In this document: positions 1-64,000 of the stretch, in pieces
Layout: every line of letters starts with the position of its first letter
Position numbering within the stretch: position 1 is the stretch's first letter
Assembly (NCBI GenBank): GCA_964515375.1
Contig: CAZERF010000006.1
Location: forward strand, 16,133 to 80,132
Direction of reading: 5' to 3'
Length of the DNA stretch: 64,000 nt
Source of the DNA: an uncultured Candidatus Saccharibacteria bacterium
GTDB taxonomy: Bacteria; Patescibacteriota; Minisyncoccia; Phycocordibacterales; UBA6899
Made by a program: the position numbers and the translations under genes
Notes under the pieces: model-generated
The model's database searches: none
What the model saw: the letters and a program-made list of their open reading frames with translations, nothing else
What the model was told of the DNA's origin: nothing

Positions 1-1719
1 CGCGTTTCCGGAGACCTTGTCGTAAAGGGAACACTGGAGTGCTCCGAGAATACCGCTCTTCGCGGACCCCTTCTCGTGGAAGCGGGTGGTACGCTCACCA
101 TCAACGGGACATTGCGCTGCGTGAGCGGAGAAGAAACCATCAACACAAATGGGAGGGGTATCGCGCTCAAGGCGAAGAATATCATCATGAGCGATACCTC
201 CTCCATTATCACAAACGGGAGTTTTGAGATCGTAACAAACGAAAAGCAATTACTCGCACCGGAAGATGTCGCGCGATTCTTTTCGAGCATCGAACAGCCG
301 GAAGAGCGAGCGACCGCGATCGGCCCCCTTCAGACGAAAGAAGAACGGACGGAGCACAATGCAAATCCCTCCCCACTTTCCTCCCCCGACAGTATCCTCG
401 CGGGAACATGGCACATCGGAGACACACAAGCGCTCACACCGAAAAAAGGAGAAGCTCCCCGCGCGGTCCCGACATACCCGTTCATTCGGATCGATCTCGA
501 AGAGCGCGCTGTATACGTTAAAAACCTTACAGTCTATGGAGCACACGGAAAAAACGGTTCTGCCGTTGATGAGCGCTGCACCGCAACAGGAACAAACGGT
601 GGAGATGCCGGGCGACTTTTCCTTCGTTCAAAAGAACTCACTGTCGATGCGCTGCAACTCGAGCTTGGGAGTGGAGGACAGGGAGGCAGTGCCGTCGCTC
701 AGGGGTCATGCCAAAATGCAATAGCACGAGGAGGTGACGCCGGACGATCCGGAAACTTCAAACTCACCGCCGACCGGATCGTACTCACTCGCCTTACGGT
801 CAGTTCTGGAGGAGGAGGCAAGGGCGGAGACGCGACGGCGCGCGGGGAGAGCAAAAGCACATCATCGACATGTTCGAGCGATAACGGAGGGAGTGCCGAC
901 GCGATAGGAGGTCGTGGAGGCGACGACCTGCGGGCACTTCGTCTTTCGGGAAACATTACCGGAATAGAATTCATCACGATCTCACGCGCAGAGGGTGGTG
1001 CCGGAGGCAACGCGATCGCACAGGGTGGCGCGGGTAGTAATACCTCAACTTGCGGATGCAAAGGCGGAAATGGAGGAAATGCACGCGCGATCGGAGGAGA
1101 AGGCGGAGACGCACGAGTGACTCTTGTGTCAAGGAACGGAGAATCTCACGGTGGAGACGGAGGAAACGCCAACGCAGAAGGCGGTTCAGGAGGATGGGGC
1201 GGCTCCTGCGCAACAGACAAACCAGGAGGCGATGGGGGGCATGGCGGAGACGCACGGAGTATCACCGGAAGTGGCGGACAAGGACACACTCGCGCGGGTG
1301 AGGGAGGCGAACTACGTACCGTCGGAGGAGCGGGCGGTGACGGCGGCGAAGGATGTCCACCAGGAGCGGGAATGCTTGGCGGGGTAGGGGCTCCCAATGG
1401 AGTACGCGGCAAAGAAGGAGTACATCGATGCCCCACGTCGGTACAGACCCCAAAACCTGTCCCGGATGAACGGCCAAAGACAAAAGCGATCCTCTATCGC
1501 GGTCATTATCTCCCCGAGACTCAACTTCGGATCACAACATCGACCGGGTGTACGGAACCCCACTGGAGGCCGCTTGATTATAGTATTACCGCAACTGACG
1601 ATACGGTCATCGAAGACCCCATCGCGCCGTGCGGATTCGGAAAAGTAAGCGATATTCCCCTCTCTGATATTCCAGATATCTATTTCGTCGGAACATCAAC
1701 ACTTCCTCTTGAGGACTGA
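1..1719 (+). CDS. Gly-rich repeat protein, 5'-truncated by the window edge. The N-terminal part is beta-helix-like; the C-terminal part carries GGxGGxA-type repeats and a Cys-containing tail.
   Basis: Frame 1 is open from base 1 with no stop before 76. The translation carries many GGDGGNA / GGNGGNA / GGAGGNAIAQGG repeats. Confidence 0.6.
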   Translation, partial: RVSGDLVVKGTLECSENTALRGPLLVEAGGTLTINGTLRCVSGEETINTNGRGIALKAKNIIMSDTSSIITNGSFEIVTNEKQLLAPEDVARFFSSIEQPEERATAIGPLQTKEERTEHNANPSPLSSPDSILAGTWHIGDTQALTPKKGEAPRAVPTYPFIRIDLEERAVYVKNLTVYGAHGKNGSAVDERCTATGTNGGDAGRLFLRSKELTVDALQLELGSGGQGGSAVAQGSCQNAIARGGDAGRSGNFKLTADRIVLTRLTVSSGGGGKGGDATARGESKSTSSTCSSDNGGSADAIGGRGGDDLRALRLSGNITGIEFITISRAEGGAGGNAIAQGGAGSNTSTCGCKGGNGGNARAIGGEGGDARVTLVSRNGESHGGDGGNANAEGGSGGWGGSCATDKPGGDGGHGGDARSITGSGGQGHTRAGEGGELRTVGGAGGDGGEGCPPGAGMLGGVGAPNGVRGKEGVHRCPTSVQTPKPVPDERPKTKAILYRGHYLPETQLRITTSTGCTEPHWRPLDYSITATDDTVIEDPIAPCGFGKVSDIPLSDIPDIYFVGTSTLPLED

Positions 1720-1979
1720 CCACCCTGACGTCGCGCTGTCGGAGGAACTTCATCATCATAGACACGAAACACTTTGGTCGGCGTTGTGCGACCGCGGATC
1801 AAGCGTATTCGTTCACCGGGAACTCCGAAGTGTTTCGAAAGCAATTCGCGCGCTCGCTCATTCGCTCTCCCCTCTTTCCTCGGCTCCGCAACAGAGATCA
1901 GAAAATGACCATCCTTGCGCACAAGTGCAACCTCTTTTTTTGCCCCAACCAACACCTTCACGTGAACATCTCTCATACT
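1680..1979 (-). CDS. DUF167 (YggU/UPF0235) family protein
   Basis: Motif VAEPRKEGRANERARELLSKHFGVPGERIRLIRGRTTPTKVF matches the DUF167 signature. Start chosen at the internal Met (MRDVHV) to give the typical ~100 aa size. It overlaps the 3' end of the upstream gene convergently. Confidence 0.5.
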   Translation of the reverse strand, partial: SMRDVHVKVLVGAKKEVALVRKDGHFLISVAEPRKEGRANERARELLSKHFGVPGERIRLIRGRTTPTKVFRVYDDEVPPTARRQGGQSSRGSVDVPTK

Positions 1980-2093
1980 GCCATTACAGCAGTATATTCC
2001 AAGTAGCACAAGAAGGTTGACAATCGCATCATCCTTCGGTACCCTCGAAAAGGAATCTGCAATTCTTTTTTCACTGTACACACGAGGTGCCCC

Positions 2094-2372
2094 ATGGAAT
2101 GCCTTCCTCTTAGCAAGAACGTGTTTCACTCAGCAAAACAGTTCTCGAATGCACGTTTTGCGCCCTCACTAGACAACCTCTTTTCGCTGATGGATGAATC
2201 GATGCCTGTTAAATACAGGGGAAATTTTGTCCTTCCACCGCTTGATCCTTCCGCGAAAAAGACGCTTCTCTGTCACGCACACCACAAACAGATCACGCTC
2301 ACTCTCGCGAACAAAACCTTCGTGCAAGACGGCGTCCTTTTTTGTTTCTCAGAAGTACGAGTGATCTCATGA
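2094..2372 (+). CDS. Hypothetical small protein (92 aa), or the transcript of an sRNA
   Basis: ORF followed 20 nt later by a rho-independent terminator. No recognisable domain. Confidence 0.2.
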   Translation: MECLPLSKNVFHSAKQFSNARFAPSLDNLFSLMDESMPVKYRGNFVLPPLDPSAKKTLLCHAHHKQITLTLANKTFVQDGVLFCFSEVRVIS

Positions 2373-2391
2373 GAAGCAACGATCATCACCA

Positions 2392-2417
2392 AGCCCCAAA
2401 ATATGGGGGCTTTTTTA
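2392..2417 (+). terminator. Rho-independent terminator
   Basis: Hairpin agcccca-aaatat-tgggggct followed by T6. Confidence 0.55.
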
Positions 2418-2538
2418 CAACATGTAACACGCCGCAAAATAAAGAGTAAAGTGACGAAAAAAACAATAGTGTGTAAGAATTCACCATGTAAAACGTCTCC
2501 ATCATTATGGTGACAGGCACAATATTATTCATTCATAC

Positions 2539-3756
2539 TTGATCATGAAAAGAACTCTTATTACCCTCTTCGCGACCTCGCTCCTTTTCGTCGGAGCGAC
2601 CGCGTCCGCCAATACGGGCACAAACGCGATGACCGTCGAGCAATTGATCGCGCAACTCAAAGCGCAGATCGCAGCACTGACGACTCAGATCGAAACGCTC
2701 AAGGCGGCACAACAAAATGTTTCCACATCAAAACAGTCGGTCAACGAGACTCTCCGGCTCATTGGAGACATGAGGGAAGGAATGACGAGTGAGGAGGTCA
2801 CACTACTTCAGACAACGCTTGCCGGAGACCCGACCCTCTACCCTGAAGGAAAGATCACCGGATACTACGGCGCACTCACCGCCAAGGCGATCAAGCGCTT
2901 CCAGAAGAAATATGGGATTACGGAGACCGGCAAGGTTGACGCAAAGACCCGCGAAGAGCTGAACAAGTTCATCAAGGAAACAGGACTCGCCAAGGAGAAC
3001 GGAAAACTTTGCATTCCTCCGGGACACCTCGTCGCTCCGGGCTGGCTCAAGAAAGAAGCGAAGGAGAAGAAAGGCAAGGGAAACGGAGTCATACAGTGGA
3101 GCAAGGAAGACGTCCTCCTCCCCCTCTGCAATGCGAAGGCGAGCTCGACCCCGACGACAGGAAAAGACACTGTCGCGCCAACGATCTCCACATTCACCAT
3201 CTCCGGATTGACCGCAAATACGGCAGCGATCGCATGGACAACCAACGAACACACCGCGTCGAAGGTCTTTGTGAGCACCGTCTCCCCTGTGGCAACCGCG
3301 ACCGCGGCGTGGACCGACACGACGTACACCCTCGCGCACAACGCGACACTCTCGGGACTTACGGCAAATACGCTCTATTACTTCCTTGTTGAAGCAAAGG
3401 ATGCCGCGGGCAACGTAACGATGAGCACGCAAGGAACTTTCACGACAAGTGCGATCGCTGACACAACCGCCCCGACGATTTCGGCAATGAGCGCGACCGC
3501 GACAGGGTCGACGACGGCAACCATCGCATGGACGACGAACGAAAGCGCGTCGAGCAAGGTCTACTTCGGCACGACGAGCCCGCTTAGCCTCGCGACCGCA
3601 CCCTTCGTCTTCGACGCGACACTGCGCACGACGCATAGCATGAACCTTGTCGGACTCACGACCGGAACCGTGCATTACGTAGTAGTGGAATCAAAAGACG
3701 CCGCAAATAATGCTGCGATCGGAACACCGCTTTCGTTCACAACAACCGCGATCTAA
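2539..3756 (+). CDS. Secreted peptidoglycan-binding (PG_binding_1) protein with two fibronectin type III-like repeats
   Basis: N-terminal signal peptide. PG-binding motif (YPEGKITGYYGALTAKAIKRFQKKYGITETGKVD). Two FN3-like repeats (…LTANTAAIAWTTNEHTASKVF… and …STTATIAWTTNESASSKVYF…). Confidence 0.7.
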   Translation: MIMKRTLITLFATSLLFVGATASANTGTNAMTVEQLIAQLKAQIAALTTQIETLKAAQQNVSTSKQSVNETLRLIGDMREGMTSEEVTLLQTTLAGDPTLYPEGKITGYYGALTAKAIKRFQKKYGITETGKVDAKTREELNKFIKETGLAKENGKLCIPPGHLVAPGWLKKEAKEKKGKGNGVIQWSKEDVLLPLCNAKASSTPTTGKDTVAPTISTFTISGLTANTAAIAWTTNEHTASKVFVSTVSPVATATAAWTDTTYTLAHNATLSGLTANTLYYFLVEAKDAAGNVTMSTQGTFTTSAIADTTAPTISAMSATATGSTTATIAWTTNESASSKVYFGTTSPLSLATAPFVFDATLRTTHSMNLVGLTTGTVHYVVVESKDAANNAAIGTPLSFTTTAI

Positions 3757-3848
3757 AAAGACGTCACAAACATACAGAAAAACACCGCGCCTTCGTGCGG
3801 TGTTTTTCATATCGCAAAGTACACGGCTCTGTAGTAGGATAAAGCGAC

Positions 3849-5105
3849 ATGAGCAACGAGCACAAGAATCATACGGGGTGGGACGTGATCATCGTCGGAG
3901 GAGGTCCTGCGGGGATGATGGCAGCAGGACGAGCCGCGGAGCTCGGGAAGCATGTGCTTCTCCTCGAAAAGAACCCCGGGCTCGGAGCCAAACTCCTCAT
4001 CACCGGAGGTGGTCGCTCGAACATCACCAACAACATGACCGACGTCCGTGCATTTCTCGGGCGTTTCCCCGAAAGTGCGAAGTTCCTTTATTCCCCCTTT
4101 TCACAGTTTGGGGTAACCGAAACACTCGACTTCTTTCATGAGCACGGCATGCCGACCAAGCAAGAAGCCGAGGGGCGCGTCTTCCCCGCTACCGAAAAAG
4201 CGGCAACCGTCCAAGAAACGCTCATTGTGTACATGCGCGAATATGATGTTACTGTGCGCACGAACGCGCGGGTCGAAGGATTTGAGGTCGAAGAGAGCGA
4301 CGTGCGCGGAGTACGCCTTGCCGGAGGAGAGATCTTGCGCGCGCGCTCGTTCGTTCTTGCGACAGGAGGACTCTCGCACCCCGAAACAGGGTCAACCGGA
4401 GACGGATTTCGGTTCATGGAAGCGATCGGATGTCGCGTGCAAAAACAAGGAGCGATCCTCGTCCCCATCCGCACAAAAGAAGTGTGGACACACGCGTTTT
4501 CCGGTATTGCCTTCCCCGAGGCAAAGGTCACCATCACCCGAGACGGCGCAAAACAATATGCACGCGCCGGAAAACTCCTCTTTACGCATTTCGGATTAAG
4601 CGGGCCACTTATCTTGAACATGAGTAAAATGATCGGCGATCTTCTTCCGGAGGGACGCATCACACTCCTTGTCGACCTCTTCCCCTCGCATGACCCCGGA
4701 TCGCTCGACCGCATGATCCGTGACCTTGTTGATTCTTCTCCACGCAAACAGATCGGGAAGATTCTCTCGGAAATACTTCCCCGAGCACTTGCGGAAGCAC
4801 TTCCTGGACAATGCGACCTCAACCCAAACACTCCGGCAAATGAGCTTGGAAAAAGTGAGCGCATGAAACTCGCGCAATTCGCCAAGGCGATTCCGCTCAC
4901 TCCAACCGGACTTCTCGGTGCGAATAATGCGATCGTGACCGCGGGAGGAGTTCCTCTTGCCGACGTAGACACAAGAACAATGTCCTCACGACACTATCCC
5001 AACCTTTTTCTGGTCGGTGATGTTCTCGATGTAAATCGCCCCTCAGGAGGATTTTCTCTTCAACTCTGCTGGACCACCGGCTGGGTCGCCGGAAGTCACG
5101 CATAG
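3849..5105 (+). CDS. HI0933/YhiN-family NAD(FAD)-utilising flavoprotein
   Basis: N-terminal dinucleotide-binding fold IIVGGGPAGMMAAG. Overall length and conservation fit the family. Confidence 0.7.
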   Translation: MSNEHKNHTGWDVIIVGGGPAGMMAAGRAAELGKHVLLLEKNPGLGAKLLITGGGRSNITNNMTDVRAFLGRFPESAKFLYSPFSQFGVTETLDFFHEHGMPTKQEAEGRVFPATEKAATVQETLIVYMREYDVTVRTNARVEGFEVEESDVRGVRLAGGEILRARSFVLATGGLSHPETGSTGDGFRFMEAIGCRVQKQGAILVPIRTKEVWTHAFSGIAFPEAKVTITRDGAKQYARAGKLLFTHFGLSGPLILNMSKMIGDLLPEGRITLLVDLFPSHDPGSLDRMIRDLVDSSPRKQIGKILSEILPRALAEALPGQCDLNPNTPANELGKSERMKLAQFAKAIPLTPTGLLGANNAIVTAGGVPLADVDTRTMSSRHYPNLFLVGDVLDVNRPSGGFSLQLCWTTGWVAGSHA

Positions 5106-5108
5106 CAG

Positions 5109-6437
<1,329 letters not shown>

Positions 6438-6483
6438 TCAGTGTACCACAACGAGATGTCTCAATGTAGCAACACGCAACAAT

Positions 6484-8181
6484 CTATTCACCGGCAAATA
6501 GTCGCGCGAGACGGATATCCTCGAACGACACTTCATCATTCAGGAGTCGCTTCACGGGGGTGAGTCGTCCTTCTTCCTCCGTTCCCTCGATCTCTTTAAA
6601 CGCGTCACGAACTCGCGCAATGAGCCCGCTCGGAAAGGTTGCCTTCAAGTGCGTAATGTCGGGAGGTGTATCACCATGAAGTAATTCTTCGATGTGCTTT
6701 ACGATCGTCCCAAACGTAAGCCCCCGGATCGCAATGATCTCCGCGACACTCTTCCCTTCTGCAAGTAACGCGCGTGTGACCTCGCGCGAATGGATCTTTC
6801 CCGCACGTTCATCGTGCTCATCAGAAGAATCCGCCCGCACTTCTCCTTTCTTTGGAAATCTTCCTCCACATGCGCTCACGAAGTTATGGTGCATAAGCGA
6901 AAGATCCTTCGGCTCCATCCCTTCGAACGCCTGAGCGGTGATCGTCGACGCCTCACGAAAGACGCGGTCGTGTTCAAGCACAAGCGGGTGCACCTCAAGC
7001 GCTCGAGCATTGATTCCCTTCAAATGAAGGCCCGCGAGCGTCCGCACACGCGAGAGCGCGACATACCCCTGCCCATACTCAAACGCACGAGAGAGATCCA
7101 TGATCGCCGCATCCATGCTCATTCCTTGACTCTTGTGGATCGTGATCGCCCACGCGAGGCGGAGCGGGATCTGATTCAGTTTCGCCAACGTCTTCCCTTC
7201 TTCCTCGATCGCCCATTCGGCCGGTCCCGCCGTGACCTCCTCTCCGTCGCGTGTTTCCACGACAGGAAAGCCCGTCTCTTCGTCAAAACGCACAACAATA
7301 CCGAGCGTGCCGTTCACGTATCCCGCGTCAAAATTGTTCTTCGTAAACATGACGACCGCCCCCTCTTTGAGCGCAAGCTCCTCCGGAGAAAGGCACCCTT
7401 TCTTCATCTGCTCCACAAGCGTCGACCTGCCGTGCGCGAGCATGCGAAACACTTCGGTCTTCCCGGCAAGCCGACCAAGCTCCTCGAGATTTTTCCGATC
7501 GACGTCCATGTTGTGCGTGAAAAGATGCGGCACGTCGTCGGGATGTTCGTCTCCGGGGGTGTGGCGATCGGAGAGACATTCGTACACCGCATCGTCCACA
7601 TCGCCACGACGAATTGCGCCCAGTGTTGAAAGGAACGTCATATCATCTTGACGATGTTGCTCGGAGAGATAACACACGAGGGGATTGAGCTTCGCCCACA
7701 CGGAAGACTCAAACGCGAACTGCTTGGGCACTTCCCCCATCTTCGCGATCGGCGGAAGTTGAAAGAAATCACCGACAAGCACAACCTGAAGTCCACCAAA
7801 AGGTTCCTCGGATCGACGGAGCGAGCGAGTGACCTCTTCCACCATCGCAAGCGTCGCACCGTCCAACATCGACACTTCATCAATGATGAGCACCTTCGCC
7901 CGCGTGATACGCTTGACCAACGGCTCCCTCATCGAAAGGTCATCAAGATCTCGATCGGTGAGCGTACGACGAATACCGATCCCGCTCCATGAATGGATCG
8001 TCATGCCACCCACATGTGTCGCGGCGATTCCGGTCGACGCAGTGATGGAGGGAGCGATGTCGTGCTCGCGCAGGTAGCGCACATAAGCATTCACGGTATG
8101 CGTCTTGCCACTTCCCGGCTCACCGGTCAAAAAGACGTTCGCCCCTGTCTTTAGTATTTCAAGTGCCGTTTCCTGTCGCAT
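6484..8181 (-). CDS. PIF1/RecD-like superfamily 1 DNA helicase (AAA_30 + UvrD_C-like) with a C-terminal helical extension
   Basis: Walker A GEPGSGKTH, Walker B LIIDEVSM, and a downstream motif QGMSMDAAIMDL typical of this family. Confidence 0.7.
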   Translation of the reverse strand: MRQETALEILKTGANVFLTGEPGSGKTHTVNAYVRYLREHDIAPSITASTGIAATHVGGMTIHSWSGIGIRRTLTDRDLDDLSMREPLVKRITRAKVLIIDEVSMLDGATLAMVEEVTRSLRRSEEPFGGLQVVLVGDFFQLPPIAKMGEVPKQFAFESSVWAKLNPLVCYLSEQHRQDDMTFLSTLGAIRRGDVDDAVYECLSDRHTPGDEHPDDVPHLFTHNMDVDRKNLEELGRLAGKTEVFRMLAHGRSTLVEQMKKGCLSPEELALKEGAVVMFTKNNFDAGYVNGTLGIVVRFDEETGFPVVETRDGEEVTAGPAEWAIEEEGKTLAKLNQIPLRLAWAITIHKSQGMSMDAAIMDLSRAFEYGQGYVALSRVRTLAGLHLKGINARALEVHPLVLEHDRVFREASTITAQAFEGMEPKDLSLMHHNFVSACGGRFPKKGEVRADSSDEHDERAGKIHSREVTRALLAEGKSVAEIIAIRGLTFGTIVKHIEELLHGDTPPDITHLKATFPSGLIARVRDAFKEIEGTEEEGRLTPVKRLLNDEVSFEDIRLARLFAGE

Positions 8182-8341
8182 ATCTGACTAGCATACGTGT
8201 ATTTGAGAGGCGGAGCAAGAATACCAGTTTGGACTAAGGCAAGGCGGTATTATCGACATCTTGATCATTTTGTGGTTACATTCGCAAAGATGTCATCCGT
8301 CACTTCACAAGAAGTGCCCGAACGAACAACCGGAGAATTTT

Positions 8342-8560
8342 ATGACCACATTTCGTCGAGAAGTGTTTCACCCTCACCCCATTGCGCGAATTTTCGTGGA
8401 GACGACCACTCCTCTCACTACCGAGTTGTTGGATACCCTGCGTGGCATTCCAGGAATCTCGGAAGCAACCAAACACCACTCCTGCCTTGTGAGCGTGCGA
8501 CCCACCACCGAAGAAGACTGCGCTGGAGTAGCGAAGAAACTCTCCGAGCTCCTCAAATAA
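8342..8560 (+). CDS. Small hypothetical protein (72 aa). Cytoplasmic paralog of the downstream secreted protein. Ends in ELLK.
   Basis: SD GGAG 7 nt upstream of the ATG. The C-terminal half aligns with the protein at 8737-9069. RBS context caaccggagaa is conserved. Confidence 0.4.
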   Translation: MTTFRREVFHPHPIARIFVETTTPLTTELLDTLRGIPGISEATKHHSCLVSVRPTTEEDCAGVAKKLSELLK

Positions 8561-8584
8561 CCCCCCCCACGCCGGGAACACAAA

Positions 8585-8612
8585 GCGGCCTCACTGAGGT
8601 CGCTTTTTCTTT
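8585..8612 (+). terminator. Rho-independent terminator (copy 1 of a duplicated ~70-bp 3' flank)
   Basis: Hairpin gcggcctca-c-tgaggtcgc followed by tttttcttt. Confidence 0.6.
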
Positions 8613-8646
8613 ACCCACGAGGAGGTTGAATGTACCCAAAAAATAC

Positions 8647-8675
8647 TTGACAGTATGAATGTTTTATGCTAGTAT
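8647..8675 (+). promoter_or_regulatory. Near-consensus sigma70-type promoter
   Basis: TTGACA, 17-nt spacer, TAGTAT. Confidence 0.5.
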
Positions 8676-8736
8676 GCAAACAGATGCATCATGGTCACTT
8701 CATGGTGGAGTGGTCAAAATCCAACCGGAGAACGTC

Positions 8737-9069
8737 ATGTCTTTGAACCTTCGCGCCCTCGCTACCCTCCTTTTCCTCTCCCTCATGGTGCCGCTTGCGG
8801 CGCTGGCGGGAGGACTTCCCCCTTGCCCCGTGGCAAAAGCAGTGAAGTGCAGCGAGAACGTTGCACTGGTGTCTCGCGACTCACCCAGCGGTCCGTCCAT
8901 ATGGGTTCACACAAAACAGCGAGTGACAACAGAAAAACTCGATGCGATAAAAAAAATGGAGGGAGTTGCATTCGCAACGACCTACAGCGACTACCTCGTA
9001 GCGGTTGAGCGGGCACCGATGGTGCCCGAGAACGAGCTCGTCGAGAAGATCTACGAGCTCCTCAAATAA
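8737..9069 (+). CDS. Small secreted or membrane-anchored hypothetical protein (110 aa) with a signal peptide. Ends in ELLK.
   Basis: SD GGAG 6 nt upstream of the ATG. N-terminal hydrophobic segment LATLLFLSLMVPLAALA. Paralogous to 8342-8560. Confidence 0.5.
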   Translation: MSLNLRALATLLFLSLMVPLAALAGGLPPCPVAKAVKCSENVALVSRDSPSGPSIWVHTKQRVTTEKLDAIKKMEGVAFATTYSDYLVAVERAPMVPENELVEKIYELLK

Positions 9070-9091
9070 CCACCCCACGACGGGAACCAAA

Positions 9092-9119
9092 GCGGCCTCA
9101 CTGAGGTCGCTTTTTCTTT
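9092..9119. terminator. Rho-independent terminator (copy 2 of the duplicated 3' flank). It may also serve the convergent ABC-F gene.
   Basis: Identical hairpin gcggcctcactgaggtcgc followed by a T-tract. Confidence 0.6.
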
Positions 9120-9138
9120 ACTGCATGTTAATCCCTTT

Positions 9139-10587
9139 TTACTTCTCAAGATCAAGCACCTGGTCGATGCGGATCTGCTTTACGAATTCGGGAACGTGCG
9201 AAACAAGGACCATCGTCCCCTCATATTGATCAAGCGCTTTTGCGATGACGGGGATATGGCGGAAATTGATATGGTTGGTGGGCTCGTCGAGAATAAGGAG
9301 TCCCGGACGCTCAAGTACCAAACGCGCGAAGGCAACAAGTCCCTTCTGCCCTTCCGAAAGCGCGCCGATCTTGGTGTGGACCAACTCCTTCGTGATCAAG
9401 AACCCCGCAGCGACACGACGCAACTCTTCTTCATTCTCCTTCTTCATCACCCCCGCAAGCGACTGATAGACCGTGTCTTCAAAATTGAGCGTTGAAAAAT
9501 CCTGTCGGTAATATCCCACGCGAACCCCTTCTGCGATCTTTGCCCCTTTGGCGGTCCCCTGCGCGAGCGACTCAAGGAGTGTTGATTTGCCGATCCCGTT
9601 CGGGCCCTGCAAGAGGAGGTGCTGTTTCTTGCGCAAGGCAAGATGGATCTTCTTTTCTTTGGGCTTGTGATCCTTCATGATCGTGAGCGACTCGATCGTA
9701 AGGACGTCCCCGATGAACTCGATATCCGCGGGAATCTGGAACGGTCGGATCGTCTTGTCCTCCTTGCGCACATCGACAAGCTCGTCCTCCATGTCCGCCG
9801 CCTTTTCACGCATTCGCTTCGCGAGCGCGCGCATATTGCCTCCCTTATGCGAAAAGACGTTCGCCTGATCCTTGTTCGCCTGGATCTCCTTTGCCAAAAG
9901 TGCATTCTTGCGATTCTCTTTTTCAATGCGCACAACGATCTCCTTCACGACATCATTGTAATTACCGGAATACTGCTCGAGTTTGCGCGTGTGGACATCA
10001 AGATAAAAGACTCCTTCGGTGAACGCGTTCAAGAAATGCGCGTCATGCGAGATGACGATAACCGTCTTGTCGTAGTTCGTCAAAAATTCGGTGAGATGCG
10101 CGATGCCCGCTTTGTCGAGATTGTTTGTCGGCTCATCAAGGAGAAGGATGTCGGGGTTCTGAATGAGCGCGGAAGCGAGCAAAAGCCGCGCCTGCTGTCC
10201 GCCGGAGAAGGAGCGCACGATGCGCTCATGTGGCGCATGAAGATTGACCACCTCGAGGACCGCGTCGATCTTGGGGTCGATGTCGTAAACCTTTTTCGCA
10301 AAACACTTCGCGAAAAAATCGCGAACAGAAAGATCGAGCTCCTCACGAGGGATCACTTGTCGCGCGATCGCAACACTCGTACCGTGGGCGATGATGAGTC
10401 GCCCTGAATCGGGTTTGTGTTTCCCGGTAATGAGCCCGAAGATCGTACTCTTCCCCGCCCCATTCTGGCCCATAAGCGCAAACTTGCTTCCGCGACGCAG
10501 GGAAATACTCACCTCATCCAAAATGGGCTTGTTGTGATTGTATTCGAATGAGCAATCCTCAAAACGTAGTACGACTTCTCCTGACAT
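9139..10587 (-). CDS. ABC-F family ATPase (two ABC ATPase domains, no transmembrane domain; EttA/Uup-like)
   Basis: Two Walker A motifs (GQNGAGKST and GPNGIGKST), two LSGG signatures and a linker region. Confidence 0.85.
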   Translation of the reverse strand: MSGEVVLRFEDCSFEYNHNKPILDEVSISLRRGSKFALMGQNGAGKSTIFGLITGKHKPDSGRLIIAHGTSVAIARQVIPREELDLSVRDFFAKCFAKKVYDIDPKIDAVLEVVNLHAPHERIVRSFSGGQQARLLLASALIQNPDILLLDEPTNNLDKAGIAHLTEFLTNYDKTVIVISHDAHFLNAFTEGVFYLDVHTRKLEQYSGNYNDVVKEIVVRIEKENRKNALLAKEIQANKDQANVFSHKGGNMRALAKRMREKAADMEDELVDVRKEDKTIRPFQIPADIEFIGDVLTIESLTIMKDHKPKEKKIHLALRKKQHLLLQGPNGIGKSTLLESLAQGTAKGAKIAEGVRVGYYRQDFSTLNFEDTVYQSLAGVMKKENEEELRRVAAGFLITKELVHTKIGALSEGQKGLVAFARLVLERPGLLILDEPTNHINFRHIPVIAKALDQYEGTMVLVSHVPEFVKQIRIDQVLDLEK

Positions 10588-10629
10588 TTATCCTACGTTA
10601 CCCCAAAACGCGAAAAAATGAAAGCCTTG

Positions 10630-11205
10630 CTACGGAGAAACATCATAACACGCTTCATTGCTCACAATATCCGTTTGGCATTCGGCGCTGTCCCCAAAGA
10701 ATGACGCAGTGCGGACGTCGGCGTCCGTATCCAAGACCGCATTCTCCGAACGCTCAAGCGTGATACCAAGCAGGTACGAATCGCATGGCGTCCCGGACGG
10801 CGCTCCCGCGTCACACTCGGTCGGCGTCGCTCCGTAAAGGCCATGATAGACATAGAAAAGATCAACCCCGGGCGGAGGGGTGAGGTTCACCGGAAGAAGG
10901 CCCGCATCAGAAAGGAGAACGATCGCTGCGTCGACACCCGAGTACCCCGATGGTGTCGTAGACGGATAACTCTGGTTTGAATCGTAATACAATTCGAGCG
11001 CCCTGGTGATCTGTCCAACCTGCGCGATCCGCTTCCCATCGCGAGACTTCTCTCTCGCCGAGGTGAACGAGACGATAGCGACCGACGCAAGAATACCGAT
11101 GATCGCGATCACTGCAAGAAGTTCGATCAAGGTGAAACCGCGATTCGTTTCCCTGAGACGACAAAATGATTGTGTTTTCAATAGTTTGACCATGTAGAAT
11201 ATCAT
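10630..11205 (-). CDS. Type IV pilin / pseudopilin-like protein with an N-terminal prepilin methylation motif
   Basis: GFTLIELLAVIAIIGILASVAIVSF is the class III signal peptide plus hydrophobic helix. Confidence 0.7.
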   Translation of the reverse strand: MIFYMVKLLKTQSFCRLRETNRGFTLIELLAVIAIIGILASVAIVSFTSAREKSRDGKRIAQVGQITRALELYYDSNQSYPSTTPSGYSGVDAAIVLLSDAGLLPVNLTPPPGVDLFYVYHGLYGATPTECDAGAPSGTPCDSYLLGITLERSENAVLDTDADVRTASFFGDSAECQTDIVSNEACYDVSP

Positions 11206-11279
11206 AACATGAAGATACTCGTTGTACAGTTTCCTTGTGTACGGATAGTGCCGATATGGGATAATAGAAGCACATCACC

Positions 11280-12308
11280 ATGAAGCACCGATTTTATACG
11301 ACCACCGCGCGCGCGACAGAAGGCATGCTCGACGCGGTCAGAACTGCAACCAAGTCGATCTATCTCGAGATGTACATCTTTGAGTACGACAAAGTAGGGA
11401 GCCTCTTTATTGCCGCACTTGAAGAGCGGCTTGCCGCGGGAGTGCGTGTCGTTCTCATCCTCGACGCGATCGGGAGTTTCGGTCTTCGGTCGGAAGCGGT
11501 ATCCAGACTCCGCGCAAAGGGTGCGGAAGTGCTCTTTTTCAGCTATTGGCTCACTCGAACCCATCGCAAGATCCTTATCATCGACGAACGGATCGTCTTT
11601 TTAGGAGGAGTGAATATTTCCGGTCGTTTTTCAAAATGGAAGGACCTCCACGTGCGACTTTCGGGGAAACATATCGCGGGAAGCGCTCTAAGGTCATTCG
11701 CGCGCGTCTACCGCAAATGCGGAGGGAGAGATACTCGCCTGCTTTTACTTCCTCCTCCGCGCGTCTGGTCAAGAGCGCGCATGTGGTTCCAAGAACACGG
11801 CCTCAACCAAGGTCACCGGTCTCTCCGCGCGCACTACGAGCAACACATCGACCACGCGAAGAGCACCGTCACAATGATCACTCCTTATCTTTTCCCACGA
11901 CGCTGGCTCATTGCCCATCTTCACGCGGCGATCCTCCGCGGAGTCAAGGTGACGATCATGATTCCCACCGAGACCGATCACCGCATATTTGATCGCGTGA
12001 ACGCGTATTACGCAACCCTCCTCGACGGGATCGGCGCCTCGATCCGATTCCTCCCCTCGATGAATCACGCAAAAGCGATCCTGATCGACGAGCGCATTGG
12101 GACCATCGGATCGCAAAACCTCGACACACTCTCCTTTGATTGGAACATGGAAGCGAGCGTCTTTTTCACTTCACCCGCGATGGTCGCCGATCTGACCAAG
12201 ATCATGCACACATGGGAGAGTGAGGCGGTCTTGCCGTCCTTGAACATAAAACGAAAATGGTATGACCCATTGCTTTTCCTCCTGTTGCGCATCCTAAGAT
12301 TCTGGTAA
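11280..12308 (+). CDS. Phospholipase D-family protein (two HKD motifs; cardiolipin synthase or Nuc-like)
   Basis: HRKILIIDERIVFLGGVNI and HAKAILIDERIGTIGSQNLD are HxK(x)4D motifs. Confidence 0.7.
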   Translation: MKHRFYTTTARATEGMLDAVRTATKSIYLEMYIFEYDKVGSLFIAALEERLAAGVRVVLILDAIGSFGLRSEAVSRLRAKGAEVLFFSYWLTRTHRKILIIDERIVFLGGVNISGRFSKWKDLHVRLSGKHIAGSALRSFARVYRKCGGRDTRLLLLPPPRVWSRARMWFQEHGLNQGHRSLRAHYEQHIDHAKSTVTMITPYLFPRRWLIAHLHAAILRGVKVTIMIPTETDHRIFDRVNAYYATLLDGIGASIRFLPSMNHAKAILIDERIGTIGSQNLDTLSFDWNMEASVFFTSPAMVADLTKIMHTWESEAVLPSLNIKRKWYDPLLFLLLRILRFW

Positions 12309-12359
12309 AAAAAAGCGACCGCATGGAAGCAGTCGCTTTTTCTTTCCGGTTTTCGTATT

Positions 12360-13061
12360 CTAGTAATTGACAAAGTAGGAGATGTTGGCGTTCTCTCGAA
12401 GTTCGCCGACCAATGCTCCGGCCTCGACAGCGATCTTCTGCTCGCGCATTTGCTTCGCGATCTCTGCCTGTGCCGCGGGAAGATCCGCCTCCGCGATCTC
12501 AAGCTTTGCCTGCGCGAGATATCCACCAACCTCCTCGTCAGTCACCTCGATCTTTGCGCCAAGGAGTTTCTCAACCTGTTTCTGAAGAAGAACCTGCTCG
12601 CGCACTTCTTCCATTGCAAGACCCCTCTCCTCAAGCATCTCTTCAAGTGTCGCGGTTGTTTGCCCCGCGATCTCTTCGCGCAACGCCGCGATACCCTCAT
12701 CAACCTCGGCTTCGGTGACAGAGACACCCGCACGCGCGATCTCCGCCTTGATGAGCTCTTGAGTAATGAGTGTTTCCAACACCTCCTTCCCGGACGACTT
12801 CTCCAATTCACCCACAACCGCAAAACGAGAGATCGGCGATCCATTGACCATTGCGGCGACAAACAACCCTCGCGCGGAATACAGCACCGCGAGGAGAACC
12901 AAGAGGATCGCGATCACGAGCGCGGTCTTGGTGCCCAAGATCCGTTTGATCCGCTGCTCAGGACGGACGCCTTCCTCCGAAACAACCTCGATCTCGGGGT
13001 TTGTTGATTCTTTTGTCTCAAACACCTCCTCTCCCTCTTTCATTTCATTCTCTTTCTCCAT
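12360..13061 (-). CDS. Membrane-anchored SurA-N-like chaperone-domain protein
   Basis: A single transmembrane helix followed by a SurA_N-like helical domain. No PPIase domain. Confidence 0.45.
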   Translation of the reverse strand: MEKENEMKEGEEVFETKESTNPEIEVVSEEGVRPEQRIKRILGTKTALVIAILLVLLAVLYSARGLFVAAMVNGSPISRFAVVGELEKSSGKEVLETLITQELIKAEIARAGVSVTEAEVDEGIAALREEIAGQTTATLEEMLEERGLAMEEVREQVLLQKQVEKLLGAKIEVTDEEVGGYLAQAKLEIAEADLPAAQAEIAKQMREQKIAVEAGALVGELRENANISYFVNY

Positions 13062-13158
13062 GATTTGAATTTACGCAAGTAATAACGGCGGCTCAATGAT
13101 CCATCGAGCGCAAACGTCTCCATACTATAGCACGAGGCAAGTTGTGAGGCCAAGAAAA

Positions 13159-13545
13159 CTACCAGTTCGAGAACACGTCGAGAGCCGCGCGAGCGTAGAC
13201 CCTGTCCTTTTCCTTCGTTTCCTCCGAAAGTTCGACGTAAGGGAGCCGCTCTTCAGGGTCAGCGCGCGAGCGGTTGCGCAAAAGCCATGCGTCATGCACG
13301 ACCTCGGCGATCCGTTCGACGAATGCTTCCTTTGGTTTTTTGCTTTTCTCACTTGATCGCATCACCTCGCAAAGCGCCACCCGTGCGGAAGACAGCTCTT
13401 CTCCTGAAGGGGAAAATACTGTTGCCAAAGAGCCGGAAAGAGATGCCCTTGGCTCACCATAACGAAGCACGTGTGCGCGACGTGCGACACGCTCGACCAT
13501 ATCGGAAGGAATATCGCTGTTTCCATAATGAAGGAGATCACTCAT
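13159..13545 (-). CDS. RyR (ryanodine-receptor-like) domain protein
   Basis: IAEVVHDAWLLRNRSRADPEERLPYVELSEETKEKDRVYARAAL resembles Pfam RyR. The start at MSDLL has TATAAT 6 nt upstream, so it is possibly leaderless. Confidence 0.4.
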   Translation of the reverse strand: MSDLLHYGNSDIPSDMVERVARRAHVLRYGEPRASLSGSLATVFSPSGEELSSARVALCEVMRSSEKSKKPKEAFVERIAEVVHDAWLLRNRSRADPEERLPYVELSEETKEKDRVYARAALDVFSNW

Positions 13546-13609
13546 GTGAACATTATAGGAACAAAAGAAAATGCCGCCAATGACCAAAAGGTCACGGGCG
13601 GCATGGAAA

Positions 13610-14191
13610 TTACTTCTTCTCGATCAAGGCACGGACAGCCTGTTCAAAATTAGCATGACAGGCGATGGCGGCGTCACGAAGGACGGAGTCCGGAAAATAT
13701 AAATCTCCACGAAGGAAATCCGGACGATTCAGCGCCAAGAGTGGGAAGGCATGCCACGGAGATGGCGGTGCGTGATCGTGAGGAAAATCCCGCTCCCGAT
13801 AAAGTCCCACCAGGCGAATATAGAACGCCACAGCTCCAGGGGCATACATACCTCTCCCCGACGTAATGACGCTGTCGACATACGCGAACAACTCAAGCTC
13901 CTTCTCGGTCAAATCCTCACCGAGAAGGTTGATCGCAGTCACGAGCAGGTCGCGACGAGAGGGCGCATACCCGAATGCCGAATGAAACACTGTCGCAATG
14001 GTAAAGATGCGACAGATGAAGAATTGACACTCGCGATGTGTCTCTCTCACGAGCACGTTTTCCCGATGAAACCGGAAAAACGAATTGAGAGACTCCCACG
14101 CGGTCGACAGATACTCGTCGACGCGAAGAGTGTCCTCAGAATAGATGAGGCTATTTCTCTTGAGCTCATCACGCAACTCGAGAATGTTCAT
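13610..14191 (-). CDS. Hypothetical protein (193 aa)
   Basis: Strong SD GGAGG 6 nt upstream. A consensus promoter lies upstream. No domain recognised. Confidence 0.5.
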   Translation of the reverse strand: MNILELRDELKRNSLIYSEDTLRVDEYLSTAWESLNSFFRFHRENVLVRETHRECQFFICRIFTIATVFHSAFGYAPSRRDLLVTAINLLGEDLTEKELELFAYVDSVITSGRGMYAPGAVAFYIRLVGLYRERDFPHDHAPPSPWHAFPLLALNRPDFLRGDLYFPDSVLRDAAIACHANFEQAVRALIEKK

Positions 14192-14234
14192 GACGCACCT
14201 CCATCCTAATCAAGTGGAAAGAATACCTTGATTA

Positions 14235-14263
14235 ATTATAGCACAAAAATGAAAATAATGCAA
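14235..14263 (-). promoter_or_regulatory. Consensus sigma70 promoter (TTGCAT, 17-nt spacer, TATAAT) on the minus strand
   Basis: Reverse complement reads ttgcat-tattttcatttttgtgc-tataat. It drives the gene at 13610-14191. Confidence 0.55.
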
Positions 14264-14277
14264 TATCGAGCAAAACT

Positions 14278-14625
14278 CTAGCGAGCCGAGGATTCCTCCC
14301 CCTCTTCCTCAAGCACGACACCCCCTTCGACCACATCCACCGCGGGCACGGGGAAATATTGAGCGATTTCGGCATCGAGTCGATGTCGCTCATGATACAA
14401 ACGCGAAAGTTCGTCCCGGAGAGTGTCACGGGAGAAAATTGAGCGAAAAGAAACTGAGGAAAGCGTGCTCTCGATCTCGCGGATCCGATCATTCGTTTCT
14501 TGAAGTCGACCCTGAAGGGACGAGATCATCTCCGCGGTATGGTCCGAAAAATCTTGAGGAAGTTCTCCTTGAAAAGGAGGAATGGGAGAGGTATTCGATG
14601 TGGAAGATTCAAATGACATATTCAT
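14278..14625 (-). CDS. Hypothetical coiled-coil protein
   Basis: Start chosen at the Met with SD AGAGG 5 nt upstream. This avoids overlap with mltG. Confidence 0.4.
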   Translation of the reverse strand: MNMSFESSTSNTSPIPPFQGELPQDFSDHTAEMISSLQGRLQETNDRIREIESTLSSVSFRSIFSRDTLRDELSRLYHERHRLDAEIAQYFPVPAVDVVEGGVVLEEEGEESSAR

Positions 14626-14671
14626 GATGACCTCTATGGTACGCCGAAGGGAACTCGAGGGCAAGGATGTC

Positions 14672-15637
14672 CTAGCGCAGGTAGCGTTCAATGTTCGCCT
14701 GATGTCCCGCGTAATCCTTCGCGCAATGAATGTTCCCTTCCGGATCGTGCAGGTAGAAGAAGCACTCAGTCACCTCGGGAAAAAGTACCGCCTCCATTGC
14801 CGCAATGCCGGGATTCGCGATAGGGCGCGGGGGGAGTCCCGCATTTTTGTAAGTATTGAAAGGTGAATCAAGCTGCTTATCCTCGGGTCGAACGGGTAGC
14901 CACCACCCTCCCTCCTCGCTTCCCTTCACATACTGCAACGTCGCGTCGATCTCGAGACGCTGCCCCGCAAGCAAGCGGTTCCAGATGACTCCGGCAATGA
15001 GCGGCATGTCATGCATTCCGGCGGCCTCACGCTGAACCAGCGACGCGATTTTCATGAGTGTCGTCCATTTGATGTTTTGGGTTGCGGCTTCTTCGGCAAG
15101 CGGGGCGAAGCGCTCGCTCCATCGCGCGCGCAATCGCTCGGCGACCCGCGCGGGACTTTCCTCGACAGGGATGAGATAGGTGTCAGGGAAATACACTCCT
15201 TCCGTGTGATCAGTATCGGGGGCGGTGTCCACTTCAACCCATTGCTTCTTTTCTTCATTCGACCACCCAAGCTCGCGCGCCAACACCTCCGCGATCTCCT
15301 CTTTGCGGTACCCTTCAGGAATAACAACCCACTTCATGAAAGGCCCGTCGGCGATACGACTCGCAAGTGCCCACATGTTCATCCCTTTCGAGATCCGGTA
15401 TGCACCGGGAGGCAATTCGGCGGGAATACCGCGAAGACGAAGGAGGAGTTTCAGCGCGGCTTCATTGTGTGCGTATCCGTCTGTAAAAAGAGTATCGAAG
15501 GCGTCCGACGCGCTTGTTCCGCGAAGAATGACCAGATTCCCCACAAGATCTTCAGGATTGCCGCGAAAGAACACCTGCCAGACACCTCCGACAACAAGCA
15601 ACACGACGACAAGCACAAGAAGTACACTTTTCTTCAT
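14672..15637 (-). CDS. mltG: Endolytic murein transglycosylase MltG (YceG-like)
   Basis: N-terminal transmembrane helix plus YceG family motifs (…LQYVKGSEEGGWWLPVRPEDKQLDSPFNTYKNAGLPPRPIANPG…). Confidence 0.8.
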   Translation of the reverse strand: MKKSVLLVLVVVLLVVGGVWQVFFRGNPEDLVGNLVILRGTSASDAFDTLFTDGYAHNEAALKLLLRLRGIPAELPPGAYRISKGMNMWALASRIADGPFMKWVVIPEGYRKEEIAEVLARELGWSNEEKKQWVEVDTAPDTDHTEGVYFPDTYLIPVEESPARVAERLRARWSERFAPLAEEAATQNIKWTTLMKIASLVQREAAGMHDMPLIAGVIWNRLLAGQRLEIDATLQYVKGSEEGGWWLPVRPEDKQLDSPFNTYKNAGLPPRPIANPGIAAMEAVLFPEVTECFFYLHDPEGNIHCAKDYAGHQANIERYLR

Positions 15638-15710
15638 CTTCCAATTCTATACTTCCGAAGCGACATGAACAACAAAAAAACACCACCCAAAAAGGATGGT
15701 GTTCTTTGTC

Positions 15711-15968
15711 TCAAGCAGAGAGGTCTTTCTTCTTCTCTTCGAATTCCGCCTTGTCGATCTCCCCTTTTGCGTAACGCTCCTTGAGGATCTCGAGCGCGGA
15801 CGATGATGCCGACGAAGGGCCGTGATCAGAGCGTCTCCATTCGACGATGAGCATGCGTGCGCCGACAAACACAAGAAGAATGAGGAGTCCCCAGAAAAGA
15901 AGTGACGACCATCCTCCGATCCCGAAGAGTCCGGGACAATAACTATCCCACATGGTGTGGTAGTACAT
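15711..15968 (-). CDS. SHOCT-domain small membrane protein
   Basis: Transmembrane helix followed by LEILKERYAKGEIDKAEFEEKKKDL, which is the SHOCT motif. Confidence 0.5.
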   Translation of the reverse strand: MYYHTMWDSYCPGLFGIGGWSSLLFWGLLILLVFVGARMLIVEWRRSDHGPSSASSSALEILKERYAKGEIDKAEFEEKKKDLSA

Positions 15969-15993
15969 AGTGTGTATGTTTAACGAATAACGA

Positions 15994-16425
15994 TCAGTCC
16001 TTTACTTCGACCTTGATCTCGGTCCGTTCGGGAAGCTTTTTTGACACTTCGGGAAGTGTGACCGTGAGGACACCCTTCTCATACGAAGCGGTGATCTTTT
16101 CTTTGTCGACATCCTTGGGAAGTCGCACCATTCGCTCAAAGCTTCCGTGACGGATCTCCTTGCTGTAGTAATGTTTTTCTTTTTCTTCCTTCTCCTCATT
16201 TCGATCCGCGCGAATGCATAAATAACGTTCGCCGTCGACAGAGACCTTGATGTCCTCGGCATTCATGCCGGGAATATGCATACGCGCGACAAGGTTCCCC
16301 TTTTCTTCAAAGAGGTCCACCGCGAGGTCAAGCGATGCCGTAGAGAATGGAGGGAATGATGCAGGATGAAGGTCGTAAAAGAAACGATCCATATCGCCAA
16401 ACGGTTCCCATTTGATGAGGGCCAT
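15994..16425 (-). CDS. Hsp20 / alpha-crystallin family small heat-shock protein
   Basis: Alpha-crystallin domain. An extended -10 promoter lies upstream. Confidence 0.85.
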   Translation of the reverse strand: MALIKWEPFGDMDRFFYDLHPASFPPFSTASLDLAVDLFEEKGNLVARMHIPGMNAEDIKVSVDGERYLCIRADRNEEKEEKEKHYYSKEIRHGSFERMVRLPKDVDKEKITASYEKGVLTVTLPEVSKKLPERTEIKVEVKD

Positions 16426-16587
16426 GATGTTTGAAGAGTTATCGAATAAGGGCTCGGATCGCGCGAAGCGGAAACGATGCGGTTATCACGATGTACCACC
16501 GCGCACGATGGAGCTTTGTTCATTATAGCACAAAATGCAAGAAAAGCGAGAGTGTGAAATCTTAAAAAATGTCCCAACAGGGCCGTT

Positions 16588-17448
16588 TTATGGAAGACTC
16601 TCGCACACGCGACCGTCACCATCCCGATCGAGGCGATGCACGTCGTTTGCGACGCCACCACACTGATCAAAGACCTCTTGCGCTCGCGACTGCGTCGCAA
16701 GGTCGGCGCAGTTGTAGACATTGCGTGCGCATTCGATCGAGCTGTCCGATACGAGCAACGAGACGGGAGCAAGGAGCGCCGGAGCCTCCGGCACCAAAGA
16801 CGAGGGTGGGGGTGCCGCGCGACACGCTCCTTCCGCCCAAAGACCCTTCCCTTCCGCGCGTGCGCTCCGCTCGGCGTCACGAAACTCCTTTTGATAACGA
16901 TACGGTTCGTTGTAGGTGTACTCGTACGCGTACCCTTCACGGACGAGAGATAGATTAAAGAATGTTCCGTCCGAAAGGAAGAGATACGCAAGTGTTCTCC
17001 CGTACTTATCTTTCTCACCTTGCGAAGGATCGCCCTCGACGCGCACCTCTGCGCCGGAAAGCACGCGCGTCGCGAATGCAGATGCTTCCTTTCCGAAACA
17101 CTCGACCGGACGTCTCGGGTCGACCGTCTCGGGGGTGTTCACGCCGATCAGCCGGAGTGTCTCATTTCGACCTTCTCGGGCAATGACAATCGTGTCTCCG
17201 TCGACCACACGCACAACAGAGAAAAATTGAGACGATGAGCTCTCGAGGTGGAGATCAGAAGAAGATGCAAGAGAAGCAGAAGGGAGTTCATCCACCGCTG
17301 ATGTCGAAGGAAGGTCTACTTCTGGAGTACTATCGACAGCAGACTCCATGTCGCGAACAAGAAACCCCAACCCGAACGCAACGACAAGCGCAAAGATATA
17401 CACGACTGTGCGATGATGAGGTGTCAGGGGTGAAAAATGACGCGACAT
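16588..17448 (-). CDS. Membrane-anchored thermonuclease (SNase) with a C-terminal Excalibur calcium-binding domain
   Basis: SNase motifs VVDGDTIVI… TPET … GKDKYGRTLAYLF. C-terminal DRDGDGRVCE is an Excalibur motif. An alternative GTG start at 17514 sits directly after the RND stop. Confidence 0.7.
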   Translation of the reverse strand: MSRHFSPLTPHHRTVVYIFALVVAFGLGFLVRDMESAVDSTPEVDLPSTSAVDELPSASLASSSDLHLESSSSQFFSVVRVVDGDTIVIAREGRNETLRLIGVNTPETVDPRRPVECFGKEASAFATRVLSGAEVRVEGDPSQGEKDKYGRTLAYLFLSDGTFFNLSLVREGYAYEYTYNEPYRYQKEFRDAERSARAEGKGLWAEGACRAAPPPSSLVPEAPALLAPVSLLVSDSSIECARNVYNCADLATQSRAQEVFDQCGGVANDVHRLDRDGDGRVCESLP

Positions 17449-17514
17449 GCACTCGATAATACCACAAGAAAGCGCAAAAGAATCCGCGTACAGTGCGGAT
17501 TCTTTTGCGTTCAC

Positions 17515-20500
17515 TTATTCATCCTTTGCTCCACTAAAACGCAAGTAGAGAATCGGGAAGATGACAAGCGTCAGCACCGTAGAGAGGGAGAGCCCAAAGA
17601 TGAACGCCCACGCGAGTCCACTCCAAACAGGATCAACAACGATTACCGCGGAGCCAAGCACTGCGGTCAGTGAGGTGAGCATGATCGGACGCAAACGGGT
17701 TTGACATGCCCCGATGATAGACATTTTAACACTACGCCCGCGCGTGCGGAGTTGCTCAATGAAATCAAGCAAGAGGATCGCATTCCCAACAACGATCCCA
17801 CCGAGTGCAATGATACCGATCATGGACGTCGCCGAGAAATACAGGCCACTTGAAAAATCAAGCAACGCGAATCCGGGGAGCACACCGGCAAAACCGAGAA
17901 TGATCGTCGACATGATGAGCATCGGTGTTCGGAACGAACGGAACTGCGCGACCAAGACCACGTAGATCAGGAAGTATGAGACGAGCATTGCGATTCCGAG
18001 ATCACGAAAGTTATCAAGCGTCATCTCAAACTCACCTCCCCATTCGATCCGATACTCCTCATTGCTTTCGGTGTCACGGTACGTAAGACCGTAAAGGTTC
18101 CAATCGAGAAGCTCTCCGTTTCCTGAAGGAAGGCGATAATCGAGAAGTGCAAGAACGAGATCTTTCACAACGTAAACCACAGCACGTCCTTCTGTCTCCC
18201 CCATCACGATCGACGCGGATTCTCGTTCGTCGTGTACGATCGGAGCAGGGAGTGCGACGCGGAGAGTACGAGTCACGCTCGAAAGGGCAACATGTTGTCC
18301 CATTGCGTTCTTAACGGTAATGCGTCCAATATCCGCAATGTCATTTCTTCCGTCACCAGCAAAACGCACAATGATCGCGGATTCTTCCATTACGCCAAGA
18401 CGCGCGACCGCGACAGTATTTCCCGAAAGCGCGGTACGCAAGGCCGTCGCAACATCCGACACGGAAAGTCCCGATCGTGTAAGTTTCTCATGGTCGATCA
18501 CCAGCACTTCTTCTGTTGCTCCGGAAGCGATACCCGTATCAAGGTCGACAACACCGGGAGTAACACGGAAAAGTGCGAATAGGTCTCGCGCGATCTCATC
18601 CCGCACGGCTGGATCCGGACCTTTCACACGTGCAAGAAGTGTCGAGAGCACGGGAGGGCCAGGAGGATCCTCAATCAACCGGAGACGAATATCGGGAATG
18701 TCTCCGTATTCAGAAGACAGATCCGTGCGTACGCGAGTGACGATCTCCTCGCTCGTGACCGAACGCTCTTTGGGATGCGAGAGTGACACTTTCATGGTCG
18801 CGTGTTCAGGGCGATCGCGCATATCCGAACCACGGAAGAGACCGTTAAAATCCGCTACAGGAGGAGTCCCCACAAAATACTCCACTGCCTTCACTTCAGG
18901 GTCAGTCAGAATACTCCCCTTGACCGCGTCAGCAAATTCCTTTGTGGATGCAAGCGCGGTTCCATCGGGCATGTCGACATAAACATAAAACTGTTCTTTG
19001 TCGGCCTTCGGGAGCATTCTGAAATGCACGAGCTCAACAAAAGGAAGCGCGAATGCGAGCACAACACCAACCAATGTTCCGACCAATATCTTGTTCTGAA
19101 GACGCCGATCATCAAGCACGCGATGGATGAACCGCGTATACGCCGCATCGAGACGTGAATGTTCTTCCTTTTCCTCATGAATGGAATCTTCCTTCTCGGA
19201 CTCCTTAAGAAAGATCGACGCGATGTATGGGGAAAGCGAGTAAGCGACAAAGAGAGACATCAAGCGTGCGATGGGGGCAAAGAAAGCGATCGGCCCCATA
19301 TACGCGCCCATCATTCCGGTCACAAGACCCATGGGGACAAACACAATAATAGCGGTCACCGTCGAGAGAAGCACACCCATACCCACCTCTCCCGTCGCAT
19401 GCGCGATCGCATCAACCTTCCCTTCCCGCTTGTTCAAAAATCTGCGGTGAATATTCTCAACCACAACGATCGCGTCATCCACAAGAAGTCCAAGTGAGAA
19501 GATAAGCGCGAAGAGTGTGATCCGATTGATCGTCTGATCAAAGAAATACCCCACAATGAAGACGAGCGCGAGTGTGAGCGGTATAGCGGTGGCAACAACA
19601 AGAGCTGCGCGCAAACCCAAAAAGAATATGAGCGTGATTGTGACGATTCCGATCGCGAGCGCAAGGTGCTCCGTGAGAACCATGATCTCCTCCCCCGCGA
19701 TCTCGCCCTCATCGCGAGTGATCTCAAGGTCAACAGAGTCCGGAACCATCCGCAACGATACAAGTTCATCAATACGCTCACGCACGGCAGTCGTCACGTT
19801 CGTCACATTGACGCCTTGTGTCTTGGCAAGCGAGAGAAAGACCACATGCCTATCGTCGGGAACACCTCGTTCCGAGAGACCGACATGACTCTCAACGACA
19901 CCATATCCGTCCGATATCTCCGCGACATCTTCAAGGTAGACCGGACTTGCGAAACTTCCGCCGACCACGAGTCGTGCAAGGCTCTCCGCGGAAGCGATCG
20001 ATCCATCAAGAACAAAAGAAATGTTTCGCTCCGTGCCTTCGATCGCACCGACCCGCATCCGGAGGTTGTTCATCTTGATCGCACCCTCGATTTCGTTCAC
20101 ACTCACATTACGAGCAGCAAGCGCATCGGGAAGGAGTGTAACCGAAAGCACTCGAGCACGGCCTCCGGATACTTCGATATTGGTCACACCGGAGATGGTC
20201 TTGAGGTCCTCACGCAACTCGAACGCGTACGCACGAAGTCCGTCTGGTCCGATCTCGGAACTCAAGATCGCAACAGTCATGACTGGAACATTCTCAGGGT
20301 CAACTTGCTGAATGAGCGGCGCCCCCACACCAAGAGGCGCGAGATGAAGATTCGCCTGCATCTTCTGAATGACTTCCGTCTTGCTCCGATCAAGGTCGGT
20401 GCCGATCTTGAAAGTAACGAGAACAACCGAACGTCCTCCGTCGAACGAATACGAGGAGAGCGTGTCAACACCGGGAAGTTCGGCGAGTTTGTTCTCAATT

Positions 20501-20742
20501 TCATTGGTAACAAAACGCTCAACCTCATCGGCGGTCGCGCCGGGATATTCGGTCACGATCCGAAACGCAGGAAGCGTGATTTCAGGATTGTATTGCTTGG
20601 GCGTAGCAACAAAGGCCATGACACCAAAGACAAAGCTCGCAAGTGTCAGTAAGAGCGAAAGTTGTTTATTTTGAACAAAGAACCGCGCAACATGAGCGTA
20701 GATATTCTCTTTTTCCTCTTGAGGTGAAGGGTGTGTGTTCAT
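17515..20742 (-). CDS. RND-family efflux permease (AcrB/CusA/CzcA-like)
   Basis: 1075 aa with 12 transmembrane segments and large periplasmic loops. Confidence 0.85.
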   Translation of the reverse strand: MNTHPSPQEEKENIYAHVARFFVQNKQLSLLLTLASFVFGVMAFVATPKQYNPEITLPAFRIVTEYPGATADEVERFVTNEIENKLAELPGVDTLSSYSFDGGRSVVLVTFKIGTDLDRSKTEVIQKMQANLHLAPLGVGAPLIQQVDPENVPVMTVAILSSEIGPDGLRAYAFELREDLKTISGVTNIEVSGGRARVLSVTLLPDALAARNVSVNEIEGAIKMNNLRMRVGAIEGTERNISFVLDGSIASAESLARLVVGGSFASPVYLEDVAEISDGYGVVESHVGLSERGVPDDRHVVFLSLAKTQGVNVTNVTTAVRERIDELVSLRMVPDSVDLEITRDEGEIAGEEIMVLTEHLALAIGIVTITLIFFLGLRAALVVATAIPLTLALVFIVGYFFDQTINRITLFALIFSLGLLVDDAIVVVENIHRRFLNKREGKVDAIAHATGEVGMGVLLSTVTAIIVFVPMGLVTGMMGAYMGPIAFFAPIARLMSLFVAYSLSPYIASIFLKESEKEDSIHEEKEEHSRLDAAYTRFIHRVLDDRRLQNKILVGTLVGVVLAFALPFVELVHFRMLPKADKEQFYVYVDMPDGTALASTKEFADAVKGSILTDPEVKAVEYFVGTPPVADFNGLFRGSDMRDRPEHATMKVSLSHPKERSVTSEEIVTRVRTDLSSEYGDIPDIRLRLIEDPPGPPVLSTLLARVKGPDPAVRDEIARDLFALFRVTPGVVDLDTGIASGATEEVLVIDHEKLTRSGLSVSDVATALRTALSGNTVAVARLGVMEESAIIVRFAGDGRNDIADIGRITVKNAMGQHVALSSVTRTLRVALPAPIVHDERESASIVMGETEGRAVVYVVKDLVLALLDYRLPSGNGELLDWNLYGLTYRDTESNEEYRIEWGGEFEMTLDNFRDLGIAMLVSYFLIYVVLVAQFRSFRTPMLIMSTIILGFAGVLPGFALLDFSSGLYFSATSMIGIIALGGIVVGNAILLLDFIEQLRTRGRSVKMSIIGACQTRLRPIMLTSLTAVLGSAVIVVDPVWSGLAWAFIFGLSLSTVLTLVIFPILYLRFSGAKDE

Positions 20743-20775
20743 AGGTAAAAATAGTGAATACGGACAAAGAAAGAC

Positions 20776-22392
20776 CTATCGCCCCGAGGGTTTTTCGACA
20801 GAAACGAAAGGTGGCGTCGATGTTGCAACAAACACGCGATCACCGTCGCGCAAATAGAGATTTCCCGCGACGATGACCCTCTCGCCGTCCGACACTCCGC
20901 TTCCGAGCGCAGTCAGCATGTCGGTACGCTTGCCCGACTCAACAACGCGACGCACCGCAATCCCCTCTTTTTCAATAAAGACATACTCCGTTCCATATCG
21001 AGAAATAACAGCACGAGAGGGGACGACAACACCGTCAACCTCGGAGAGCGCGATCGTTACGCGCGCGAAGGATCCGGTACGCAATGCGCGGGTCGGATTT
21101 GCGATCGAAAACTCGATCATGACCTTACGACTCGACGGATCGACCGTCGGGGCGATCTTTGTAACTCGTGCGACAACAGGAGTCGACACTCCATCGATCT
21201 CGACCGATGCCTTTGTTTGCAAAGAAAGTTGAGACGCAAAAACATCCGGAACGCCGACACGCAGAAGCAGGGTTGAGTCGTCCGCGATAGTAAGAAGAGG
21301 TGTTCCGGGGGCAACAACAGAACCTCGTTCGGTGAATTTCTCGGTGATCACCCCGCTGTAAGGAGATCTGACGACACTACTAGAGAGCGCGGCCGTCGCG
21401 ACCTCCTCCTCTCCGCGCAACGCGACCAAAGAAGACTCGAGCTGCGCAAGTTGGGTATCTTTTTCCTTTTTGAGTACAGCGACACCGGAATCCGCATCGC
21501 GCAATCCACGAAGAAGCTCTTCGGCCTGAATACCAAATTCACCCACAACACGTTTGCGCTCAAAAAGTTCTCGTTCACTAAGACTCACGGAGACGATAGA
21601 ATAAAGAAGAACCTCGTACGTGTCATTCAAAACCGACTTTGTTTCTTCAAGAATACGACTTGCACGGTGAACACCCTCCGCGAGTTCTTCTTCATTCGGA
21701 CTCTTTCCCATGATCGTCACATCAAAGAAACGTTGGTATTCAATATTCTCAACCTGGTAAGAGGCAAGGTGTTCACGCGCAGCGATCTTTGCCGCACTTG
21801 AGCGAGCTCCGAGTTCAGTATCATAGGAAATCTCGGGTGTGATATGACGACCATCCCTCACTCCAAGTAGTGCGCCAAGCGTGTCGCTCACCTGATCGGA
21901 GAGCAGAGCGGTTGAGGTAAGAATCGCAATATTCCCCGTTGTTCCGCTCACTCCGCCGTACGAAGGAGATTCGGCGGTCTTGATACGCTCGCTATAGAGT
22001 TCTTCGAGTGTCGCAATGTTATTCTTTGTTGCGGAGATGTTTCCAGCGATGCTTGAAACAACAGCACGTTCGTTTGTAGCATCGAGCTCCACAAGCACCG
22101 AACCGGCGGAAACACGAGTACCGACGTCGGCACCAAGATAGGAAACCCGCCCCGGAGCTTTTGAGGAAAGCTCGGTCATCGAATTAGGAAGAAGGACGCC
22201 CGTAAAAGTACGATCAAGTGCAACCTTTTCACTTTTCGCGACAACGATCTCGACCGGAGAAGGAGGGCGCTCCGCAGATTCCTTTTCTTCACCGCCAAAC
22301 ACGAAGAAAGATCCGACAAGGGCGAAAAAAGCTATAGTGACAAGAGGTGCGGGGCGAAAAAGCATGGGCATGATCCTGTTCATGTTCATCAT
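20776..22392 (-). CDS. RND efflux periplasmic adaptor (membrane fusion protein) with a long coiled-coil
   Basis: N-terminal transmembrane helix. HlyD_3 / biotin-lipoyl-like and beta-barrel segments. Confidence 0.7.
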   Translation of the reverse strand: MMNMNRIMPMLFRPAPLVTIAFFALVGSFFVFGGEEKESAERPPSPVEIVVAKSEKVALDRTFTGVLLPNSMTELSSKAPGRVSYLGADVGTRVSAGSVLVELDATNERAVVSSIAGNISATKNNIATLEELYSERIKTAESPSYGGVSGTTGNIAILTSTALLSDQVSDTLGALLGVRDGRHITPEISYDTELGARSSAAKIAAREHLASYQVENIEYQRFFDVTIMGKSPNEEELAEGVHRASRILEETKSVLNDTYEVLLYSIVSVSLSERELFERKRVVGEFGIQAEELLRGLRDADSGVAVLKKEKDTQLAQLESSLVALRGEEEVATAALSSSVVRSPYSGVITEKFTERGSVVAPGTPLLTIADDSTLLLRVGVPDVFASQLSLQTKASVEIDGVSTPVVARVTKIAPTVDPSSRKVMIEFSIANPTRALRTGSFARVTIALSEVDGVVVPSRAVISRYGTEYVFIEKEGIAVRRVVESGKRTDMLTALGSGVSDGERVIVAGNLYLRDGDRVFVATSTPPFVSVEKPSGR

Positions 22393-22427
22393 AATTTTTA
22401 GAAGTAGTTATTCTTAATCACACACAC

Positions 22428-22652
22428 TCAATCTCTCGGGACACCGAGTCGGGCAAGAATCGCCGCCATCGTGCAAAACCCGGTGAGCGCAAAGACGATC
22501 TCTGCCCCCGCAACAAAAGCGGCAAGCAGGAGCCAAAGGTCGTTCGCAGTCACGAGATAGGCGCCGAGAGAAATAAGTACGAGTATCCCCGCAAAAAGAA
22601 AGACGAGGCGGGTAACATGCCAACGAGATGTGTTCATCTTGTAGATGCTCAT
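22428..22652 (-). CDS. DUF2892 (YgaP-like) small membrane protein
   Basis: Two transmembrane helices. TGFCTMAAILARLG resembles the DUF2892 TGFCP motif. Confidence 0.5.
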   Translation of the reverse strand: MSIYKMNTSRWHVTRLVFLFAGILVLISLGAYLVTANDLWLLLAAFVAGAEIVFALTGFCTMAAILARLGVPRD

Positions 22653-22665
22653 AGCGATTTGATCA

Positions 22666-22947
22666 TTATTTGGTTAATTCGGAAAGGATGCCTTCAACCT
22701 CAAGTTTCTTTTGACGAGGAAGATCGTCAATACCGATACATTGTTTGAGATGAGATTCCAAGAAGATCGTAAGTGAACGGTCAAGACCCGCACGCGCGGC
22801 CTTGAACTGAGTCAACACCGAAAGACAATCCTCTTTTCTTTCCACCATACGCGCGACTCCGTCGATCTGTCCGCGTACATTATTGAGTCGCCGCAAGAGT
22901 CCCGCCGTAGCGACTTCATCGGTTATTTCAGGTTTCCCTTTTTTCAT
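22666..22947 (-). CDS. CsoR/RcnR-family metal-sensing transcriptional repressor
   Basis: LRRLNNVRGQIDGVARMVERKEDC…ESHLKQC carries the Cys-His-Cys metal-binding residues typical of Cu-sensing CsoR. Confidence 0.7.
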   Translation of the reverse strand: MKKGKPEITDEVATAGLLRRLNNVRGQIDGVARMVERKEDCLSVLTQFKAARAGLDRSLTIFLESHLKQCIGIDDLPRQKKLEVEGILSELTK

Positions 22948-22964
22948 ATGTATGCTATTGTATA

Positions 22965-22985
22965 TGACACCCCCCAGGGGTGTCA
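22965..22985. promoter_or_regulatory. Perfect 9-3-9 inverted repeat TGACACCCC-CCA-GGGGTGTCA. Candidate CsoR operator in the csoR / peroxiredoxin divergent promoter region.
   Basis: Seen in the sequence immediately upstream of csoR. The GC tract flanked by an inverted repeat resembles known CsoR/RcnR operators. Confidence 0.5.
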
Positions 22986-23148
22986 ATATTGCACGGAGCA
23001 TACCACTCCGATACAATAAATGATACGGATCATCTCCCTATTTTTGATGGCCAACGACTGGCCGAGGTCAAAGTGCCACGGAGTGGCGCAGGAGCATGAT
23101 CCTCTGTATCAATCTTATTCAATTTTTATTCATTCATCATTCACTACT

Positions 23149-23691
23149 ATGTCGGAACACACATTCCCCACACAGGTTCCCGAGGTCACCTTTAAGACCC
23201 GCGTGCGCGACGAATCGGTCGAAGGACCGAACCCGTTCCGTTGGCAAGACGTAACGAGCAACGAGATCTTCAAAGGAAAGAAGGTCGTGCTCTTCGCGCT
23301 CCCCGGCGCCTTTACCCCTACCTGCTCATCGACTCACCTTCCCGGATACGAGGCGAAGTATGATGAGCTCAAGGCGCTTGGTGTCGACGAAGTGATCTGC
23401 CTCTCCGTCAACGATGCCTTCGTCATGTTCCAATGGGGCAAGGCTCAGGATGTAAAGAAAGTCAAAATGCTCCCCGACGGATCTGGAGACTTCACCCGAA
23501 AGATGGGCATGATGGTCAAAAAGGACAACCTCGGCTTTGGCGAGCGCTCATGGCGCTACAGCATGTTCGTCGATGACGGCGCGATCAAGAAGATCTTCGC
23601 GGAACCGGGCATGGAAGACAACTGCCCGACCGACCCCTTCGAGACAAGCGATGTCGATACAATGATCACCTATCTCAAAGAGAATCAGTAG
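23149..23691 (+). CDS. Peroxiredoxin (Prx5-like / AhpC-TSA family)
   Basis: GKKVVLFALPGAFTPTCSSTHLPGY carries the peroxidatic Cys motif. Confidence 0.8.
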   Translation: MSEHTFPTQVPEVTFKTRVRDESVEGPNPFRWQDVTSNEIFKGKKVVLFALPGAFTPTCSSTHLPGYEAKYDELKALGVDEVICLSVNDAFVMFQWGKAQDVKKVKMLPDGSGDFTRKMGMMVKKDNLGFGERSWRYSMFVDDGAIKKIFAEPGMEDNCPTDPFETSDVDTMITYLKENQ

Positions 23692-23695
23692 AAAA

Positions 23696-23725
23696 TAAAA
23701 AAACCGCTCAATAGAGCGGTTTTTT
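23696..23725. terminator. Bidirectional rho-independent terminator
   Basis: aaaaaaccgctc-aata-gagcggtttttt. Confidence 0.6.
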
Positions 23726-23738
23726 GTTGTCCGATGTT

Positions 23739-24530
23739 TTATTCGGATCTTTCACCATTACGACCGGCGAATGCGTCAAGGATGATATCAAAGATGTCCG
23801 GAATGCCGAGCCCAGCGGCAATCGTCGCCTGAGTGGTTGTGGTCGACATTCCTTCAGAAAGCGCCTTACGTTCCGCGGCGAGCGCACGCGCGATGTTTGC
23901 ACGCAGAGACTCCTTGCTCACTTCCTTCTTCATGAAGATGTGGTACCAAGGATAAGTGATCTCAACCGCATCATCGGAAGCGACACGCGCGCGAGCGGAA
24001 ACGTTCGTACGGAAAATTCCTAAAAACTTGGCGGGCTGCGCGTACTCTACTTCAACAAGACCCTCCTTCACCTCCACGCCACGGAGATTTGCATCCGCGC
24101 GCGCCTTGCCACGAATAAACTCTTCGAGATCGGCTTGCGTACGCACTTCGCTTCGCACGCGGACAGGGGTCGCCGATGCCGTCTCTTCGCCTTCATCCAA
24201 ACGAAGGCGAAGCTCGACACGATCAAGTGCTCCTTGCCCGGATTCATTAGCCCGCAGTTGTGCCTGATCAATACCGACCCCCGCAGCCTCGGCCCGTACT
24301 TCTGCACGAATCGGCTCGCCGTTCGCACGCAAGGTGGCCCCCGCTTCTTTGCGTGTTTCTTGTTCCTTTCTCATTTGAAAAGGGGATTCCTCCGACTCGA
24401 GATCGAGACGCACCGGAACCGCGTTCTCCACAACAACATTCCCCATCCCCTCAACGACGAGTTGCGCGGACGCAACGGAAGGGAGAAAAACAAAAAGCGC
24501 CAACGCACTCATTAGATATGTCTTTTCCAT
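23739..24530 (-). CDS. Secreted hypothetical protein (263 aa) with a signal peptide and a charged, Ala/Arg/Glu-rich sequence
   Basis: N-terminal MSALALFVFLPSVASA. Confidence 0.5.
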   Translation of the reverse strand: MEKTYLMSALALFVFLPSVASAQLVVEGMGNVVVENAVPVRLDLESEESPFQMRKEQETRKEAGATLRANGEPIRAEVRAEAAGVGIDQAQLRANESGQGALDRVELRLRLDEGEETASATPVRVRSEVRTQADLEEFIRGKARADANLRGVEVKEGLVEVEYAQPAKFLGIFRTNVSARARVASDDAVEITYPWYHIFMKKEVSKESLRANIARALAAERKALSEGMSTTTTQATIAAGLGIPDIFDIILDAFAGRNGERSE

Positions 24531-24580
24531 ATCTTTTAATTATACCACAAAAGAGCACACATTGGAATGCAGCGCGAAGG

Positions 24581-25705
24581 TCATTCCGCTCGTGGAGCAT
24601 TGCGCGCGCGCATACTCGCAAAGGCGTATGCCGCGAGTATCGTGGTAATCGGGACCGTAAGCGCGAGCCCGATCGACCCGACCAAGGTGCGCACGATCTC
24701 CGTCGCGATGATCTCGTGATTCAGCACCTGTTCGGTGTTCCAAAACGGCGCTTCTTGGAAACGAAAGAGGAGGAGGAGCGGAAGTGATGCACCGGCATAT
24801 GCCAAAAAGAGCGTGTTAACCATCGAGGCAATATGATCGACACCGACCCGCATCGCACGACGAAAGAGTTCGCGACGCGAAAGTGTCGGATCTGCTCGTT
24901 GAAGCTCAACAACAACAGAGACCTGTGAAACAGCCAGGTCATCAAGTACACCGAGTGTTCCCACAATAAAACCAGCAAGGAGTAAACCTTCGAAGTTGAT
25001 CGCACCCCCGAGCAGTCCGGCGAGGAACATTGTCTCCTCTGCGGCGTAGCCCGAAAGACGCGCAAGATGTGTAAAGACAACCGAAAGGATACCAACAATG
25101 ACCGTCCCCGCAAACATCCCCGCGATCGCAACCGTCGCCTTCTTATTGAATCCGTAGACCATATAAGTAGAGACAAGGACAATGACTGTCGCATATCCAA
25201 GCGAGACAAACACGGGGTCATGTCCGGCAAGAATGCCAGGGATGATACCGGCGGTGATCACAAAAAAACTAAACACGAGTCCAAACAATGCGCGAATGCC
25301 ACGCATGCGACCGATCGCCAGAATGACGAGCACAAAGAGAAATCCGAGGAAAAAGAGGGGGCGAAGACGAGCGATATCAGTGATCACAAAAAGAGCGGAC
25401 CCGTCCTCCCCTTCTTCCGCAAGCACAAAAACCTCGTCGCCGGCACGATGAAGTATCTTTGTGTCCGCTTGACGGGCGATTCCATCAATAAGAAATTCCT
25501 TCCCTTCATAGTCTCCATCAAGACCGACAAGCTTCAACGTCTGGAACGTTGTTGCGACTCCGGGAAGCGTCTCCCCGCGCTCTTCTGCGACAACCTCAAT
25601 GATGCTCGCACGGAAAGGCGCGACGGAAGCACCTCCTTCAGCGAATGCAAAGAGTGGAAAAACAATAAAGGAGACCACGAGTGCAATACGCCATTTTATT
25701 TGCAT
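24581..25705 (-). CDS. YibE/F-family polytopic membrane protein
   Basis: Signal peptide plus a periplasmic domain followed by multiple transmembrane helices. Topology is YibE/F-like. Confidence 0.5.
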   Translation of the reverse strand: MQIKWRIALVVSFIVFPLFAFAEGGASVAPFRASIIEVVAEERGETLPGVATTFQTLKLVGLDGDYEGKEFLIDGIARQADTKILHRAGDEVFVLAEEGEDGSALFVITDIARLRPLFFLGFLFVLVILAIGRMRGIRALFGLVFSFFVITAGIIPGILAGHDPVFVSLGYATVIVLVSTYMVYGFNKKATVAIAGMFAGTVIVGILSVVFTHLARLSGYAAEETMFLAGLLGGAINFEGLLLAGFIVGTLGVLDDLAVSQVSVVVELQRADPTLSRRELFRRAMRVGVDHIASMVNTLFLAYAGASLPLLLLFRFQEAPFWNTEQVLNHEIIATEIVRTLVGSIGLALTVPITTILAAYAFASMRARNAPRAE

Positions 25706-25751
25706 ATGAACATCGTATCAAGCGGTACCAGCAAGTTCAACCTGCAAAATA

Positions 25752-27074
25752 TTAACCGAACATCAACCACTCGGGTCTAAAGATAAGAGAGAGCCCGACC
25801 ATGATCATCAAGAGTCCTCCGACAAGACGAGAAGCTCCGACATATTTTGTCGTAAACCCGGTCAAACGGAGAGTTGTCATTGCAACGGCGAACACAAAGA
25901 GATCGTCGAGCATGAAGAAAAATATATAGAGAACAATATAAAAATAGTACTGTAAAGTCGAAAGATCATTAAGCACCAGAACCTGACTAAAGACAGCAGG
26001 AAGTCCAGCGGAGCAGACAAGTTCAACAAGATTAACAACGAACGCCAACCCAATGATCCCGACGGAAGCAAGAAAAAGCTGATGATTCGCGACAACACCT
26101 TTCATTCTTGCCATGATCGTCCGCTTTTGTCCCGGGTTCGTCACCTTGCAAGTACCCTCTTTGTTCACACGATATTCCCAAAGACTGTATACTCCTCCTC
26201 CAAGTGCAAGCATTCCGATCGCGATCCGAATGAAGGAAATGAAACCCAAAAAGATAATAAGATGGAGCCATGCCGCCATGAAGAGGAAATACACGACCGC
26301 AGAGGTTGCGATAAAAAGAGTCCCGAGAATCCACATTCGACGGCGATCGCGCATCTCAAGAAGAAGTCCGACTAGAAAAACAAGCGCCCACATCGCGCAT
26401 GGGTTGAACCCGTCAAGCGCACCCAGTGTAACCGCGAGAAGAGGAAGGGAGAATTGTGATGCGTCCATATCCCCGAACAACGGAAGCGAGAGTGGGATCC
26501 TTGGAGCAGAAACGTCAATCTCTCGAGATTCTTCCTCCGGAGGAACCGGGGATTCCTTATGCATTTCTTCCGGCTCGGTCGCGAGCAATGTCGGATCTTC
26601 CAAGATGTCACTCGATGAAATGACAGCAACGGGAGATTCTGAGACTTTTGTCTCGGGAAGAAAGACTGCGACCACGTCACGACAAGAGGCCGAGGCACAC
26701 TCTAAAATGGCGGAACGAATCTCTTCGGATGTCACTCCCTCCGCGTAACCCACCATGGAGCGTTCTCCAATAACAAGGAACGGGACGCCATTCACCGTGG
26801 CCCCCACTTCTCGAGCGACAGCACCCATCAACGACACATTCGACGGGCTCTTGTAGACCTCAAATTCCCGAATAACAAGATCGGGAAACTCTTCGCGCAG
26901 AGGACCATACAAGAATGTCTTTTCCTTCAGACAATGAGGACATCCCTCTCCATAAAAAAGATACGCAGTGGGAAGTTCGCTCGCAAAAGAAAAAGCAGGA
27001 AACAATAGCCAAATAAAAAACAACACCGCAATGACATATTTCGATCGGTGATGAAGTGACATAAAAAGATTCAT
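25752..27074 (-). CDS. Thioredoxin-fold (CPHC) domain fused to a CcdA/DsbD-like transmembrane thiol-disulfide transporter domain
   Basis: YGEGCPHC is a CxxC motif. Transmembrane region with LDGFNPCAMW, the CcdA-type Cys motif. Confidence 0.6.
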   Translation of the reverse strand: MNLFMSLHHRSKYVIAVLFFIWLLFPAFSFASELPTAYLFYGEGCPHCLKEKTFLYGPLREEFPDLVIREFEVYKSPSNVSLMGAVAREVGATVNGVPFLVIGERSMVGYAEGVTSEEIRSAILECASASCRDVVAVFLPETKVSESPVAVISSSDILEDPTLLATEPEEMHKESPVPPEEESREIDVSAPRIPLSLPLFGDMDASQFSLPLLAVTLGALDGFNPCAMWALVFLVGLLLEMRDRRRMWILGTLFIATSAVVYFLFMAAWLHLIIFLGFISFIRIAIGMLALGGGVYSLWEYRVNKEGTCKVTNPGQKRTIMARMKGVVANHQLFLASVGIIGLAFVVNLVELVCSAGLPAVFSQVLVLNDLSTLQYYFYIVLYIFFFMLDDLFVFAVAMTTLRLTGFTTKYVGASRLVGGLLMIMVGLSLIFRPEWLMFG

Positions 27075-27367
27075 GAGTGCGAATAAGGAACATCAATAAA
27101 AAGAGGGTGCCCGTCGGCGAGTGCGCGCGCGATTTTGATCGCGGCGCGTTCAAGCATGCGCTGGTAGGTGCTCTGTGAGGTCCCCATGTGAGAAGCCGCA
27201 CTCTCCTGCCCCATACCCTCAAGATGCCGCAGACGGAACGCTTCGAACTCCTCCGTCGAAAGTCTTATCTCCAGATTTTTGCGCGCCAACATTCCGCAAG
27301 GACGAAAACAACGCTCCACGGGGGAGAAATCGACCTGTTCACAAAGACATTTCTTTGGTCTAGGCAT
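27071..27367 (-). CDS. DUF134 (UPF0251) putative DNA-binding protein
   Basis: MPRPKKCLCEQVDFSPVERCFRPCG…EEFEAFRLRHLEGMGQESAASHMGTSQSTYQRMLERAAIKIARAL matches the DUF134 signature. There is a 4-nt overlap with the downstream gene. Confidence 0.6.
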   Translation of the reverse strand: MPRPKKCLCEQVDFSPVERCFRPCGMLARKNLEIRLSTEEFEAFRLRHLEGMGQESAASHMGTSQSTYQRMLERAAIKIARALADGHPLFIDVPYSHS

Positions 27368-27639
27368 GGTGCATGTCTCCTCTGCCCAAAGAAGACAGGA
27401 GGATAATATTTTGAGTATATACCCAATATCAAGCGCGTCAACATCAGCATGATCACGTTCAATATAAAAACGTCTTATGGGTGCAGAATATGGGAATGAA
27501 AAATAATCACCCCACACAAGAAAATACACATACTTTTTCTTCGCGGTCCACTCCGGAATGTCGGAGGGAGAAGCCGTGGCAATTGGATTCACGACGCTCG
27601 TGCTTGCAAGCATACTTCTGATCGCAGTCAATCTTTCAT

Positions 27640-27648
27640 GGGGGGGGG
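27640..27648. repeat. G9 homopolymeric tract inside an AT-rich intergenic island
   Basis: catggggggggggaaat; counted directly. Confidence 0.9.
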
Positions 27649-27923
27649 AAATTTGCTCTCCAGTCACTCCGAGTCAAGAATGCCGCTCTCCGGATCATGC
27701 TTGCGACATCAGTCACTCTACTTCTTACCATTCTCTATGTCCCCTTCCTTGCCGATACCTTCCACCCTTGGCCCAACTCGAATGAGAAGAGCTTGTTATG
27801 GTCACTCTCGTCGCGTTTGGGAGCCTCATATGGTTCGAGATCGGAAAATGGTACCACCGCTCACGAGTCGCCATGTAGTCAAAGGAAAAAACCTCTCCAT
27901 CCGGAGAGGTTCCCTCGTGTGAA

Positions 27924-28865
27924 TCAGCGAAAATGCATGATCGTCCCATCGGAGAGCACAAGCTCAAGCATTCCCTTTGACGTAAAACGATATTGAACAG
28001 TCTTCTCTAGAAGTCCCGTGTACACCTGCTCTTCGGAACCTTCGCAATACATCTGTGTTGAAAACATTGGTCCGAATGAGAGGGCACCCGAAATCCCCTC
28101 CGTATACTCCGCCCCCGCCCCGTTGCAGTCTGTCGACGCAGAGAATCTCTTTTCCGCTCCAAACTGCGCTGTGAAGCGCCCAACTGCTCGAGGTGTAAAC
28201 GTCTTCCCATCCGCATAGGTCACCCCTTCCCACACCCATGTCTTCATGGCAAGCGTCATACGGGAAGGATCTGCCTCTCCTTCAAAGTTCTCCGCAACAA
28301 CACCAAATTGCATGTCAGTCGGATCAAGGATGATGCGGAGTGTCTTGCCGATCGAAGGCGCAACGGAGAAAGGTTCATCCTCCCCGCGCACGGCATAATT
28401 TACAAGCACAATATTCCCTCCTCCGTCGTTGATTGTCTGCGGCGCGATGCGATCACCAAGAAATACCGCATGACTTCCGGAGAATGTACCATCCGGACGA
28501 GTGAGCGCGGCAACCACATAATAGAATGTTCCCGACCCTCCGCCGTCCTGCGTGACAAGGAACACCAGATCAGAGAGACCGTCTCCATTAAGATCCTTTG
28601 CAAGTTCATTCCCGAAATAACGAGTCGTAACGGAGGACGCGGAACCGGGAGCCGCCGGCTCGACCGAAACACCATCACGGAGCGTGACCGGTCGACCGTC
28701 AATGAAATACATCGCGTCTTTGGGAGAGTGCGAGGAAGATGCGCGTGACGCTTCTTTTGAAGGGTCTTGGTCCACCTGCTTCCCGTCTGAAAGAATAAGT
28801 ATGGAAAAGATCACAAGAAAAAGTGCAAAAATAAAAGAGAGGATCGCGACGAGTTTGGTATTCAT
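27924..28865 (-). CDS. Secreted protein with a C-terminal META/HslJ-like domain
   Basis: Signal or transmembrane helix. C-terminus MKTWVWEGVTYADGK…FSASTDCNGAGAEYT… is META-domain-like. Terminator at 27885-27912. Confidence 0.55.
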   Translation of the reverse strand: MNTKLVAILSFIFALFLVIFSILILSDGKQVDQDPSKEASRASSSHSPKDAMYFIDGRPVTLRDGVSVEPAAPGSASSVTTRYFGNELAKDLNGDGLSDLVFLVTQDGGGSGTFYYVVAALTRPDGTFSGSHAVFLGDRIAPQTINDGGGNIVLVNYAVRGEDEPFSVAPSIGKTLRIILDPTDMQFGVVAENFEGEADPSRMTLAMKTWVWEGVTYADGKTFTPRAVGRFTAQFGAEKRFSASTDCNGAGAEYTEGISGALSFGPMFSTQMYCEGSEEQVYTGLLEKTVQYRFTSKGMLELVLSDGTIMHFR

Positions 28866-29005
28866 GGCAACGTGTCAAATAGAGAGTAATAAGAAGGAGA
28901 ATGAACCCCTTATGTCACCAATAACACCGTCTCACTGAGAACGTGACAATCAGTCTTGAATGCGGGGCAGATTCTCTTCGATATCAAACATGTTATAATC
29001 CTCAC

Positions 29006-29437
29006 ATGAACGAAGAAACAACGATCCTCCTCGTCGAAGACTCTGCGCTCTTGCGTGCAGTGGTCGCCGATGCACTCAGTGCCGAACATTACAAGATCCT
29101 CGAAGCGGAGAACGGTCAGATCGGTCTTGAGACCGCACTCCGTGAACACCCTGATCTTATCATGCTCGATGTCATGATGCCCGTCATGGGCGGCGTCGAA
29201 GCCCTTTCACTCTTACGCAAGGACCCGTGGGGCGCGACCGTTCCCGTCATCATTTTGACCGGAACACGCGACGAACGCCTGATCGAGGAACTCAAGTCTG
29301 ACGCGCGCGTTGACTTTCTCCTCAAGGAAAATTGGATGATGGACGAAGTGATCAATCACGTGAAAAAAGGACTCGACATGCGCGACAAACATGGACTCGA
29401 CACGATCGTCGCACACGTCAAGGAAGGCCTCCAGTAA
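29006..29437 (+). CDS. Stand-alone response regulator receiver (CheY-like) protein
   Basis: ILLVEDS…LIMLDVMMPVMGG…VIILT are the receiver-domain Asp pocket residues. TATAAT ends 6 nt before the ATG, so it is possibly leaderless. Confidence 0.75.
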   Translation: MNEETTILLVEDSALLRAVVADALSAEHYKILEAENGQIGLETALREHPDLIMLDVMMPVMGGVEALSLLRKDPWGATVPVIILTGTRDERLIEELKSDARVDFLLKENWMMDEVINHVKKGLDMRDKHGLDTIVAHVKEGLQ

Positions 29438-29440
29438 AAA

Positions 29441-29468
29441 AGAACGCCCCAACGGGCGTTCTTTTTTG
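29441..29468. terminator. Bidirectional terminator
   Basis: aagaacgccc-aac-gggcgttctttttt. Confidence 0.6.
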
Positions 29469-29484
29469 CAACAACAAAACTCAT

Positions 29485-30231
29485 CTAGCGCAAGACCCAG
29501 CCACCGTCAACAATAAGCGATTGTCCTGTGATGTAGCTCGCGCCCTCCGATGCGAGAAAGACCGTTGCGGCGGCAATATCCTCGGGCTGCCCCTGTCGAG
29601 CGAGGGGAATCATGGCGAGTGTTTGCTTCAGCACTTCATCGCTTTGCGCCCCACCTGCTCCGGGTGTCGCAATAGCACCGGGCGCGACCGCGTTGACGGT
29701 GATCTTCTTCTTGGCAAGTTCAAGCGCAAGCGCGCGAGTGAATCCGTTCACGCCCGCTTTTGACGCGCAGTAGTGCGTGAGGCCCTCAAACCCGATCACC
29801 GATGCGACCGAGGAGATATTCACGATGCGACCACCTTCGGGAAGCACCTTTGCCGCCTCACGCGCGGTCAAATAGACACCCTTCATGTTTACATCCATCA
29901 CCTTTTGCCAATCACCCTCCTCCATCGCTTCGAGTGAAAGGAACGGGAAGATCCCAGCATTGTTCACCAAGACATCAACATGTCCGAATGTTTCGACCGC
30001 CTTCGCAAAAAGTGCCGCGACATCATCCTTTGAGGAGACATCGCAACGCATGGGAAGCGCGCGAACACCCAGACCCTCAACCTCACGCGCAACATTGACG
30101 CATGAAGTCTCGTTCATGTCGGCCACCACCACATGCGCTCCTTCGGATGCGAACGCATGCGCGATACCTCTCCCTATTCCCTGCCCCGCACCAGTAACAA
30201 CAACGACCTTGTCCTTCAATTGTGTATTCAT
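29485..30231 (-). CDS. Short-chain dehydrogenase/reductase (FabG-like)
   Basis: TGAGQGIGRGIA plus YCASKAG, the catalytic Y-x3-K. Confidence 0.8.
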   Translation of the reverse strand: MNTQLKDKVVVVTGAGQGIGRGIAHAFASEGAHVVVADMNETSCVNVAREVEGLGVRALPMRCDVSSKDDVAALFAKAVETFGHVDVLVNNAGIFPFLSLEAMEEGDWQKVMDVNMKGVYLTAREAAKVLPEGGRIVNISSVASVIGFEGLTHYCASKAGVNGFTRALALELAKKKITVNAVAPGAIATPGAGGAQSDEVLKQTLAMIPLARQGQPEDIAAATVFLASEGASYITGQSLIVDGGWVLR

Positions 30232-30343
30232 AGAAGAAAATTAATTTTCAATACATGAAGTATAACAAATAGAGACCAAAATAGTCGCATCGGCTCACGG
30301 TGATATGTTCGATTTTTCTAAAAAAAGCGGTGCGTCCGATGAT

Positions 30344-30904
30344 TCAGAGCGGATGTTCTTCTGTTATTTTCCTGTAATTCTCGTAGGTCTTGAACGCAAA
30401 AAGGAGCAACGCGGAAAGAATTCCGGACGGGGTGCGGAGCATTGAAAGGACCCTTGCCTCGTCACGAGCAAATGCCTCCCGCTCCCTGTTGGCGTTCCGA
30501 GTAAGCTCTATCGTCGCGTACTCATGCGGTGCGGGAACAAGATACTCCGCAATGCGAATGAGGTCTCCTCCGTCAAACCATGTCCCGCCGCACGATATAC
30601 ATTGATCGAGGATCACTTTCGAGTCCCCCGCATAGATAAAATGTTTTGTGACCTTCCCGTCGACAGGGCACACAACCCCGTCACCATAAGTGAGTTCAGA
30701 AGAAGATATATCGAGGCTCTTGTTTGCACGAAGGAGTGCTTCATAGTCTTTCACTTGTTCGGGGATATTCTCGGCAAATACTCGAGCGATCCGCTTCAAC
30801 TCCTCACCTTCGATCCACAACCCTCCACACGCGGGACACGACTCCACATGTCCCTCACGGAGCGCGATGCTCTTCATTGGGGTTGTATCGTTTGGGCAAT
30901 GCAT
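30344..30904 (-). CDS. Tandem zinc-ribbon (zf-TFIIB-like) protein with a C-terminal transmembrane helix
   Basis: Two CPxCGG…CxxCGGxWFDG modules. Confidence 0.5.
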   Translation of the reverse strand: MHCPNDTTPMKSIALREGHVESCPACGGLWIEGEELKRIARVFAENIPEQVKDYEALLRANKSLDISSSELTYGDGVVCPVDGKVTKHFIYAGDSKVILDQCISCGGTWFDGGDLIRIAEYLVPAPHEYATIELTRNANREREAFARDEARVLSMLRTPSGILSALLLFAFKTYENYRKITEEHPL

Positions 30905-30909
30905 AAGTT

Positions 30910-31092
30910 TTATTTCGTGGAATTATGACGATGCGCACGCTGACGTTCGCCGAGTTTTTTAATGCGACCCTCCGCAATTGCCGCCAAGGAGAGCACGCCG
31001 ATCGCGCTGTGCACCGCCTCCACCTCACGCTCCGAGAGCGGGTAATGTGCCATGATCTCCTTCAACACCACGATGCTTTCTTTGTCATCCAT
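30910..31092 (-). CDS. Small hypothetical protein (60 aa)
   Basis: An ORF only. Start chosen to avoid overlap with the upstream gene. Confidence 0.25.
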   Translation of the reverse strand: MDDKESIVVLKEIMAHYPLSEREVEAVHSAIGVLSLAAIAEGRIKKLGERQRAHRHNSTK

Positions 31093-31105
31093 AGAAAAAG
31101 CGAGC

Positions 31106-32086
31106 TCAATCAAATATCTCCGCGAGATAGCCGTCAATGTCACGCTGATCCATATCATAGAAGTGGAGCCCTTTGTTGTGAAGCTCGGTCGCCAGCTTCA
31201 CACCAACAAAACGCCAGTGCCACGGCTCATAAATATAGTAGGAATTCTTTTCGGGGTATGAAAGAATGAATCCGTACTTGTACGCGTTTGCGTTCAACCA
31301 TCGAAACGCGGGGGTTTCCGCGAATGACTCGTCGAGCTTTCCTCCCATTCCGGAGGTGATAAAGTCGAGCGTCGTCCCGATCTGATGTTCGGAATAACCT
31401 TGATCCGCTGAAAAAGTATTGGCCGTCCCCGCGCCATAGGTCATGACGTGGTCGGACTTGAGCGCCTGCTGTGTCTCAAAAGAGCGATATGCCGAGTGAA
31501 CATAGAAGGTCACACCTTCTGACTTTGCCGCATCGAGCATTTCGAGCAGATAAGGATACGCGCGGGTCAAAAAGGCCTCGGACCTGATATTGCTATAGAG
31601 GTACGATTGCGGAATGGTCGTCAGGTGTTCGGGAGCATAGTTCTCGTTCAAGAAATACACCTTGGAATATTTCTTGAGAAGTTCAGGGTCGGTTGCGGAA
31701 AGTTTTTGGAGTGTGGTCACTGTGCCGGTAATGGAACCGATACTCTCCTCTACGCCACCCACTTTGTTCTCGACCGCACTCAACGTATTTTGTGCAAGCG
31801 CGACATCCTGCTTCGTAGTGGAAAGGTTCTCGGAGATTCCCCGCGTCTCCTGCGCAAGCAAGGCAATGTCTCGAGAAAGGACCTCGCGAGACATCACCAG
31901 TTCCGCCGAAGTTGACGCGAGTGTCGCATGGAGTGTCGTAAGACGCGTCTCGAGTTCGACCATGCGCAGATACGCATAGGTCGACACGCCCGCAAGAAGC
32001 GCGATCGAAAGTGTAAGCACGATCCACACCCACATCAAGTGGTGCGGCTCATGCGTGCGAGGTTGTACGATAAGTGGTTCCGGCAT
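31106..32086 (-). CDS. Membrane-anchored D-Ala-D-Ala carboxypeptidase (peptidase M15B, VanY-like)
   Basis: VHSAYRSFETQ…SEHQIGTTLD…EPWHWRFVG are the M15 catalytic motifs. Start chosen at MPEPLIV. Confidence 0.7.
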   Translation of the reverse strand: MPEPLIVQPRTHEPHHLMWVWIVLTLSIALLAGVSTYAYLRMVELETRLTTLHATLASTSAELVMSREVLSRDIALLAQETRGISENLSTTKQDVALAQNTLSAVENKVGGVEESIGSITGTVTTLQKLSATDPELLKKYSKVYFLNENYAPEHLTTIPQSYLYSNIRSEAFLTRAYPYLLEMLDAAKSEGVTFYVHSAYRSFETQQALKSDHVMTYGAGTANTFSADQGYSEHQIGTTLDFITSGMGGKLDESFAETPAFRWLNANAYKYGFILSYPEKNSYYIYEPWHWRFVGVKLATELHNKGLHFYDMDQRDIDGYLAEIFD

Positions 32087-32129
32087 ATGCTCTTCCTTCC
32101 CGATGAAGGTACCTCTATTATACCTCTGT

Positions 32130-33020
32130 TTAAGGGCGGTGATAATCAAGGAGCGCGCGGATACCCAAAAGATTGCGCCCCCACTCGATATCTTCGTGTG
32201 TTTTGAGCTCGACGGTGATCGCGGGAATACCGATCGACGCAAGCCACCCTTCGGCATCTCCGGTGATCGTATACGCGTCAAATGAATCAACCGCAGGATA
32301 CCCCGCCGCGCTTGCGTACGCGTTCATGATCGCGCGTGTTCCCGAAAGGATGCCCGCTTCACACTCGGATGCATAAACAGCATTGGACTGACTATGCCAG
32401 AAGACGACACTTGCGGGGCGCTCGCGGAGGACGAGATCGCGCAGCGCGGCGCTTTCCGGTTCCGAGAACGCCACAGTGCCCGCAGAGACCGTGCGACTGC
32501 GCCATGTACTTGTGGGTTGCCACTTGCATGCGAAATTGCGATTGAGGTCAACCTGATTCGCATTGAAGCGCCCGAGTGACTCGTCCACCCCTTCCGAAAT
32601 ATCAGCAGAGGTGAAGCGCCCCTCCTTCCCCACAACCTTATATACGCCATCGGGATTGAGCGAGGGAACGACAGTCACCGAGACCCCTAAGGGAAGTAGA
32701 GTCTTGTAGTTCGCATCGAGATGATCAATGAACGCATATGCGAGCAAGACACTATTCCACTCGTACCCACCATGGACCCCTCCAACGAACAAGAGTCTCG
32801 TTGTCCCTGTTCCATAGGTATAGGACTCGATCACACGACCCTCAACCGACCGTCCGATCACATCGCGGAGCGGAAAGGAGATCGCTGTTTCGGGAACTGG
32901 GGGTAACGGAGTCGGTTCCGGAATGTGCGCGCGCGGACGGAGCAGAAAATACGTTCCTCCCGCAAAAACGAGAAAAAGGAAAAGGAGCGCGACCGGCGCA
33001 AATGAACGCCACGACATCAT
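32130..33020 (-). CDS. Peptidase M14-like zinc carboxypeptidase (gamma-D-Glu-DAP peptidase-like), paralog 1
   Basis: LLFVGGVHGGYEWNSVLLAYAF…NPDG. Signal or transmembrane segment. Tandem paralog of 33017-33952. Confidence 0.55.
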   Translation of the reverse strand: MMSWRSFAPVALLFLFLVFAGGTYFLLRPRAHIPEPTPLPPVPETAISFPLRDVIGRSVEGRVIESYTYGTGTTRLLFVGGVHGGYEWNSVLLAYAFIDHLDANYKTLLPLGVSVTVVPSLNPDGVYKVVGKEGRFTSADISEGVDESLGRFNANQVDLNRNFACKWQPTSTWRSRTVSAGTVAFSEPESAALRDLVLRERPASVVFWHSQSNAVYASECEAGILSGTRAIMNAYASAAGYPAVDSFDAYTITGDAEGWLASIGIPAITVELKTHEDIEWGRNLLGIRALLDYHRP

Positions 33021-33952
33021 CGAGCGAGGTGCGCGATCGCCGCCATGACTCCCGCGCGATTCTTCTCCCACTCGGTATTGTCATGAGTGGTAAGGAGAAC
33101 GCTGATCGCAGGAACACCGATCGAGGCGAGCCAGTTGGTCATGTCGCCGGTGATCTCGTAGTGGTCATAAGTCTCAAAGGACGGATATTTGGACGCCTGC
33201 GCGTATGCCGCCAAAAGTGAGCGTGTCGCGGTAGACGCGGCTCCGTCACAGTATGACGCATAAACACCACCTCCGGCACTGAAGAGCGCGATCACTCCGG
33301 AGAGCGAGCGACCCTCGACGTATTCCTTGATCGCCCCACTTTCCGGTTCGGAAAAAGCGGCACTACCCCCACTTACGCGTTTTGACTGCCACATTCCTGT
33401 AGGCTTCCAATCACAAGCAAAATTACGATTGAGATCGACCTGGTTTGCGTTAAAACGTCCCGAGGCTTGCACTTCCTTTGAAGCAGATACATCCGCGGAT
33501 GTGAAGCGATCCTTGTTCCCGACAACTTTCGCAAGTCCGTCTGGATTCGCGACCGGAATGACCGTCACCTTCATGTTCGCGGGAATCACGTTCGGTTGCG
33601 CTTTCAAATGATCAATAAACTGGTACGCAAGGAGCACCGTCCCCCACTCATACCCTCCGTGCAATCCTCCGACAATCAAGAGTTCGCGTTCCCCTGTTCC
33701 AAAATGATACGCAACAAGCTCGCGCCCCTCGATCGAGGTGCCGAGCACAGTGCGGTCCTTGTTCTCGACCTTTGCGGGCGTGGACGTGGGATTCGCTGAC
33801 GAAGCGGGAGATGTTGGTGTTGATGTCGCTTGTGGAATCGGGTCTTCCGCGACATACACAGGATCAGGAGACTGACGAGTAAAGAAATAGACGCCGGCGC
33901 CGAGCAATATTGCGAGCACGACAACGCCGATGATGATTGCGGTGTTTTTCAT
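33017..33952 (-). CDS. Peptidase M14-like zinc carboxypeptidase, paralog 2
   Basis: LLIVGGLHGGYEWGTVLLAYQF…NPDG. Confidence 0.55.
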   Translation of the reverse strand: MKNTAIIIGVVVLAILLGAGVYFFTRQSPDPVYVAEDPIPQATSTPTSPASSANPTSTPAKVENKDRTVLGTSIEGRELVAYHFGTGERELLIVGGLHGGYEWGTVLLAYQFIDHLKAQPNVIPANMKVTVIPVANPDGLAKVVGNKDRFTSADVSASKEVQASGRFNANQVDLNRNFACDWKPTGMWQSKRVSGGSAAFSEPESGAIKEYVEGRSLSGVIALFSAGGGVYASYCDGAASTATRSLLAAYAQASKYPSFETYDHYEITGDMTNWLASIGVPAISVLLTTHDNTEWEKNRAGVMAAIAHLAR

Positions 33953-34121
33953 AGTTGGTCTATTATACCATGCAATAAAAAAACCTTGAGGAATGGGGAA
34001 AAATATGTTGCAAAATATGGTTCAAATGACACAAGCTCCACAAACATGCCCCACCGGAAATATGCAGTAGCACAAAAAAACCGCGAAATCATATCGCGGT
34101 TCTCGAATACACAAGACACGT

Positions 34122-34604
34122 TCAGTACTCTACTTTATCTATTTTTTCCATCCAAAGCCGAAAAGCTTTTCCCGCACCAGGAAGATCGATCCGATGAAAC
34201 GGGATCTTCCGCGAGCCGGAAGGCAAAGCGAGTTCTTTGTAAATGAAAGAGTCGTCAAAGCCGATCGCCGCCGCCTCGGGATGAGGGAGGGCGTAATAAA
34301 CACCCGAAAGACGCGCCCAGTAGCACGCCGCGAAGCACATCGGGCAAGGTTCGGCATTCGTATAAAGCACGCAATCATCAAGCTGAAAGTAATTGAGATG
34401 CGCGCACGCATCACGAATGGCGACGATCTCGCCATGCGCGGTCGGGTCATTTGAGGTCGTCACATGATTGCTCCCTCGTCCGACGATCACACCATCCTTC
34501 ACCACAACAGCACCGAACGGCCCTCCACCCGAGGCAACGGACTCCTCCGCCAAACGCACCGCTTCGGAGATAAAATATTCATGGGATGTCATAGGATTGC
34601 TCAT
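34122..34604 (-). CDS. CMP/dCMP-type zinc deaminase (guanine deaminase / tRNA adenosine deaminase-like)
   Basis: HGEIVAIRDA … PCPMCFAAC are the zinc-binding HxE and PCxxC motifs. Terminator at 34077-34105. Confidence 0.75.
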   Translation of the reverse strand: MSNPMTSHEYFISEAVRLAEESVASGGGPFGAVVVKDGVIVGRGSNHVTTSNDPTAHGEIVAIRDACAHLNYFQLDDCVLYTNAEPCPMCFAACYWARLSGVYYALPHPEAAAIGFDDSFIYKELALPSGSRKIPFHRIDLPGAGKAFRLWMEKIDKVEY

Positions 34605-34683
34605 AACATTACTCCTCACTCTCTTCAAAAAAGAAAAACCGGAATAAAACTACCATCTACCGAGAGTTTGCACAACACGAAAC

Positions 34684-35919
34684 TCAAAGAGAAGACGAAT
34701 CCTTCCTCTCTTTCATGACTATCTCGTAGAGGTCGATGAAACGGCGCATATCCTTCACCAGCACGGCGTTCGGATTGACGCGCAACACCATTCCGTCGAG
34801 ATACATGAGACTTCTGATGATCGGAAAGATCCCCTTCTCGAACTTCATTCCCGAATTGACTCCGAGTTTGATCGTCTGCATCATCTGTTTGGTCAGCGAC
34901 ACTTCACTTACCGTACTGTCGGTGTAGTCGGCATATAGCGTGATGAACTCCTTTGTGAATCGCTCAAATACCTCTCCTTCGATCCGCGTCTCGGCCATCT
35001 CGTTCAGGCGCTCCGCGCACGCGGGATAATCATAACGAGAAAGCGCTTCAAAGAATCGGAAGAGTCCTGTGCGGATCCGCAGACCCACCTCCCCCACAAA
35101 CGCCGTGTCGACAAAGTAAAAACGCTTCCCGTCGTAGAGGACATTCCCCGGATGGAGATCACCATGAAACTTTCCCGCAATGAACATATAGAAACCCTGG
35201 ATGGAAAAAAGTTTGAGGAGATCGTCGTACGTGAACTCATTGCGCGCGATCAGCTCGTCGACGCTCGGTGCGGCAATGAATTGGGAGACCATCACGCGCG
35301 CGTTGGTCATTGCGGGATAATGCGCGACGAACCCAAGATTGGAAAGGTCAAAGGTCTCCCCGTACGAGCGGGCGATCGCTTCAAGGAGCGCGGCTCCCGA
35401 CGCTTCGTTCCGCAAGTCGAGCTCGGCAAGTGTGTAGGTCTCAATATCGGAAAGGATACCGAGCGGGTCGCCCACGCGACGCAAGCGCGGAAAAAGCGCA
35501 AGGACGATCCCGAAGAAACGACGGAGCGATGCGACATCATGAGTGAAACGTTCCGCAAATCGCGACTTGATAAACTTCACGACGACTTCCTCTCCCGAGT
35601 TGAGTGTCGCACGATACACCTCCCCCACCGACGCGGTCGCGATAGGCACTTCGTCAAAGCGTGAGAACGAACGAAGGAACTCTTCCCCGCCCTGCTCCTC
35701 GATAAGCGCGCGAATATCCTCTCGCGCGACAGGGATATTGCTCCGATACAGTGTCGCCAAATGGTGACATTTCTCGGGGGGAAGAAAATCAAGTCGGAGC
35801 GCGTGGATCTGTCCGATCTTTACCGCCAACAACCCGAGCGACTGGATCTTGACCAGATCGGGAAGTCCCTTTTTGAAGTAGAGCTCGCGAATGAGCCAGA
35901 GTGACTGAAACGTGTTCAT
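34684..35919 (-). CDS. ABC1/UbiB-family atypical protein kinase
   Basis: IATASVGEVYRA (VAIK-like) … HGDLHPGN. Confidence 0.8.
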   Translation of the reverse strand: MNTFQSLWLIRELYFKKGLPDLVKIQSLGLLAVKIGQIHALRLDFLPPEKCHHLATLYRSNIPVAREDIRALIEEQGGEEFLRSFSRFDEVPIATASVGEVYRATLNSGEEVVVKFIKSRFAERFTHDVASLRRFFGIVLALFPRLRRVGDPLGILSDIETYTLAELDLRNEASGAALLEAIARSYGETFDLSNLGFVAHYPAMTNARVMVSQFIAAPSVDELIARNEFTYDDLLKLFSIQGFYMFIAGKFHGDLHPGNVLYDGKRFYFVDTAFVGEVGLRIRTGLFRFFEALSRYDYPACAERLNEMAETRIEGEVFERFTKEFITLYADYTDSTVSEVSLTKQMMQTIKLGVNSGMKFEKGIFPIIRSLMYLDGMVLRVNPNAVLVKDMRRFIDLYEIVMKERKDSSSL

Positions 35920-37397
35920 GCGTGGTCGGAAGTGATGAGGTCCGCCGCGATGCGTCCCGACTCGAGGATCGTCGGAAGTCCACTCCCGGGATGCGTTCCG
36001 CCGCCGACGATGTAGAGGTGGTCGATATCATCGAACTTGTTGTGCGGGCGCAAATAGAGCATTTGACTCACCGTATGCGCGAGGTTGAATACCGCGCCGC
36101 GGTACACACGCAATTCATTCTGCCAATCATCCGGAGTAATGATACGTTCCACCTCAATATGCTCGCGGATATCTTTCATCTCCGTGCGCTCTTCGATCTT
36201 TTTGAGAACAAGGTCGCGATAGCGTTCCTTCTCAACGCTCCAATCAATGTTCGCTTCCTTGTTGGGCACGGGGACGAGCACATAGATCGTACTCTTCCCT
36301 TCCGGAGCAAGCGAAGGGTCCGTCGCGCAGGCGTTTTGTACATAAAATGCGGGATCCTGCGGCAAGACCTTTTCATCCGAGATCTCCGCCAAGTTCTTGC
36401 GATAATCGGACCCAAAGAAGATATTGTGATGCGGCATGTCATACTTCTTATCCACTCCAAGATAGAGCATGAAGGTCGAACATGAGTATCCTTTCTTCTC
36501 TAACTTCTTGTCGGTATACGAAGGTCGATCGACTTCCGGAACAAGTCGACGCATTCCGTCGGCAAAATCCGCATTCATGATCACCTCGTCGGCCATCACC
36601 TCCTCCCCGCTCGCAAGGATCACACCGATCGCCTTCTTGTCTTTCACGATGATCTTTTGCACTTCGGTCGAAAGCGAGATCTGCCCGCCTTCTTCTGTGA
36701 GCACTCGCGCCATTGCGACAGAGAGTTGATGTACTCCACCGCGATAATGCGCAACACCGAACGCATGTTCCATGAACGGCAAGATCGTGAATGTGCCGGG
36801 ACAATACCACGGAGACATGCCGAGATACTTCGCCTGAAACGCCATCGCCATCTTGAGATCCTCGCTCACGAAGTAGTCACCGAGTACGGACATCACCGAA
36901 CGGTGCGCCTGCAGATACGGCAACGCTCTCAAGATCTTTTTGTTGAAATAGCTCCACCATGTTTGATACGGTATGCGCAAACAATCGATCACCCGCTTGT
37001 GCTTCTTCTCGTGGAACGCGTACCACCGCTTGTACCCCTCCCACTCACCGGGAAAGACCCGCTCAAATTCTTTCTTGAGGGCGTCCTTGTCGTGATGCAC
37101 AAAAAAGTCTCGACCATCCGAATAGCGCAGACGATACATCGTTCTCAACTCCATGATGTCGAGCTCCTTGTGATAGTCTCTACCCGCTTGAGCAAAGACA
37201 TCGGCAAACACCTCCGGGAGCATCACGAACGTCGGACCGACATCAAACGTATATCCCTCCGCGCGGATCGGCGCATTGCGTCCGCCCACTTCGTTTTGGC
37301 GCTCAAAGACATGCACGTCGTATCCGCGATGCGCGAGGATCATGCCGGTGGACAATCCTCCGGGACCGGCGCCGACAATAATGACTTTTTTCTTCAT
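35916..37397 (-). CDS. Phytoene desaturase-family FAD-dependent oxidoreductase (CrtI-like)
   Basis: KKVIIVGAGPGGLSTG dinucleotide-binding motif, and ~490 aa. Confidence 0.7.
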   Translation of the reverse strand: MKKKVIIVGAGPGGLSTGMILAHRGYDVHVFERQNEVGGRNAPIRAEGYTFDVGPTFVMLPEVFADVFAQAGRDYHKELDIMELRTMYRLRYSDGRDFFVHHDKDALKKEFERVFPGEWEGYKRWYAFHEKKHKRVIDCLRIPYQTWWSYFNKKILRALPYLQAHRSVMSVLGDYFVSEDLKMAMAFQAKYLGMSPWYCPGTFTILPFMEHAFGVAHYRGGVHQLSVAMARVLTEEGGQISLSTEVQKIIVKDKKAIGVILASGEEVMADEVIMNADFADGMRRLVPEVDRPSYTDKKLEKKGYSCSTFMLYLGVDKKYDMPHHNIFFGSDYRKNLAEISDEKVLPQDPAFYVQNACATDPSLAPEGKSTIYVLVPVPNKEANIDWSVEKERYRDLVLKKIEERTEMKDIREHIEVERIITPDDWQNELRVYRGAVFNLAHTVSQMLYLRPHNKFDDIDHLYIVGGGTHPGSGLPTILESGRIAADLITSDHA

Positions 37398-37487
37398 GAA
37401 CGTAACGTTAGGTGAATAGGCGGAGCGCCAGAGGGCACCCCTCATGTGCTCAATTATAACACTTTTTAGGATCGAGAACGACAGAAA

Positions 37488-38144
37488 CTATGTGGACCCT
37501 TCCTCGCGCCGATAGATCACGTACGAATAGACAAGGGTAACGAGCGAGACAAGGAGAATGGGGACAATAAGCACACAGATGGCATATGCGGGAGACACAA
37601 CCATGCCGAGAAGTGAAACGACTCCGGCGACCTTGAAAAGTTTTCCACCCAGCCGATGCGTCTTCTCCCAGACAATATCGCTCGAGAGTGTCCACGGAGT
37701 GCGAATGCCCATGAACCAATTGCGCCTGGAACGCTCCATGACTGCCCCGATGACAAAGAAGAGCGCCGCCATAGCGGGAATGATCGCAACCGTGAAATTG
37801 AAGCGGTAGCCGAGATTCCAAACGATCGTCAAAGAAAAGATGTATCCAAAGAAGACGAACATGAAGACCCAAAAGGCGTTGTACGCCGAGGCAAAGAGCG
37901 CAATGTTCTTTTTGAGCGGATCAATGCGCGGGATCACGAGATAAAGGAGATACATCCCAAGCATGAGAAACGGAACAAAAAAGACGCCCCAGAATTTCCC
38001 CATGGTCCCATCAACCTCCCCCGCCGCATTCCAATGCGACGCGACCCTCTCGGGAAACGACGGATACACCCACGCGCCCGCAATGAACATGGCGACCGTG
38101 ATCGCAATGATGGTGAAGTGTGCCGCGCGAGGAGACATAGACAT
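37488..38144 (-). CDS. SdpI/YhfL-family membrane protein (DUF1648 + SdpI)
   Basis: HWNAAGEVDG…IDP… and the multi-transmembrane topology. Confidence 0.5.
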   Translation of the reverse strand: MSMSPRAAHFTIIAITVAMFIAGAWVYPSFPERVASHWNAAGEVDGTMGKFWGVFFVPFLMLGMYLLYLVIPRIDPLKKNIALFASAYNAFWVFMFVFFGYIFSLTIVWNLGYRFNFTVAIIPAMAALFFVIGAVMERSRRNWFMGIRTPWTLSSDIVWEKTHRLGGKLFKVAGVVSLLGMVVSPAYAICVLIVPILLVSLVTLVYSYVIYRREEGST

Positions 38145-38228
38145 ATTTTATCACATCACTTTTGTTGTGGCATAAAAAAAAAGACCCCCCCTGAGCGGTG
38201 GGGTCTTTCCTGTGCACGGTGACTCTCA

Positions 38229-38378
38229 ATCCGTGCGCGTGTATTGCGAGAGGCCGAGAATATTGCCTTCGGAATCCTTGAACCATGCGAGGTATCCCAT
38301 TGCGCCATTCTCGCCAAGCGGCATCTTGCCGCGAACGACATTAACTCCGCGATCACCACAAACGCACGTTCCCGTACC
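38229..38378 (-). pseudogene. C-terminal fragment (~45 codons) of a glyoxalase/VOC-family gene with an intact terminator at 38181-38215
   Basis: Minus-strand translation …VNVVRGKMPLGENGAMGYLAWFKDSEGNILGLSQYTRTD* resembles the VOC C-terminus (F.DPDGN.IEL). An in-frame stop lies 50 codons upstream, and no N-terminal half is present. Confidence 0.35.
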
Positions 38379-38454
38379 CTACGGTTATACTATGGGAAAT
38401 TTCGCAACGTGTGATAGTCTACAATGAGACAATACCTTGACGATGGAGGGATAG

Positions 38455-38844
38455 ATGAAACCCCTGAAACGAGCAACGAGGTACATGAGTGTTAATCTCC
38501 TCATACTCCCACTCAATATTGGCATTGCGTGGATGCTAACAAAAGCGGGATTACACTATCTCTTTGCCACCGCGACAGGAGTAGGACTCCAACTTGTACT
38601 CACCTTCTTTATCAACCGACGCTGGACCTTTGATCGATCTGAGATTAAAGCAAAGAGCGGGCTACTCCGTACAACAATGGTCGAATTGGTCTCAATGACG
38701 AACATCCTTTTCATTACCGCGATCGGAGTAGAGTTGTTCAAACTTGAGTTCACGCTTGCGCGCATAAGCGCAATGACCATCGCCGGCATCCTCGGCTATG
38801 TACTCGATTCATTCTTTACATTTCGCACATCACCCTTTCGATAG
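38455..38844 (+). CDS. GtrA-family membrane protein
   Basis: Four transmembrane helices and the FINRRWTF motif. Confidence 0.7.
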   Translation: MKPLKRATRYMSVNLLILPLNIGIAWMLTKAGLHYLFATATGVGLQLVLTFFINRRWTFDRSEIKAKSGLLRTTMVELVSMTNILFITAIGVELFKLEFTLARISAMTIAGILGYVLDSFFTFRTSPFR

Positions 38845-38880
38845 CCCACATGGAAACATGTGGGTTTTTGTTATCCGTCA

Positions 38881-39543
38881 TTACTCTTTATTTTCTATCA
38901 AGCCGTCTTTCAGCCAGATCACACGATCCATGTACTTTCTATCTTCCGGCTCATGGGTGATCATGATGATGGTCTGATCGAGTTCTTTGTTCAACTTTTG
39001 AAAAAGGCGGTACACCACCTCCGAAGAGACCGTATCGAGGTTTGCGGTTGCTTCGTCGGCAAAGAGTATCTTCGGACTATTGATGAGGGCTCTCGCAATC
39101 GCAACGCGCTGCTGTTCACCGCCCGACATCTCTCCGGGGTAATGATGGAGTCTCTCTTCCAGTCCCACAAGTTTCAGAAGTTCTGCGGCGTGCTCTTTGT
39201 TGTCGGTTGATCCAAGTGCCATTCCAGGGAAATAGACATTCTCGAGTGCGGTAAATTCAGCGATAAGCGCATATTCCTGAAACACATATCCCAAATGCTT
39301 GAGACGAAACGAAGTACGCTCAGCATCAGAAAGCGCGAGAATATCAATACCATCAATAGAGACTGTGCCGGACGTTGGAATGTCCAAAAGCCCCAACTGG
39401 TGGAGCAATGTTGATTTGCCGGAACCACTTCTTCCCATAAGCGCAACAAACTCGCCCTTTTTGATCTCAAAGGAAACACCCTTCAGTGCGCGAGTAGGAA
39501 CCTCTCCGGGATACGTCTTTGTCAGATTATCTACTTTGATCAT
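38881..39543 (-). CDS. ABC transporter ATP-binding protein (MacB/LolD-like)
   Basis: GRSGSGKST, LSGGEQQR, ILFADE. Confidence 0.85.
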   Translation of the reverse strand: MIKVDNLTKTYPGEVPTRALKGVSFEIKKGEFVALMGRSGSGKSTLLHQLGLLDIPTSGTVSIDGIDILALSDAERTSFRLKHLGYVFQEYALIAEFTALENVYFPGMALGSTDNKEHAAELLKLVGLEERLHHYPGEMSGGEQQRVAIARALINSPKILFADEATANLDTVSSEVVYRLFQKLNKELDQTIIMITHEPEDRKYMDRVIWLKDGLIENKE

Positions 39544-39554
39544 GATGAATGTGT

Positions 39555-40787
39555 TTAACCCCAGATGGATTTTAAAATATTCTGTCTCGCCACCATCTTT
39601 GCAGGAATGAATCCCGCGAATATCGCCGAAAGAGTGAGACTTGCAATATTGAGGAAGATTTCAATGGGAGTATATACCAAACTTGCGTTTCCAAACGGCA
39701 TCGGAATCGGCCGAACATGCAAAAGAGGTACGACAAGGAAAAATACGATCATGAGCCCCAGGATTGTCCCCAAGGTGACATAAAAAAGAGACTGGAGAAC
39801 ATAAGACACCTCAATGATACGCTCTTTGATCCCGATCGCCTTCAAAATTCCGATCTGCCTGCGCTTGTTCACCGCATTCACATAAATCATCACAAAGATT
39901 GTGATCGCGGCAACAATAATACTGATGATTGTTACAATAATCGTAATGACATTGAACGCATCCACAAGAATACCCACCGTACTGAGGCGATTCGTATACT
40001 TCTCGATCTTTAGGTTTGGCGCGATCATCGCGATCTGCTCAACATAATCATCAAGCGTCACGCGATTAAGATCAGCGCGCACCATGATTTCCGATGCGTT
40101 ATCATAAACCGACAAGATAGATTCCGCCTCCTGTGCAGAAATAAATGCCGTACCTCCCACTGAACCGCCCATGCTGATTTTGAATATCCCCCTTACTGTG
40201 TAGCTTCGCGTGATACCGTTGGAATATGTCACCTGAACTTCATCCCCCACCACTGCACCACCAAGGTCTGATGTTTGCTTTGTTCCGAATCCCCCTGAGA
40301 GATTTGCCCCAAGGACGATCTCGTCATTCTTGAGCTCATCAGGAAATTCACCCGAAACAATGTTCTCATGGACGGTCAATATCTTCTTTTCCTCCGACTG
40401 AGTCACGCCGATCACCGGAGCAGAGACTCGTTTGAATTCACCCATCTTTTCCTTGTCATAGGCAAACGAGCCTCCCAACTGATAGTGCCGAGTCGTTCCA
40501 ATGATCCCCGGAATCGTCTCGATCTGCGCCCGAACTTTCCCTTGGTTCAAGATGAATTCCTTGACGGTCGGTTCCTCTTGCGGCATGACGATGATGTGCG
40601 CGGTCGAATTGTCTATCATGGACCGCATGATGCCGTCGGAAAAACCATTCAAAAATCCGGATACAAACATCAAATTAAAGAACGAGAGGGACAAGATGAA
40701 GATAGTGAAGACTGCCGTGGATTTATTGCCCCTCGTGATAGTTTTATATGCAACAAAGAATGCGGTCTTGAGATCAGTTCCGTTCAT
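39555..40787 (-). CDS. ABC transporter permease, FtsX/MacB-like, with a periplasmic domain
   Basis: N-terminal transmembrane helix, a large periplasmic domain, and a C-terminal four-helix FtsX domain. Confidence 0.8.
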   Translation of the reverse strand: MNGTDLKTAFFVAYKTITRGNKSTAVFTIFILSLSFFNLMFVSGFLNGFSDGIMRSMIDNSTAHIIVMPQEEPTVKEFILNQGKVRAQIETIPGIIGTTRHYQLGGSFAYDKEKMGEFKRVSAPVIGVTQSEEKKILTVHENIVSGEFPDELKNDEIVLGANLSGGFGTKQTSDLGGAVVGDEVQVTYSNGITRSYTVRGIFKISMGGSVGGTAFISAQEAESILSVYDNASEIMVRADLNRVTLDDYVEQIAMIAPNLKIEKYTNRLSTVGILVDAFNVITIIVTIISIIVAAITIFVMIYVNAVNKRRQIGILKAIGIKERIIEVSYVLQSLFYVTLGTILGLMIVFFLVVPLLHVRPIPMPFGNASLVYTPIEIFLNIASLTLSAIFAGFIPAKMVARQNILKSIWG

Positions 40788-40790
40788 GGT

Positions 40791-42341
40791 CTATTTTTGT
40801 TTTTTCTCGGCACTAAGAATGACCTGATCGCCTTCGGAGAGACCTGAGGTGATCTCTACCATCCCTTGATCATTTTCAATCCCCACAGTCACTTCCCTTT
40901 TTACTACCTGACCATCGGCAAGTATCTGCACTATCTTTTTCTCATCATTACGCTGCACCGCACTCGCCGGCACAAAGATCGCATCTTCTGAAATGGCGGT
41001 GTTGATCCATACATTAGCAGTCATTCCCGATCGAACACGTTCATCCTCCTTGTCGAACAATATTGTTGTCTTGTAGTACACCGCGCCACCAATGAGAGTC
41101 TCCACCGGCTCAATAGCAACAACCTTTCCTCCAAACTCCTCCCCAATGATCGCGTCAAAAGTAATCCTCGCCTGCTGCCCAACACGCACATCCACGATCT
41201 TGTCTTCAACGACATTCAATTGTATTTGCAATGCACCGCCTGAGGCAAGAGACACAACAACAACATCAGCGCCAACCACCTCACCGACCTCACCACGGAC
41301 GTTCGTTATCATTGAGGACACTGGCGCGTAGATCAACAAATCCCTACGCTGCGCCTCAATCCTTTCAAGAGAAGCTTCTGCCTGTGTGATCTGCGCCTGA
41401 TATACGGCAATATCCGACAATCGAACCGGAGCGGTCTTTAAAGAAAACTGATTCTTTGCGATGTGGAGTGCCGATTCTTTCGCTTGAAGATTTTCTTCCG
41501 CAAGAAGGAGGTTTGAGATCGCCGTATCAACATTCGTTCGGGCTGTAGAAATATCGTTCTTCCACTTATCGATCGTCGCCTGGGTGATCTTGGAACTTGG
41601 AGTCAGTGAGTTCACGACCAATGCTATATTTGCAAGAAATTCCTTAACCTGCGCGGTATTCTTTTTCGCGAGTGAAATCGCAAAGACAAGATCGCTTTCC
41701 ATTGAACCCGACCCCAGATTTCTCTCCCACTCGACGAAAGACTCCTCAATAGCAGACCTCGCCTCCTCTACTTCTGCCTCAAGTTGCATATCGTACGGAA
41801 AGCTAAACAACAGCTGAGGGTCAGACGTCTTGGGATTATCAAACAACTGGTCGGATTTTGCCCGTACCGCATCATCAGATTTCGTATATGCACCATGCAA
41901 CCTATCGATCACCGTCTTCTTTGCATCAAGAAGCGACTGCTCGGCATTAAGGACCGCAGTCTCAGATATACTCACATCTTCCGGAGACGCACCACTTAAA
42001 AGCTGGTTTAATTTTGCTTTTTGGAGATCTATTCCCGCTTGCATCTCTTTGACCTGAGCATCGAGCTGAGTGGTATCCTGTTTGGCGAGGAGTTTTCCCG
42101 CGGAAACTTTTTCGCCCACTCGCGCATTCAGAAAAGTGATCCTACCGCTTCCCTTGAAACGCAGATCGATCTGTGTCGGTGATTCAACTTTTCCACTTGC
42201 GGAAACCTCCTGGGCAATATCTCCTCTTTTTGCGACTGCAAGAGTGTATGAAGGCGCATTAAAACGCTGCACAAGAAATACGCCGCCCGTGGCGATAAGG
42301 ACGAGGATCCCTGATGTGATAAATAAAGTTTTCTTGCTCAT
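40791..42341 (-). CDS. HlyD-family periplasmic adaptor with a very long coiled-coil
   Basis: Transmembrane helix, biotin-lipoyl-like half motifs, and ~250 aa of coiled-coil. Confidence 0.7.
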   Translation of the reverse strand: MSKKTLFITSGILVLIATGGVFLVQRFNAPSYTLAVAKRGDIAQEVSASGKVESPTQIDLRFKGSGRITFLNARVGEKVSAGKLLAKQDTTQLDAQVKEMQAGIDLQKAKLNQLLSGASPEDVSISETAVLNAEQSLLDAKKTVIDRLHGAYTKSDDAVRAKSDQLFDNPKTSDPQLLFSFPYDMQLEAEVEEARSAIEESFVEWERNLGSGSMESDLVFAISLAKKNTAQVKEFLANIALVVNSLTPSSKITQATIDKWKNDISTARTNVDTAISNLLLAEENLQAKESALHIAKNQFSLKTAPVRLSDIAVYQAQITQAEASLERIEAQRRDLLIYAPVSSMITNVRGEVGEVVGADVVVVSLASGGALQIQLNVVEDKIVDVRVGQQARITFDAIIGEEFGGKVVAIEPVETLIGGAVYYKTTILFDKEDERVRSGMTANVWINTAISEDAIFVPASAVQRNDEKKIVQILADGQVVKREVTVGIENDQGMVEITSGLSEGDQVILSAEKKQK

Positions 42342-42426
42342 ACGGTAAAAAAGAATAAAGAGTAAAAAGAGACCACTAGTTCATTCCGCTCGTTCATCAT
42401 AATATAAAATATCTTTACGGACAAGT

Positions 42427-42445
42427 TACTTTATGATAAAGTAAT
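42427..42445. promoter_or_regulatory. Perfect 9-1-9 palindrome TTACTTTAT-G-ATAAAGTAA, 6 nt upstream of the marR start. Candidate MarR operator.
   Basis: Seen in the sequence within the divergent promoter between the hlyD-type operon and marR. Confidence 0.45.
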
Positions 42446-42450
42446 CTCAA

Positions 42451-42906
42451 ATGAAACGTGAAGAAGCAACAGAAAAGCTCACCACCTCGATACACAAGGA
42501 AGCTCGAGCTGCGGGGCTTTTTGTGCACACCATATCCGAAATCACTGGAATACATTCCACCGACATCCGCTGTTTGGAATTTTTAAGTGACACACACACC
42601 GCAACCGCCGGCGAACTCGGCAAGGCGACCGGACTCACCACCGGAGCAGTCACCGCAATGATCGACAGACTTGAAAAGGGAGGATTCGTTCGACGCGAGA
42701 CAGACAGCAATGATCGGAGGAAGATCATCATTAGACTCCTGGGAATCCCCGACAAACTCAAATCGGTAAAAGAAATGTTCTCAACACAAATACCTGATAT
42801 TCTTGCTGAGTACAGCACAGCAGAACTCCGGCTGATCACGGACTGGAACACAAAAATGGCCGCCGTATTTCACGAAAAGATAACCAAACTCAAAACAAAA
42901 AAATAA
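42451..42906 (+). CDS. MarR-family transcriptional regulator
   Basis: Winged helix: ELGKATGLTTGAVTAMIDRLEKGGFVRRETDSNDRR. Terminator at 42933-42958. Confidence 0.8.
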   Translation: MKREEATEKLTTSIHKEARAAGLFVHTISEITGIHSTDIRCLEFLSDTHTATAGELGKATGLTTGAVTAMIDRLEKGGFVRRETDSNDRRKIIIRLLGIPDKLKSVKEMFSTQIPDILAEYSTAELRLITDWNTKMAAVFHEKITKLKTKK

Positions 42907-43020
42907 TATTCGCGGGGCAACAAAAAGACCACACATTGAAATGAGTGGTCTTTTTGTTGCTTTTTAAACACGAGCAACCGCATAGCAAAATTCTCCTTAC
43001 GGAGAATTTTGAGCGGTTTG

Positions 43021-43091
43021 CTGCGGGACTAGGATTCGAACCTAGATGACAACATCCAGAGTGTTGCATCCTACCATTAGATGATCCCGCA
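43021..43091 (-). tRNA. tRNA-Gln (anticodon CUG)
   Basis: Cloverleaf folded by hand: acceptor UGCGGGA/UCCCGCA, anticodon arm CAACA-CUCUGGA-UGUUG, T-arm CUAGG-UUCGAAU-CCUAG. Confidence 0.7.
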
Positions 43092-43195
43092 ATAGTTCTA
43101 AAAACACTGCCCTATCGGACAGTGTTTCTATCATACGCAATTGGGGGATTTTTTCAACCCTCACAACAAGGACACCTCATCGACCCGAGAGGGCG

Positions 43196-43636
43196 CTATT
43201 CCTTATCCTTATTATGCGCAAAGCCAAGTCCCGCGGAAACAAAGGTGAGCATAAAGAAGACAAGACCGAGAAAACAGGTCGGCACACCGAACGTATAGGC
43301 GGAGAATCCTTTCTCGAGGAGCGCGGGGACTTCGATCGCGGTCAGGTATCCGGAAAAGAGGATACCGAGCAAGGCGACACCGGAGAGTGCGACAAAGGAC
43401 GAAGGGAGCGTCAAGCGCTTTTGCCATGCAAGGACCGCAAGTGCAAGAAGTGTCGCGTACAAGAGAAATCCGTACACACACGCGGGTTGACCCCAGATGA
43501 TCGGACATTCTTCATTGAAGGCACATGCGCCGGAAAAGAGTTTGACCGCGGAGAGGTATCCCGAAAAGAGGAAGCCCGCGACTGAAAAACCGAGGACAAA
43601 ACGAAGTGCGAGTGAGCGTTGTTCTTTCATATGCAC
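43196..43636 (-). CDS. Small polytopic membrane protein with internally duplicated halves. Possibly VKOR/DoxX-like.
   Basis: Four transmembrane helices. Repeated FSGYL…C…G.P.C motifs. Family assignment is weak. Confidence 0.35.
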   Translation of the reverse strand: MHMKEQRSLALRFVLGFSVAGFLFSGYLSAVKLFSGACAFNEECPIIWGQPACVYGFLLYATLLALAVLAWQKRLTLPSSFVALSGVALLGILFSGYLTAIEVPALLEKGFSAYTFGVPTCFLGLVFFMLTFVSAGLGFAHNKDKE

Positions 43637-43768
43637 GCATTATACCGCACATGACGGAGGAGACTCAACGTGAAACGTCTCCGCGCGAGACATTGACACT
43701 CAACATATTCATGATATAAGAAAATTTGAGCAACACGGTACCTTAAAGACAACCATTGGAGGAATCAT

Positions 43769-44611
43769 ATGTTTGTTAACCTCGAGGGACTCAAGTTGGG
43801 TCCTCATGTCGAAGAAAATGCACGAATAGTCTTACGGATCATCACGGAGGAATGCGGCGAACAACGAACGAATCTGACCATCGATGTCGGGATAAATGAC
43901 GCCCTCCGAGAAGCGCTCCGGTATCTTCAGGATCATGGAGAGATCGCCGTCATCGGCTGGGAGAACATGCCGATCAAGTATCCTTCGCACTGTGTCGACG
44001 TCACAATACCCTCAATAACGCACGGTGTGCGTGATGAAACAGATGCGGAGCGATTTCCCCATTATGTCTATGCCTTCGTCGATTTCCCCAATATCAATGA
44101 ACAACCGAACGGTCTTTTGACCGCGCAATTCGACTGGGAACTCCTCGCTGCACTCATCAAAGAGGCGGCGGGGGTACACGATGCGATCGAAATGCATCTG
44201 TATTTTCACCACAACGATCTGGTGCCCAAAAAAGAGGGTTGGGCGCAAGAGGTGCTTGGCCCCTCGCGCAATGCGGGATTTTTGACCCACGTCGCGCACA
44301 AATGGTCAAAGGACACCGATTCGCACATGATCGTCGACATGATGGATATGGACCTGACGCACATTCCGAAAGGAAGTCGAGTCACGTACGTCCTCGTCTC
44401 CGGCGATCGTGACTTCGCCCCGGCACTCTTACGCAAGAAAAAACGTGCGCAGGACAGAGGGCTTTCTTTCGACATCACGATCATGTCGCTACGCGAGAGG
44501 ATCTCGAACGTCTTTCCCCATAGCACCCAGGCGACCTTTGTCCCACTTGATGATGCGGACCTCTTCAAACGCGGGATGACGCGAAATGAAAGCGCCCCCG
44601 CAGATACATGA
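43769..44611 (+). CDS. NYN (LabA-like PIN-fold) domain protein with a ~170 aa N-terminal region of unknown function
   Basis: C-terminal MIVDMMDMD…VTYVLVSGDRDFAPAL matches the NYN/LabA signature. Promoter TTGACA-16-TATAAG and SD GGAGGA lie upstream. Confidence 0.6.
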   Translation: MFVNLEGLKLGPHVEENARIVLRIITEECGEQRTNLTIDVGINDALREALRYLQDHGEIAVIGWENMPIKYPSHCVDVTIPSITHGVRDETDAERFPHYVYAFVDFPNINEQPNGLLTAQFDWELLAALIKEAAGVHDAIEMHLYFHHNDLVPKKEGWAQEVLGPSRNAGFLTHVAHKWSKDTDSHMIVDMMDMDLTHIPKGSRVTYVLVSGDRDFAPALLRKKKRAQDRGLSFDITIMSLRERISNVFPHSTQATFVPLDDADLFKRGMTRNESAPADT

Positions 44612-44667
44612 AACACCACACCACCGGAAACCCCGGTGGTGCTTTTTTGTATCACAAAAAACAGAGA

Positions 44668-46314
44668 TCACTTCTTCTTGCTCGCGGCTTTGACGAAGGC
44701 GTCGAAGAGCGGGTGGGAAGTGAGCGGACGCGCGGTGAACTCGGGATGGAATTGCGTACCAAGGAAGAAGGGGTGTTCCTTCTTGGGCAACTCGGCGATC
44801 TCCATCAAGGTGCCGTCAGGAGAAGTGCCCGAGAAGACGAGTCCCGCTTTTGTGATATCGGCAATAAATTCCGGATTCACCTCAAAGCGATGCCGGTGGC
44901 GTTCGGAAATTTCTTTTGCGCCATACGCGGTCGCGGCAATACTTCCCTCTTTGAGCTTTGCGGGATACGCACCGAGTCGCATACTCCCTCCAAAATTTCC
45001 CTTGGCGAGGAGTTCTTTTTGTTCAGGCATGATATCGACGACGGGATGCGCCGTTGTGCGGTCGATCTCGGTCGTGTTTGCGTCCTTCCATCCCAACACA
45101 TTGCGGGCGTATTCGACGACCATGAGTTGCATGCCGTAGCATAACCCGAAATACGGGATCTTGTGTTCGCGCGCGTGACGAATGACGGCGAGCTTGCCTT
45201 CGATCCCGCGTGAGCCGAATCCTCCCGGCACAATGATACCGTCATAGGACTCGAGGTCTTTCAAGTGTTCCGCCGCATTCTTTCCTTCGAAGTCGTCCGA
45301 GGCAAGCCAGTCGATCTCCGGTTTGCGCCCCGCCTTGTACGCGGCATACTTGAGCGCTTCGATAACGGAGAGATACGAATCTGAGAGCACGAAATCTCCC
45401 GAGGCAAAATATTTGCCGATAATGCCGATGCGCAAAGATTTGGTCGAACGGTGCACGCGCGCAGTGAGCGCCTTCCATGCCGCGAGTTCGGGGGTGTGAC
45501 GCACGCGCATGCGGAGTTGTCGCACCAAGAGATCTCCCAGGCGATCCTTCTCAAAATTGAGCGGAATATCGTAGATGCTCTCCGCGTCGGGAGCCGAGAT
45601 GACATGCTCCACGGGGACGCTACACGCGAGCGAGAGCTTCTCCTTGCGCTTCGCGTCGAGCGGATGGTCGGAGCGGGCGATGATGTAGTCGGCCTGAAGT
45701 CCTGTGCCGTTTAATGTGCGCGAGGCATACTGTGTGGGCTTCGTCTTCATCTCCCCTACCTTGCTCGGGACAGGAAGATAGGACACGAGGATGATCGCCA
45801 CATCTTCGGGATGGCGGAGCTTCAACATGCGGGCCGCTTCCAAAAAGAGAAGGTTCTGATACTCTCCGATCGTCCCGCCGATCTCGATGATACTCACATC
45901 AGCGCGCAACTCTTTTGCGGCGAGATTGATGCGCTCGATCACCTCAAGCGGAATGTGTGGGACGACTTCGACACACTTTCCTCCGTATTCAAGGTTGCGC
46001 TCGCGTGCGATAACGTGCTGATAGACAGACCCGGTGGTCATATAGTTCGTGCGGGAAAGATCGATGTTCAAGAAGCGCTCGTAGTTACCCATATCCTGGT
46101 CCGTCTCGTAACCGTCGTTTAATACAAAGACCTCGCCGTGTTCGGTCGGGTTCATTGTTCCCGCGTCGACGTTGATGTACGGATCGATCTTGGTCGGCGA
46201 CACGACAAATCCGCGTGACTGCAAGAGAAGTCCGATCGAAGACGCCGCGACGCCCTTCCCAACCCCACTCATCACTCCACCTACTACAAAAATATACTTA
46301 TGCGCTTTTGCCAT
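44668..46314 (-). CDS. pyrG: CTP synthase
   Basis: KYIFVVGGVMSGVGKG N-terminus plus a C-terminal glutamine amidotransferase domain (GLCYGMQ). Confidence 0.92.
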   Translation of the reverse strand: MAKAHKYIFVVGGVMSGVGKGVAASSIGLLLQSRGFVVSPTKIDPYINVDAGTMNPTEHGEVFVLNDGYETDQDMGNYERFLNIDLSRTNYMTTGSVYQHVIARERNLEYGGKCVEVVPHIPLEVIERINLAAKELRADVSIIEIGGTIGEYQNLLFLEAARMLKLRHPEDVAIILVSYLPVPSKVGEMKTKPTQYASRTLNGTGLQADYIIARSDHPLDAKRKEKLSLACSVPVEHVISAPDAESIYDIPLNFEKDRLGDLLVRQLRMRVRHTPELAAWKALTARVHRSTKSLRIGIIGKYFASGDFVLSDSYLSVIEALKYAAYKAGRKPEIDWLASDDFEGKNAAEHLKDLESYDGIIVPGGFGSRGIEGKLAVIRHAREHKIPYFGLCYGMQLMVVEYARNVLGWKDANTTEIDRTTAHPVVDIMPEQKELLAKGNFGGSMRLGAYPAKLKEGSIAATAYGAKEISERHRHRFEVNPEFIADITKAGLVFSGTSPDGTLMEIAELPKKEHPFFLGTQFHPEFTARPLTSHPLFDAFVKAASKKK

Positions 46315-46347
46315 AACAGAAGAGAAGCGGGGACTTCCCCGCTTCGG

Positions 46348-47277
46348 TTAGATCTTTAAATAACGACGGACCGCCAGATAACTCGAGATGGCGCCGAGCG
46401 CGACACCGGTCCCGAGCATGACCAAGAATATCTGGTTAAGATTGGCGATGTAGTAGTAGAAGAGATCGAGTCCGTCATAAAAATTCTCGGTTGAGCTCTT
46501 GAGCCAGAGCGTGGCCGGATAAAAAAGCGCGGTAGCGACAATCGCGGAGACCATGCCGTACATGACCCCTTCAACAATGAAAGGTCCGCGCACAAAGGTG
46601 TTGTTCGCGCCGACTAGTCGCATGACGGCGATCTCTTCGCGAGAGATGTAGATTGCGAGGCGGATCGTGTTGAATGTGATCACGATCGCAATACCGATCA
46701 AAAGCAAGAGAATAGCGACAGAAAGTTTGTTGATCCCGGAGGTGATCGCGGTCAACTTGTCGATGACAATCTTATTCTTGGCGTAGTTGACGCTGTAAAC
46801 GATATCGGTGCCCGGCTCGGCGGCATTCTGCTCCTTCGTGATGTGTGCCGCGATCGCATCGTATTGAGCAGTGTCCTTCGCTTTGACATTCAAGATCGCT
46901 CCGAGGGGATTCTCGGCGAGCTCTTCGAGTGCCTGGGTCATGAGGTAGTCGTTGGAGTGACGCTCCTTGAAATTCTCGATCGCCTGATCGCGCGAAATGT
47001 ATTCCACGGACGCAACCTCGGGAAGCGATTCGAGCTCGCGTTTCATGACAAAGATATCTTCTTCGGCCGCGTCAGAGTTGAGGTAAATGTTCACATCAAC
47101 CTTGTCTTTGATGGTGTTGAGCGCGTCCTCAAGAAAGACGGAGGTCAGCATCGTGGATCCGACGACGAACAGAGCGACGGTCATAACAAAGATCGCGGAA
47201 AGCGAAACGAGCGCGTTGCGCCAAAAGTTGACGAACCCCGCCTTCACGATCCTCTTCGTGTTGGTGAAAACTGACAT
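46348..47277 (-). CDS. ftsX: Cell-division ABC transporter permease FtsX
   Basis: FtsX topology and motifs. Start chosen at MSVFTN. Not adjacent to ftsE. Confidence 0.8.
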   Translation of the reverse strand: MSVFTNTKRIVKAGFVNFWRNALVSLSAIFVMTVALFVVGSTMLTSVFLEDALNTIKDKVDVNIYLNSDAAEEDIFVMKRELESLPEVASVEYISRDQAIENFKERHSNDYLMTQALEELAENPLGAILNVKAKDTAQYDAIAAHITKEQNAAEPGTDIVYSVNYAKNKIVIDKLTAITSGINKLSVAILLLLIGIAIVITFNTIRLAIYISREEIAVMRLVGANNTFVRGPFIVEGVMYGMVSAIVATALFYPATLWLKSSTENFYDGLDLFYYYIANLNQIFLVMLGTGVALGAISSYLAVRRYLKI

Positions 47278-47325
47278 TGCACCTATTTTCGCATGAATGC
47301 ACGATGCTCGCAACGTGGAAATATT

Positions 47326-48216
47326 CTATCCCTTCATTGCGCCGTTTTTAATGAATGTTCCCTCGTCGAGTTCACGGAACGCCTGCGCAAGTTCTCCCTG
47401 CGTATTCATGACAATGGGCCCTCCCCATGCGATCGGCTCGCGCAGTGGCGGAGCGAAGAGGAGAATAAAGCGCGCGCCGGACTCCCCCGCGCGTACAAGT
47501 ACCGCGTCGCCGTCACCAAAGAGAACCGCGTGTTTCTCTTTGACCGAATCCTCGTGTGCACCGATATGTCCTTCGCCCGAAAAGAGATATGCGAAGGCGG
47601 TCAGCCCCGACGCGACAGGAGTCTGAAAGGTCGAACCCGAAACAAGATCAACATCGAGATATGTCGCGGGAACATATGCCCCGGTGAATGCACCACTGAC
47701 CCCTTCGTACTCCCCTGCAATGACCTTGACGCGCACACCCGCCCTCGTGACCGTCGGAATATCCTCGTGACGAATGTCACCATAGGCGGGAGTTGTCATC
47801 TTGTCTTTTGCGGGCAAATTGAGCCAGATCTGTGCGCCGAGCATACGCGCCGACGCGACGGGCATTTCTTGATGAATGATCCCTGATCCGGCGGTCATCC
47901 ACTGACAATCGCCGTTCTTGATGCTTCCCTTGTTTCCCAAACTATCGCCATGCTCGATATCACCCTCGATGAGGTACGTGATCGTCTCGATCCCACGGTG
48001 CGGATGCCACGGAAATCCGAGCACATAATCATCGGGGTTGACGGAATCGAACGCATCGAGCATGAGAAAGGGATCGAGGTCGCGGATGTCGGCATGCCCG
48101 ATGACACGGGTCAAATGCACCCCCGCGCCGTCGACGGCGGGCGTTCCCCGCAAGATCTTTTTGATCGGACGAAAAGTAGTCATAAGGCAAAGATGAAGAG
48201 GATAATGGATGTTCAT
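47326..48216 (-). CDS. Pirin-family (cupin) protein
   Basis: GFPWHPHRGIETITYLIEG…H is the cupin metal site. Confidence 0.8.
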   Translation of the reverse strand: MNIHYPLHLCLMTTFRPIKKILRGTPAVDGAGVHLTRVIGHADIRDLDPFLMLDAFDSVNPDDYVLGFPWHPHRGIETITYLIEGDIEHGDSLGNKGSIKNGDCQWMTAGSGIIHQEMPVASARMLGAQIWLNLPAKDKMTTPAYGDIRHEDIPTVTRAGVRVKVIAGEYEGVSGAFTGAYVPATYLDVDLVSGSTFQTPVASGLTAFAYLFSGEGHIGAHEDSVKEKHAVLFGDGDAVLVRAGESGARFILLFAPPLREPIAWGGPIVMNTQGELAQAFRELDEGTFIKNGAMKG

Positions 48217-48272
48217 TATATCGCAATCCTGAGCGCTTGCCTCGCCAATGTGATGCGGTATAGTAAGGTCAT

Positions 48273-48896
48273 ATGAAGATCAACTATTCCGGCGAATCAT
48301 CGCGAGCAGAGTACGAAGAGACCGAGGCGAAGCGTGACAGCGCCCTTGCAGAGGTCAAAACACTTCGCGAAGAGCGAGACGGCATCGAGGAAGAGCACCG
48401 TGAACTACGCGAAGAATTCGCAAGCGAAGAACCGGGCACCCCTTACCCGCTTGGAGAAGAGGAAGCTGAAGCATTCTCCCGCGTCGACGAACAGCTCACT
48501 CCGGCAGAAAACGCACTCCGTGAATCGGAAGAACGACTTAAGCGCCTCTACAACAAGGCATACGACGAAGCAAAGGCCGACAATATGAAGTGGGACCAAG
48601 CCGCGATCGCCGAGGCGGATCGGATCACGATCGAAAAAGAATTACTCCCCAAGATCAAGGAAGAATGCGCAACCATTCACACGCAATGGGAAGAAGTCGA
48701 GCATCGCGGACATTGGCTTGTAGAGCGCGCGGACGCGATCGAAAAAGAGATCGAGGAGATCCTCAAAAAGAACTTCCGAATGGAAGAAACAAAACGCATT
48801 GTCGAATTGATCAAAGAGTTCTGGGAAGTTCGAGAGGAGATCGCCAAGATACACCAACGTGCGCTCGGGTGGAATATTCGCGAAAAGAAGGACTGA
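48273..48896 (+). CDS. Highly charged coiled-coil hypothetical protein
   Basis: Promoter TTGCCT-16-TATAGT ends 9 nt before the ATG, so it is probably leaderless. Stem-loop at 48919-48946. Confidence 0.5.
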   Translation: MKINYSGESSRAEYEETEAKRDSALAEVKTLREERDGIEEEHRELREEFASEEPGTPYPLGEEEAEAFSRVDEQLTPAENALRESEERLKRLYNKAYDEAKADNMKWDQAAIAEADRITIEKELLPKIKEECATIHTQWEEVEHRGHWLVERADAIEKEIEEILKKNFRMEETKRIVELIKEFWEVREEIAKIHQRALGWNIREKKD

Positions 48897-49130
48897 ACCC
48901 ATCCTCTATGCATCCATGCCACAAAGCCCCGTATGGGGCTTTGTGGTTCATGGAGTACGCACGCATACCGAACACCCGCGTGAGCTTGACTTATGTGTAA
49001 TTTTGTGATAGTATGAAAACACCGCTGTCGTAGTGGCAGAGGAAAGCCCTTTTCAACATCCATCTCAGCCGAGCCGTATTGTGGCAAATCCACAAGCGGA
49101 CAACCTCGGCGAGGAAATAGGAGAAACATC

Positions 49131-49721
49131 ATGTCGCAAACTCTTCTTTCCGTCTTCGTGTCGATCAAAGACAAAGAATGCCATCCGAGGATGGGCACTA
49201 CGAATCTCTACTGGAAGGAATTTCCGGTATACAAAATGGAGGAAGGGTGGCGTGTTCACTTGGCAACGGAGTGGGAGAGTGTTGAATTCATCCAACTCCA
49301 CTCCGACATCGTCGAACGTTTGGCACACATCAATGGTAGCGCAACCCTTTGCCCCGCAAGCTACAGAAGTGAGGGTATCTACGAACTGCGCACCGCGCGA
49401 GTGGTGGTATTCAAGAATAATTCGCTGTGGCAAAACGTCGACATTACAGCGAAAAACATCGATGACCTGAAGGAACTCGTGGTCGCGATCCGCAACGGAA
49501 TGCCGCCCACGTACCCACTGAGTCGCCCCCAGAACGCCCCCTCCTACGAGCAGCTGCTTGCACAGACGAGGAACATGTCGGGGGCTCTCAACAGACTCAC
49601 CGAAGAGGCGGAGACAGCACTCAGGGTACTCAATGCCGCTCAGGAGATGATCCTGCAACAAGGCGAGGAGATCGCCGAACTCCGCAAGCTGGTCGCCAAG
49701 GCCAGCCAGAAAACGGCATGA
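49131..49721 (+). CDS. Hypothetical protein (196 aa) with a C-terminal coiled-coil
   Basis: Own promoter TTGACT-17-TAGTAT with a ~110-nt structured leader. SD GGAGAA. Terminator at 49745-49778. Confidence 0.5.
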   Translation: MSQTLLSVFVSIKDKECHPRMGTTNLYWKEFPVYKMEEGWRVHLATEWESVEFIQLHSDIVERLAHINGSATLCPASYRSEGIYELRTARVVVFKNNSLWQNVDITAKNIDDLKELVVAIRNGMPPTYPLSRPQNAPSYEQLLAQTRNMSGALNRLTEEAETALRVLNAAQEMILQQGEEIAELRKLVAKASQKTA

Positions 49722-49949
49722 TCGCTCTCACGTAGAGCAACACGAGCCCAACACACGTTGGGCTCTTTCTTTTTGTATTTGCAAAAAACCGTGAGGCACA
49801 CGGTGAAGACTTGAACCGAAGCGGTATTCCCATCCTCTCAATATTTTCGAAGTAATGCGATGTGCTGGACAGAGGCAGTATCGTGGAGACGTGGGTCTTC
49901 TACGTCGACTCGATCTGCCGAAGGAAGCACAAGCAGGACTCGAAAATAT

Positions 49950-50627
49950 TCAGAGGATATATTTGCCGTGGATGTCATCGCGGATGACTTTCCCATTCTC
50001 CATCGTCACCACTCTCTTCTTGAGTGCATCGATGATGCCCTTGTTGTGCGTGGTCAAGATGACCGTCGTCCCCATGTCGTTGATCTTCTTTAGGATCTGA
50101 ATGATGTCGTAAGTGTTCACGGGATCAAGATTGCCCGTCGGTTCATCGGCAATGAGCACGTCCGGCTGAGAAATGATCGCACGGGCGATCGCGACACGCT
50201 GCTTCTCCCCTCCCGAAAGCTCTCCCGGAAAATGAAGTGCCTTCGAAGAAAGGTCGACAAGCTCGAGGACCTGGGGCACATCAGCACGGATCTCTTCGTC
50301 GCTCCGCCCCGCCGCTTCCATTGCAAAAGCGATGTTCTCGTATGCGGTTTTGTTGGGAAGAAGGCGAAAATCCTGAAACACGGTCCCGATGCGTCGACGA
50401 TACTCGGGGACATGATGCGACTTGATCCGGTGAATATTGGTAGACTCAAAAAAGACGGCGCCGGAGGTCGGGCGATCCTCGGCAAGGAGGATGCGCAGAA
50501 GCGTGGTCTTGCCCGCTCCGGAATGTCCGACAATGGAAAGGAACTCTCCGGGCTCGATACCGAAGGTCACATCGGCGAGCGCCGCATGGTCAGAGTAGAG
50601 TTTTGTGACATTATCGAAATAGATCAT
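49950..50627 (-). CDS. ftsE: Cell-division ABC transporter ATP-binding protein FtsE
   Basis: GHSGAGKTT, LSGGEKQR, and the FtsE-length ABC domain. Confidence 0.85.
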   Translation of the reverse strand: MIYFDNVTKLYSDHAALADVTFGIEPGEFLSIVGHSGAGKTTLLRILLAEDRPTSGAVFFESTNIHRIKSHHVPEYRRRIGTVFQDFRLLPNKTAYENIAFAMEAAGRSDEEIRADVPQVLELVDLSSKALHFPGELSGGEKQRVAIARAIISQPDVLIADEPTGNLDPVNTYDIIQILKKINDMGTTVILTTHNKGIIDALKKRVVTMENGKVIRDDIHGKYIL

Positions 50628-50669
50628 AGGTAGTAGGTAGTAGGTAGTAGGTAGTAGGTAGTAGGTAGT
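50628..50669. repeat. Perfect heptanucleotide microsatellite (AGGTAGT)x6, read as ACTACCT x6 on the ftsE-coding strand
   Basis: Counted directly. It abuts the ftsE ATG. Confidence 0.9.
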
Positions 50670-50750
50670 TTCCGCTACGAGAAAATTATATCACGGATCA
50701 ACACGATGTAAAAAAAACGGAAAAGAATATCGCGCGAACAATCAGGTGCA

Positions 50751-51629
50751 CTACAACCCAAGCGCCTTCTCCGCTTCGATGAATTCGTCGAGTTCTCCGC
50801 GCTCAAGCACCGCGTCTACCTTTGCGGTCTCGACATCGGTACGATGATCCTTGACCATCTTGTATGGATGAAGCACGTATGAGCGGATCTGACTCCCCCA
50901 CTCCACCTTGGTGGTCTTGGAAACATACAGCTTCTCCTTTTCTTCATCGGAGAGTGATTCAGTCGCATGGAAAACCTTCGCGGCGAGAAGCTCGAGCGCG
51001 CGTTCGCGATTCTGGAGTTGTGAGCGCTCGGAAGAAACGTGAACCGCAATGCCGGTCGGCTCATGGATTGCGCGCACGGCGGTCTCGCGCTTGTTCACAT
51101 TCTGCCCTCCCGCTCCGCCGGACTTCGCAAACTCGAGGCGCACTTCCGCTTCGGGGAGCGTGGCGATCTCGCCCTTCTTGAACTTGGGAATGACCTCCAC
51201 CATCGAAAAGGATGTCTGACGTTTCGCATTGGCATTAAAGGGAGAGATGCGCACCAGACGATGGACGCCGCTCTCACCCTTCAATTCTCCAAAAGACGAC
51301 TTACCGACCACCTCAAACGTCAAACTTCGATATCCTCCGTGATCGTTCTCGTTCTCGTTCAAAACCTCGTAGCCCCATCCGCGGCGCTCGCAAAATTTGA
51401 AATACATGCGCGCGAGCATCGCCGAAAAATCTTCCGCGTCATCGCCTCCCGCTCCCGAGAAGATGGTCACAACGGCGTTGGCCTTGTCGTACTTTCCTTC
51501 ACCCTCTGCGACCGTCTTCAATTCCTGCAATTCTTTGATCATCGCCTGTGCCTTGTCCTTGTCCGCCCAGAAATCAGGCGACATCATGGCCTCTTCTATA
51601 GTGGCGATCCGTGCTTGTGTCTCGTCCAT
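50751..51629 (-). CDS. prfB: Peptide chain release factor 2 (short form lacking most of domain 1)
   Basis: SPF tripeptide and GGQ motif ([11 protein letters not shown]). Start chosen at MDETQ. The upstream GTG-initiated extension (to 51734) translates to an implausible FFWFWSFF sequence. Confidence 0.7.
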
Positions 51630-51730
51630 GTCCTCGATACTACCACGCGACGAAAAGAACGACCAGAACCAAAAGAAAGACCGCGACGTAGCTGGCGTCG
51701 CGGTCGTTATTTCAGAAGAAAGCACACTGT

Positions 51731-53206
51731 TCACTTCTCCATTTGCGTGTCTTCAAGGTAATCAAGAAACTCCAAGAACTTATCGGCATATCCCGGGGTC
51801 TCACCGTTGAGACGTTTGCCGTATGTGGTGTAGGAGCGCTTGCCGGGGCGCACAACACGAACCTTTTTCGACAAACTCAAGGAGCGAGGGAGCACAATAT
51901 CGACGGCCTCCGCGTCCGGATGCTTCTCGTGAACCTTGCGAAAGAGCTCTCGTGCCCAACGTGGACCTCCGTTGTATGCGGCGATCAAGTAGATACCGCC
52001 GAGTACCGGGTTGCGCAAGTAGAGCTCGTGCGTTTCGGGAAGACCCGCAAGATTGAGGTCGAGGAGACACATGGCCGCCTTCCCCGCGTTGCGAAAATCC
52101 CGCACACCGCTCTCGTACGACGGATCGAGTCCCGCATTCGGGCACATACGCACGACAGTGTCGTAAGTCGGCACATTCCGCGAGTTCATGAACTGCCATG
52201 CACCCGATGCCCCCGCGGAAGAAACGCTGTACGCATTCCCCTCTCCACGATTGAGCGCGTAAACAACAAGCGCTCCTTCGATGGTGTCCCGACGCGCAAA
52301 CTCAACACACGACCGACGCTTCACTTCCATGATGATCGCGGGGTCAATACGCGGATTCTCGTCATCGCCCTCCTCGATCCCGGCACACGCGATGTTCCCG
52401 TTGTACTGTCCTTGATCCATGTGTTCGATCACAGGAACCGACATAAGGACTTCCGGCGGGATGATCTCGGTCAAACGACGCCCCGGAAACGCATGAGATG
52501 CCACATTGCGCGCATCCAGATCCGCGCGGATCGCTTCCGCCTCCGCAAAGAGCCACGTAAGCGCGATGCGATCGAGACCGATTCCGTGAAAGTCGGGATG
52601 ATCGGGAGTAAGGTCGACATATTCCATCCCGAGTCGCATCGCGGAAGGGTCTCCCAAATTGAACGCGCGCGAAGCAAATCGCACGTGCTTCACTCGGTAC
52701 ACCGTAAGCGGACGACCGTGCAAAGAAAGGCTGACCGAAAGACGACTCACGCCAAATCCGGATCCGGGGACTCGTGTCGCAACATACCCGCCCTCGGTGA
52801 TCGGAATGATCGAAAAGCGCTGTTCTCGCCATGCGGGAGAGCGCGTCCAATCATCACGAGAAAAATGAGTCATCCGCGCGATGACGGTATGCCATTTCCC
52901 TTCTTCCTCGTCATACGCGCAAAGCGCGAGAGGTCGCAAGACAACACGACCGTTCCGAGAGACCACCAGTTCAGGAGAAAGCGAGACTGCTCGACACAAC
53001 TCGGTCGCCTCTTTCACCAGACGGACCGCGCGTTCCGCTTCCGACTCCTTCTTCTGTTCCGTTTCGTACGCGAGAGATTCTTCAGGCAGGATCGACGAAA
53101 CATTCGATAACTGAGAAGCGGGTGGCGGCAACGCACACCCGTTGAGAAAGATCGATACAAAAAGCGCGACCGCAAACACACGACAAAAAACGACACACAT
53201 GTTCAA
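51731..53206 (-). CDS. Lipoprotein with a C-terminal lytic transglycosylase (SLT) domain
   Basis: Lipobox FLNGC. SLT signature [19 protein letters not shown]. Confidence 0.55.
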
Positions 53207-53336
53207 GTTCCTCCAAAAAAAATGAACAATCCACTTCTCAGGGTAGCGGAATGACAGAAAAAATCAAATAACAAAAACCCGCGAAGCCGGAGGCACTGTG
53301 CCTCCGCTTCGCGGGTCAAAAAACAAAAAGAACTGC

Positions 53337-55940
53337 TCAATCAGGATCGGAAGAGATCTGCTCCTCATCGGAAAGCGGAGGTCCTTCGATCTCATCGGGC
53401 ATCACCAGTGCATTGTTCAACTCCTCAAGAAGCACCGGATCGGTTGTCACATCGAACGGATCAACAACGATCGGCAGTTCAAGCCCCGATTCCTCCTGAA
53501 GAGACAGCTTCTTGCGATGCTCCCATTCAAGCAAGACACCGTCCTGATATATCGGACGGAACGCATTGCCCGGCTGAAGAAGCCCGCGTTTCTCTTGCAA
53601 GAACTTCAGGACCGTCGCCGCGGCGTGTGTCCAATTCCGTCCGCCAGTCTCGGCGGCTTGTCCTCCTCCGAGTCGCCCGCGTGTTCCGAGCGCGTGATCT
53701 TTCGAGTCTTTTCCCATCCAGAAGAGAAGCATCACACCCTGTTCCGGATGTGCGGCCGGTCCGGGTACATAGAGGATAAGCCACACATCGGAAGTGCGAC
53801 CGTCCGCGTTGGTTGCCGTGCCGGTCTTGCCCGCGATCTGCCCCGATGTTTCTTCAGGGAAAACGATCACGCGCGCGTCCCGCTCTTTCTTGGAGAGCTT
53901 CCACACTTCACTCCCCAGAGGGTCGAGAAACGGGATCACCCCACGACGCAACGACTTCACCGTGCCGTAAGAATCTTCCACCGGCCCTCGAAGCACTTCG
54001 GTCATGACGAGCGATACCGCAGGATGAAGGACACGTTCGGGAACATTCCGACGCTCCCCCTTCAGGTCGCACGGAAGAGGTATCCCGTTCTCGTCCTTCG
54101 AAAGTAGCGAGCGTCCGTCCTTGCAGAGATCATTCACATAACGAGGAGTGACCTTGTACCCTCCATTCAGAAAGGCGATCGTCCCCGCCATGCCAAGCGG
54201 ATTGATCTCCGACGCGCCGATCGCGGTGGTCGGATAGGGTTGAAGCGGATGCTTCTCGTCCTTTGGCATACCAAGACGATGCGCAAGCTCAATGATGTTC
54301 TTGATCCCCGCCTGCTGTCCCGCACGGATCGCCGCGGTATTCTGCGAACGACCGAGCGCTTCGACGCACGTCATCATCCCCCAATAGCGCGGAGTCTTTG
54401 CGTTGCGCGAATGGAAGTTTTGGATGATATGCACTCCGCGACCACGACCGAGTGAGACACCGACGGGCGCATCGAGTACACGACACGACCGCAACGCCTC
54501 TTCAGTCAACGCATCGAGCGTGCTCGGCGACTTTTCAGACGCAAGCAACTTTGTGACAAGATGTTCGGCCAATCCTCCATAAGTAAAGATCTTGAACGTC
54601 GATCCGGGCTGGCGGTGCCCCTGACGGATAACGTTGTACTTGAAGCGGGAAAAATCGATATTCCCCACCTCGGCGAGTACCGCTCCGTCAAAACGCACTG
54701 CGATCGCGGCGGCACGCAGATGCGCGTTGTCCGGATCGTTCGGATACCGCGCAAGGTGAGTACGCACCGCACCTGAAACAGCATTCGTAAGTGCTTCCTG
54801 CAACTCATCGTCTCGCGTGACCGCAAGTGTCAGTCCTCCCGTATTGAGCGGAAACCGATCGGCATACGACACGCGCACGCTTTCAAGGAAATAATCACGC
54901 ACCCCACATCCGGCCGACGGCATGATGATCTCGTTCCGCAGATCGTTGTCGATCGCGTCGGACGCACGCGCAAATTCAAGCGACGAGATATACCCGTCCT
55001 CAAACATGCGCTCAAGCACACGTCGTGTGCCCGCGGCAACTTCTCCCCAATTCCCTTCGCGGATCGTCTGCGGCGGACCCCCGACCCGAAGAACCATCTT
55101 GCGGTCGGGAAGTGCCGGCTTGTTGATGAGCGAGGCAATGAAGGCAGCCTGATGAAGCGACAACTGAGGCGCGGAACGCCCAAAGTATGAACGGCTTGCC
55201 GACTCGACACCATACTGACCACGACCAAAATACGGCATATTCGCGTAACGCAAGAGGAGTTGTTCCTTGGTAAAGACTCGCTCCAAACGCAAGGCAGTGA
55301 CGATGTCTTGCAATTTCTCTTCTTTCGTCGAACGACGTCCTACCCCGTTCCGCAATTCCTTTCCAACCTGCATCGTGATCGTTGAGGCGCCGGAGGAACT
55401 TTCCCCGATGAGCGTCTTGAACGCGGCGCGATAGATCGCACGCATGTCAACGCCGTCATGTTCCCAAAACGATTTATCTTCCGAGGCAACAAGTGCGTAT
55501 CGAAAGTATGGCGGTATCTCCTCAAAGGTCTCGAACTTGATCCGATGTTCCGGAGAAGAGATACACGACATGCGCGTACTTCCGTCCGCGCCGAAGATCT
55601 CGGTCTGTTCGGCGTAATACCTTGGATCGCGGAGCTTGGTGGGCACAAAACGATCGGTGCCAACATGTCGATCAACAAATTCAGGATATGCAAGATCCAG
55701 CACGTTGATCAATTCCGGTGCGTAAAGTCCGCCCAAAAGCACGGAAACAAAAACAGCAAAGACAACCCCGAGCGAGACAAAGACCCAACGAAATAATGAT
55801 CTGAAAAATCGCAAAACCCCCCGAAGAATTTTTCCGACAAACGTCCAGAGTCCGCGAAGCAGTCGCATCGGATGATACCGGCGACGCTCCTTCCCTTCTC
55901 GGCGTTCCAAAGTTCCCTCTTCATGACGCGAAGCGCCCAT
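53337..55940 (-). CDS. Class A penicillin-binding protein (PBP1A-type transglycosylase-transpeptidase) with N- and C-terminal extensions
   Basis: Glycosyltransferase motifs (EDKSFWEHDGVD; RFEQ-like), transpeptidase STFK, SRN and KTGT. Confidence 0.85.
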   Translation of the reverse strand: MGASRHEEGTLERREGKERRRYHPMRLLRGLWTFVGKILRGVLRFFRSLFRWVFVSLGVVFAVFVSVLLGGLYAPELINVLDLAYPEFVDRHVGTDRFVPTKLRDPRYYAEQTEIFGADGSTRMSCISSPEHRIKFETFEEIPPYFRYALVASEDKSFWEHDGVDMRAIYRAAFKTLIGESSSGASTITMQVGKELRNGVGRRSTKEEKLQDIVTALRLERVFTKEQLLLRYANMPYFGRGQYGVESASRSYFGRSAPQLSLHQAAFIASLINKPALPDRKMVLRVGGPPQTIREGNWGEVAAGTRRVLERMFEDGYISSLEFARASDAIDNDLRNEIIMPSAGCGVRDYFLESVRVSYADRFPLNTGGLTLAVTRDDELQEALTNAVSGAVRTHLARYPNDPDNAHLRAAAIAVRFDGAVLAEVGNIDFSRFKYNVIRQGHRQPGSTFKIFTYGGLAEHLVTKLLASEKSPSTLDALTEEALRSCRVLDAPVGVSLGRGRGVHIIQNFHSRNAKTPRYWGMMTCVEALGRSQNTAAIRAGQQAGIKNIIELAHRLGMPKDEKHPLQPYPTTAIGASEINPLGMAGTIAFLNGGYKVTPRYVNDLCKDGRSLLSKDENGIPLPCDLKGERRNVPERVLHPAVSLVMTEVLRGPVEDSYGTVKSLRRGVIPFLDPLGSEVWKLSKKERDARVIVFPEETSGQIAGKTGTATNADGRTSDVWLILYVPGPAAHPEQGVMLLFWMGKDSKDHALGTRGRLGGGQAAETGGRNWTHAAATVLKFLQEKRGLLQPGNAFRPIYQDGVLLEWEHRKKLSLQEESGLELPIVVDPFDVTTDPVLLEELNNALVMPDEIEGPPLSDEEQISSDPD

Positions 55941-56024
55941 GATAGCTCTCCTTATGTGAGCAATTTTTAAAAAACCAGTCCAAAGAATATCCTAGCCGTT
56001 GCACCGGCTTTTGCAAGCGAAAGA

Positions 56025-56717
56025 TCAGTACGCCTTCTGGAGGTACGCCGTCACCGTGCGCCGCTTGAACGCTTTGCCGTCTTTCATGTGTTTGTGCGAA
56101 CGCTCGATCTTGCAGACCTCAAAATAGGGTTCAAAATGCTCGCGGAGTGAACGCTCGGTCCACACATGCTCCGCAACTCCCATTTCGGGATGAATATAAG
56201 TATCCTCCTCCTGCGCGGGACTCTCCTTAAGCAAGCGCTTCACATGAAGATCTTTCTCGGCAAGAAATGATTTGAAGAAAAGCCACCCTTCGGGGCGCAA
56301 CACACGCAACACCTCATCGCGAAGAGTTTCGCGAGCCTTCGCGTCAAGAAAATGCGAGGTCATCATGTCGAGAACGATGGTCACGGACGAGTCGGGAAGA
56401 TCGAGCAATCCTTCGATCGAACGAACGGCATACACGATCGGCAATTCTTTCGAGGCCACTTCCGCCTGCTTTACCGCTTCACTCGAGATATCATACCCTT
56501 CTCCTCGCATGCCATACGTCTTCGCGAGATAAATGAGATTACGCCCGTTACCCGAACCGAGATCAAGCGCCTTCGTTGTGACGTTCAAAAAACGCTTGCC
56601 ATAATTGCGCTCAAGCCAACGGCAGAACTTCTCGAGGTCCTCGGCGGGCTCATCGGACAGACGAAGATGTTTTGCGGTGCGATATTCATTGTTCCAAAAC
56701 TGCTGGTGCTTTGACAT
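56025..56717 (-). CDS. Class I SAM-dependent methyltransferase
   Basis: LDLGSGNGRNLIYLA is motif I. Confidence 0.75.
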   Translation of the reverse strand: MSKHQQFWNNEYRTAKHLRLSDEPAEDLEKFCRWLERNYGKRFLNVTTKALDLGSGNGRNLIYLAKTYGMRGEGYDISSEAVKQAEVASKELPIVYAVRSIEGLLDLPDSSVTIVLDMMTSHFLDAKARETLRDEVLRVLRPEGWLFFKSFLAEKDLHVKRLLKESPAQEEDTYIHPEMGVAEHVWTERSLREHFEPYFEVCKIERSHKHMKDGKAFKRRTVTAYLQKAY

Positions 56718-56765
56718 AAACGCATGATAGCGTGTTTTCCTTTTTCCGCAATGGAGTGAGAGAAA

Positions 56766-56850
56766 CCTTTGGAGCCGTTGCCCGTGGATTCCACCAGGGA
56801 CCTTCTTGTTATGGGTGATCGGCTTCGCAGTGAAAGTGAGACCTTCAAAC
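56766..56850 (-). pseudogene. Degenerate tRNA-Thr-like element. Acceptor and 3' half are as in tRNA-Thr(GGU); the D-arm is deleted.
   Basis: Reverse complement ends …GGUCCCUGGUGGAAUCCACGGGCAACGGCUCCA, matching the 3' end of the tRNA-Thr(GGU) gene at 57922-57997. No D-arm and an unpaired anticodon stem. It shares the flank aaacctttggagcc with the adjacent intact tRNA. Confidence 0.35.
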
Positions 56851-56853
56851 CTT

Positions 56854-56929
56854 TGGAGCCAGAGCCCGGGATTGAACCGGGGACCTTCTCGTTACGAGTG
56901 AGACGCTCTACCAACTGAGCTACTCTGGC
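56854..56929 (-). tRNA. tRNA-Thr (anticodon CGU), with CCA encoded
   Basis: Hand-folded cloverleaf GCCAGAG-UA-GCUC…GAGC-G-UCUCA-CUCGUAA-CGAGA-AGGUC-CCCGG-UUCAAUC-CCGGG-CUCUGGC-U-CCA. Confidence 0.8.
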
Positions 56930-56965
56930 CTATAAACATATATTCAATTACATCTCTCATCTCCC

Positions 56966-57031
56966 GCCTCGTCCCACTCGCAACGAGTGAGCCGGCTGAG
57001 TACTTTTCTTGCCAACTCCGCTACTCTCCCC
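56966..57031 (-). pseudogene. Second degenerate tRNA-Thr-like remnant (D-loop insertion, no T-arm)
   Basis: Reverse complement GGGGAGAGUAGCGGAGUUGG…CUCACUCGUUGCGAGUGGGACGAGG aligns to the 5' two-thirds of tRNA-Thr(CGU), including the anticodon loop. Confidence 0.3.
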
Positions 57032-57149
57032 TACACACAGTACGTATTGGATTTTAAACACCCTCAACATAAGCCGAACGTGACCATTCTATACAAAATT
57101 AAGAAAAATGAAAAGGGGCCCAATGGACCCCTCGGAAACAGGATGGTAA

Positions 57150-57362
57150 TCACGGCACCTTGCGACCTTGGTCATCAATCCCATGGGAATGCTCAGGAAC
57201 TTCCACATCGTTCCCGTAATCATCGATCACATGCTCGCAGTGCGGACACCCGTCTTTTTTGCACTCCCCGCATTCGGGGTCGTCTTTTGCGTCAGAAACA
57301 CGCATCGCAAATGCCGAAAGGATCGAAGGAACCGACGGTTCCAAAAATTTGAGGTAGTTCAT
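57150..57362 (-). CDS. Small zinc-ribbon protein (70 aa; C-x2-C-x5-C-x2-C)
   Basis: SD GGAG 7 nt upstream of the ATG. PECGECKKDGCPHCEH. Confidence 0.4.
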   Translation of the reverse strand: MNYLKFLEPSVPSILSAFAMRVSDAKDDPECGECKKDGCPHCEHVIDDYGNDVEVPEHSHGIDDQGRKVP

Positions 57363-57432
57363 GAACTGCTCCTTAGAAAAGTACACCGGGAAAAATCCAT
57401 ACTGATAGTACTGCACCAACAAAAAATGTAAA

Positions 57433-57456
57433 GCAAACCGGCCTTTCGGCCGGTTT
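57433..57456 (-). terminator. Rho-independent terminator (aaccggcc-tttc-ggccggtt) serving the minus-strand ORF that ends at 57458
   Basis: Hairpin followed by a T-rich tract on the minus strand. Confidence 0.5.
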
Positions 57457-57457
57457 C

Positions 57458-57679
57458 TCAGTGCAATTGGAAACGTTTTATGTTCCGGTGCAACACCCTG
57501 CACATGTCCGGAAACGCAACGATCCACAGGAAGACAAAGAACAAAAACGCGAGAAGTCCAATTCCAGTCCAGCGAACGACGGCTCTTCCTTTACGCAGAG
57601 AACGCTCGGGCAAATAAGAGATGGTCCGCGTAATCGCGCGAAGTGAAAGTATCGATTCATTGTGAATATTGCGGCGCAT
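57458..57679 (-). CDS. Small membrane protein (73 aa)
   Basis: Strong SD GGGAGG 6 nt upstream. One transmembrane helix. Terminator immediately downstream. Confidence 0.35.
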   Translation of the reverse strand: MRRNIHNESILSLRAITRTISYLPERSLRKGRAVVRWTGIGLLAFLFFVFLWIVAFPDMCRVLHRNIKRFQLH

Positions 57680-57921
57680 AAGAAGCCTCCCCACTTGAAA
57701 AATACGATCTCTCCTGATGCTATACCTCGTGATATTTTTTGCAAATATTCGAGCAAACAAAAATGTGACCTTTAAGTTTCAAAAAAAAGAGCCAGGACAA
57801 CGCGGTTTGATTTACACAGAAGAACCTCAAAAAAATGATGGTCCCGTGAATTCTACATGAGAACCCTTGTCTTACTTGGCACGACTTCAGAGTAAAGTAC
57901 GAAAAAATATAAACCAAAAAT

Positions 57922-57997
57922 TGGAGCCGTTGCCCGGGATTGAACCGGGGACCTTCTCCTTACCATGGAGATGCTCTACCAGCTGAGCTACAACGGC
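57922..57997 (-). tRNA. tRNA-Thr (anticodon GGU), with CCA encoded
   Basis: GCCGUUG-UA-GCUC-AGCUGGUA-GAGC-A-UCUCC-AUGGUAA-GGAGA-AGGUC-CCCGG-UUCAAUC-CCGGG-CAACGGC-U-CCA. Confidence 0.8.
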
Positions 57998-58109
57998 AAT
58001 GACTGAACACGGCTATGGTACACCAGATCGACATTTCAATCAATAGAATGAACGGTGTGTGAAACACGAGGAAACACCTTTTTGAGGCAATCAACAAAAA
58101 AAAATTCCC

Positions 58110-58138
58110 TTGCATAAAATGTTAGATTCGCCTATAAT
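58110..58138 (+). promoter_or_regulatory. Strong sigma70 promoter (TTGCAT, 17-nt spacer, TATAAT) for the tRNA operon
   Basis: Seen in the sequence ~60 nt upstream of the initiator tRNA. Confidence 0.55.
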
Positions 58139-58199
58139 CCCAATATTCTTGTTTGGAAAGACTCATCGCTCAAGCAGAGGGTCCTGAAAACAAACACGA

Positions 58200-58270
58200 A
58201 GCGGGATGGAGGAGCGGTACCTCGTCAGGCTCATAACCTGAAGGCCCTGGTTCGATTCCAGGTCCCGCAA
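58200..58270 (+). tRNA. Initiator tRNA-Met (anticodon CAU, 1:72 mismatch)
   Basis: Close to the E. coli tRNA-fMet design: AGCGGGA-UG-GAGG-AGCGGUA-CCUC-G-UCAGG-CUCAUAA-CCUGA-AGGC-CCUGG-UUCGAUU-CCAGG-UCCCGCA-A. Position 1 A is unpaired with A72. Terminator at 58282-58316. Confidence 0.7.
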
Positions 58271-58371
58271 CATGAACAAAAGAACATCCCTCCAAGAGAG
58301 GGATGTTCTTTTGTTTGCGTGGAATAAAGAGGTATTGCCGTTTCTGAATTTTTTGCTATGATTCGTGCATT

Positions 58372-58445
58372 GTCGGCGTAGCTCAGTCGGTTAGAGCGTG
58401 GGACTCATAAGCCCGAGGTCGGAGGTTCGATTCCTCCCGCCGACA
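58372..58445 (+). tRNA. tRNA with a CAU anticodon (elongator Met, or Ile2 if lysidine-modified)
   Basis: GUCGGCG-UA-GCUC-AGUCGGUUA-GAGC-G-UGGGA-CUCAUAA-GCCCG-AGGUC-GGAGG-UUCGAUU-CCUCC-CGCCGAC-A. Confidence 0.7.
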
Positions 58446-58643
58446 CAAGAAAGACACACCAGTGGCTTTCGGTTCGGCGAGCGGGTGAAGATTTCTCTCG
58501 TCGTACATGTGTTTTGATTTTCTGTGAGTTGTGCTAGGATAGGAACGTTCGCGATGATAAGAAATGCTGATAAAAAAACATTCTTGTCCACCGCGGCATT
58601 CGGAGAAAATAAGAATGATGCATTTTTATTTTCATCCTCATTT

Positions 58644-58717
58644 GCGGTGGTAGCTCAACTGGTTAGAGCACCCGCCTGTCACGTGGGAGGTTGCGGGTTC
58701 GAGTCCCGTCCGCCGCG
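58644..58717 (+). tRNA. tRNA-Asp (anticodon GUC)
   Basis: GCGGUGG-UA-GCUC-AACUGGUUA-GAGC-A-CCCGC-CUGUCAC-GUGGG-AGGUU-GCGGG-UUCGAGU-CCCGU-CCGCCGC-G. Confidence 0.85.
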
Positions 58718-59125
58718 CAAATGCAAAAGCACCCCGAAAGGGGTGGTTTTGTTTGTGCGGTGGAGGAAGCATCTGCATGCTTCCGTGCGGGACGAGAAAA
58801 CCTTGGTGATGTTTTGGCCCTGCAAAACCACCAAGGTGTACCGCTCCAGTAAGGAGAGAGTCCCGTCCGCCGCGCAAATGCAAAAATCCGCTGTTTAGGC
58901 GGATTTTTGTTTGCGTGGCGGAGGAAGTGCCCTGCGGCACTTCCGACGGGACTCGAAAGGGTTTTCGTTATTTATGAGCGCATCGCGCGAATAAATCGAA
59001 AACCACCCGCGGCGGTAGCCGAGAGTCCCCGTATTTTCACCGCGCAAATGCAAAAGCACCCCGAAAGGGGTGATTTTGTTTGTGCGGTGGAGGAAGCATC
59101 TGCATGCTTCCGAAAATAAACGAGG
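58718..59125 (+). repeat. Three tandem tRNA-Asp-derived structured units. Each is: CAAAUGCAAAA spacer, terminator hairpin, acceptor-like GCGGUGG, CUGC-loop hairpin, T-stem with a long inserted hairpin, tRNA-Asp 3' end. The last unit is truncated.
   Basis: Near-identical 74-bp blocks at 58713-58786 and 59039-59112, with a diverged copy at 58873-58946. Exact copies of the tRNA-Asp 3' 17-mer gagtcccgtccgccgcg lie at 58858-58874. Hairpins carry compensatory changes (ggaagcat-ctgc-atgcttcc versus ggaagtgcc-ctgc-ggcacttcc; gcaccccgaaaggggtg versus atccgctgtttaggcggat). Confidence 0.7.
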
Positions 59126-59127
59126 AG

Positions 59128-59748
59128 TCAAAGATACCCCAACTCCTTGAAGACACGATAATAAATGTTGATCGTTTGTTCCGCTTCGGAACGAGAGAGC
59201 GGATAGTCGGTTCCCTTGTGCGCGATCGCATTGCGTACCTTGTGCGCCTGCCACGCCTCATCGAGATACGGAAAATCACTTGCTTCGATCATCTTCATGC
59301 GTTCGCCGAGGGTGCTTCCTTCGTAACCCATTCGCTCGACGATCTCATCAAGAATATTGTCCGCCTCAAGAATACCGATCTTCCAATCTGAAGAGTTTGT
59401 GGATGCCATGTATTCTTCCACCTTCCCCCATCGGACATTCTTTTGAGCCTTCTCCGTGGTCCAGTTGAGCAAAAGTCCGAGCTTCTTGTTCTCCTCGGCG
59501 GAAAGTTCGCCGATACGCATATACGCATAGACTGCGACAGCAAGAGCCGCCATCACAACAAGCGTGGATATAAGTTTAAGAATATTGAGTACCGAAGAAA
59601 GGATCCCCGTGACCTCAGTACTCCTCCCTGCCGCACCCACCAACTCCAGCACCACAGGAAGAAAGACAAAAAGCACAACCAGAATAGCGACAAGTTCGAG
59701 TGTACTTGGTCCCGCTGGGGGTGGTGCCGGTTTCTTTGCGTCAGCCAT
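59128..59748 (-). CDS. Membrane-anchored protein with a C-terminal HEPN-like domain (R-x4-H motif)
   Basis: Two N-terminal transmembrane helices. C-terminal …AHKVRNAIAHKGTDYPL contains an Rx4H motif of the kind seen in HEPN domains. Assignment is weak. Confidence 0.45.
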   Translation of the reverse strand: MADAKKPAPPPAGPSTLELVAILVVLFVFLPVVLELVGAAGRSTEVTGILSSVLNILKLISTLVVMAALAVAVYAYMRIGELSAEENKKLGLLLNWTTEKAQKNVRWGKVEEYMASTNSSDWKIGILEADNILDEIVERMGYEGSTLGERMKMIEASDFPYLDEAWQAHKVRNAIAHKGTDYPLSRSEAEQTINIYYRVFKELGYL

Positions 59749-59768
59749 AATGAGATCCTCTTGTTTTG

Positions 59769-61208
59769 TTAGCGTTGAACATCTTCGACCACTCGCGCGG
59801 CGAGAAAAAGTCGTTCTTCAGCAAAATGTGGTGCGAGGAACTGAATGCCGATCGGGAGCACTACCCCATCGCGCTTGACCATGCCCGAAGGGACCGAGAT
59901 ACCGGGAACTCCCGCAATATTCGCGGGAACAGTGAAGATATCTTCAAGATACATCTTGATCGGATCGGATGTTTTTTCTCCGAGGCGAAAGGCCGGCGAG
60001 GTAGTGGTCGGCGTCGCAATGACGTCCACATCGGCAAACGCGCGCTCGAGATCTCGCGTGATCATGCGGCGCACCATATTTGCTTTGTTGTAATACGCAT
60101 CATAGTATCCTGCGGAAAGTACATATGTACCAAGAAGAATGCGGCGGCGCACCTCCTTACCAAACCCTTCTCCGCGTGTCGACATGTAGACACCGAGGAG
60201 ATCATCCGCGTCGTTGGAAAGTCCATAACGGATACCGTCATATCGCGCAAGGTTTGCCGAAACTTCTGCGGGCATCAAGACATAATACACCGCGAGTGCC
60301 GAAGCGAGGGAAGGAAGTTCAATGTGCTTTACCGTATGCCCCGCAACCTCAAGTGCTTTGAGTGTCGCGAAGAAATTCTCGCGCACGTCCGGATCGATGC
60401 CATCCATCGCGACAAATGAATCGGGAACTCCGATCGTGAGAGACTTCTTTGCGGGATAACGTGTCCGCATCGGATTTTCTTCGGACAAAGAGGTGCTGTC
60501 CATTGGGTCATGTCCCGCGATCGCGCGAAAGAGTATCTCGGTATCCTCAACGGTCCGCGCGAAAGGTCCGATCTGGTCGAGCGAGGACGCCATTGACATC
60601 AATCCGTAGCGAGAGACCGCACCGTAGGTCGGTTTGAGCCCCACGATTCCACACAGTGCCGCGGGTTGGCGGATCGACCCTCCGGTATCCGAACCAAGTG
60701 AGCCAAGTACGACCCTCGAAGCGACTGCAGCAGCGGAACCCCCCGAAGATCCCCCCGGAACACGGGAGAGGTCGTGAGGATTCTTGACGGGACCAAACGC
60801 GCACGTTTCCGTAGAACTTCCCATCGCAAATTCATCCATATTCGCCCGGCCGACAATGACCGCTCCCGCATCACGGAGTTTTGTGATGACCGTCGCATCA
60901 TAGACCGCACGATGGTTCGCGAGGATCTTCGATCCGGACGAAGAGATCTTACCCTTCACGAGCATGTTGTCCTTTACTGCCAAAGGTATTCCGGTCAACG
61001 CAGTCGCCTTCCCTTCTGCGATCATACGATCGGCACGCAGAGCATCGGCAAGTGCGTCGTCAAAAAACTCGGCAAAGGCATTCGTGTCGGCATTGGATTT
61101 TTTTGCGGACGAGAGAGAGGACTCGACAAGTTCTCGTGCGGAAAATTCCTTTGCGGCAAGCTTCCGCGCGGCGGATGCGATAGTGAGCGTGGAGAGGTCG
61201 ATGGTCAT
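59769..61208 (-). CDS. gatA: Glutamyl-tRNA(Gln) / aspartyl-tRNA(Asn) amidotransferase subunit A
   Basis: Amidase signature [12 protein letters not shown] and GatA length. Translationally adjacent to gatC. Confidence 0.9.
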
Positions 61209-61213
61209 GATGG

Positions 61214-61516
61214 TCAGATTATCTTTTGTACTTTGACATACCCACTCTCAGAATCGGGAGCATTGGCAAGAATGTCTTCCGTATAGGTGCCACCCGAGAG
61301 CGGGTCCGCGTCGGGGCGCATCACATTGCGCAGGTCTCCCGCACGCACGATCGGCGGCAATTCGTCCGGAGAAACTTCCTCGGTCGCAACCTTCCCGATC
61401 TCGGAAACATAGGTCAATACAGAATCAAGCTGGGCGGCAAAATACTCCTTTTCTTCCTCGGAGATCGCCACACGCGCGAGCACGGAAAGATGCTCAATAT
61501 CTTCTTTGGTCAACAT
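61214..61516 (-). CDS. gatC: Amidotransferase subunit C
   Basis: ~100 aa. LARVAISEEEKEYFAAQLDSVLTYVSEI matches GatC. Confidence 0.8.
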   Translation of the reverse strand: MLTKEDIEHLSVLARVAISEEEKEYFAAQLDSVLTYVSEIGKVATEEVSPDELPPIVRAGDLRNVMRPDADPLSGGTYTEDILANAPDSESGYVKVQKII

Positions 61517-61579
61517 GGTCTTATCCTACCCTATTTTACGAAAGGCGAAAAGGAGGCGGGCAAGCACCGCAGCCGCATA

Positions 61580-63652
<2,073 letters not shown>

Positions 63653-63672
63653 TCAAAATGACGGTCGTTCGC

Positions 63673-64000
63673 TCAAATATTACTGGTGACCTGTATCGTA
63701 CGGTTTGCACGACGAGGATTCGTCTCGTCACACGTATTGAATCCGTTTGCGGTAAACACCGTTCCACCGATGAGTGTCTTGCGCACGTGCACCTGGGCAC
63801 AGGTTGCGTTGTCTATGTAATGGATCCAGAATGTCGCTTCACCGGTTCCAGGAGTACGTGTCTCTTGCCAATTTGACTGCGCGGGGCTTGTCATTGCTAT
63901 CCGTTGTCCATCGCAAACAATGTTTCCACGAGGATACAGTGTAAAATCAAGCACCCAAGGAGAGACGTAGTCGGTTGAAGTCGGATAGATAGAATACGGC
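63673..64000 (-). CDS. 3' end of a hypothetical gene that runs off the window edge
   Basis: The frame stays open to base 64000. No domain recognised. Confidence 0.3.
   Translation of the reverse strand, partial: PYSIYPTSTDYVSPWVLDFTLYPRGNIVCDGQRIAMTSPAQSNWQETRTPGTGEATFWIHYIDNATCAQVHVRKTLIGGTVFTANGFNTCDETNPRRANRTIQVTSNI

Follow-up and report, generated by a model that had tools for sequence, protein, structure and literature searches.

The start codon of ftsE in the DNA analysed here is preceded, without any spacer, by 42 nt of perfect heptanucleotide repeat. The question raised by this locus is what such an array does in front of a housekeeping division gene: whether it switches ftsE on and off, carries periodic binding sites, serves as an ordinary leader, has been tolerated without consequence or was made by the assembler. 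The whole stretch of 64,000 nt, referred to below as the window, was analysed together with orthologous ftsE loci of related genomes and with contigs from independent samples. The positions of the features at the locus are given in Table 1.

Repeat array and coding potential

Positions 50628-50669 of the + strand were read as AGGTAGT x6 with zero mismatches, and TRF placed the array at 50627-50669 (period 7, 6.1 copies, 100% matches, score 86); the repeat is continued one base further by the A of the ftsE ATG (50627-50625). On the minus strand, (ACTACCT)x6 is followed directly by ATG ATC TAT TTC of ftsE, and the coding-strand sequence directly 3' of the array is ATGATCTATTTCGAT. The array was the sole strong tandem repeat reported by TRF in the 64 kb window, which holds one ACTACCT array and no second period-7 array of any unit. 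AGGTAGT occurs 11 times in the window against 1.65 expected, a count reached in none of 100 shuffles, and ACTACNNACTAC occurs 5 times against 0.00 expected; because both counts lie far above expectation, chance is excluded as the origin of an array of such length. The original prediction of a perfect six-copy array abutting the ftsE ATG, and of six copies being unexpected by chance, was confirmed by the sequence, by the TRF matches and by an FtsE product scoring above its cut-off. The genome, which it had described as high in GC, is not so, with 48-57% GC along the window and about 52-53% overall.

Table 1. Features in and around the 5' leader of ftsE, in window coordinates
Feature	Position	Strand	Evidence or remark
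ftsE CDS, 225 aa	49950..50627	-	TIGR02673 FtsE, 269.8 bits (cut-off 264.85)
(ACTACCT)x6 perfect heptanucleotide array	50628..50669	-	42 nt of the predicted ftsE mRNA 5' leader
Non-repeat part of the 5' leader, TTTCTCGTAGCGGAA, 15 nt	50670..50684	-	Between -10 box and array
Sigma-70-type promoter TTTACA-16 nt-TATAAT, extended -10 TG at 50693-50692	50685..50712	-	11/12 consensus matches
T8 homopolymer, length-variable, overlapping the 5' edge of the -35 hexamer	50710..50717	-	T7/T8/T9 across strains
prfB (release factor 2), 292 aa, N-terminally short	50751..51629	-	TIGR00020, 338 bits

The array is non-coding, because an in-frame TGA lies upstream of it, ATG, GTG and TTG are absent from there to the ftsE ATG, and the 3 to 7 copies found among strains include array lengths, in bases, that are not multiples of 3. 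The ftsE start codon was accepted as correct because the N-terminus MIYFD is common to 80 orthologues. An N-terminal extension of the form (TTYYLLP)n was considered and rejected, given the upstream in-frame TGA, the lack of an upstream start codon and the frameshift that it would suffer in some alleles. The longer members of the ftsE cluster (236-277 aa) belong to other species, and none of them reads through a repeat.

Two further candidates were discarded. A -10 box within the array, which would produce a leaderless transcript, would be TACCTA, and this lacks the invariant final T. A + strand gene, or a Shine-Dalgarno (SD) role for the SD-like AGGTAGT on that strand, finds downstream only an ATG that is directly followed by TAA. 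Rfam searches at the gathering threshold over the whole window returned only tRNAs elsewhere, and at E<=1 over 50500-50800 they returned zero matches, so the array does not belong to any structured cis-regulatory RNA known to Rfam.

Genomic context

The gene 5' of ftsE is prfB, whose product covers positions 111-350 of the TIGR00020 profile with a score below the curated cut-off; an upstream frameshift segment for RF2 was not evident. The gene preceding RF2 ends in a strong terminator hairpin (51679-51705) just upstream of the RF2 promoter. A terminator scan between prfB and the ftsE promoter found no clear intrinsic terminator, and for this reason read-through transcripts from prfB into ftsE are possible.

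Downstream, ftsE and ftsX (46348-47313) lie about 2.6 kb apart, and the intervening DNA (47326-49721) contains a pirin-family gene and two opposite-strand ORFs without known function. In sister species, ftsX comes immediately after ftsE or is separated from it by one small ORF. The region downstream of ftsE also varies among strains (L004, L090). Elsewhere in the window, five tRNA genes on both strands are clustered in about 1.9 kb (56857-58717), and a sixth is located at 43021-43091.

Promoter and 5' leader

The promoter TTTACA-16-TGaTATAAT was the only site found in the 2.2 kb scanned. The array is situated downstream of its predicted -10 box and outside the -35/-10 spacer. The original prediction had expected a change in copy number to alter the spacing from promoter to start; with the array 3' of the -10 box, the length of the leader changes and the -35/-10 spacing does not.

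Judged from the position of the -10 box, transcription most likely starts at about 50676-50679, some 7 nt past the box. The leader would then measure about 9 nt plus 7 nt per copy, that is about 30 to 58 nt for 3-7 copies. The -10 box ends 57 nt 5' of the ATG, which is outside the range of leaderless genes (~5-12 nt). Within the non-repeat part of the leader, TTTCTC is kept also in the sister species L112.

The T tract at the -35 hexamer was the second variable repeat. It was T7 in L001, L003, L004, L006 and L103, T8 in the window and T9 in L008. The added T residues lie 5' to the -35 hexamer, and the 16-nt spacer is unchanged. In the few strains seen, its length tracks the number of heptamers, with T7 accompanying 3-5 copies, T8 six copies and T9 seven.

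Copy number among strains

Contigs encoding exactly the FtsE of the window were looked up, which gave eight contigs from independent samples (L001-L008). Three copies of the heptamer were found in L001 and L006, which are mutually identical and come from neighbouring run accessions, four in L003, five in L004 (NCBI GCA_013565675.1) and seven in L008 (JGI 3300049811), compared with six in the window as assembled. Searching with the exact RF2 protein brought in a single further contig, L103, and a scan of metagenome contigs with the ftsE start pattern yielded only L004 again (as L089).

Three contigs (L005, L007 and L103) end 29-30 nt into the array. De Bruijn assemblers with k=31 break at arrays of at least 6 heptamers or at mixed alleles, and the contig ends would fit such an assembler meeting at least 6 copies or a mixture of alleles. 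The 3- and 4-copy alleles are not collapse artefacts because they are shorter than k=31.

Over the shared region, the strains carrying the array are 95-100% identical to the window at the nucleotide level. The closest resolved pair, the window and L008, is separated by 1 substitution in 985 nt and by two indels, each of which changes the length of a repeat, one from 6 to 7 heptamers and the other from T8 to T9. In repeat-free sister species, the length of the leader was constant in 10 contigs (L093-L102) and in 8 contigs (L104-L111). The array is therefore a real, length-variable microsatellite, and the variation observed is between strains at 95-99.9% identity, not within one clone. The comparison of orthologous prfB-ftsE regions proposed with the original prediction thus gave a positive result, with 3, 4, 5, 6 and 7 copies next to identical FtsE proteins, and the outcome that had been named as speaking against it, no length variation and no repeat in relatives, was not what was found.

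Translation context and leader structure

The 42 nt 5' of the ftsE ATG contain no G on the RNA strand and hence no SD sequence, and the ACUACCU unit is not complementary to the canonical anti-SD; both had been anticipated. In this genome, the absence of an SD sequence is the norm: SD-like motifs precede 8 of the 37 ATG-initiated ORFs of the window and occur in 5 of the 80 orthologous ftsE leaders. The mean G content over -25 to -1 of the window genes was 17%, against 25% genome-wide. SD-less, G-poor leaders are accordingly normal here, as judged from the 8/37 SD-like starts and the 17% mean G, and the ftsE leader with 0% G is the extreme of this trend.

Several other genes of the window have a -10 box 4-14 nt upstream of their start, namely those starting at 23020, 23739, 33017, 35916, 37488, 43196 and 51629. 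At the last of these, prfB, TGGTAGTAT is followed by 8 nt and then the ATG. From such spacings, leaderless or short-leader mRNAs seem to be common in this group of Patescibacteria. A literature description of common leaderless or short-leader mRNAs in Patescibacteria was not found, and the papers covering both 'leaderless' and CPR do not deal with this question.

Structure prediction left the leader RNA unpaired through the array and the start codon in both the MFE and the centroid structures. With ViennaRNA, the mean probability of being unpaired over -15 to -1 was 0.47 at n=0, 0.74 at n=3 and 0.91 at n=4 copies, and it reached a plateau of about 0.95 above 4 copies. In this model, the array would thus insulate the start codon both from the 5' end, where G occurs, and from the coding region. 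As the predicted accessibility stays level between 4 and 7 copies, the greater part of the variation among strains may lack consequence. A hairpin formed by the array itself was also considered, and none was predicted for RNA or DNA (z-scores -0.67 and +0.46). A lack of local structure has been reported to permit SD-independent initiation (PMC3121790).

Orthologous loci and origin of the array

The orthologous ftsE loci, taken from GTDB species representatives, were all from Patescibacteria annotated as Paceibacteria or Parcubacteria. The nearest relatives were MAGs labelled Candidatus Lloydbacteria or 'Patescibacteria group', with 88-91% FtsE identity. In all near relatives, whose four-fold-degenerate sites are close to saturation, the extended -10 element TGnTAtAmT is conserved and can be aligned. 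Counting hexamers that match the consensus at no fewer than 5 of 6 positions, a -10 box ends 4-14 nt before the ftsE start in 46 of the 80 species-level relatives (L009-L088). On the strength of this spacing, the ancestral ftsE of this group looks to have had no leader or a very short one, and the array would have entered between the ATG and a promoter that was conserved.

Two related leaders are written in the same heptamer register. The leader of the P0009 species (L112, L113) reads CCTACCT/ACTACGC/TCTACCC/ACTACCT/ACTGACA-C-ATG, and that of the L090/L091 type reads ACTACAA/ACTATCA/ACTACAA/ACTATCA/ACTGRCT-C-ATG. At four-fold-degenerate positions of ftsE, the difference from the window is 0.55 for L112 and 0.31 for L091. 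The L112 array matches (ACTACCT)5 at 27 of 35 positions, an identity that is inflated by scoring against a repeat consensus, and hints that an array of the ACTAC type has persisted at ftsE for a long time. Single-gene NJ trees fit both one gain followed by loss in the L093 species and two separate gains.

Strain L002 has a mosaic structure: prfB is 95% identical to its counterpart in L001 and ftsE 97% identical to that of the window, while the promoter-leader segment is 97% identical to the L091 type and unalignable to the window. Because the genes are close to the window and the leader is of the L091 type, whole leader cassettes have apparently been exchanged by recombination. The corresponding region of L002 (2875-3000, versus 50628-50750 in the window) contains two copies of a 14-mer of the ACTACAAACTATCA type, and recombination breakpoints flank the leader.

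Sense-strand heptamer arrays, mostly G-poor, were also seen within about 25 nt of start codons in other Paceibacteria, in front of ftsE, ftsX, pyrG and other ORFs, with period 7 more frequent than periods 5, 6 and 8. They are found at L011 5442-5473, L044 1053-1073 and 2088-2117, L045 1222-1248, L017 1106-1123, L030 upstream of 3713, L071 2771-2800 and L086 3680-3708. In L011, ACTACGR x4.6 ends 3 nt before the pyrG ATG, and in L044, ATACTTA x3 ends 5 nt before the ftsX ATG. Arrays of a 5-mer recurring three times numbered 19 at period 7 in the relatives, against 0 at periods 5 and 8.

A clade-wide ACTAC heptad motif was not supported by two measures. In 472 kb of relatives, ACTAC recurred with period 7 in 3 places, and with periods 6, 8, 9 and 10 in 1, 4, 2 and 0 places, respectively. 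The mean lag-7 autocorrelation over 465 upstream regions was not raised.

Other repeats were observed in the same comparisons. Between prfB and ftsE of L015, (AGGTTGT)x4 at 2747-2777 is followed about 110 nt on by the complement-like AAAACCT/ACAACCT/AACACCT (2884-2909), and the two could pair into a long hairpin. Samples of the P0005 sister species differ by exactly 42 nt in the ftsE-ftsX spacer (L107 and L110, 1078-1258, versus L104), the difference being a duplicated 42-nt unit (ATCTCAAATAT...AGAGAAT...) and not a heptamer repeat. Arrays of four or more ACTACNN units, the longest with about 19, are present on at least 120 'viral' contigs of IMG/VR (L115-L234). Among the IMG/VR matches listed, the unit seen most often was ACTACCT (23 of 125 arrays), a figure that stands without a matched control motif.

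Interpretation and alternative explanations

We consider it probable that the array is a slippage-prone heptanucleotide microsatellite which would act as an unstructured, SD-less leader of ftsE and weakly tune its translation. Transcription would start about 7 nt after the conserved extended -10 element, with the array making up almost the whole 5' leader. Slipped-strand mispairing at replication would expand and contract the array, leaving strains with different numbers of copies. Free of G and without an SD sequence, an upstream start codon or predicted structure, the leader could offer the ribosome a single-stranded landing pad for SD-independent initiation. In this lineage, the array would have turned an ancestrally leaderless or short-leadered ftsE into a leadered gene. 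A change in copy number would tune the translation of ftsE weakly and in a graded manner, mainly below about 4 copies, and would not act as an ON/OFF switch.

As a polymorphic heptanucleotide microsatellite in a 5' leader, the array belongs to a kind already known. According to the summary given in PMC4679880, Mrazek et al. (2007) defined long simple sequence repeats (LSSRs) as having units of 5-11 nt and found heptanucleotides to be the commonest long class in prokaryotes. The array resembles LSSRs in being a perfect heptamer, beyond chance length, intergenic and polymorphic, and in the dominance of heptamers in the relatives too; it differs in forming the entire leader of a housekeeping division gene. 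No literature on simple sequence repeats in the candidate phyla radiation or Patescibacteria was found.

Two further systems bear on weak tuning. With SD-independent initiation (PMC3121790, PMC5397173), the ftsE leader shares the lack of an SD sequence and a G-free stretch predicted to be single-stranded, and the orthologues with a -10 box 4-14 nt before the start resemble genes with leaderless mRNAs as described in the same papers. The difference is that here a microsatellite makes the unstructured leader and that its length varies between strains. In M. catarrhalis, uspA2 has an AGAT(n) repeat in its 5' untranslated region (Attia and Hansen 2006, as summarised in PMC4679880). The likeness consists in a repeat in the transcribed leader, which here is predicted, in strain-dependent copies and, going by that summary, in an effect that is graded and not frame-based. 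In contrast to the ftsE array, the uspA2 repeat is a tetranucleotide in 6-23 copies before a virulence gene, and its mechanism was shown experimentally.

The main rival to weak tuning is that the repeat is neutral, a possible explanation that we nevertheless hold to be on the unlikely side. The array would then be a tolerated by-product of slippage, the leader would need only to stay unstructured and the number of copies would have no effect on expression. Such neutrality is consistent with the presence of every copy number from 3 to 7 in assembled strains, with an accessibility that is predicted to be level from 4 copies up, and with sister species that manage without the array on promoters of the leaderless type. 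It also agrees with the sporadic occurrence of heptamer arrays of differing units before other genes in relatives, and with the failure to find an enrichment of ACTAC at period 7 across the clade. Against it stands the degenerate array with an ACTAC core that shares both register and position with the one in the window and belongs to a species 0.55 apart at four-fold sites; the match of this array to the repeat consensus suggests long persistence. In addition, the sense strand of the array is G-poor in every case, and the array adjoins the ATG.

A stronger reading than weak tuning, and one that we regard as improbable when all of its parts are taken together, is that the ACUAC heptad array is a selected SD-independent initiation module of Paceibacteria. 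It would then provide a periodic single-stranded platform for the ribosome, or a site for an oligomeric RNA-binding protein. It would have been kept at ftsE since before the species split, as a promoter-leader cassette exchangeable between strains, and would recur at ftsX and pyrG in relatives.

Control of ftsE translation by a trans-acting factor that reads ACUAC every 7 nt is doubtful, and we give it little weight. An RNA-binding protein of the oligomeric HutP/TRAP type, a cold-shock or S1-domain protein or the ribosome itself could be such a factor; HutP recognises UAG triplets spaced 7 nt apart. In homologous leaders the variation falls on positions 6-7 of the unit, with the ACTAC core retained (ACTACGC/TCTACCC/ACTACCT in L112, ACTACAA/ACTATCA in L090/L091), and in other species arrays of ACTACGR and ACTACGC stand in front of pyrG and ftsE (L011, L045). 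However, common descent of the leaders can account for the shared core, the array is the single one of its kind in 64 kb of genome, and in the 472 kb of relatives ACTAC at period 7 was not enriched over periods 6, 8, 9 and 10. The copy number is also unconstrained, no candidate protein was found and Rfam gave no match.

The closest parallel for periodic sites is the TAACTGA heptamer of Beggiatoaceae, which occurs as direct repeats just upstream of start codons and has been read likewise (MacGregor 2015, PMC4679880). These repeats number from 2 to at least 6 sense copies a few nt from the start, lack a recognisable RBS nearby and precede essential genes among others (PMC4679880). The ftsE array has the same arrangement, with sense direct heptamers at the start codon and no canonical RBS. 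It differs in that Beggiatoaceae reuse one heptamer at about 169 loci per genome (PMC4679880), whereas the ACTACCT array is unique in 64 kb, and in its unit, with relatives using other units at other genes.

The original prediction had placed the array among slipped-strand contingency elements, and a switch in the strict sense, in which a change of copy number flips ftsE ON or OFF through promoter geometry, is very unlikely. The array does have the form of an SSR contingency locus, as a perfect tandem repeat of a short unit next to a gene, with copy numbers that differ between close strains. A polymorphic repeat adjoins the start codon, and a second variable tract (T7-T9) touches the -35 hexamer. 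Precedents exist in H. influenzae, where TGAAAGA repeats lie upstream of hmw1A and hmw2A and (AACAACC)1-7 lies 13 bp upstream of a TonB-dependent receptor gene (PMC2651432). Alike are the 7-nt units between or near promoter and start and the similar range of copies among strains (1-7).

The H. influenzae loci are surface and uptake genes of a host-adapted pathogen, with effects on hmw expression shown, whereas ftsE encodes a cell-division ABC ATPase in an environmental ultra-small bacterium. It is a housekeeping division gene, outside the surface, restriction-modification and uptake classes of contingency loci. An ON/OFF switch is unlikely because the array lies 3' of the -10 box and not between -35 and -10, because the T tract lengthens away from the constant 16-nt spacer, because no reading frame is affected and because each number of copies between 3 and 7 inclusive is represented among the assembled strains. 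An effect of copy number through the reading frame is excluded by the non-coding nature of the array, and one through the -35/-10 spacing by its position; copy number does alter the length of the leader, with predicted accessibility at its plateau from 4 copies. Of the contingency proposal, the polymorphism between strains is supported; adaptive, reversible switching, for which ftsE would be an atypical gene, would go beyond this variation between strains.

That the assembler made the repeat or its copy number, or that the start was mis-called and a (TTYYLLP)n extension is coded, can be practically dismissed: tandem repeats longer than k are hard to assemble, three contigs break within the array and its 42 nt are in frame with ftsE without a stop codon, but the array recurs with identical flanks in four independent sources (Logan, NCBI, JGI and the window), collapse is impossible for 3- and 4-copy alleles below k=31, no start codon lies 5' of the array before the in-frame TGA, and 4-, 5- and 7-copy alleles would shift the reading frame.

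Meaning for the biology of the group

In practice, the array can be used as a strain marker, and contigs assembled with short k repeatedly break in it. A neutral repeat would be a well-documented but ordinary bacterial microsatellite. The locus gains interest from the housekeeping target, the apparent change from a leaderless to a leadered gene, the ACTAC array in a sister species and the swap of a leader cassette. In this group ftsE is typically leaderless or short-leadered, and the length of its leader appears highly plastic, with a span of about 10 to about 70 nt among near relatives.

Were the array a selected initiation module, its copy number would determine how much of a cell-division ATPase is made in these ultra-small, episymbiotic bacteria. 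If, as we consider probable, copy number weakly tunes the translation of ftsE, the locus would be a case of microsatellite dosage variation acting on a core division gene and not on a surface antigen. The setting is the Patescibacteria, in which gene regulation is essentially unstudied and of which no member can be cultured alone.

Follow-up and report, generated by a model that had tools for sequence, protein, structure and literature searches.

The window analyzed here is a 64,000-nt stretch of contig CAZERF010000006.1 from an uncultured Candidatus Saccharibacteria bacterium. The locus of interest lies on its minus strand and runs in the order tRNAThr (GGU), two small ORFs, a promoter-like site, unit U, tRNAThr (CGU), unit D, and a gene for a SAM-dependent methyltransferase. 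The tRNAThr (GGU) gene (57997-57922) was predicted by both ARAGORN and Rfam, and its acceptor 3′ strand is the same as in unit D. Each of the two small ORFs is followed by a terminator-like hairpin; that of the ORF preceding unit U (57133-57113) lies just upstream of the promoter-like site TTTTCA-17-TAGAAT (57114-57086), which was detected by a consensus scan. A look-up of the 70-aa small ORF gave no record. The tRNAThr (CGU) gene (56929-56854) is intact and encodes its CCA end; it was called by ARAGORN and reached 65.9 bits with the Rfam tRNA model, for which the gathering score is 29 bits. It is flanked by unit U (57031-56941, with the tRNA-like part at 57031-56966) and unit D (56853-56766). 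The methyltransferase gene (56717-56025; Pfam Methyltransf_11/25) directly follows unit D and is itself followed by a gene for a class A penicillin-binding protein on the same strand, while two tRNAMet genes and a tRNAAsp gene predicted by ARAGORN occupy the opposite strand from 58200.

The genome belongs to the Patescibacteria (Paceibacterota/Parcubacteria), and the best matches of the methyltransferase were metagenome-assembled genomes labelled Paceibacterota or Lloydbacteria. The order of tRNAThr (CGU) and methyltransferase gene is kept in many relatives, and the small genes in the slots between tRNAThr (GGU) and tRNAThr (CGU) and between tRNAThr (CGU) and the methyltransferase gene differ by genome. 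An independent metagenome contig from JGI (L167) is essentially identical to the window over 58155-56680, including U, the tRNA, and D, so the arrangement of these three is not an assembly artefact.

A sequence-only reading of this locus had described three tRNAThr-derived units in a row with the intact gene in the middle. Each unit was aligned locally with all tRNAs of the window, and 2,000 dinucleotide shuffles served as the background for the scores. Unit D (56850-56766) scored 51 against tRNAThr (GGU) (z 16.4) and 45 against tRNAThr (CGU) (z 13.9), neither of which was equaled by any shuffle, and its similarity to the Gln, Met, and Asp tRNAs stayed at background level. Unit U (57031-56966) scored 28 against tRNAThr (CGU) (z 6.2), a value equaled by one of the 2,000 shuffles, and matched no other tRNA of the window. 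The similarity of both flanks is thus above chance level, and the row of three units stands. The same relations between units and tRNAs were recovered by a repeat finder (families D3, D6, D10, and D14). The plus-strand start AAACCTTTGGAGCC, read earlier as common to unit D and the intact gene, corresponds to family D6 and was confirmed as a pair of segments (56763-56784 and 56847-56868) with 86% identity over 22 nt and a spacing of 84. Repeat pairs in the window had spacings of 101, 89, and 84, and the copies were too diverged to be called by Tandem Repeats Finder.

The flanking units were also described as degenerate, and the searches for tRNA genes agree. With the Rfam tRNA model, a 321-nt slice searched at E ≤ 10 gave a match at 56929-56854 only, leaving U and D unmatched; ARAGORN called neither of them as a tRNA, nor did it call a tmRNA. 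In a permissive Rfam search of the window slice and its relatives, nothing was returned for U, D, the trailer element TDE described below, or the units derived from tRNAAsp, tRNAGln, and tRNAThr, the matches being limited to tRNAs and a group I intron in the tRNAAsp of one relative. Both flanking units are therefore significantly and specifically similar to tRNAThr, yet neither is a tRNA gene or able to yield a tRNA.

The alignment of unit U with tRNAThr (CGU) runs from the acceptor 5′ strand over TAGC..AGTTGG and a 13-nt insertion to CTCACTCGT..CGAG, in agreement with the earlier observation that this unit keeps an anticodon loop, carries an insertion, and has no T arm; no T arm appeared in its alignments with the tRNAs of the window. 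It is made up of a decayed acceptor 5′ strand, TAGC..AGTTGGCAA, a U-specific insert of ~13 nt, the hairpin CACTCG-TTG-CGAGTG, and a tail reaching to the tRNA leader. The acceptor strand is mutated in the window (GGGGAGAG vs. GCCAGAG). A covariance model built from U-like sequences (R1) matched 57030-56941 with 81.4 bits (E 9e-19), a score that is partly circular because the window sequence sits in the seed alignment. Matches to R1 were found only directly upstream of tRNAThr (CGU), namely in the window, L083, L017/L099, L101, L115, and L104, with two copies each in L101 and L115. L104 (58.5 bits) was not part of the seed, but as it is probably the same organism as L115, its match adds no independent support. 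Among roughly twenty syntenic relatives with tRNAThr (CGU), U is present in five lineages, and roughly three quarters of these relatives have none.

All U copies have in common TAG..AGTTGGCAA, an insert of 12-14 nt, and the hairpin CACTCG-TTR-CGAGTG. All of them also carry the U-specific substitutions GGCAA, the TTR loop, and CGAGTG, where the tRNA has GGTAG and CACTCGTAACGAGAAG. The first seven bases of U equal the acceptor strand of the tRNAThr (CGU) in the same genome, which is GCCGCCT in L017 and L101 and GCCAGAG in L083 and L115. Since the unit in the window combines the R1 match, the position before tRNAThr (CGU), the insert, and the hairpin, its sequence identifies it as a member of an old, conserved family of 5′-half leader elements. 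Its predicted fold was not unusual (z −0.83 in the window and −2.1 in L083, relative to shuffled sequences), and compensatory changes were found in 0 of 13 predicted base pairs.

Relatives also bear on how such a unit arises. In L101, the U copies form a head-to-tail array with a period of 96, 2.2 copies, and 100% matches, and a similar head-to-tail array in L115 has a period of 94 and 98% matches. In both arrays the final partial copy runs into the tRNA, so each repeat consists of the leader and the 5′ half. Tandem segmental duplication produces copies of this sort, arranged head to tail at a fixed period and carrying flanking sequence along, and these 94-96-nt tandem copies of the upstream unit agree with the earlier suggestion that tandem duplication was involved. 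Tandemly duplicated tRNA genes and pseudogenes are known to evolve in concert, through tandem repeats and unequal crossing-over. The present units resemble such duplicates in the head-to-tail order, the period of 94-101 nt, the presence of one or two U copies, and an acceptor strand that follows the functional gene; they differ in that the unit here is leader plus 5′ half, with its own conserved insert and a remodeled anticodon hairpin.

The downstream unit turned out to have a different history. It had been read as a tRNAThr copy without its D arm, carrying the 3′ half of tRNAThr (GGU). To place it, we used L083, the closest relative with upstream DNA (96% protein identity in the methyltransferase). 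There, a full element of about 178-188 nt, which we call TDE, stands behind each of the two tRNAThr genes: TDE-a behind tRNAThr (GGU), ending in ...GGGCAACGGCTCCA and a terminator, and TDE-b behind tRNAThr (CGU). The two copies are 94.5% identical. A full TDE comprises a D-arm-like start, a conserved non-tRNA core of ~110 nt, and the 3′ part of tRNAThr from the anticodon loop to the CCA. The core contains the hairpin GTCCGC-CACC-GCGGAC in L083; in L017/L099 the core is 75% identical, with compensatory changes in 9 of 42 predicted pairs that include this hairpin (GTCGCC-CACC-GGCGAC). In both L083 and L017, exactly 137 nt lie between the gene and the start of its partial copy, and in L017 this 3′ copy is a perfect 55-nt repeat of the tRNA gene.

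Only the last 61-63 nt of the L083 TDEs match the window, at 92-95% identity. Global alignment with L083 showed that the window keeps the first ~20 nt of TDE-b (56853-56834, comprising the trailer and TDE start) and the last 63 nt (56830-56768; 60/63 nt identical to TDE-a of L083), while about 90 nt between them are missing. TDE-a is almost entirely lost from the window. A weak relic of its 3′ end (taagacaagggttctcatgtagaattcacgggacca) remains downstream of tRNAThr (GGU) at 57875-57838, placed by the L083 global alignment and synteny only and without significance of its own in shuffle tests. A model of the TDE core (R2), searched against all of the 160+ loci, matched only L083 (two copies) and L017/L099, returning no distant members and no match in the window. 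Unit D is therefore a remnant rather than a full TDE, since only the first ~20 and last 63 nt are left. In its sequence, as judged from the repeat finder and from alignments with the tRNAThr genes and L083, it is the stump of a TDE linked to tRNAThr and not the product of a simple D-arm deletion. In this genome it is most likely a relic on its way out.

The mosaic character reported for unit D was confirmed. Its 3′ stump consists of CTGCGAAGCCGATCACC, a degenerate anticodon side, an altered T hairpin (GGTGGAATCCAC), and an acceptor 3′ strand of GGU type that ends in CCA. Over its final 37 nt (...AGAAGGTCCCTGGTGGAATCCACGGGCAACGGCTCCA) the unit matches the 3′ end of tRNAThr (GGU), including an identical GGGCAACGGCTCCA, so the GGU-type acceptor end stands; the stretch TCACCCATAACAAGAAGG is closer to the CGU gene than to the GGU gene, and the unit is thus not simply a GGU 3′ half. 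The same combination of a CGU-type anticodon side and a GGU-type acceptor occurs in both TDE copies of L083. The hexamer GCCGAT, taken earlier as the 5′ acceptor strand of unit D, belongs instead to the conserved motif CTGCGAARMCGATC and shows no co-variation with the 3′ strand in L001 or L017.

Strain-level comparisons revealed further variation in this unit. L001/L002 have a methyltransferase gene 99% identical to that of the window, yet their unit D carries a CGU-type acceptor and is followed by about 20 extra nt downstream, whereas L167 has U, the tRNA, and D as in the window and a diverged methyltransferase gene. These conflicting patterns mark the locus as a mosaic produced by recombination, with D present in three haplotypes or more. 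We had considered that unit D is decaying unusually fast, given its 87% identity to L001, and withdrew this idea in view of the mosaic seen in L167. Exchange among the tRNAThr genes and their copies would account for the variation of the D acceptor, as suggested by the mosaic acceptor types, the tracking of the resident tRNA by U, and the mosaics among strains. The tracking by U is directly visible as a pattern, and either gene conversion or unequal crossing-over, or else selection, may be its cause. Taken together, an origin by local duplication and recombination is well supported.

Fragments of tRNA genes beside intact genes are known to stem from integrating genetic elements (van der Gulik et al. 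2023, PMC9897764), no other source of partial tRNA genes being better known. The copies might accordingly be attL/attR-type duplications left by integrative elements that targeted tRNAThr and of which almost nothing now survives. As in those fragments, a partial, non-functional copy stands by an intact gene, the 3′ copy reaches from the anticodon region as far as the 3′ end, and presence, absence, and sequence vary by strain. The 3′ copy in TDE extends from the region of the anticodon loop and D stem to the 3′ end, it forms the perfect repeat in L017, D itself is close to a terminal tRNA segment as judged by the z values above, and the slots around tRNAThr (CGU) carry different small genes in different genomes. 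Against this, the gene and its copy are separated by just 0-137 nt: D abuts the tRNA, the 137-nt spacer of L083 and L017 contains no ORF, and no integrase was seen near the units, nor a recombinase among six neighboring ORFs searched with Pfam. The spacer is itself conserved between L083 and L017 with compensatory changes, and in the other syntenic relatives checked, insertions behind tRNAThr (CGU) had no tRNA copy at their far end. Moreover, integrases normally duplicate the 3′ part of a tRNA, a property shared by D and TDE; U is a 5′ part with leader, repeated head to tail in an exact array, and the features specific to the copies are conserved across genera. We therefore consider it improbable that the units are scars of integration.

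We then asked how well the units are conserved, taking as a neutral baseline the 65% identity between the window and L083 at the 4-fold degenerate sites of the methyltransferase gene (n=103). The U core was identical at 56 of 63 positions (P 1.5e-5 vs. this baseline), and so were 26 of the 29 positions in the U-specific parts, which are not copyable from the tRNA (P 0.003). The D stump was identical at 60 of 63 positions (P 1e-8), including all 17 of its first 17 nt, which are not tRNA-derived (P 7e-4). The neighboring spacer was about 57% identical or could not be aligned. These excesses come from one genome pair at a recombinogenic locus, where the sequences may have diverged more recently than the methyltransferase gene did, and the conservation of positions identical to the tRNA is explained by conversion from the tRNA genes.

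These figures weigh on the view that U and D are pure debris, that is, neutral and functionless fragments of tRNA pseudogenes whose similarity to tRNA is refreshed by gene conversion. In line with it, neither unit is a tRNA, neither folds significantly, U has no covariation, the distribution is patchy, and in the window both TDE copies are largely gone and the U acceptor strand carries mutations. What it does not account for is that the insert and substitutions of U could not have been copied from the tRNA and are nevertheless present in five lineages whose methyltransferases are only 67-74% identical, and that, when the window is compared with L083, conservation in the U-specific segments and in the non-tRNA portion of the D stump exceeds that of the 4-fold sites. 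Junk is also expected to be purged from streamlined genomes of about 1 Mb. Pure debris thus appears a rather unlikely explanation, though one of some weight.

Unit U lies between tRNAThr (CGU) and the promoter-like site or, in L115, tRNAThr (GGU). The surroundings of the promoter-like site (ttaattttgtatagaatggtcacgttcg) are identical in L083, as a 28-nt block upstream of U, and a promoter/terminator consensus scan of L115 found none between tRNAThr (GGU), U, and tRNAThr (CGU). Judging from these consensus scans, U is most likely part of a transcribed leader or spacer, since a promoter-like site lies upstream of it in the window and L083 and none intervenes in L115. The terminator scan found no terminator-like site between the tRNA or unit D and the methyltransferase gene, and the same promoter and terminator scans hint that U and D may be co-transcribed with the pre-tRNAThr (CGU) and the methyltransferase gene. 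Since U and the D stump are conserved above neutral sites, it is plausible that U and intact TDEs act in cis within the pre-tRNA transcript. Neither element can be essential, since U is patchy and the TDE core is present in two lineages and deleted here.

Split tRNA genes, with halves encoded separately, occur in Nanoarchaeum equitans. The present arrangement is alike in that a 5′-half-like and a 3′-half-like piece are encoded apart, and one could imagine that U and the 3′ part of TDE/D work as half-tRNAs, pairing with each other or with the pre-tRNA into a tRNA-like complex that RNase P or RNase Z would cut, or being joined as the halves of split tRNAs are. The upstream unit does hold only 5′-half elements and the downstream unit only 3′-half elements, the acceptor strands of U and TDE are complementary in L017, and 5′-half-tRNA guides can direct tRNase Z to cleave a 3′-half-like target (PMC2691602). 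The acceptor strands are mismatched, however, in two genomes, L083 (GCCAGAG vs. CAACGGC) and the window; an intact tRNAThr (CGU) stands between U and D; and L101 and L115 have U without TDE. Unlike in N. equitans, there is no long GC-rich complementary leader and trailer, the extra complementarity between the U tail and TDE amounting to only 6 nt by eye. A split tRNA gene was rejected on the grounds of the intact isoacceptor gene and this short complementarity, and working half-tRNAs seem very improbable.

The account we favor, and hold to be somewhat probable, is local duplication of tRNAThr pieces that were retained in the tRNAThr (CGU) transcription unit as leader and trailer. Head-to-tail duplication of the tRNA gene from about −45 to +50 gave rise to U. 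The 12-14-nt insert entered this copy between D loop and anticodon stem, its anticodon arm became a 6-bp triloop hairpin through substitutions, and the element has persisted in at least five lineages. Its acceptor strand may have been kept like that of the resident tRNA through gene conversion or unequal crossing-over, or through selection. In the case of D, the TDE has lost about 90 nt of its middle in this genome, the sister copy behind tRNAThr (GGU) is gone nearly completely, and the acceptor, of GGU or CGU type by haplotype, would have been swapped by exchange among the tRNAThr genes and copies. The duplication step is best supported because of the exact arrays in relatives and the shared trailer repeat, and the deletion step because of the L083 alignment. 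U and D would then be the leader and trailer of a transcript carrying the pre-tRNAThr (CGU) and the methyltransferase, neither yielding a tRNA, and U and the TDE stump of other lineages may be under constraint, perhaps acting in cis on the processing, folding, or stability of the transcript.

Partial self-copies beside tRNA genes proved to be common in related Patescibacteria and involve the tRNAs for Thr, initiator Met, Asp, and Gln as well as a Met-like tRNA. This bears out the earlier proposal of a recurring family of tRNA-derived elements, which spans several tRNA types. A census of flank similarity for 154 tRNAs was confounded by neighboring tRNA genes and served as a lead only. The initiator tRNAMet often has one or two upstream units of the U design between a canonical promoter and the gene, with an acceptor 5′ strand, a D arm, a remodeled anticodon hairpin, and no T arm. 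Units behind tRNAAsp, the Met-like tRNA, tRNAGln, and tRNAThr consist of an acceptor stem that matches the neighboring tRNA, one hairpin, and an extended T stem with a module inside; a terminator of their own usually follows. The two tRNAAsp-derived units of the window, 2 kb from unit D, fold with z values of −6.1 and −5.4, with none of 200 shuffles folding as well, and across the structured units of tRNAAsp, tRNAThr (L084), and tRNAGln the z values range from −4.8 to −6.4.

It had been claimed that unit D mirrors these tRNAAsp-derived units, and D could in principle be a reduced member of this class of acceptor stem, hairpin, and T stem with module. The two are superficially similar, D having a 5-bp acceptor-like pairing (GCCG/CGGC) and a T-like hairpin; moreover, L084 carries a genuine member of the structured class derived from tRNAThr (CGU), and the motif CTGCGAWRACGATC also occurs in a tRNAAsp-derived unit of L017. 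D, however, lacks a GGAAGC-type hairpin, a T-loop module, and a dedicated terminator, shuffled sequences fold as well as it does (z +0.83), its acceptor-like pairing is lost in L001 and L017, and its present shape is the product of the internal deletion of TDE. D is thus a different, Thr-specific deletion remnant; membership in the class of the tRNAAsp units is the least probable of the explanations weighed here, and the claimed mirroring was dropped. Neither D nor U (z −0.83) shows the fold of a structured top-half mimic.

A broader and more tentative possibility, which we consider doubtful, is that Patescibacteria keep a previously undescribed class of RNAs that mimic tRNA halves or top halves beside their cognate tRNAs and act on tRNA maturation, quality control, or regulation. 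The 5′-half units would then act in the leader, as in U and at the initiator tRNA, and the structured units of acceptor and T stem with modules in the trailer, co-evolving with the neighboring tRNA and serving, for example, as pseudo-substrates of RNase P/Z or as folding competitors. The Thr units of the window would represent one conserved member (U) and one decaying member (D).

A functional spacer RNA derived from a tRNA transcript is known in the 3′ETS-leuZ sponge. That a non-tRNA part of a pre-tRNA, or a tRNA half, may act is shared with this sponge and with tRNase Z guides (PMC2691602) by analogy only. Other bacterial RNAs are tRNA-like and non-coding, as in the case of YrlA/Y RNA (PMC4201824). 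The units at this locus resemble YrlA/Y RNA and tmRNA in that an RNA sequence comes from, or mimics, part of a tRNA, and differ from them in giving no Rfam match or tmRNA call and, for U and D, in lacking a closed acceptor/T-arm domain. No Rfam family matched the wider tRNA-adjacent units, and we found no description of these elements in the literature. The general kind is known, namely tRNA-derived fragments beside tRNA genes.

It is customary to dismiss partial tRNA genes as scars left by mobile elements; here, U has its own conserved features in five lineages and an acceptor sequence that follows its tRNA, and sibling units at other tRNAs of the same clade are strongly structured, with compensatory base changes. 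If functional, such units would mean that tiny, streamlined genomes spend sequence on tRNA mimics in cis to tRNA genes, and would point to a hidden level at which a major group of uncultured bacteria processes or controls its tRNAs. If not, they would still illustrate clearly how tRNA clusters are reshaped by duplication, deletion, and gene conversion, and would serve as a warning for tRNA annotation in metagenome-assembled genomes. The interest lies mainly in the conserved, clade-wide context and less in the two decayed units themselves.

Several other candidate identities were rejected. The TDE motif CCGCAAAGCC was considered as a c-di-GMP-I riboswitch and the tandem units as TIGR arrays (PMC12045711); neither gave an Rfam match, and the repeat period differs from that of the latter. 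Four exact-pattern matches to the module named type I in viral contigs were attributed to chance, as they are coding-like, form no helix, and lie on contigs with no tRNA genes. Within the clade, the type I module has the signature ..AAGGTGTAC.G-stem-TGTAAG-stem, is found also outside the tRNA scaffold, and, over 14 copies, has compensatory changes at 10 of its 13 predicted pairs.

Directly behind tRNA-Asp (58644-58718, +), we found two complete and one partial tRNA-Asp-derived units at 58719-59112 (+). The tRNA-Asp trailer was present in all three, and both complete units additionally contained the tRNA-Asp terminator. The two complete units (58756-58878, fold z -6.1; 58914-59048, fold z -5.4) shared a fold comprising an acceptor stem, a GGAAGC hairpin, and an extended T stem, with a three-way junction closed by the T stem. 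Comparison of these units with Rfam yielded no match. In related genomes, homologues were located behind tRNA-Asp, a Met-like tRNA, tRNA-Gln, and tRNA-Thr.

Within the window, positions 58793-58860 formed an RNA module, here termed type I, that was also detected in loci from relatives (L007, L008, L011, L014, L016, L048, L073, L077, L087, L090, and L098). Its layout was CGMAAGA, helix, hairpin, helix, (G)TGTAC.G, and a 4-5-bp stem with a TGTAA loop. The module occupied the T loop of the tRNA-derived units and was found outside a tRNA scaffold as well. Across the 14 copies compared, compensatory changes were observed in 10 of the 13 predicted pairs. The module was absent from Rfam. When viral contigs were scanned for its exact pattern, only chance matches were returned.

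We also found introns in tRNA genes of the relatives. The tRNA-Asp of L008 (3625-3939, -) matched the Rfam group I intron model at 47.4 bits (E 3e-9), slightly below the gathering score. By eye, the same kind of interruption appeared to be present in the tRNA-Asp of L014 (about 3300-3420) and in tRNA-Thr(GGU) of L008 (about 5200-5530), L011 (about 2400-2530), and L093 (about 3780-3905). The tRNA genes of the window were uninterrupted.

Between the two tRNA-Thr genes lay two small ORFs on the minus strand, one of 73 aa (57679-57458) and one of 70 aa (57362-57150), which by eye were hydrophobic and cysteine-rich, respectively. Each was followed by a terminator-like hairpin, and the region aligned to the related locus L083 with few gaps; Pfam contained no family for the longer ORFs that include them. 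In other relatives, the two tRNA-Thr genes were adjacent or separated by different small genes. In L083, tRNA-Thr(GGU) is followed by a trailer element; a very weak relic of this element's 3' end was noted in the window at 57875-57838 (-), recognizable solely by synteny and not significant on its own. Separately, a second kind of upstream 5' copy, in which the downstream tRNA-Thr gene's acceptor strand leads into an extended D-arm-like hairpin (ATGCTGTYTTGGYAGATAACAT), preceded Thr(CGU) or Thr(GGU) in L101 (about 225-300), L093 (about 3965-4050), and L086 (about 3975-4050).

At 56717-56680, the window, L167, and L001/L002 form a strain-level recombination mosaic. L167 showed about 100% identity to the window across the tRNA region and about 10% divergence inside the methyltransferase gene, whereas L001/L002 were 99% identical in the methyltransferase and penicillin-binding-protein genes but only 87% in unit D, the partial tRNA-Thr copy between tRNA-Thr(CGU) and the methyltransferase gene. 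In some relatives, tRNA-Thr(CGU) abutted the methyltransferase start codon, with gaps of 1 nt in L009 (1304-1306) and 25 nt in L004 (5975-6001). This proximity suggests a tRNA-methyltransferase co-transcript in such relatives, in which tRNA 3' processing would generate the mRNA 5' end.

At 58110-58199 (+), the initiator tRNA-Met was preceded by a leader of 61 nt and, ahead of it, by a canonical promoter at 58110-58138 (TTGCAT-17-TATAAT). Upstream of the same gene, 5'-half units, partial tRNA copies without a T arm, were found in relatives L086, L084, L003, L007, L100, and L115. Within the leader, ACTCATCGCTCAAG (about 58161-58174) resembled, by eye only, the remodelled anticodon hairpin of the relatives' 5'-half units.

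What the first reader, a model, noticed from the sequence alone, without database searches (positions are those of the whole stretch)
58718..59125. Tandem tRNA-Asp-derived structured RNA units, each with its own terminator, downstream of an intact tRNA-Asp
Directly after tRNA-Asp(GUC) the sequence repeats a composite unit three times. The units start at 58718, 58878 and 59044, and the last is cut short near 59112.

Each unit has these parts:
- a CAAAUGCAAAA spacer;
- a strong hairpin plus U-tract terminator;
- GCGGUGG (or CGUGGCGG), which is the tRNA-Asp acceptor 5' strand;
- an 8-9 bp hairpin with a conserved CUGC loop;
- GCGGGAC, which is the tRNA-Asp T-stem 5' strand;
- a long inserted hairpin of differing sequence but the same shape (ACCUUGGUG…CACCAAGGU with inner GUUUUG/CAAAAC in unit 1; GGUUUUCG…CGAAAACC with inner AUUUAU/AUAAAU in unit 2);
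- a small hairpin;
- GAGUCCCGUCCGCCGCG, which is exactly the tRNA-Asp T-loop/T-stem/acceptor 3' end.

So each unit between terminators has tRNA-like ends (acceptor plus T-arm) but lacks D and anticodon arms and carries a big insertion in the T-loop. Compensatory substitutions in both hairpins across units (ggaagcat/atgcttcc versus ggaagtgcc/ggcacttcc; gcacccc/ggggtg versus atccgc/gcggat) argue for selection on RNA structure rather than neutral decay. The two outer 74-bp blocks are identical except for 1 nt although the inner copy is diverged, which points to gene conversion or constraint. This does not fit a CRISPR array, a retron (no RT), or a simple integrase att scar (duplications include the terminator and extra modules; no integrase nearby).
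Basis: seen in the sequence. Interest (0 to 1): 0.78.

Follow-up and report, generated by a model that had tools for sequence, protein, structure and literature searches.

The report
tRNA-end-mimicking structured elements behind tRNA genes
The repeats after this tRNA-Asp gene are real and belong to an apparently undescribed family of strongly folded ~115-165-base elements that sit right behind tRNA genes in Paceibacteria (candidate phyla radiation) and copy that tRNA's 3' end in both orientations; what they do is unknown.

Summary
tRNA-Asp (58644-58718) is followed by two complete units (58755-58875, 58913-59045) and a truncated third (59082-59112). Each is preceded by a terminator-like hairpin. 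Both complete units fold into the same five-helix shape (z = -7.5 and -5.8).

The units are not a local oddity. About 20 related units occur in other Paceibacteria loci. Every recognisable one with a visible upstream flank lies directly 3' of a tRNA gene, in sense (two sit at a contig end).
- Hosts are mostly tRNA-Asp, but also initiator and elongator tRNA-Met and tRNA-Thr.
- The 5' arm is the reverse complement of the host tRNA's positions ~54-73, split by a perfect hairpin that usually carries a CUGC loop.
- The 3' arm is a direct copy of positions ~57-73.
- Core hairpins are homologous across different tRNA hosts.

Stems covary (91% of cells paired versus 69% when shuffled). The tRNA-sense strand folds better in 17 of 17 units. 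No Rfam family matches, and no integrase, reverse transcriptase or large island is present.

Best reading (about 0.45): a new family of tRNA-flank structured RNAs, with arms re-templated from the neighbouring tRNA gene and arrays grown by unequal crossover. A DNA-level palindromic element is the main rival. Transcription and function are untested.

The parts
58644..58718 (+). Intact tRNA-Asp(GUC), no encoded CCA. Its positions ~54-73 are the template for the arms of the units.
   Evidence: ARAGORN; Rfam RF00005 67.3 bits.
58719..58755 (+). Spacer AAATGCAAAA plus terminator-like hairpin T1 (stem 58730-58745, loop GAAA) and an interrupted U-tract.
   Evidence: The hairpin is predicted as a terminator on both strands.
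58755..58875 (+). Unit 1. Outer 5' strand 58755-58763. H1 58765-58784 (loop CUGC 58773-58776). Inner 5' strand 58787-58793. H2 58800-58837. H3 58844-58856 (loop AGUAA). 3' arm 58858-58875, identical to tRNA-Asp 58701-58718.
   Evidence: Fold: -63.9 kcal/mol, z -7.45. Covariance-model hit 58755-58874, 94.1 bits. Repeat D2.
58876..58912 (+). Spacer AAATGCAAAA plus terminator-like hairpin T2 (11-bp stem 58881-58891 / 58899-58909) and U-tract. Its stem sequence differs from T1.
   Evidence: I12; fold.
58913..59045 (+). Unit 2. Outer 5' strand 58913-58921. H1 58923-58944 (loop CUGC 58932-58935). Inner 5' strand 58946-58957, which is the reverse complement of the tRNA T-loop and T-stem 3' strand. 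H2 58960-59004. H3 59010-59021 (loop GGUA). Degenerate 3' arm 59023-59045.
   Evidence: Fold: -67.5 kcal/mol, z -5.78. Covariance-model hit 58913-59044, 95.7 bits. I8 inverted repeat. BLAST homology to the L082 unit.
59046..59081 (+). Spacer plus second copy of terminator-like hairpin T1 (stem 59057-59072).
   Evidence: (D1).
59082..59112 (+). Truncated unit 3: outer 5' strand and H1 only. It is 99% identical to the start of unit 1 and breaks off at CTTCCG|AAAATAAACG.
   Evidence: D1: 73 nt, 1 mismatch. The junction is confirmed in the independent assembly L171.
58275..58322 (+). Possible remnant behind initiator tRNA-Met (58200-58271): an 18-bp perfect hairpin followed by TTTTGTTTGCGTGG, identical to the start of unit 2 and partly complementary to that tRNA's acceptor 3' strand. 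No H1 or core is present.
   Evidence: I1, D5, I7. This is sequence reading only and was not tested further.

Best explanation
The feature is a tandem array of two complete copies and one truncated copy of an apparently undescribed family of small (about 115-165 nt), highly structured non-coding elements. These elements live immediately 3' of tRNA genes in Paceibacteria (Patescibacteria, the candidate phyla radiation).

**Anatomy (shown)**
- The 5' arm is the reverse complement of the upstream tRNA's positions ~54-73.
- The 5' arm is interrupted, exactly at the T-stem/acceptor boundary, by a perfect 7-11-bp hairpin (H1). H1 usually has a CUGC loop.
- The core holds two further hairpins (H2, H3). 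These fall into a few sequence subfamilies.
- The 3' arm is a direct copy of tRNA positions ~57-73.
- The two arms pair, giving two stacked three-way junctions. The closing helix reproduces the base pairs of that tRNA's acceptor and T stems.
- A terminator-like hairpin usually separates the tRNA from the unit, and units from each other.

**How it most likely works (inferred)**
- The unit is made as RNA in the tRNA sense, as part of the tRNA operon transcript, by read-through of leaky hairpins.
- It folds on its own.
- It may be trimmed by the tRNA end-processing machinery, because its ends imitate a tRNA acceptor stem. Its role would be as a mimic or decoy of the tRNA top half, or some other structured RNA function.

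**Evolution (inferred)**
- At the DNA level the arms are re-copied from the adjacent tRNA gene by replication template switching across the terminator palindrome.
- Arrays grow by unequal crossover at the repeated tRNA 3'-end copy.
- This would explain how the same core modules sit behind different tRNAs with matching arms, and why the outer 73-nt blocks here are nearly identical.
For: **Structure**
- The two window units give z -7.45 and -5.78. Eight units from other loci give z -2.4 to -8.25 with the same architecture.

**Family and position**
- Copies of a tRNA's own 3' end lie 130-190 nt downstream in 9 of 34 tRNA-Asp, 5 of 85 tRNA-Met and 1 of 18 tRNA-Thr(GGU) loci.
- The folds are equivalent behind the different tRNAs.
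- All BLASTN matches to unit cores in 1.44 Mb lie directly 3' of a tRNA gene in sense, apart from two short stray matches and two at contig ends.
- Of 16 CTGC-loop perfect hairpins, 11 lie 15-60 nt behind a sense tRNA or inside the window array, against 2 clearly unrelated ones.
- A covariance model built from 6 units finds 10 further units at E < 0.01 in 862 kb, all where the BLAST and hairpin scans had placed units or directly behind a tRNA gene. They include L121 at 78.7 bits and the new L100.

**Covariation**
- On the model-based alignment, 91.4% of cells pair versus 69.4% when shuffled (0 of 500 shuffles reach it).
- 20 of 24 pairs change on both sides.
- Slid controls give 34-48%.
- A hand-segmented alignment gives 85.4% versus 53.8%.

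**Strand**
- The tRNA-sense strand is more stable in 17 of 17 units (p = 1.5e-5) and in 16 of 17 cores.

**Modules shared across tRNA hosts**
- L083 (Asp) and L090 (Met) share CCTTCTCCCATAT...ATGGGAAAGG(G/T)GTACTG.
- L040 (Asp) and L103 (Met) share AGACGGAGGC...GAGTCGGGG...TGTGACC.
- L090 (Met) and L091 (Asp) have an identical 22-nt H1.

**Internal consistency of a unit**
- In L082 the unit's arms match each other but not the local, aberrant tRNA-Asp 3' end.

**Transcription (weak)**
- In L091 a unit lies between tRNA-Met and tRNA-Asp, and no sigma-70-like promoter is predicted between them.
- tRNA-Asp in the window has no promoter-like site of its own.

**Template switching**
- The conserved GAA after the inner 5' strand (15-17 of 18 units) complements the tRNA's T54-C56, which the unit's own 3' arm lacks.
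- H1 stems are perfect, and the L082 unit has an inverted loop (GCAG).
- Perfect stems and inverted loops are signatures described for template-switch mutations (PMC8794818).
Against: - There is no expression data of any kind.
- Each unit is usually preceded by a hairpin plus U-tract with no space for its own promoter, so transcription depends on read-through.
- The outer stem often also pairs the discriminator and the next base (GCGC...GCGC), and there is no T-loop. The unit is therefore not a canonical RNase P, RNase Z or CCA-enzyme substrate.
- H1 is a perfect Watson-Crick palindrome almost everywhere, with no G-U pairs, and its loop can be inverted. That is more typical of DNA-level palindrome dynamics than of a sequence-specific RNA loop.
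- The strand-stability asymmetry could partly reflect loop energies, and the units are not independent of each other.
- Both alignments used for covariation were fitted to the structure.
- Junctions inside some arrays (L096, L121) are irregular and could be assembly artefacts.
- Sampling covers only neighbourhoods of gatA, which is a single tRNA cluster.
Confidence: 0.45

Rival explanations
1. A DNA-level element. The units are small non-autonomous palindromic DNA elements or recombination sites. They would act as folded single-stranded DNA or cruciforms, in the manner of integron attC sites or the CTX-phage attP hairpin. They would be inserted or amplified at the 3' end of tRNA genes by a nuclease or recombinase encoded elsewhere. 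The RNA fold would be a by-product.
For: - The inserts are flanked by direct repeats of the tRNA 3' end starting in the T-loop, the classic crossover zone.
- Presence and copy number (0-3) are patchy among relatives, and different subfamilies sit in tandem.
- The same cores lie behind different tRNAs.
- H1 palindromes are perfect, with occasional loop inversion.
- The long palindrome formed by the tRNA 3' half, the terminator hairpin and the 5' arm continues into the genomic trailer rather than into CCA.
- One related insert (L024) carries a GIY-YIG nuclease ORF between tRNA-Asp and the 3'-end copy.
Against: - No integrase, transposase, HUH or RT gene lies in the window flanks.
- No insert longer than 0.5 kb bounded by 3'-end copies was found behind any tRNA gene ARAGORN called in the fetched loci.
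- No unit copy lies away from a tRNA 3' flank, and none was found in viral contigs.
- Orientation is always tRNA-sense, and the sense strand folds better.
- The architecture is kept across lineages whose GatA is only about 50% identical, which argues for selection on the fold.
- The L024 insert lacks the 5' arm and H1, so its link to the family is weak.
Confidence: 0.25
2. Neutral by-product. Repeated template switching and unequal crossover around the tRNA terminator have produced alternating inverted and direct copies of the tRNA 3' end that are slowly decaying. They have no function as RNA or as DNA.
For: - The third unit is truncated and unit 2's 3' arm is degenerate.
- Remnant-like fragments lie behind the two tRNA-Met genes of the window.
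- Array junctions are irregular in L096 and L121.
- Template switching can make perfect hairpins in a single step (PMC8794818).
Against: - The same five-helix architecture, the CUGC loop (13 of 18 units) and core sequence motifs are kept in lineages with about 50% GatA identity and behind different tRNAs.
- All 23-24 stem pairs covary while staying paired.
- These are very compact genomes, in which roughly 150-450 bp of junk at a conserved position would not be expected to persist.
Confidence: 0.12
3. Tandem-terminator or insulator array. What is selected is the multiplication of intrinsic terminators behind a strongly transcribed tRNA operon that faces a convergent gene. The structured spacers would be incidental.
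For: - Three terminator-like hairpins lie in 360 bp between tRNA-Asp and the convergent 206-aa gene.
- In most loci each 3'-end copy is followed by an A-rich/hairpin/T-rich bidirectional terminator.
Against: - This does not explain the arms complementary to the tRNA, the conserved H1, or the shared cores.
- Units also occur between co-oriented tRNA genes (L091, L103).
- One unit follows its tRNA with no terminator at all (L088, tRNA-Thr).
Confidence: 0.08
4. Scars (attL/attR remnants) of classical integrase-mediated islands or prophages that integrated into the tRNA-Asp T-loop and were later deleted down to about 150 bp.
For: Direct repeats of the tRNA 3' end begin in the T-loop and extend 10 nt into the spacer. 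tRNA 3' ends are classic integration sites (established knowledge).
Against: - There is no integrase or cargo anywhere.
- About 20 independent loci all have the same size and internal architecture, which random deletion would not produce.
- In single-unit loci the repeat stops at the tRNA end.
Confidence: 0.05

Closest known systems
E. coli tyrT downstream 178-bp repeats / rtT RNA (Rfam RF00391). Recalled from the literature; the description of the tyrT repeat was not checked here.
   Same: Tandem repeat units lie immediately 3' of a tRNA gene. Each carries a copy of the tRNA's 3' end, and they are thought to be released from the tRNA operon transcript by tRNA-processing enzymes. Arrays are generated by unequal recombination at the repeated tRNA end.
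   Different: No sequence or structure match was found; nothing beyond tRNA appears in an Rfam scan at E <= 10. The tyrT unit is not known to carry a 5' arm complementary to the tRNA end. It is not known behind several different tRNAs with re-matched arms, and it is enterobacterial.
tRNA-like processing elements: plant mitochondrial t-elements (PMC1920247, surfaced), mascRNA, the tmRNA tRNA-like domain, bacterial Y-RNA-like YrlA
   Same: These are non-tRNA RNAs that imitate the acceptor/T-arm half of a tRNA and are handled by RNase P, RNase Z or the CCA-adding enzyme.
   Different: Here there is no T-loop or elbow. The mimic reproduces the specific neighbouring tRNA's base pairs and extends the helix through the T-loop. 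No Rfam match was found (YrlA 14 bits, E = 7.5; mascRNA aligns only to the real tRNA). Processing is untested.
Attachment sites of tRNA-integrating elements (crossover in the T-loop) and folded single-stranded recombination sites (integron attC, CTX-phage attP)
   Same: There are direct repeats of the tRNA 3' end starting in the T-loop. The elements are imperfect palindromes whose structure is conserved while sequence varies, and they form tandem arrays.
   Different: No recombinase gene, no cargo, a constant size of about 150 bp, a strict sense orientation, and no copies outside tRNA flanks.
Hairpins created or maintained by replication template switching (PMC8794818)
   Same: Perfect stems, multi-base compensatory changes in one step, inverted loops, and reverse-complement copies of adjacent sequence.
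   Different: That is a mutational mechanism, not a functional class. It would explain how the arms track the tRNA, but not why the architecture and loops are conserved.

Membership tests
tRNA gene or pseudogene (Rfam RF00005 / ARAGORN) | Cloverleaf with D, anticodon and T arms that scores against the tRNA model | tested here: not met
   ARAGORN and Rfam call only the true tRNA-Asp. No tRNA hit falls on 58755-59112 even at E <= 10.
rtT RNA / tyrT-type tRNA-linked repeats | Tandem repeats 3' of a tRNA gene, each containing the tRNA's 3'-terminal sequence | tested here: met
   A 28-nt block including the last 18 nt of tRNA-Asp is repeated at 58701 and 58858, and in degenerate form at 59028.
rtT RNA / tyrT-type tRNA-linked repeats | Match to the RF00391 covariance model | tested here: not met
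   No rtT hit appears in permissive Rfam scans of the window region or of five other loci.
Integrase-mediated island or prophage att sites at tRNA genes | Direct repeats of the tRNA 3' end bounding the insert | tested here: met
Integrase-mediated island or prophage att sites at tRNA genes | Integrase and cargo genes between or next to the repeats | tested here: not met
   The flanking ORFs are PBP1A, a methyltransferase, RF, FtsEX, CTP synthase, GatCA and LigA. No 3'-end copy lies 0.5 kb or further downstream of any tRNA gene ARAGORN called in the fetched loci.
Integron attC / CTX attP-type folded ssDNA sites | Imperfect palindrome with conserved structure and variable sequence | tested here: met
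Integron attC / CTX attP-type folded ssDNA sites | Adjacent integron integrase and attI, or a phage genome | tested here: not met
   None in the window or the loci. There were no viral-contig matches to the family motifs.
MITE / IS-derived repeat | Many dispersed copies with terminal inverted repeats at varied genomic sites | tested here: not met
   BLASTN and covariance-model searches of 0.86-1.44 Mb find copies only at tRNA 3' flanks. No other copy is present in the 64-kb window.
Retron ncRNA | Adjacent reverse transcriptase gene | tested here: not met
   No RT gene among the flanking ORFs.
Type III toxin-antitoxin (toxI-like repeat array) | Tandem RNA repeats followed, after a terminator, by a co-oriented toxin gene | tested here: not met
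   The next gene is convergent (59128-59748, minus strand) and is a conserved membrane protein with no Pfam nuclease domain.
tRNA-like processing elements (t-elements and relatives) | Acceptor-stem plus T-arm mimic | tested here: inconclusive
   Acceptor and T-stem base pairs are reproduced, but there is no T-loop and the helix often extends over the discriminator.
tRNA-like processing elements (t-elements and relatives) | Cleavage by RNase P or RNase Z, or CCA addition | not testable with these tools
   Needs transcript-end mapping or in vitro assays.
Any curated RNA family (Rfam 15) | Score at or near a family's gathering threshold | tested here: not met
   Only tRNA (and, elsewhere, group I intron) hits were found. 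All other matches were far below threshold.

The most novel reading that the evidence does not exclude
These units are a new class of non-coding, tRNA-flank-specific mobile structured elements. Their two arms are copied from the 3' end of whichever tRNA gene they land behind. They are expressed as RNAs that imitate that particular tRNA's acceptor/T helix. This would make them a 'self-retargeting' tRNA-end mimic, for example a decoy for tRNA-specific enzymes or toxins, or a parasite of the tRNA transcription and processing machinery. They may be specific to candidate-phyla-radiation bacteria.
Probability: 0.3. Interest if true: 0.85.

Novelty: new variant of a known kind. Interest (0 to 1): 0.66.

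Why it matters
- **A lineage with few known regulators.** CPR/Patescibacteria have tiny genomes and few known non-coding RNAs beyond the universal ones. A conserved, strongly folded element family wedged behind tRNA genes would be one of the few lineage-specific RNA or DNA elements known there.
- **An unusual anatomy.** The arms reproduce the neighbouring tRNA's own acceptor and T-stem pairs and change with the tRNA, while the cores stay homologous. This raises a concrete, testable question: how can a non-coding element be re-templated to a new tRNA? Replication template switching is a plausible answer.
- **A possible new player in tRNA biology.** If the elements are expressed and processed like tRNAs, they would be a new kind of tRNA mimic. 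They could bear on tRNA maturation, toxin or phage interactions, or selfish use of tRNA operons.
- **A practical point for assembly.** The units break short-read assemblies at tRNA clusters (L171 ends inside the repeat; L040 contains an N gap).

Tried and rejected
1. **Phage attP or prophage origin.** BLASTN of 58640-59130 against 50,697 phage records matched only the tRNA itself.
2. **Viral contigs.** Four scans for family motifs (GGTGCCCAGA..TCGAGGGA, the 22-nt H1, the subfamily A H3 motif, the subfamily B motif) gave only chance hits in unrelated coding regions, or nothing.
3. **Known ribozyme or sRNA.** Permissive Rfam scans gave nothing.
4. **Primer-binding site for mature tRNA.** Rejected, because the complementarity of the 5' arm continues into the genomic trailer (AAAT...) and not into CCA.
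5. **Insertion into the T-loop of a duplicated tRNA.** Rejected, because the inner 5' strand carries the inverted T-loop, not the direct one. Examples are L090 GGGAATCGCA and L103 AGTGGAATCGAA.
6. **Generic architecture scan.** A scan for a hairpin flanked by arms pairing with a downstream 15-mer was too noisy: 345 hits at 13 or more of 15 pairs.
7. **General anti-acceptor feature.** A test of whether a sequence complementary to the acceptor 3' strand follows all tRNA terminators showed no enrichment over controls (17 versus 13 and 11).
8. **Consensus fold of H2 and H3.** RNAalifold on a plain MAFFT alignment did not recover H2 or H3 because the cores are not alignable by sequence. They are supported only by per-sequence folds.
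9. **Literature.** Searches found no description of these elements. PMC13011429 covers only the group I introns in the same tRNA genes.
10. **Same-species polymorphism.** The only other assembly with the identical neighbouring gene ends inside the repeat.
Full report
**1. What is in the window**

The organism is a Patescibacteria (CPR) bacterium of the Paceibacteria type. Its GatA is at most 67-74% identical to any relative retrieved, and the best matches are Candidatus Lloydbacteria, Vogelbacteria and Paceibacteria MAGs.

The region holds a tRNA cluster: Thr, Thr (minus strand), then Met, Met, Asp (plus strand). It lies between housekeeping genes. Upstream are PBP1A, a methyltransferase, RF, FtsEX and CTP synthase. 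Downstream, convergent, are a conserved 206-aa membrane protein, GatA, GatC and LigA. No integrase, transposase or reverse transcriptase lies within 15 kb upstream or about 5 kb downstream, to the window end.

**2. The observation**

- The last 18 nt of tRNA-Asp plus a 10-nt spacer form a 28-nt block. It is repeated exactly at 58858 and degenerately at 59028.
- The spacer motif CGCAAATGCAAAA occurs exactly three times.
- Terminator-like hairpins follow each copy.
- The 73-nt blocks 58713-58785 and 59040-59112 differ at one base.
- The two full units (58755-58875 and 58913-59045) have different sequence but fold into the same shape. Energies are far below shuffled controls: -63.9 kcal/mol (z -7.45) and -67.5 kcal/mol (z -5.78).
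- The shape is an outer stem, hairpin H1 with a CUGC loop, an inner stem, a long hairpin H2 and a short hairpin H3.
- The third unit stops after H1. An independent Logan assembly (L171) has the same junction, and its contig ends inside the repeat.

Three corrections apply.
- Unit 2's 3' arm is degenerate.
- The 'T-stem 5' strand' is really the reverse complement of the T-loop plus T-stem 3' strand (I8: 13 of 13 bases complementary). The inner stem is therefore an extended helix, not a T-arm with an inserted loop.
- The terminator-like hairpins precede the units as well as following them, and leave no room for a promoter.

**3. It is a family, and not specific to tRNA-Asp**

I fetched 160 gatA-anchored loci from genome and metagenome collections and scanned behind every tRNA gene.

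A copy of the tRNA's own 3' end lies 130-190 nt downstream in 9 of 34 tRNA-Asp loci under a strict criterion. More appear with looser criteria, intron-containing tRNAs or the covariance model: L016, L083, L091 and L100. The same is true of 5 of 85 tRNA-Met and 1 of 18 tRNA-Thr(GGU) genes.

All these inserts fold like the window units. The constant plan is as follows.
- A terminator-like hairpin. It is absent in L088-Thr and short in L103.
- A 5' arm complementary to the adjacent tRNA's acceptor 3' strand.
- One or two A residues.
- H1, a perfect stem of 7-11 bp. Its loop is CUGC in 13 of 18 aligned units.
- G or GU.
- An inner 5' strand that is the reverse complement of T-stem 3' plus T-loop. 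It is clearly the inverted copy, for example GGGAATCGCA in L090 and AGTGGAATCGAA in L103.
- Core hairpins H2 and H3.
- A direct copy of the tRNA from mid T-loop to the discriminator.

The cores fall into a few subfamilies that cut across tRNA hosts.
- L083 (Asp), L090 and L121 (initiator Met), L093 (Asp) and window unit 1 share ...CCUU..AAGG(U/G)GUAC, then H3 with a WGUAR loop, then GA.
- L040 (Asp) and L103 (Met) share AGACGGAGGC..GAGUCGGGG..UGUGACC.
- L091 (Asp), L096 (Met) and L007 (Asp) share GGUGCCCAGA..UCGAGGGA.
- Window unit 2 matches the L082 unit.
- The 22-nt H1 of L090 (Met), L091 (Asp) and L081 is identical.

**4. Specificity of location**

- BLASTN of unit cores against all 1.44 Mb held gave matches only directly 3' of tRNA genes in sense, or further along such arrays. 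The exceptions are two short stray matches and two matches at contig ends where the upstream tRNA is off the contig.
- Among all perfect hairpins with 4-nt loops, CTGC is the second most common loop. Eleven of the 16 instances are unit H1s lying 15-60 nt behind a sense tRNA or inside the window array.
- A covariance model built from six units recovered, in 862 kb, 10 further units at E < 0.01. They include L121 (78.7 bits, not in the seed), L088-Thr (39.9) and a new one in L100. All lie where the BLAST and hairpin scans had already placed units, or directly behind a tRNA gene. Nothing else in the 64-kb window matched.
- No tRNA gene had a 3'-end copy 0.5 kb or further away in its locus, so there are no large islands.
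- No Rfam family matches any subfamily.
- Phage records and viral contigs gave nothing relevant.

**5. Covariation and strand**

- On the model-derived alignment of 18 units, 91.4% of cells in the outer stem, H1 and inner stem pair, versus 69.4% in shuffles (0 of 500). Twenty of 24 pairs change on both sides, and slid controls give 34-48%.
- A hand-segmented alignment gave 85.4% versus 53.8%.
- Both alignments are fitted to the structure, so the figures lean in its favour. The contrast with the slid controls is nevertheless large.
- H2 and H3 could not be aligned by sequence and rest on per-sequence folds. Closely related pairs do show compensatory changes. For example, the H2 base is GGUUUUCG/CGAAAACC in unit 2 and GGAUUUCG/CGAAAUCC in L082.
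- The tRNA-sense strand is the more stable in 17 of 17 units (sum -1024 versus -910 kcal/mol, p = 1.5e-5) and in 16 of 17 cores, with 45 versus 25 G-U pairs.
- In L082 the unit's two arms match each other, and the window's tRNA-Asp, but not L082's own aberrant tRNA-Asp end. The pairing is therefore a property of the unit.

**6. How the arms relate to the tRNA**

The 5' arm, the terminator hairpin and the tRNA's 3' half together form one long near-perfect palindrome. In L083 it has about 37-bp arms and continues into the genomic trailer, not into CCA. The arm is therefore a copy of the gene, not a binding site for mature tRNA.

The GAA that ends the inner 5' strand is conserved in 15-17 of 18 units and complements T54-C56 of the tRNA. 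The unit's own 3' arm does not contain those bases. This points to the upstream tRNA gene as the template.

Three features are the signatures reported for replication template switching (PMC8794818):
- perfect stems;
- one-step multi-base compensation;
- an inverted H1 loop (GCAG) in L082.

I therefore infer that template switching across the terminator palindrome keeps the arms matched to the local tRNA and allows retargeting. This is not shown.

The window array (u1, u2, u1') is most simply an unequal crossover at the repeated 3'-end copy followed by a deletion. That accounts for the 99% identity of the outer blocks.

**7. What it does**

This is inference. Four points favour a sense RNA made from the tRNA operon by read-through:
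- the constant sense orientation;
- the strand asymmetry;
- the conserved loops;
- the fact that tRNA genes inside these clusters are themselves separated by hairpins without recognisable promoters. tRNA-Asp in the window has none, and in L091 a unit lies between tRNA-Met and tRNA-Asp with no predicted promoter between them.

The closing helix reproduces the tRNA's acceptor and T-stem pairs, so recognition by tRNA-handling proteins is conceivable. However, there is no T-loop, and the helix often covers the discriminator, so canonical processing is uncertain.

A DNA-level role cannot be excluded. The evidence for it is the perfect palindromes, the loop inversion, the patchy distribution, and one related insert carrying a GIY-YIG ORF (L024).

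My confidences are about 0.45 for a sense-RNA element family, 0.25 for a DNA-level element, 0.12 for a neutral by-product, 0.08 for a terminator array and 0.05 for integrase scars.

**8. Comparison with known systems**

- The nearest analogue in layout is the E. coli tyrT/rtT repeat, recalled from the literature. That layout is tandem units behind a tRNA gene, each holding its 3' end. It is not a member: there is no RF00391 match, and the architecture differs.
- In working principle the units resemble tRNA-like processing elements such as t-elements (PMC1920247) and mascRNA.
- At the DNA level they resemble att or attC-type sites.
- Defining features of each were tested where possible, and at least one fails for every family (see the membership table).

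I found no description in the searchable literature. The only Patescibacteria tRNA paper retrieved deals with group I introns (PMC13011429).

**9. Limits**

- All related loci come from one genomic neighbourhood (gatA and its tRNA cluster).
- MAG assemblies of repeats can be wrong (N gap in L040, odd junctions in L096 and L121).
- There are no expression data.

Noticed in passing
L083:7400-7660 (minus strand) and ORF upstream (~7700-8320); L103:7175-7400; L096 ~8420-8540: In L083, tRNA-Asp is interrupted after CCTGT (anticodon position 35/36) by an intron of about 240 nt and is preceded by an ORF with LAGLIDADG motifs. L103 has an Rfam group I intron hit (66.5 bits). L096 has an intron-containing initiator tRNA-Met. 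This matches the group I introns recently described in Patescibacteria tRNA genes (PMC13011429). ARAGORN misses these tRNAs.
   Followed up: partly
L024:8791-9250: Between tRNA-Asp and a 16-nt copy of its 3' end lies a 445-nt insert. It has its own promoter-like TATAAT and an 85-aa GIY-YIG nuclease ORF (PF01541, E = 2e-15). It has no 5' arm and no H1. Its right end (ACTTGACCGTC) resembles that of the L026 unit. It may be a nuclease-carrying relative, or an unrelated insertion at the same hotspot.
   Followed up: partly
window:58275-58322: Behind initiator tRNA-Met (58200-58271) there is an 18-bp perfect hairpin followed by TTTTGTTTGCGTGG. That sequence is identical to the start of unit 2 and similar to the 5' arm of the L090 tRNA-Met unit (GTTGCGTGGGAA). 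It looks like a remnant 5' arm without H1 or core.
   Followed up: no
window:58470-58495: Behind the second tRNA-Met (58372-58446), the stretch GTTCGGCGAGCGGGTGAAG is partly complementary to that tRNA's own 3' end (..CCTCCCGCCGAC). It may be another decayed arm.
   Followed up: no
L082:4547-4619 (minus strand): The tRNA-Asp called here has an aberrant T-loop region (GCGGGGTCAGCACCCGT, with no TTCRA) and a different acceptor stem from the unit behind it. The unit's arms instead match the window's tRNA-Asp. Either the tRNA 3' half was replaced or this is a pseudogene.
   Followed up: no
L082:4466-4491; L005:8982-9013: Two perfect hairpins carry the family's loop in inverted form: GCAG instead of CUGC, read in the tRNA sense. 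This is a loop inversion. The L005 hairpin abuts the 5' end of the next tRNA-Met and may simply be a terminator.
   Followed up: partly
L088:4374-4690: A roughly 300-nt insert between tRNA-Asp and a near-copy of its 3' end consists of several very long, GC-rich, perfect hairpins (MFE -165 kcal/mol over 340 nt). It is unlike the standard units.
   Followed up: no
L096:8575-8900; L121:2100-2250; L040:9110-9330: Arrays have irregular unit junctions. In L096 a 3'-end copy is joined to half an H1. In L121 a 3'-end copy is joined directly to the next inner 5' strand. L040 has a run of N inside the array. These are either real recombination products or assembly artefacts of repeats.
   Followed up: no
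window:58605-58633: An AT-only hairpin (GAAAATAAGAATG / CATTTTTATTTTC) sits just upstream of tRNA-Asp, and no promoter-like site is predicted for that tRNA. tRNA genes in this cluster therefore seem to be separated by hairpins and co-transcribed.
   Followed up: partly
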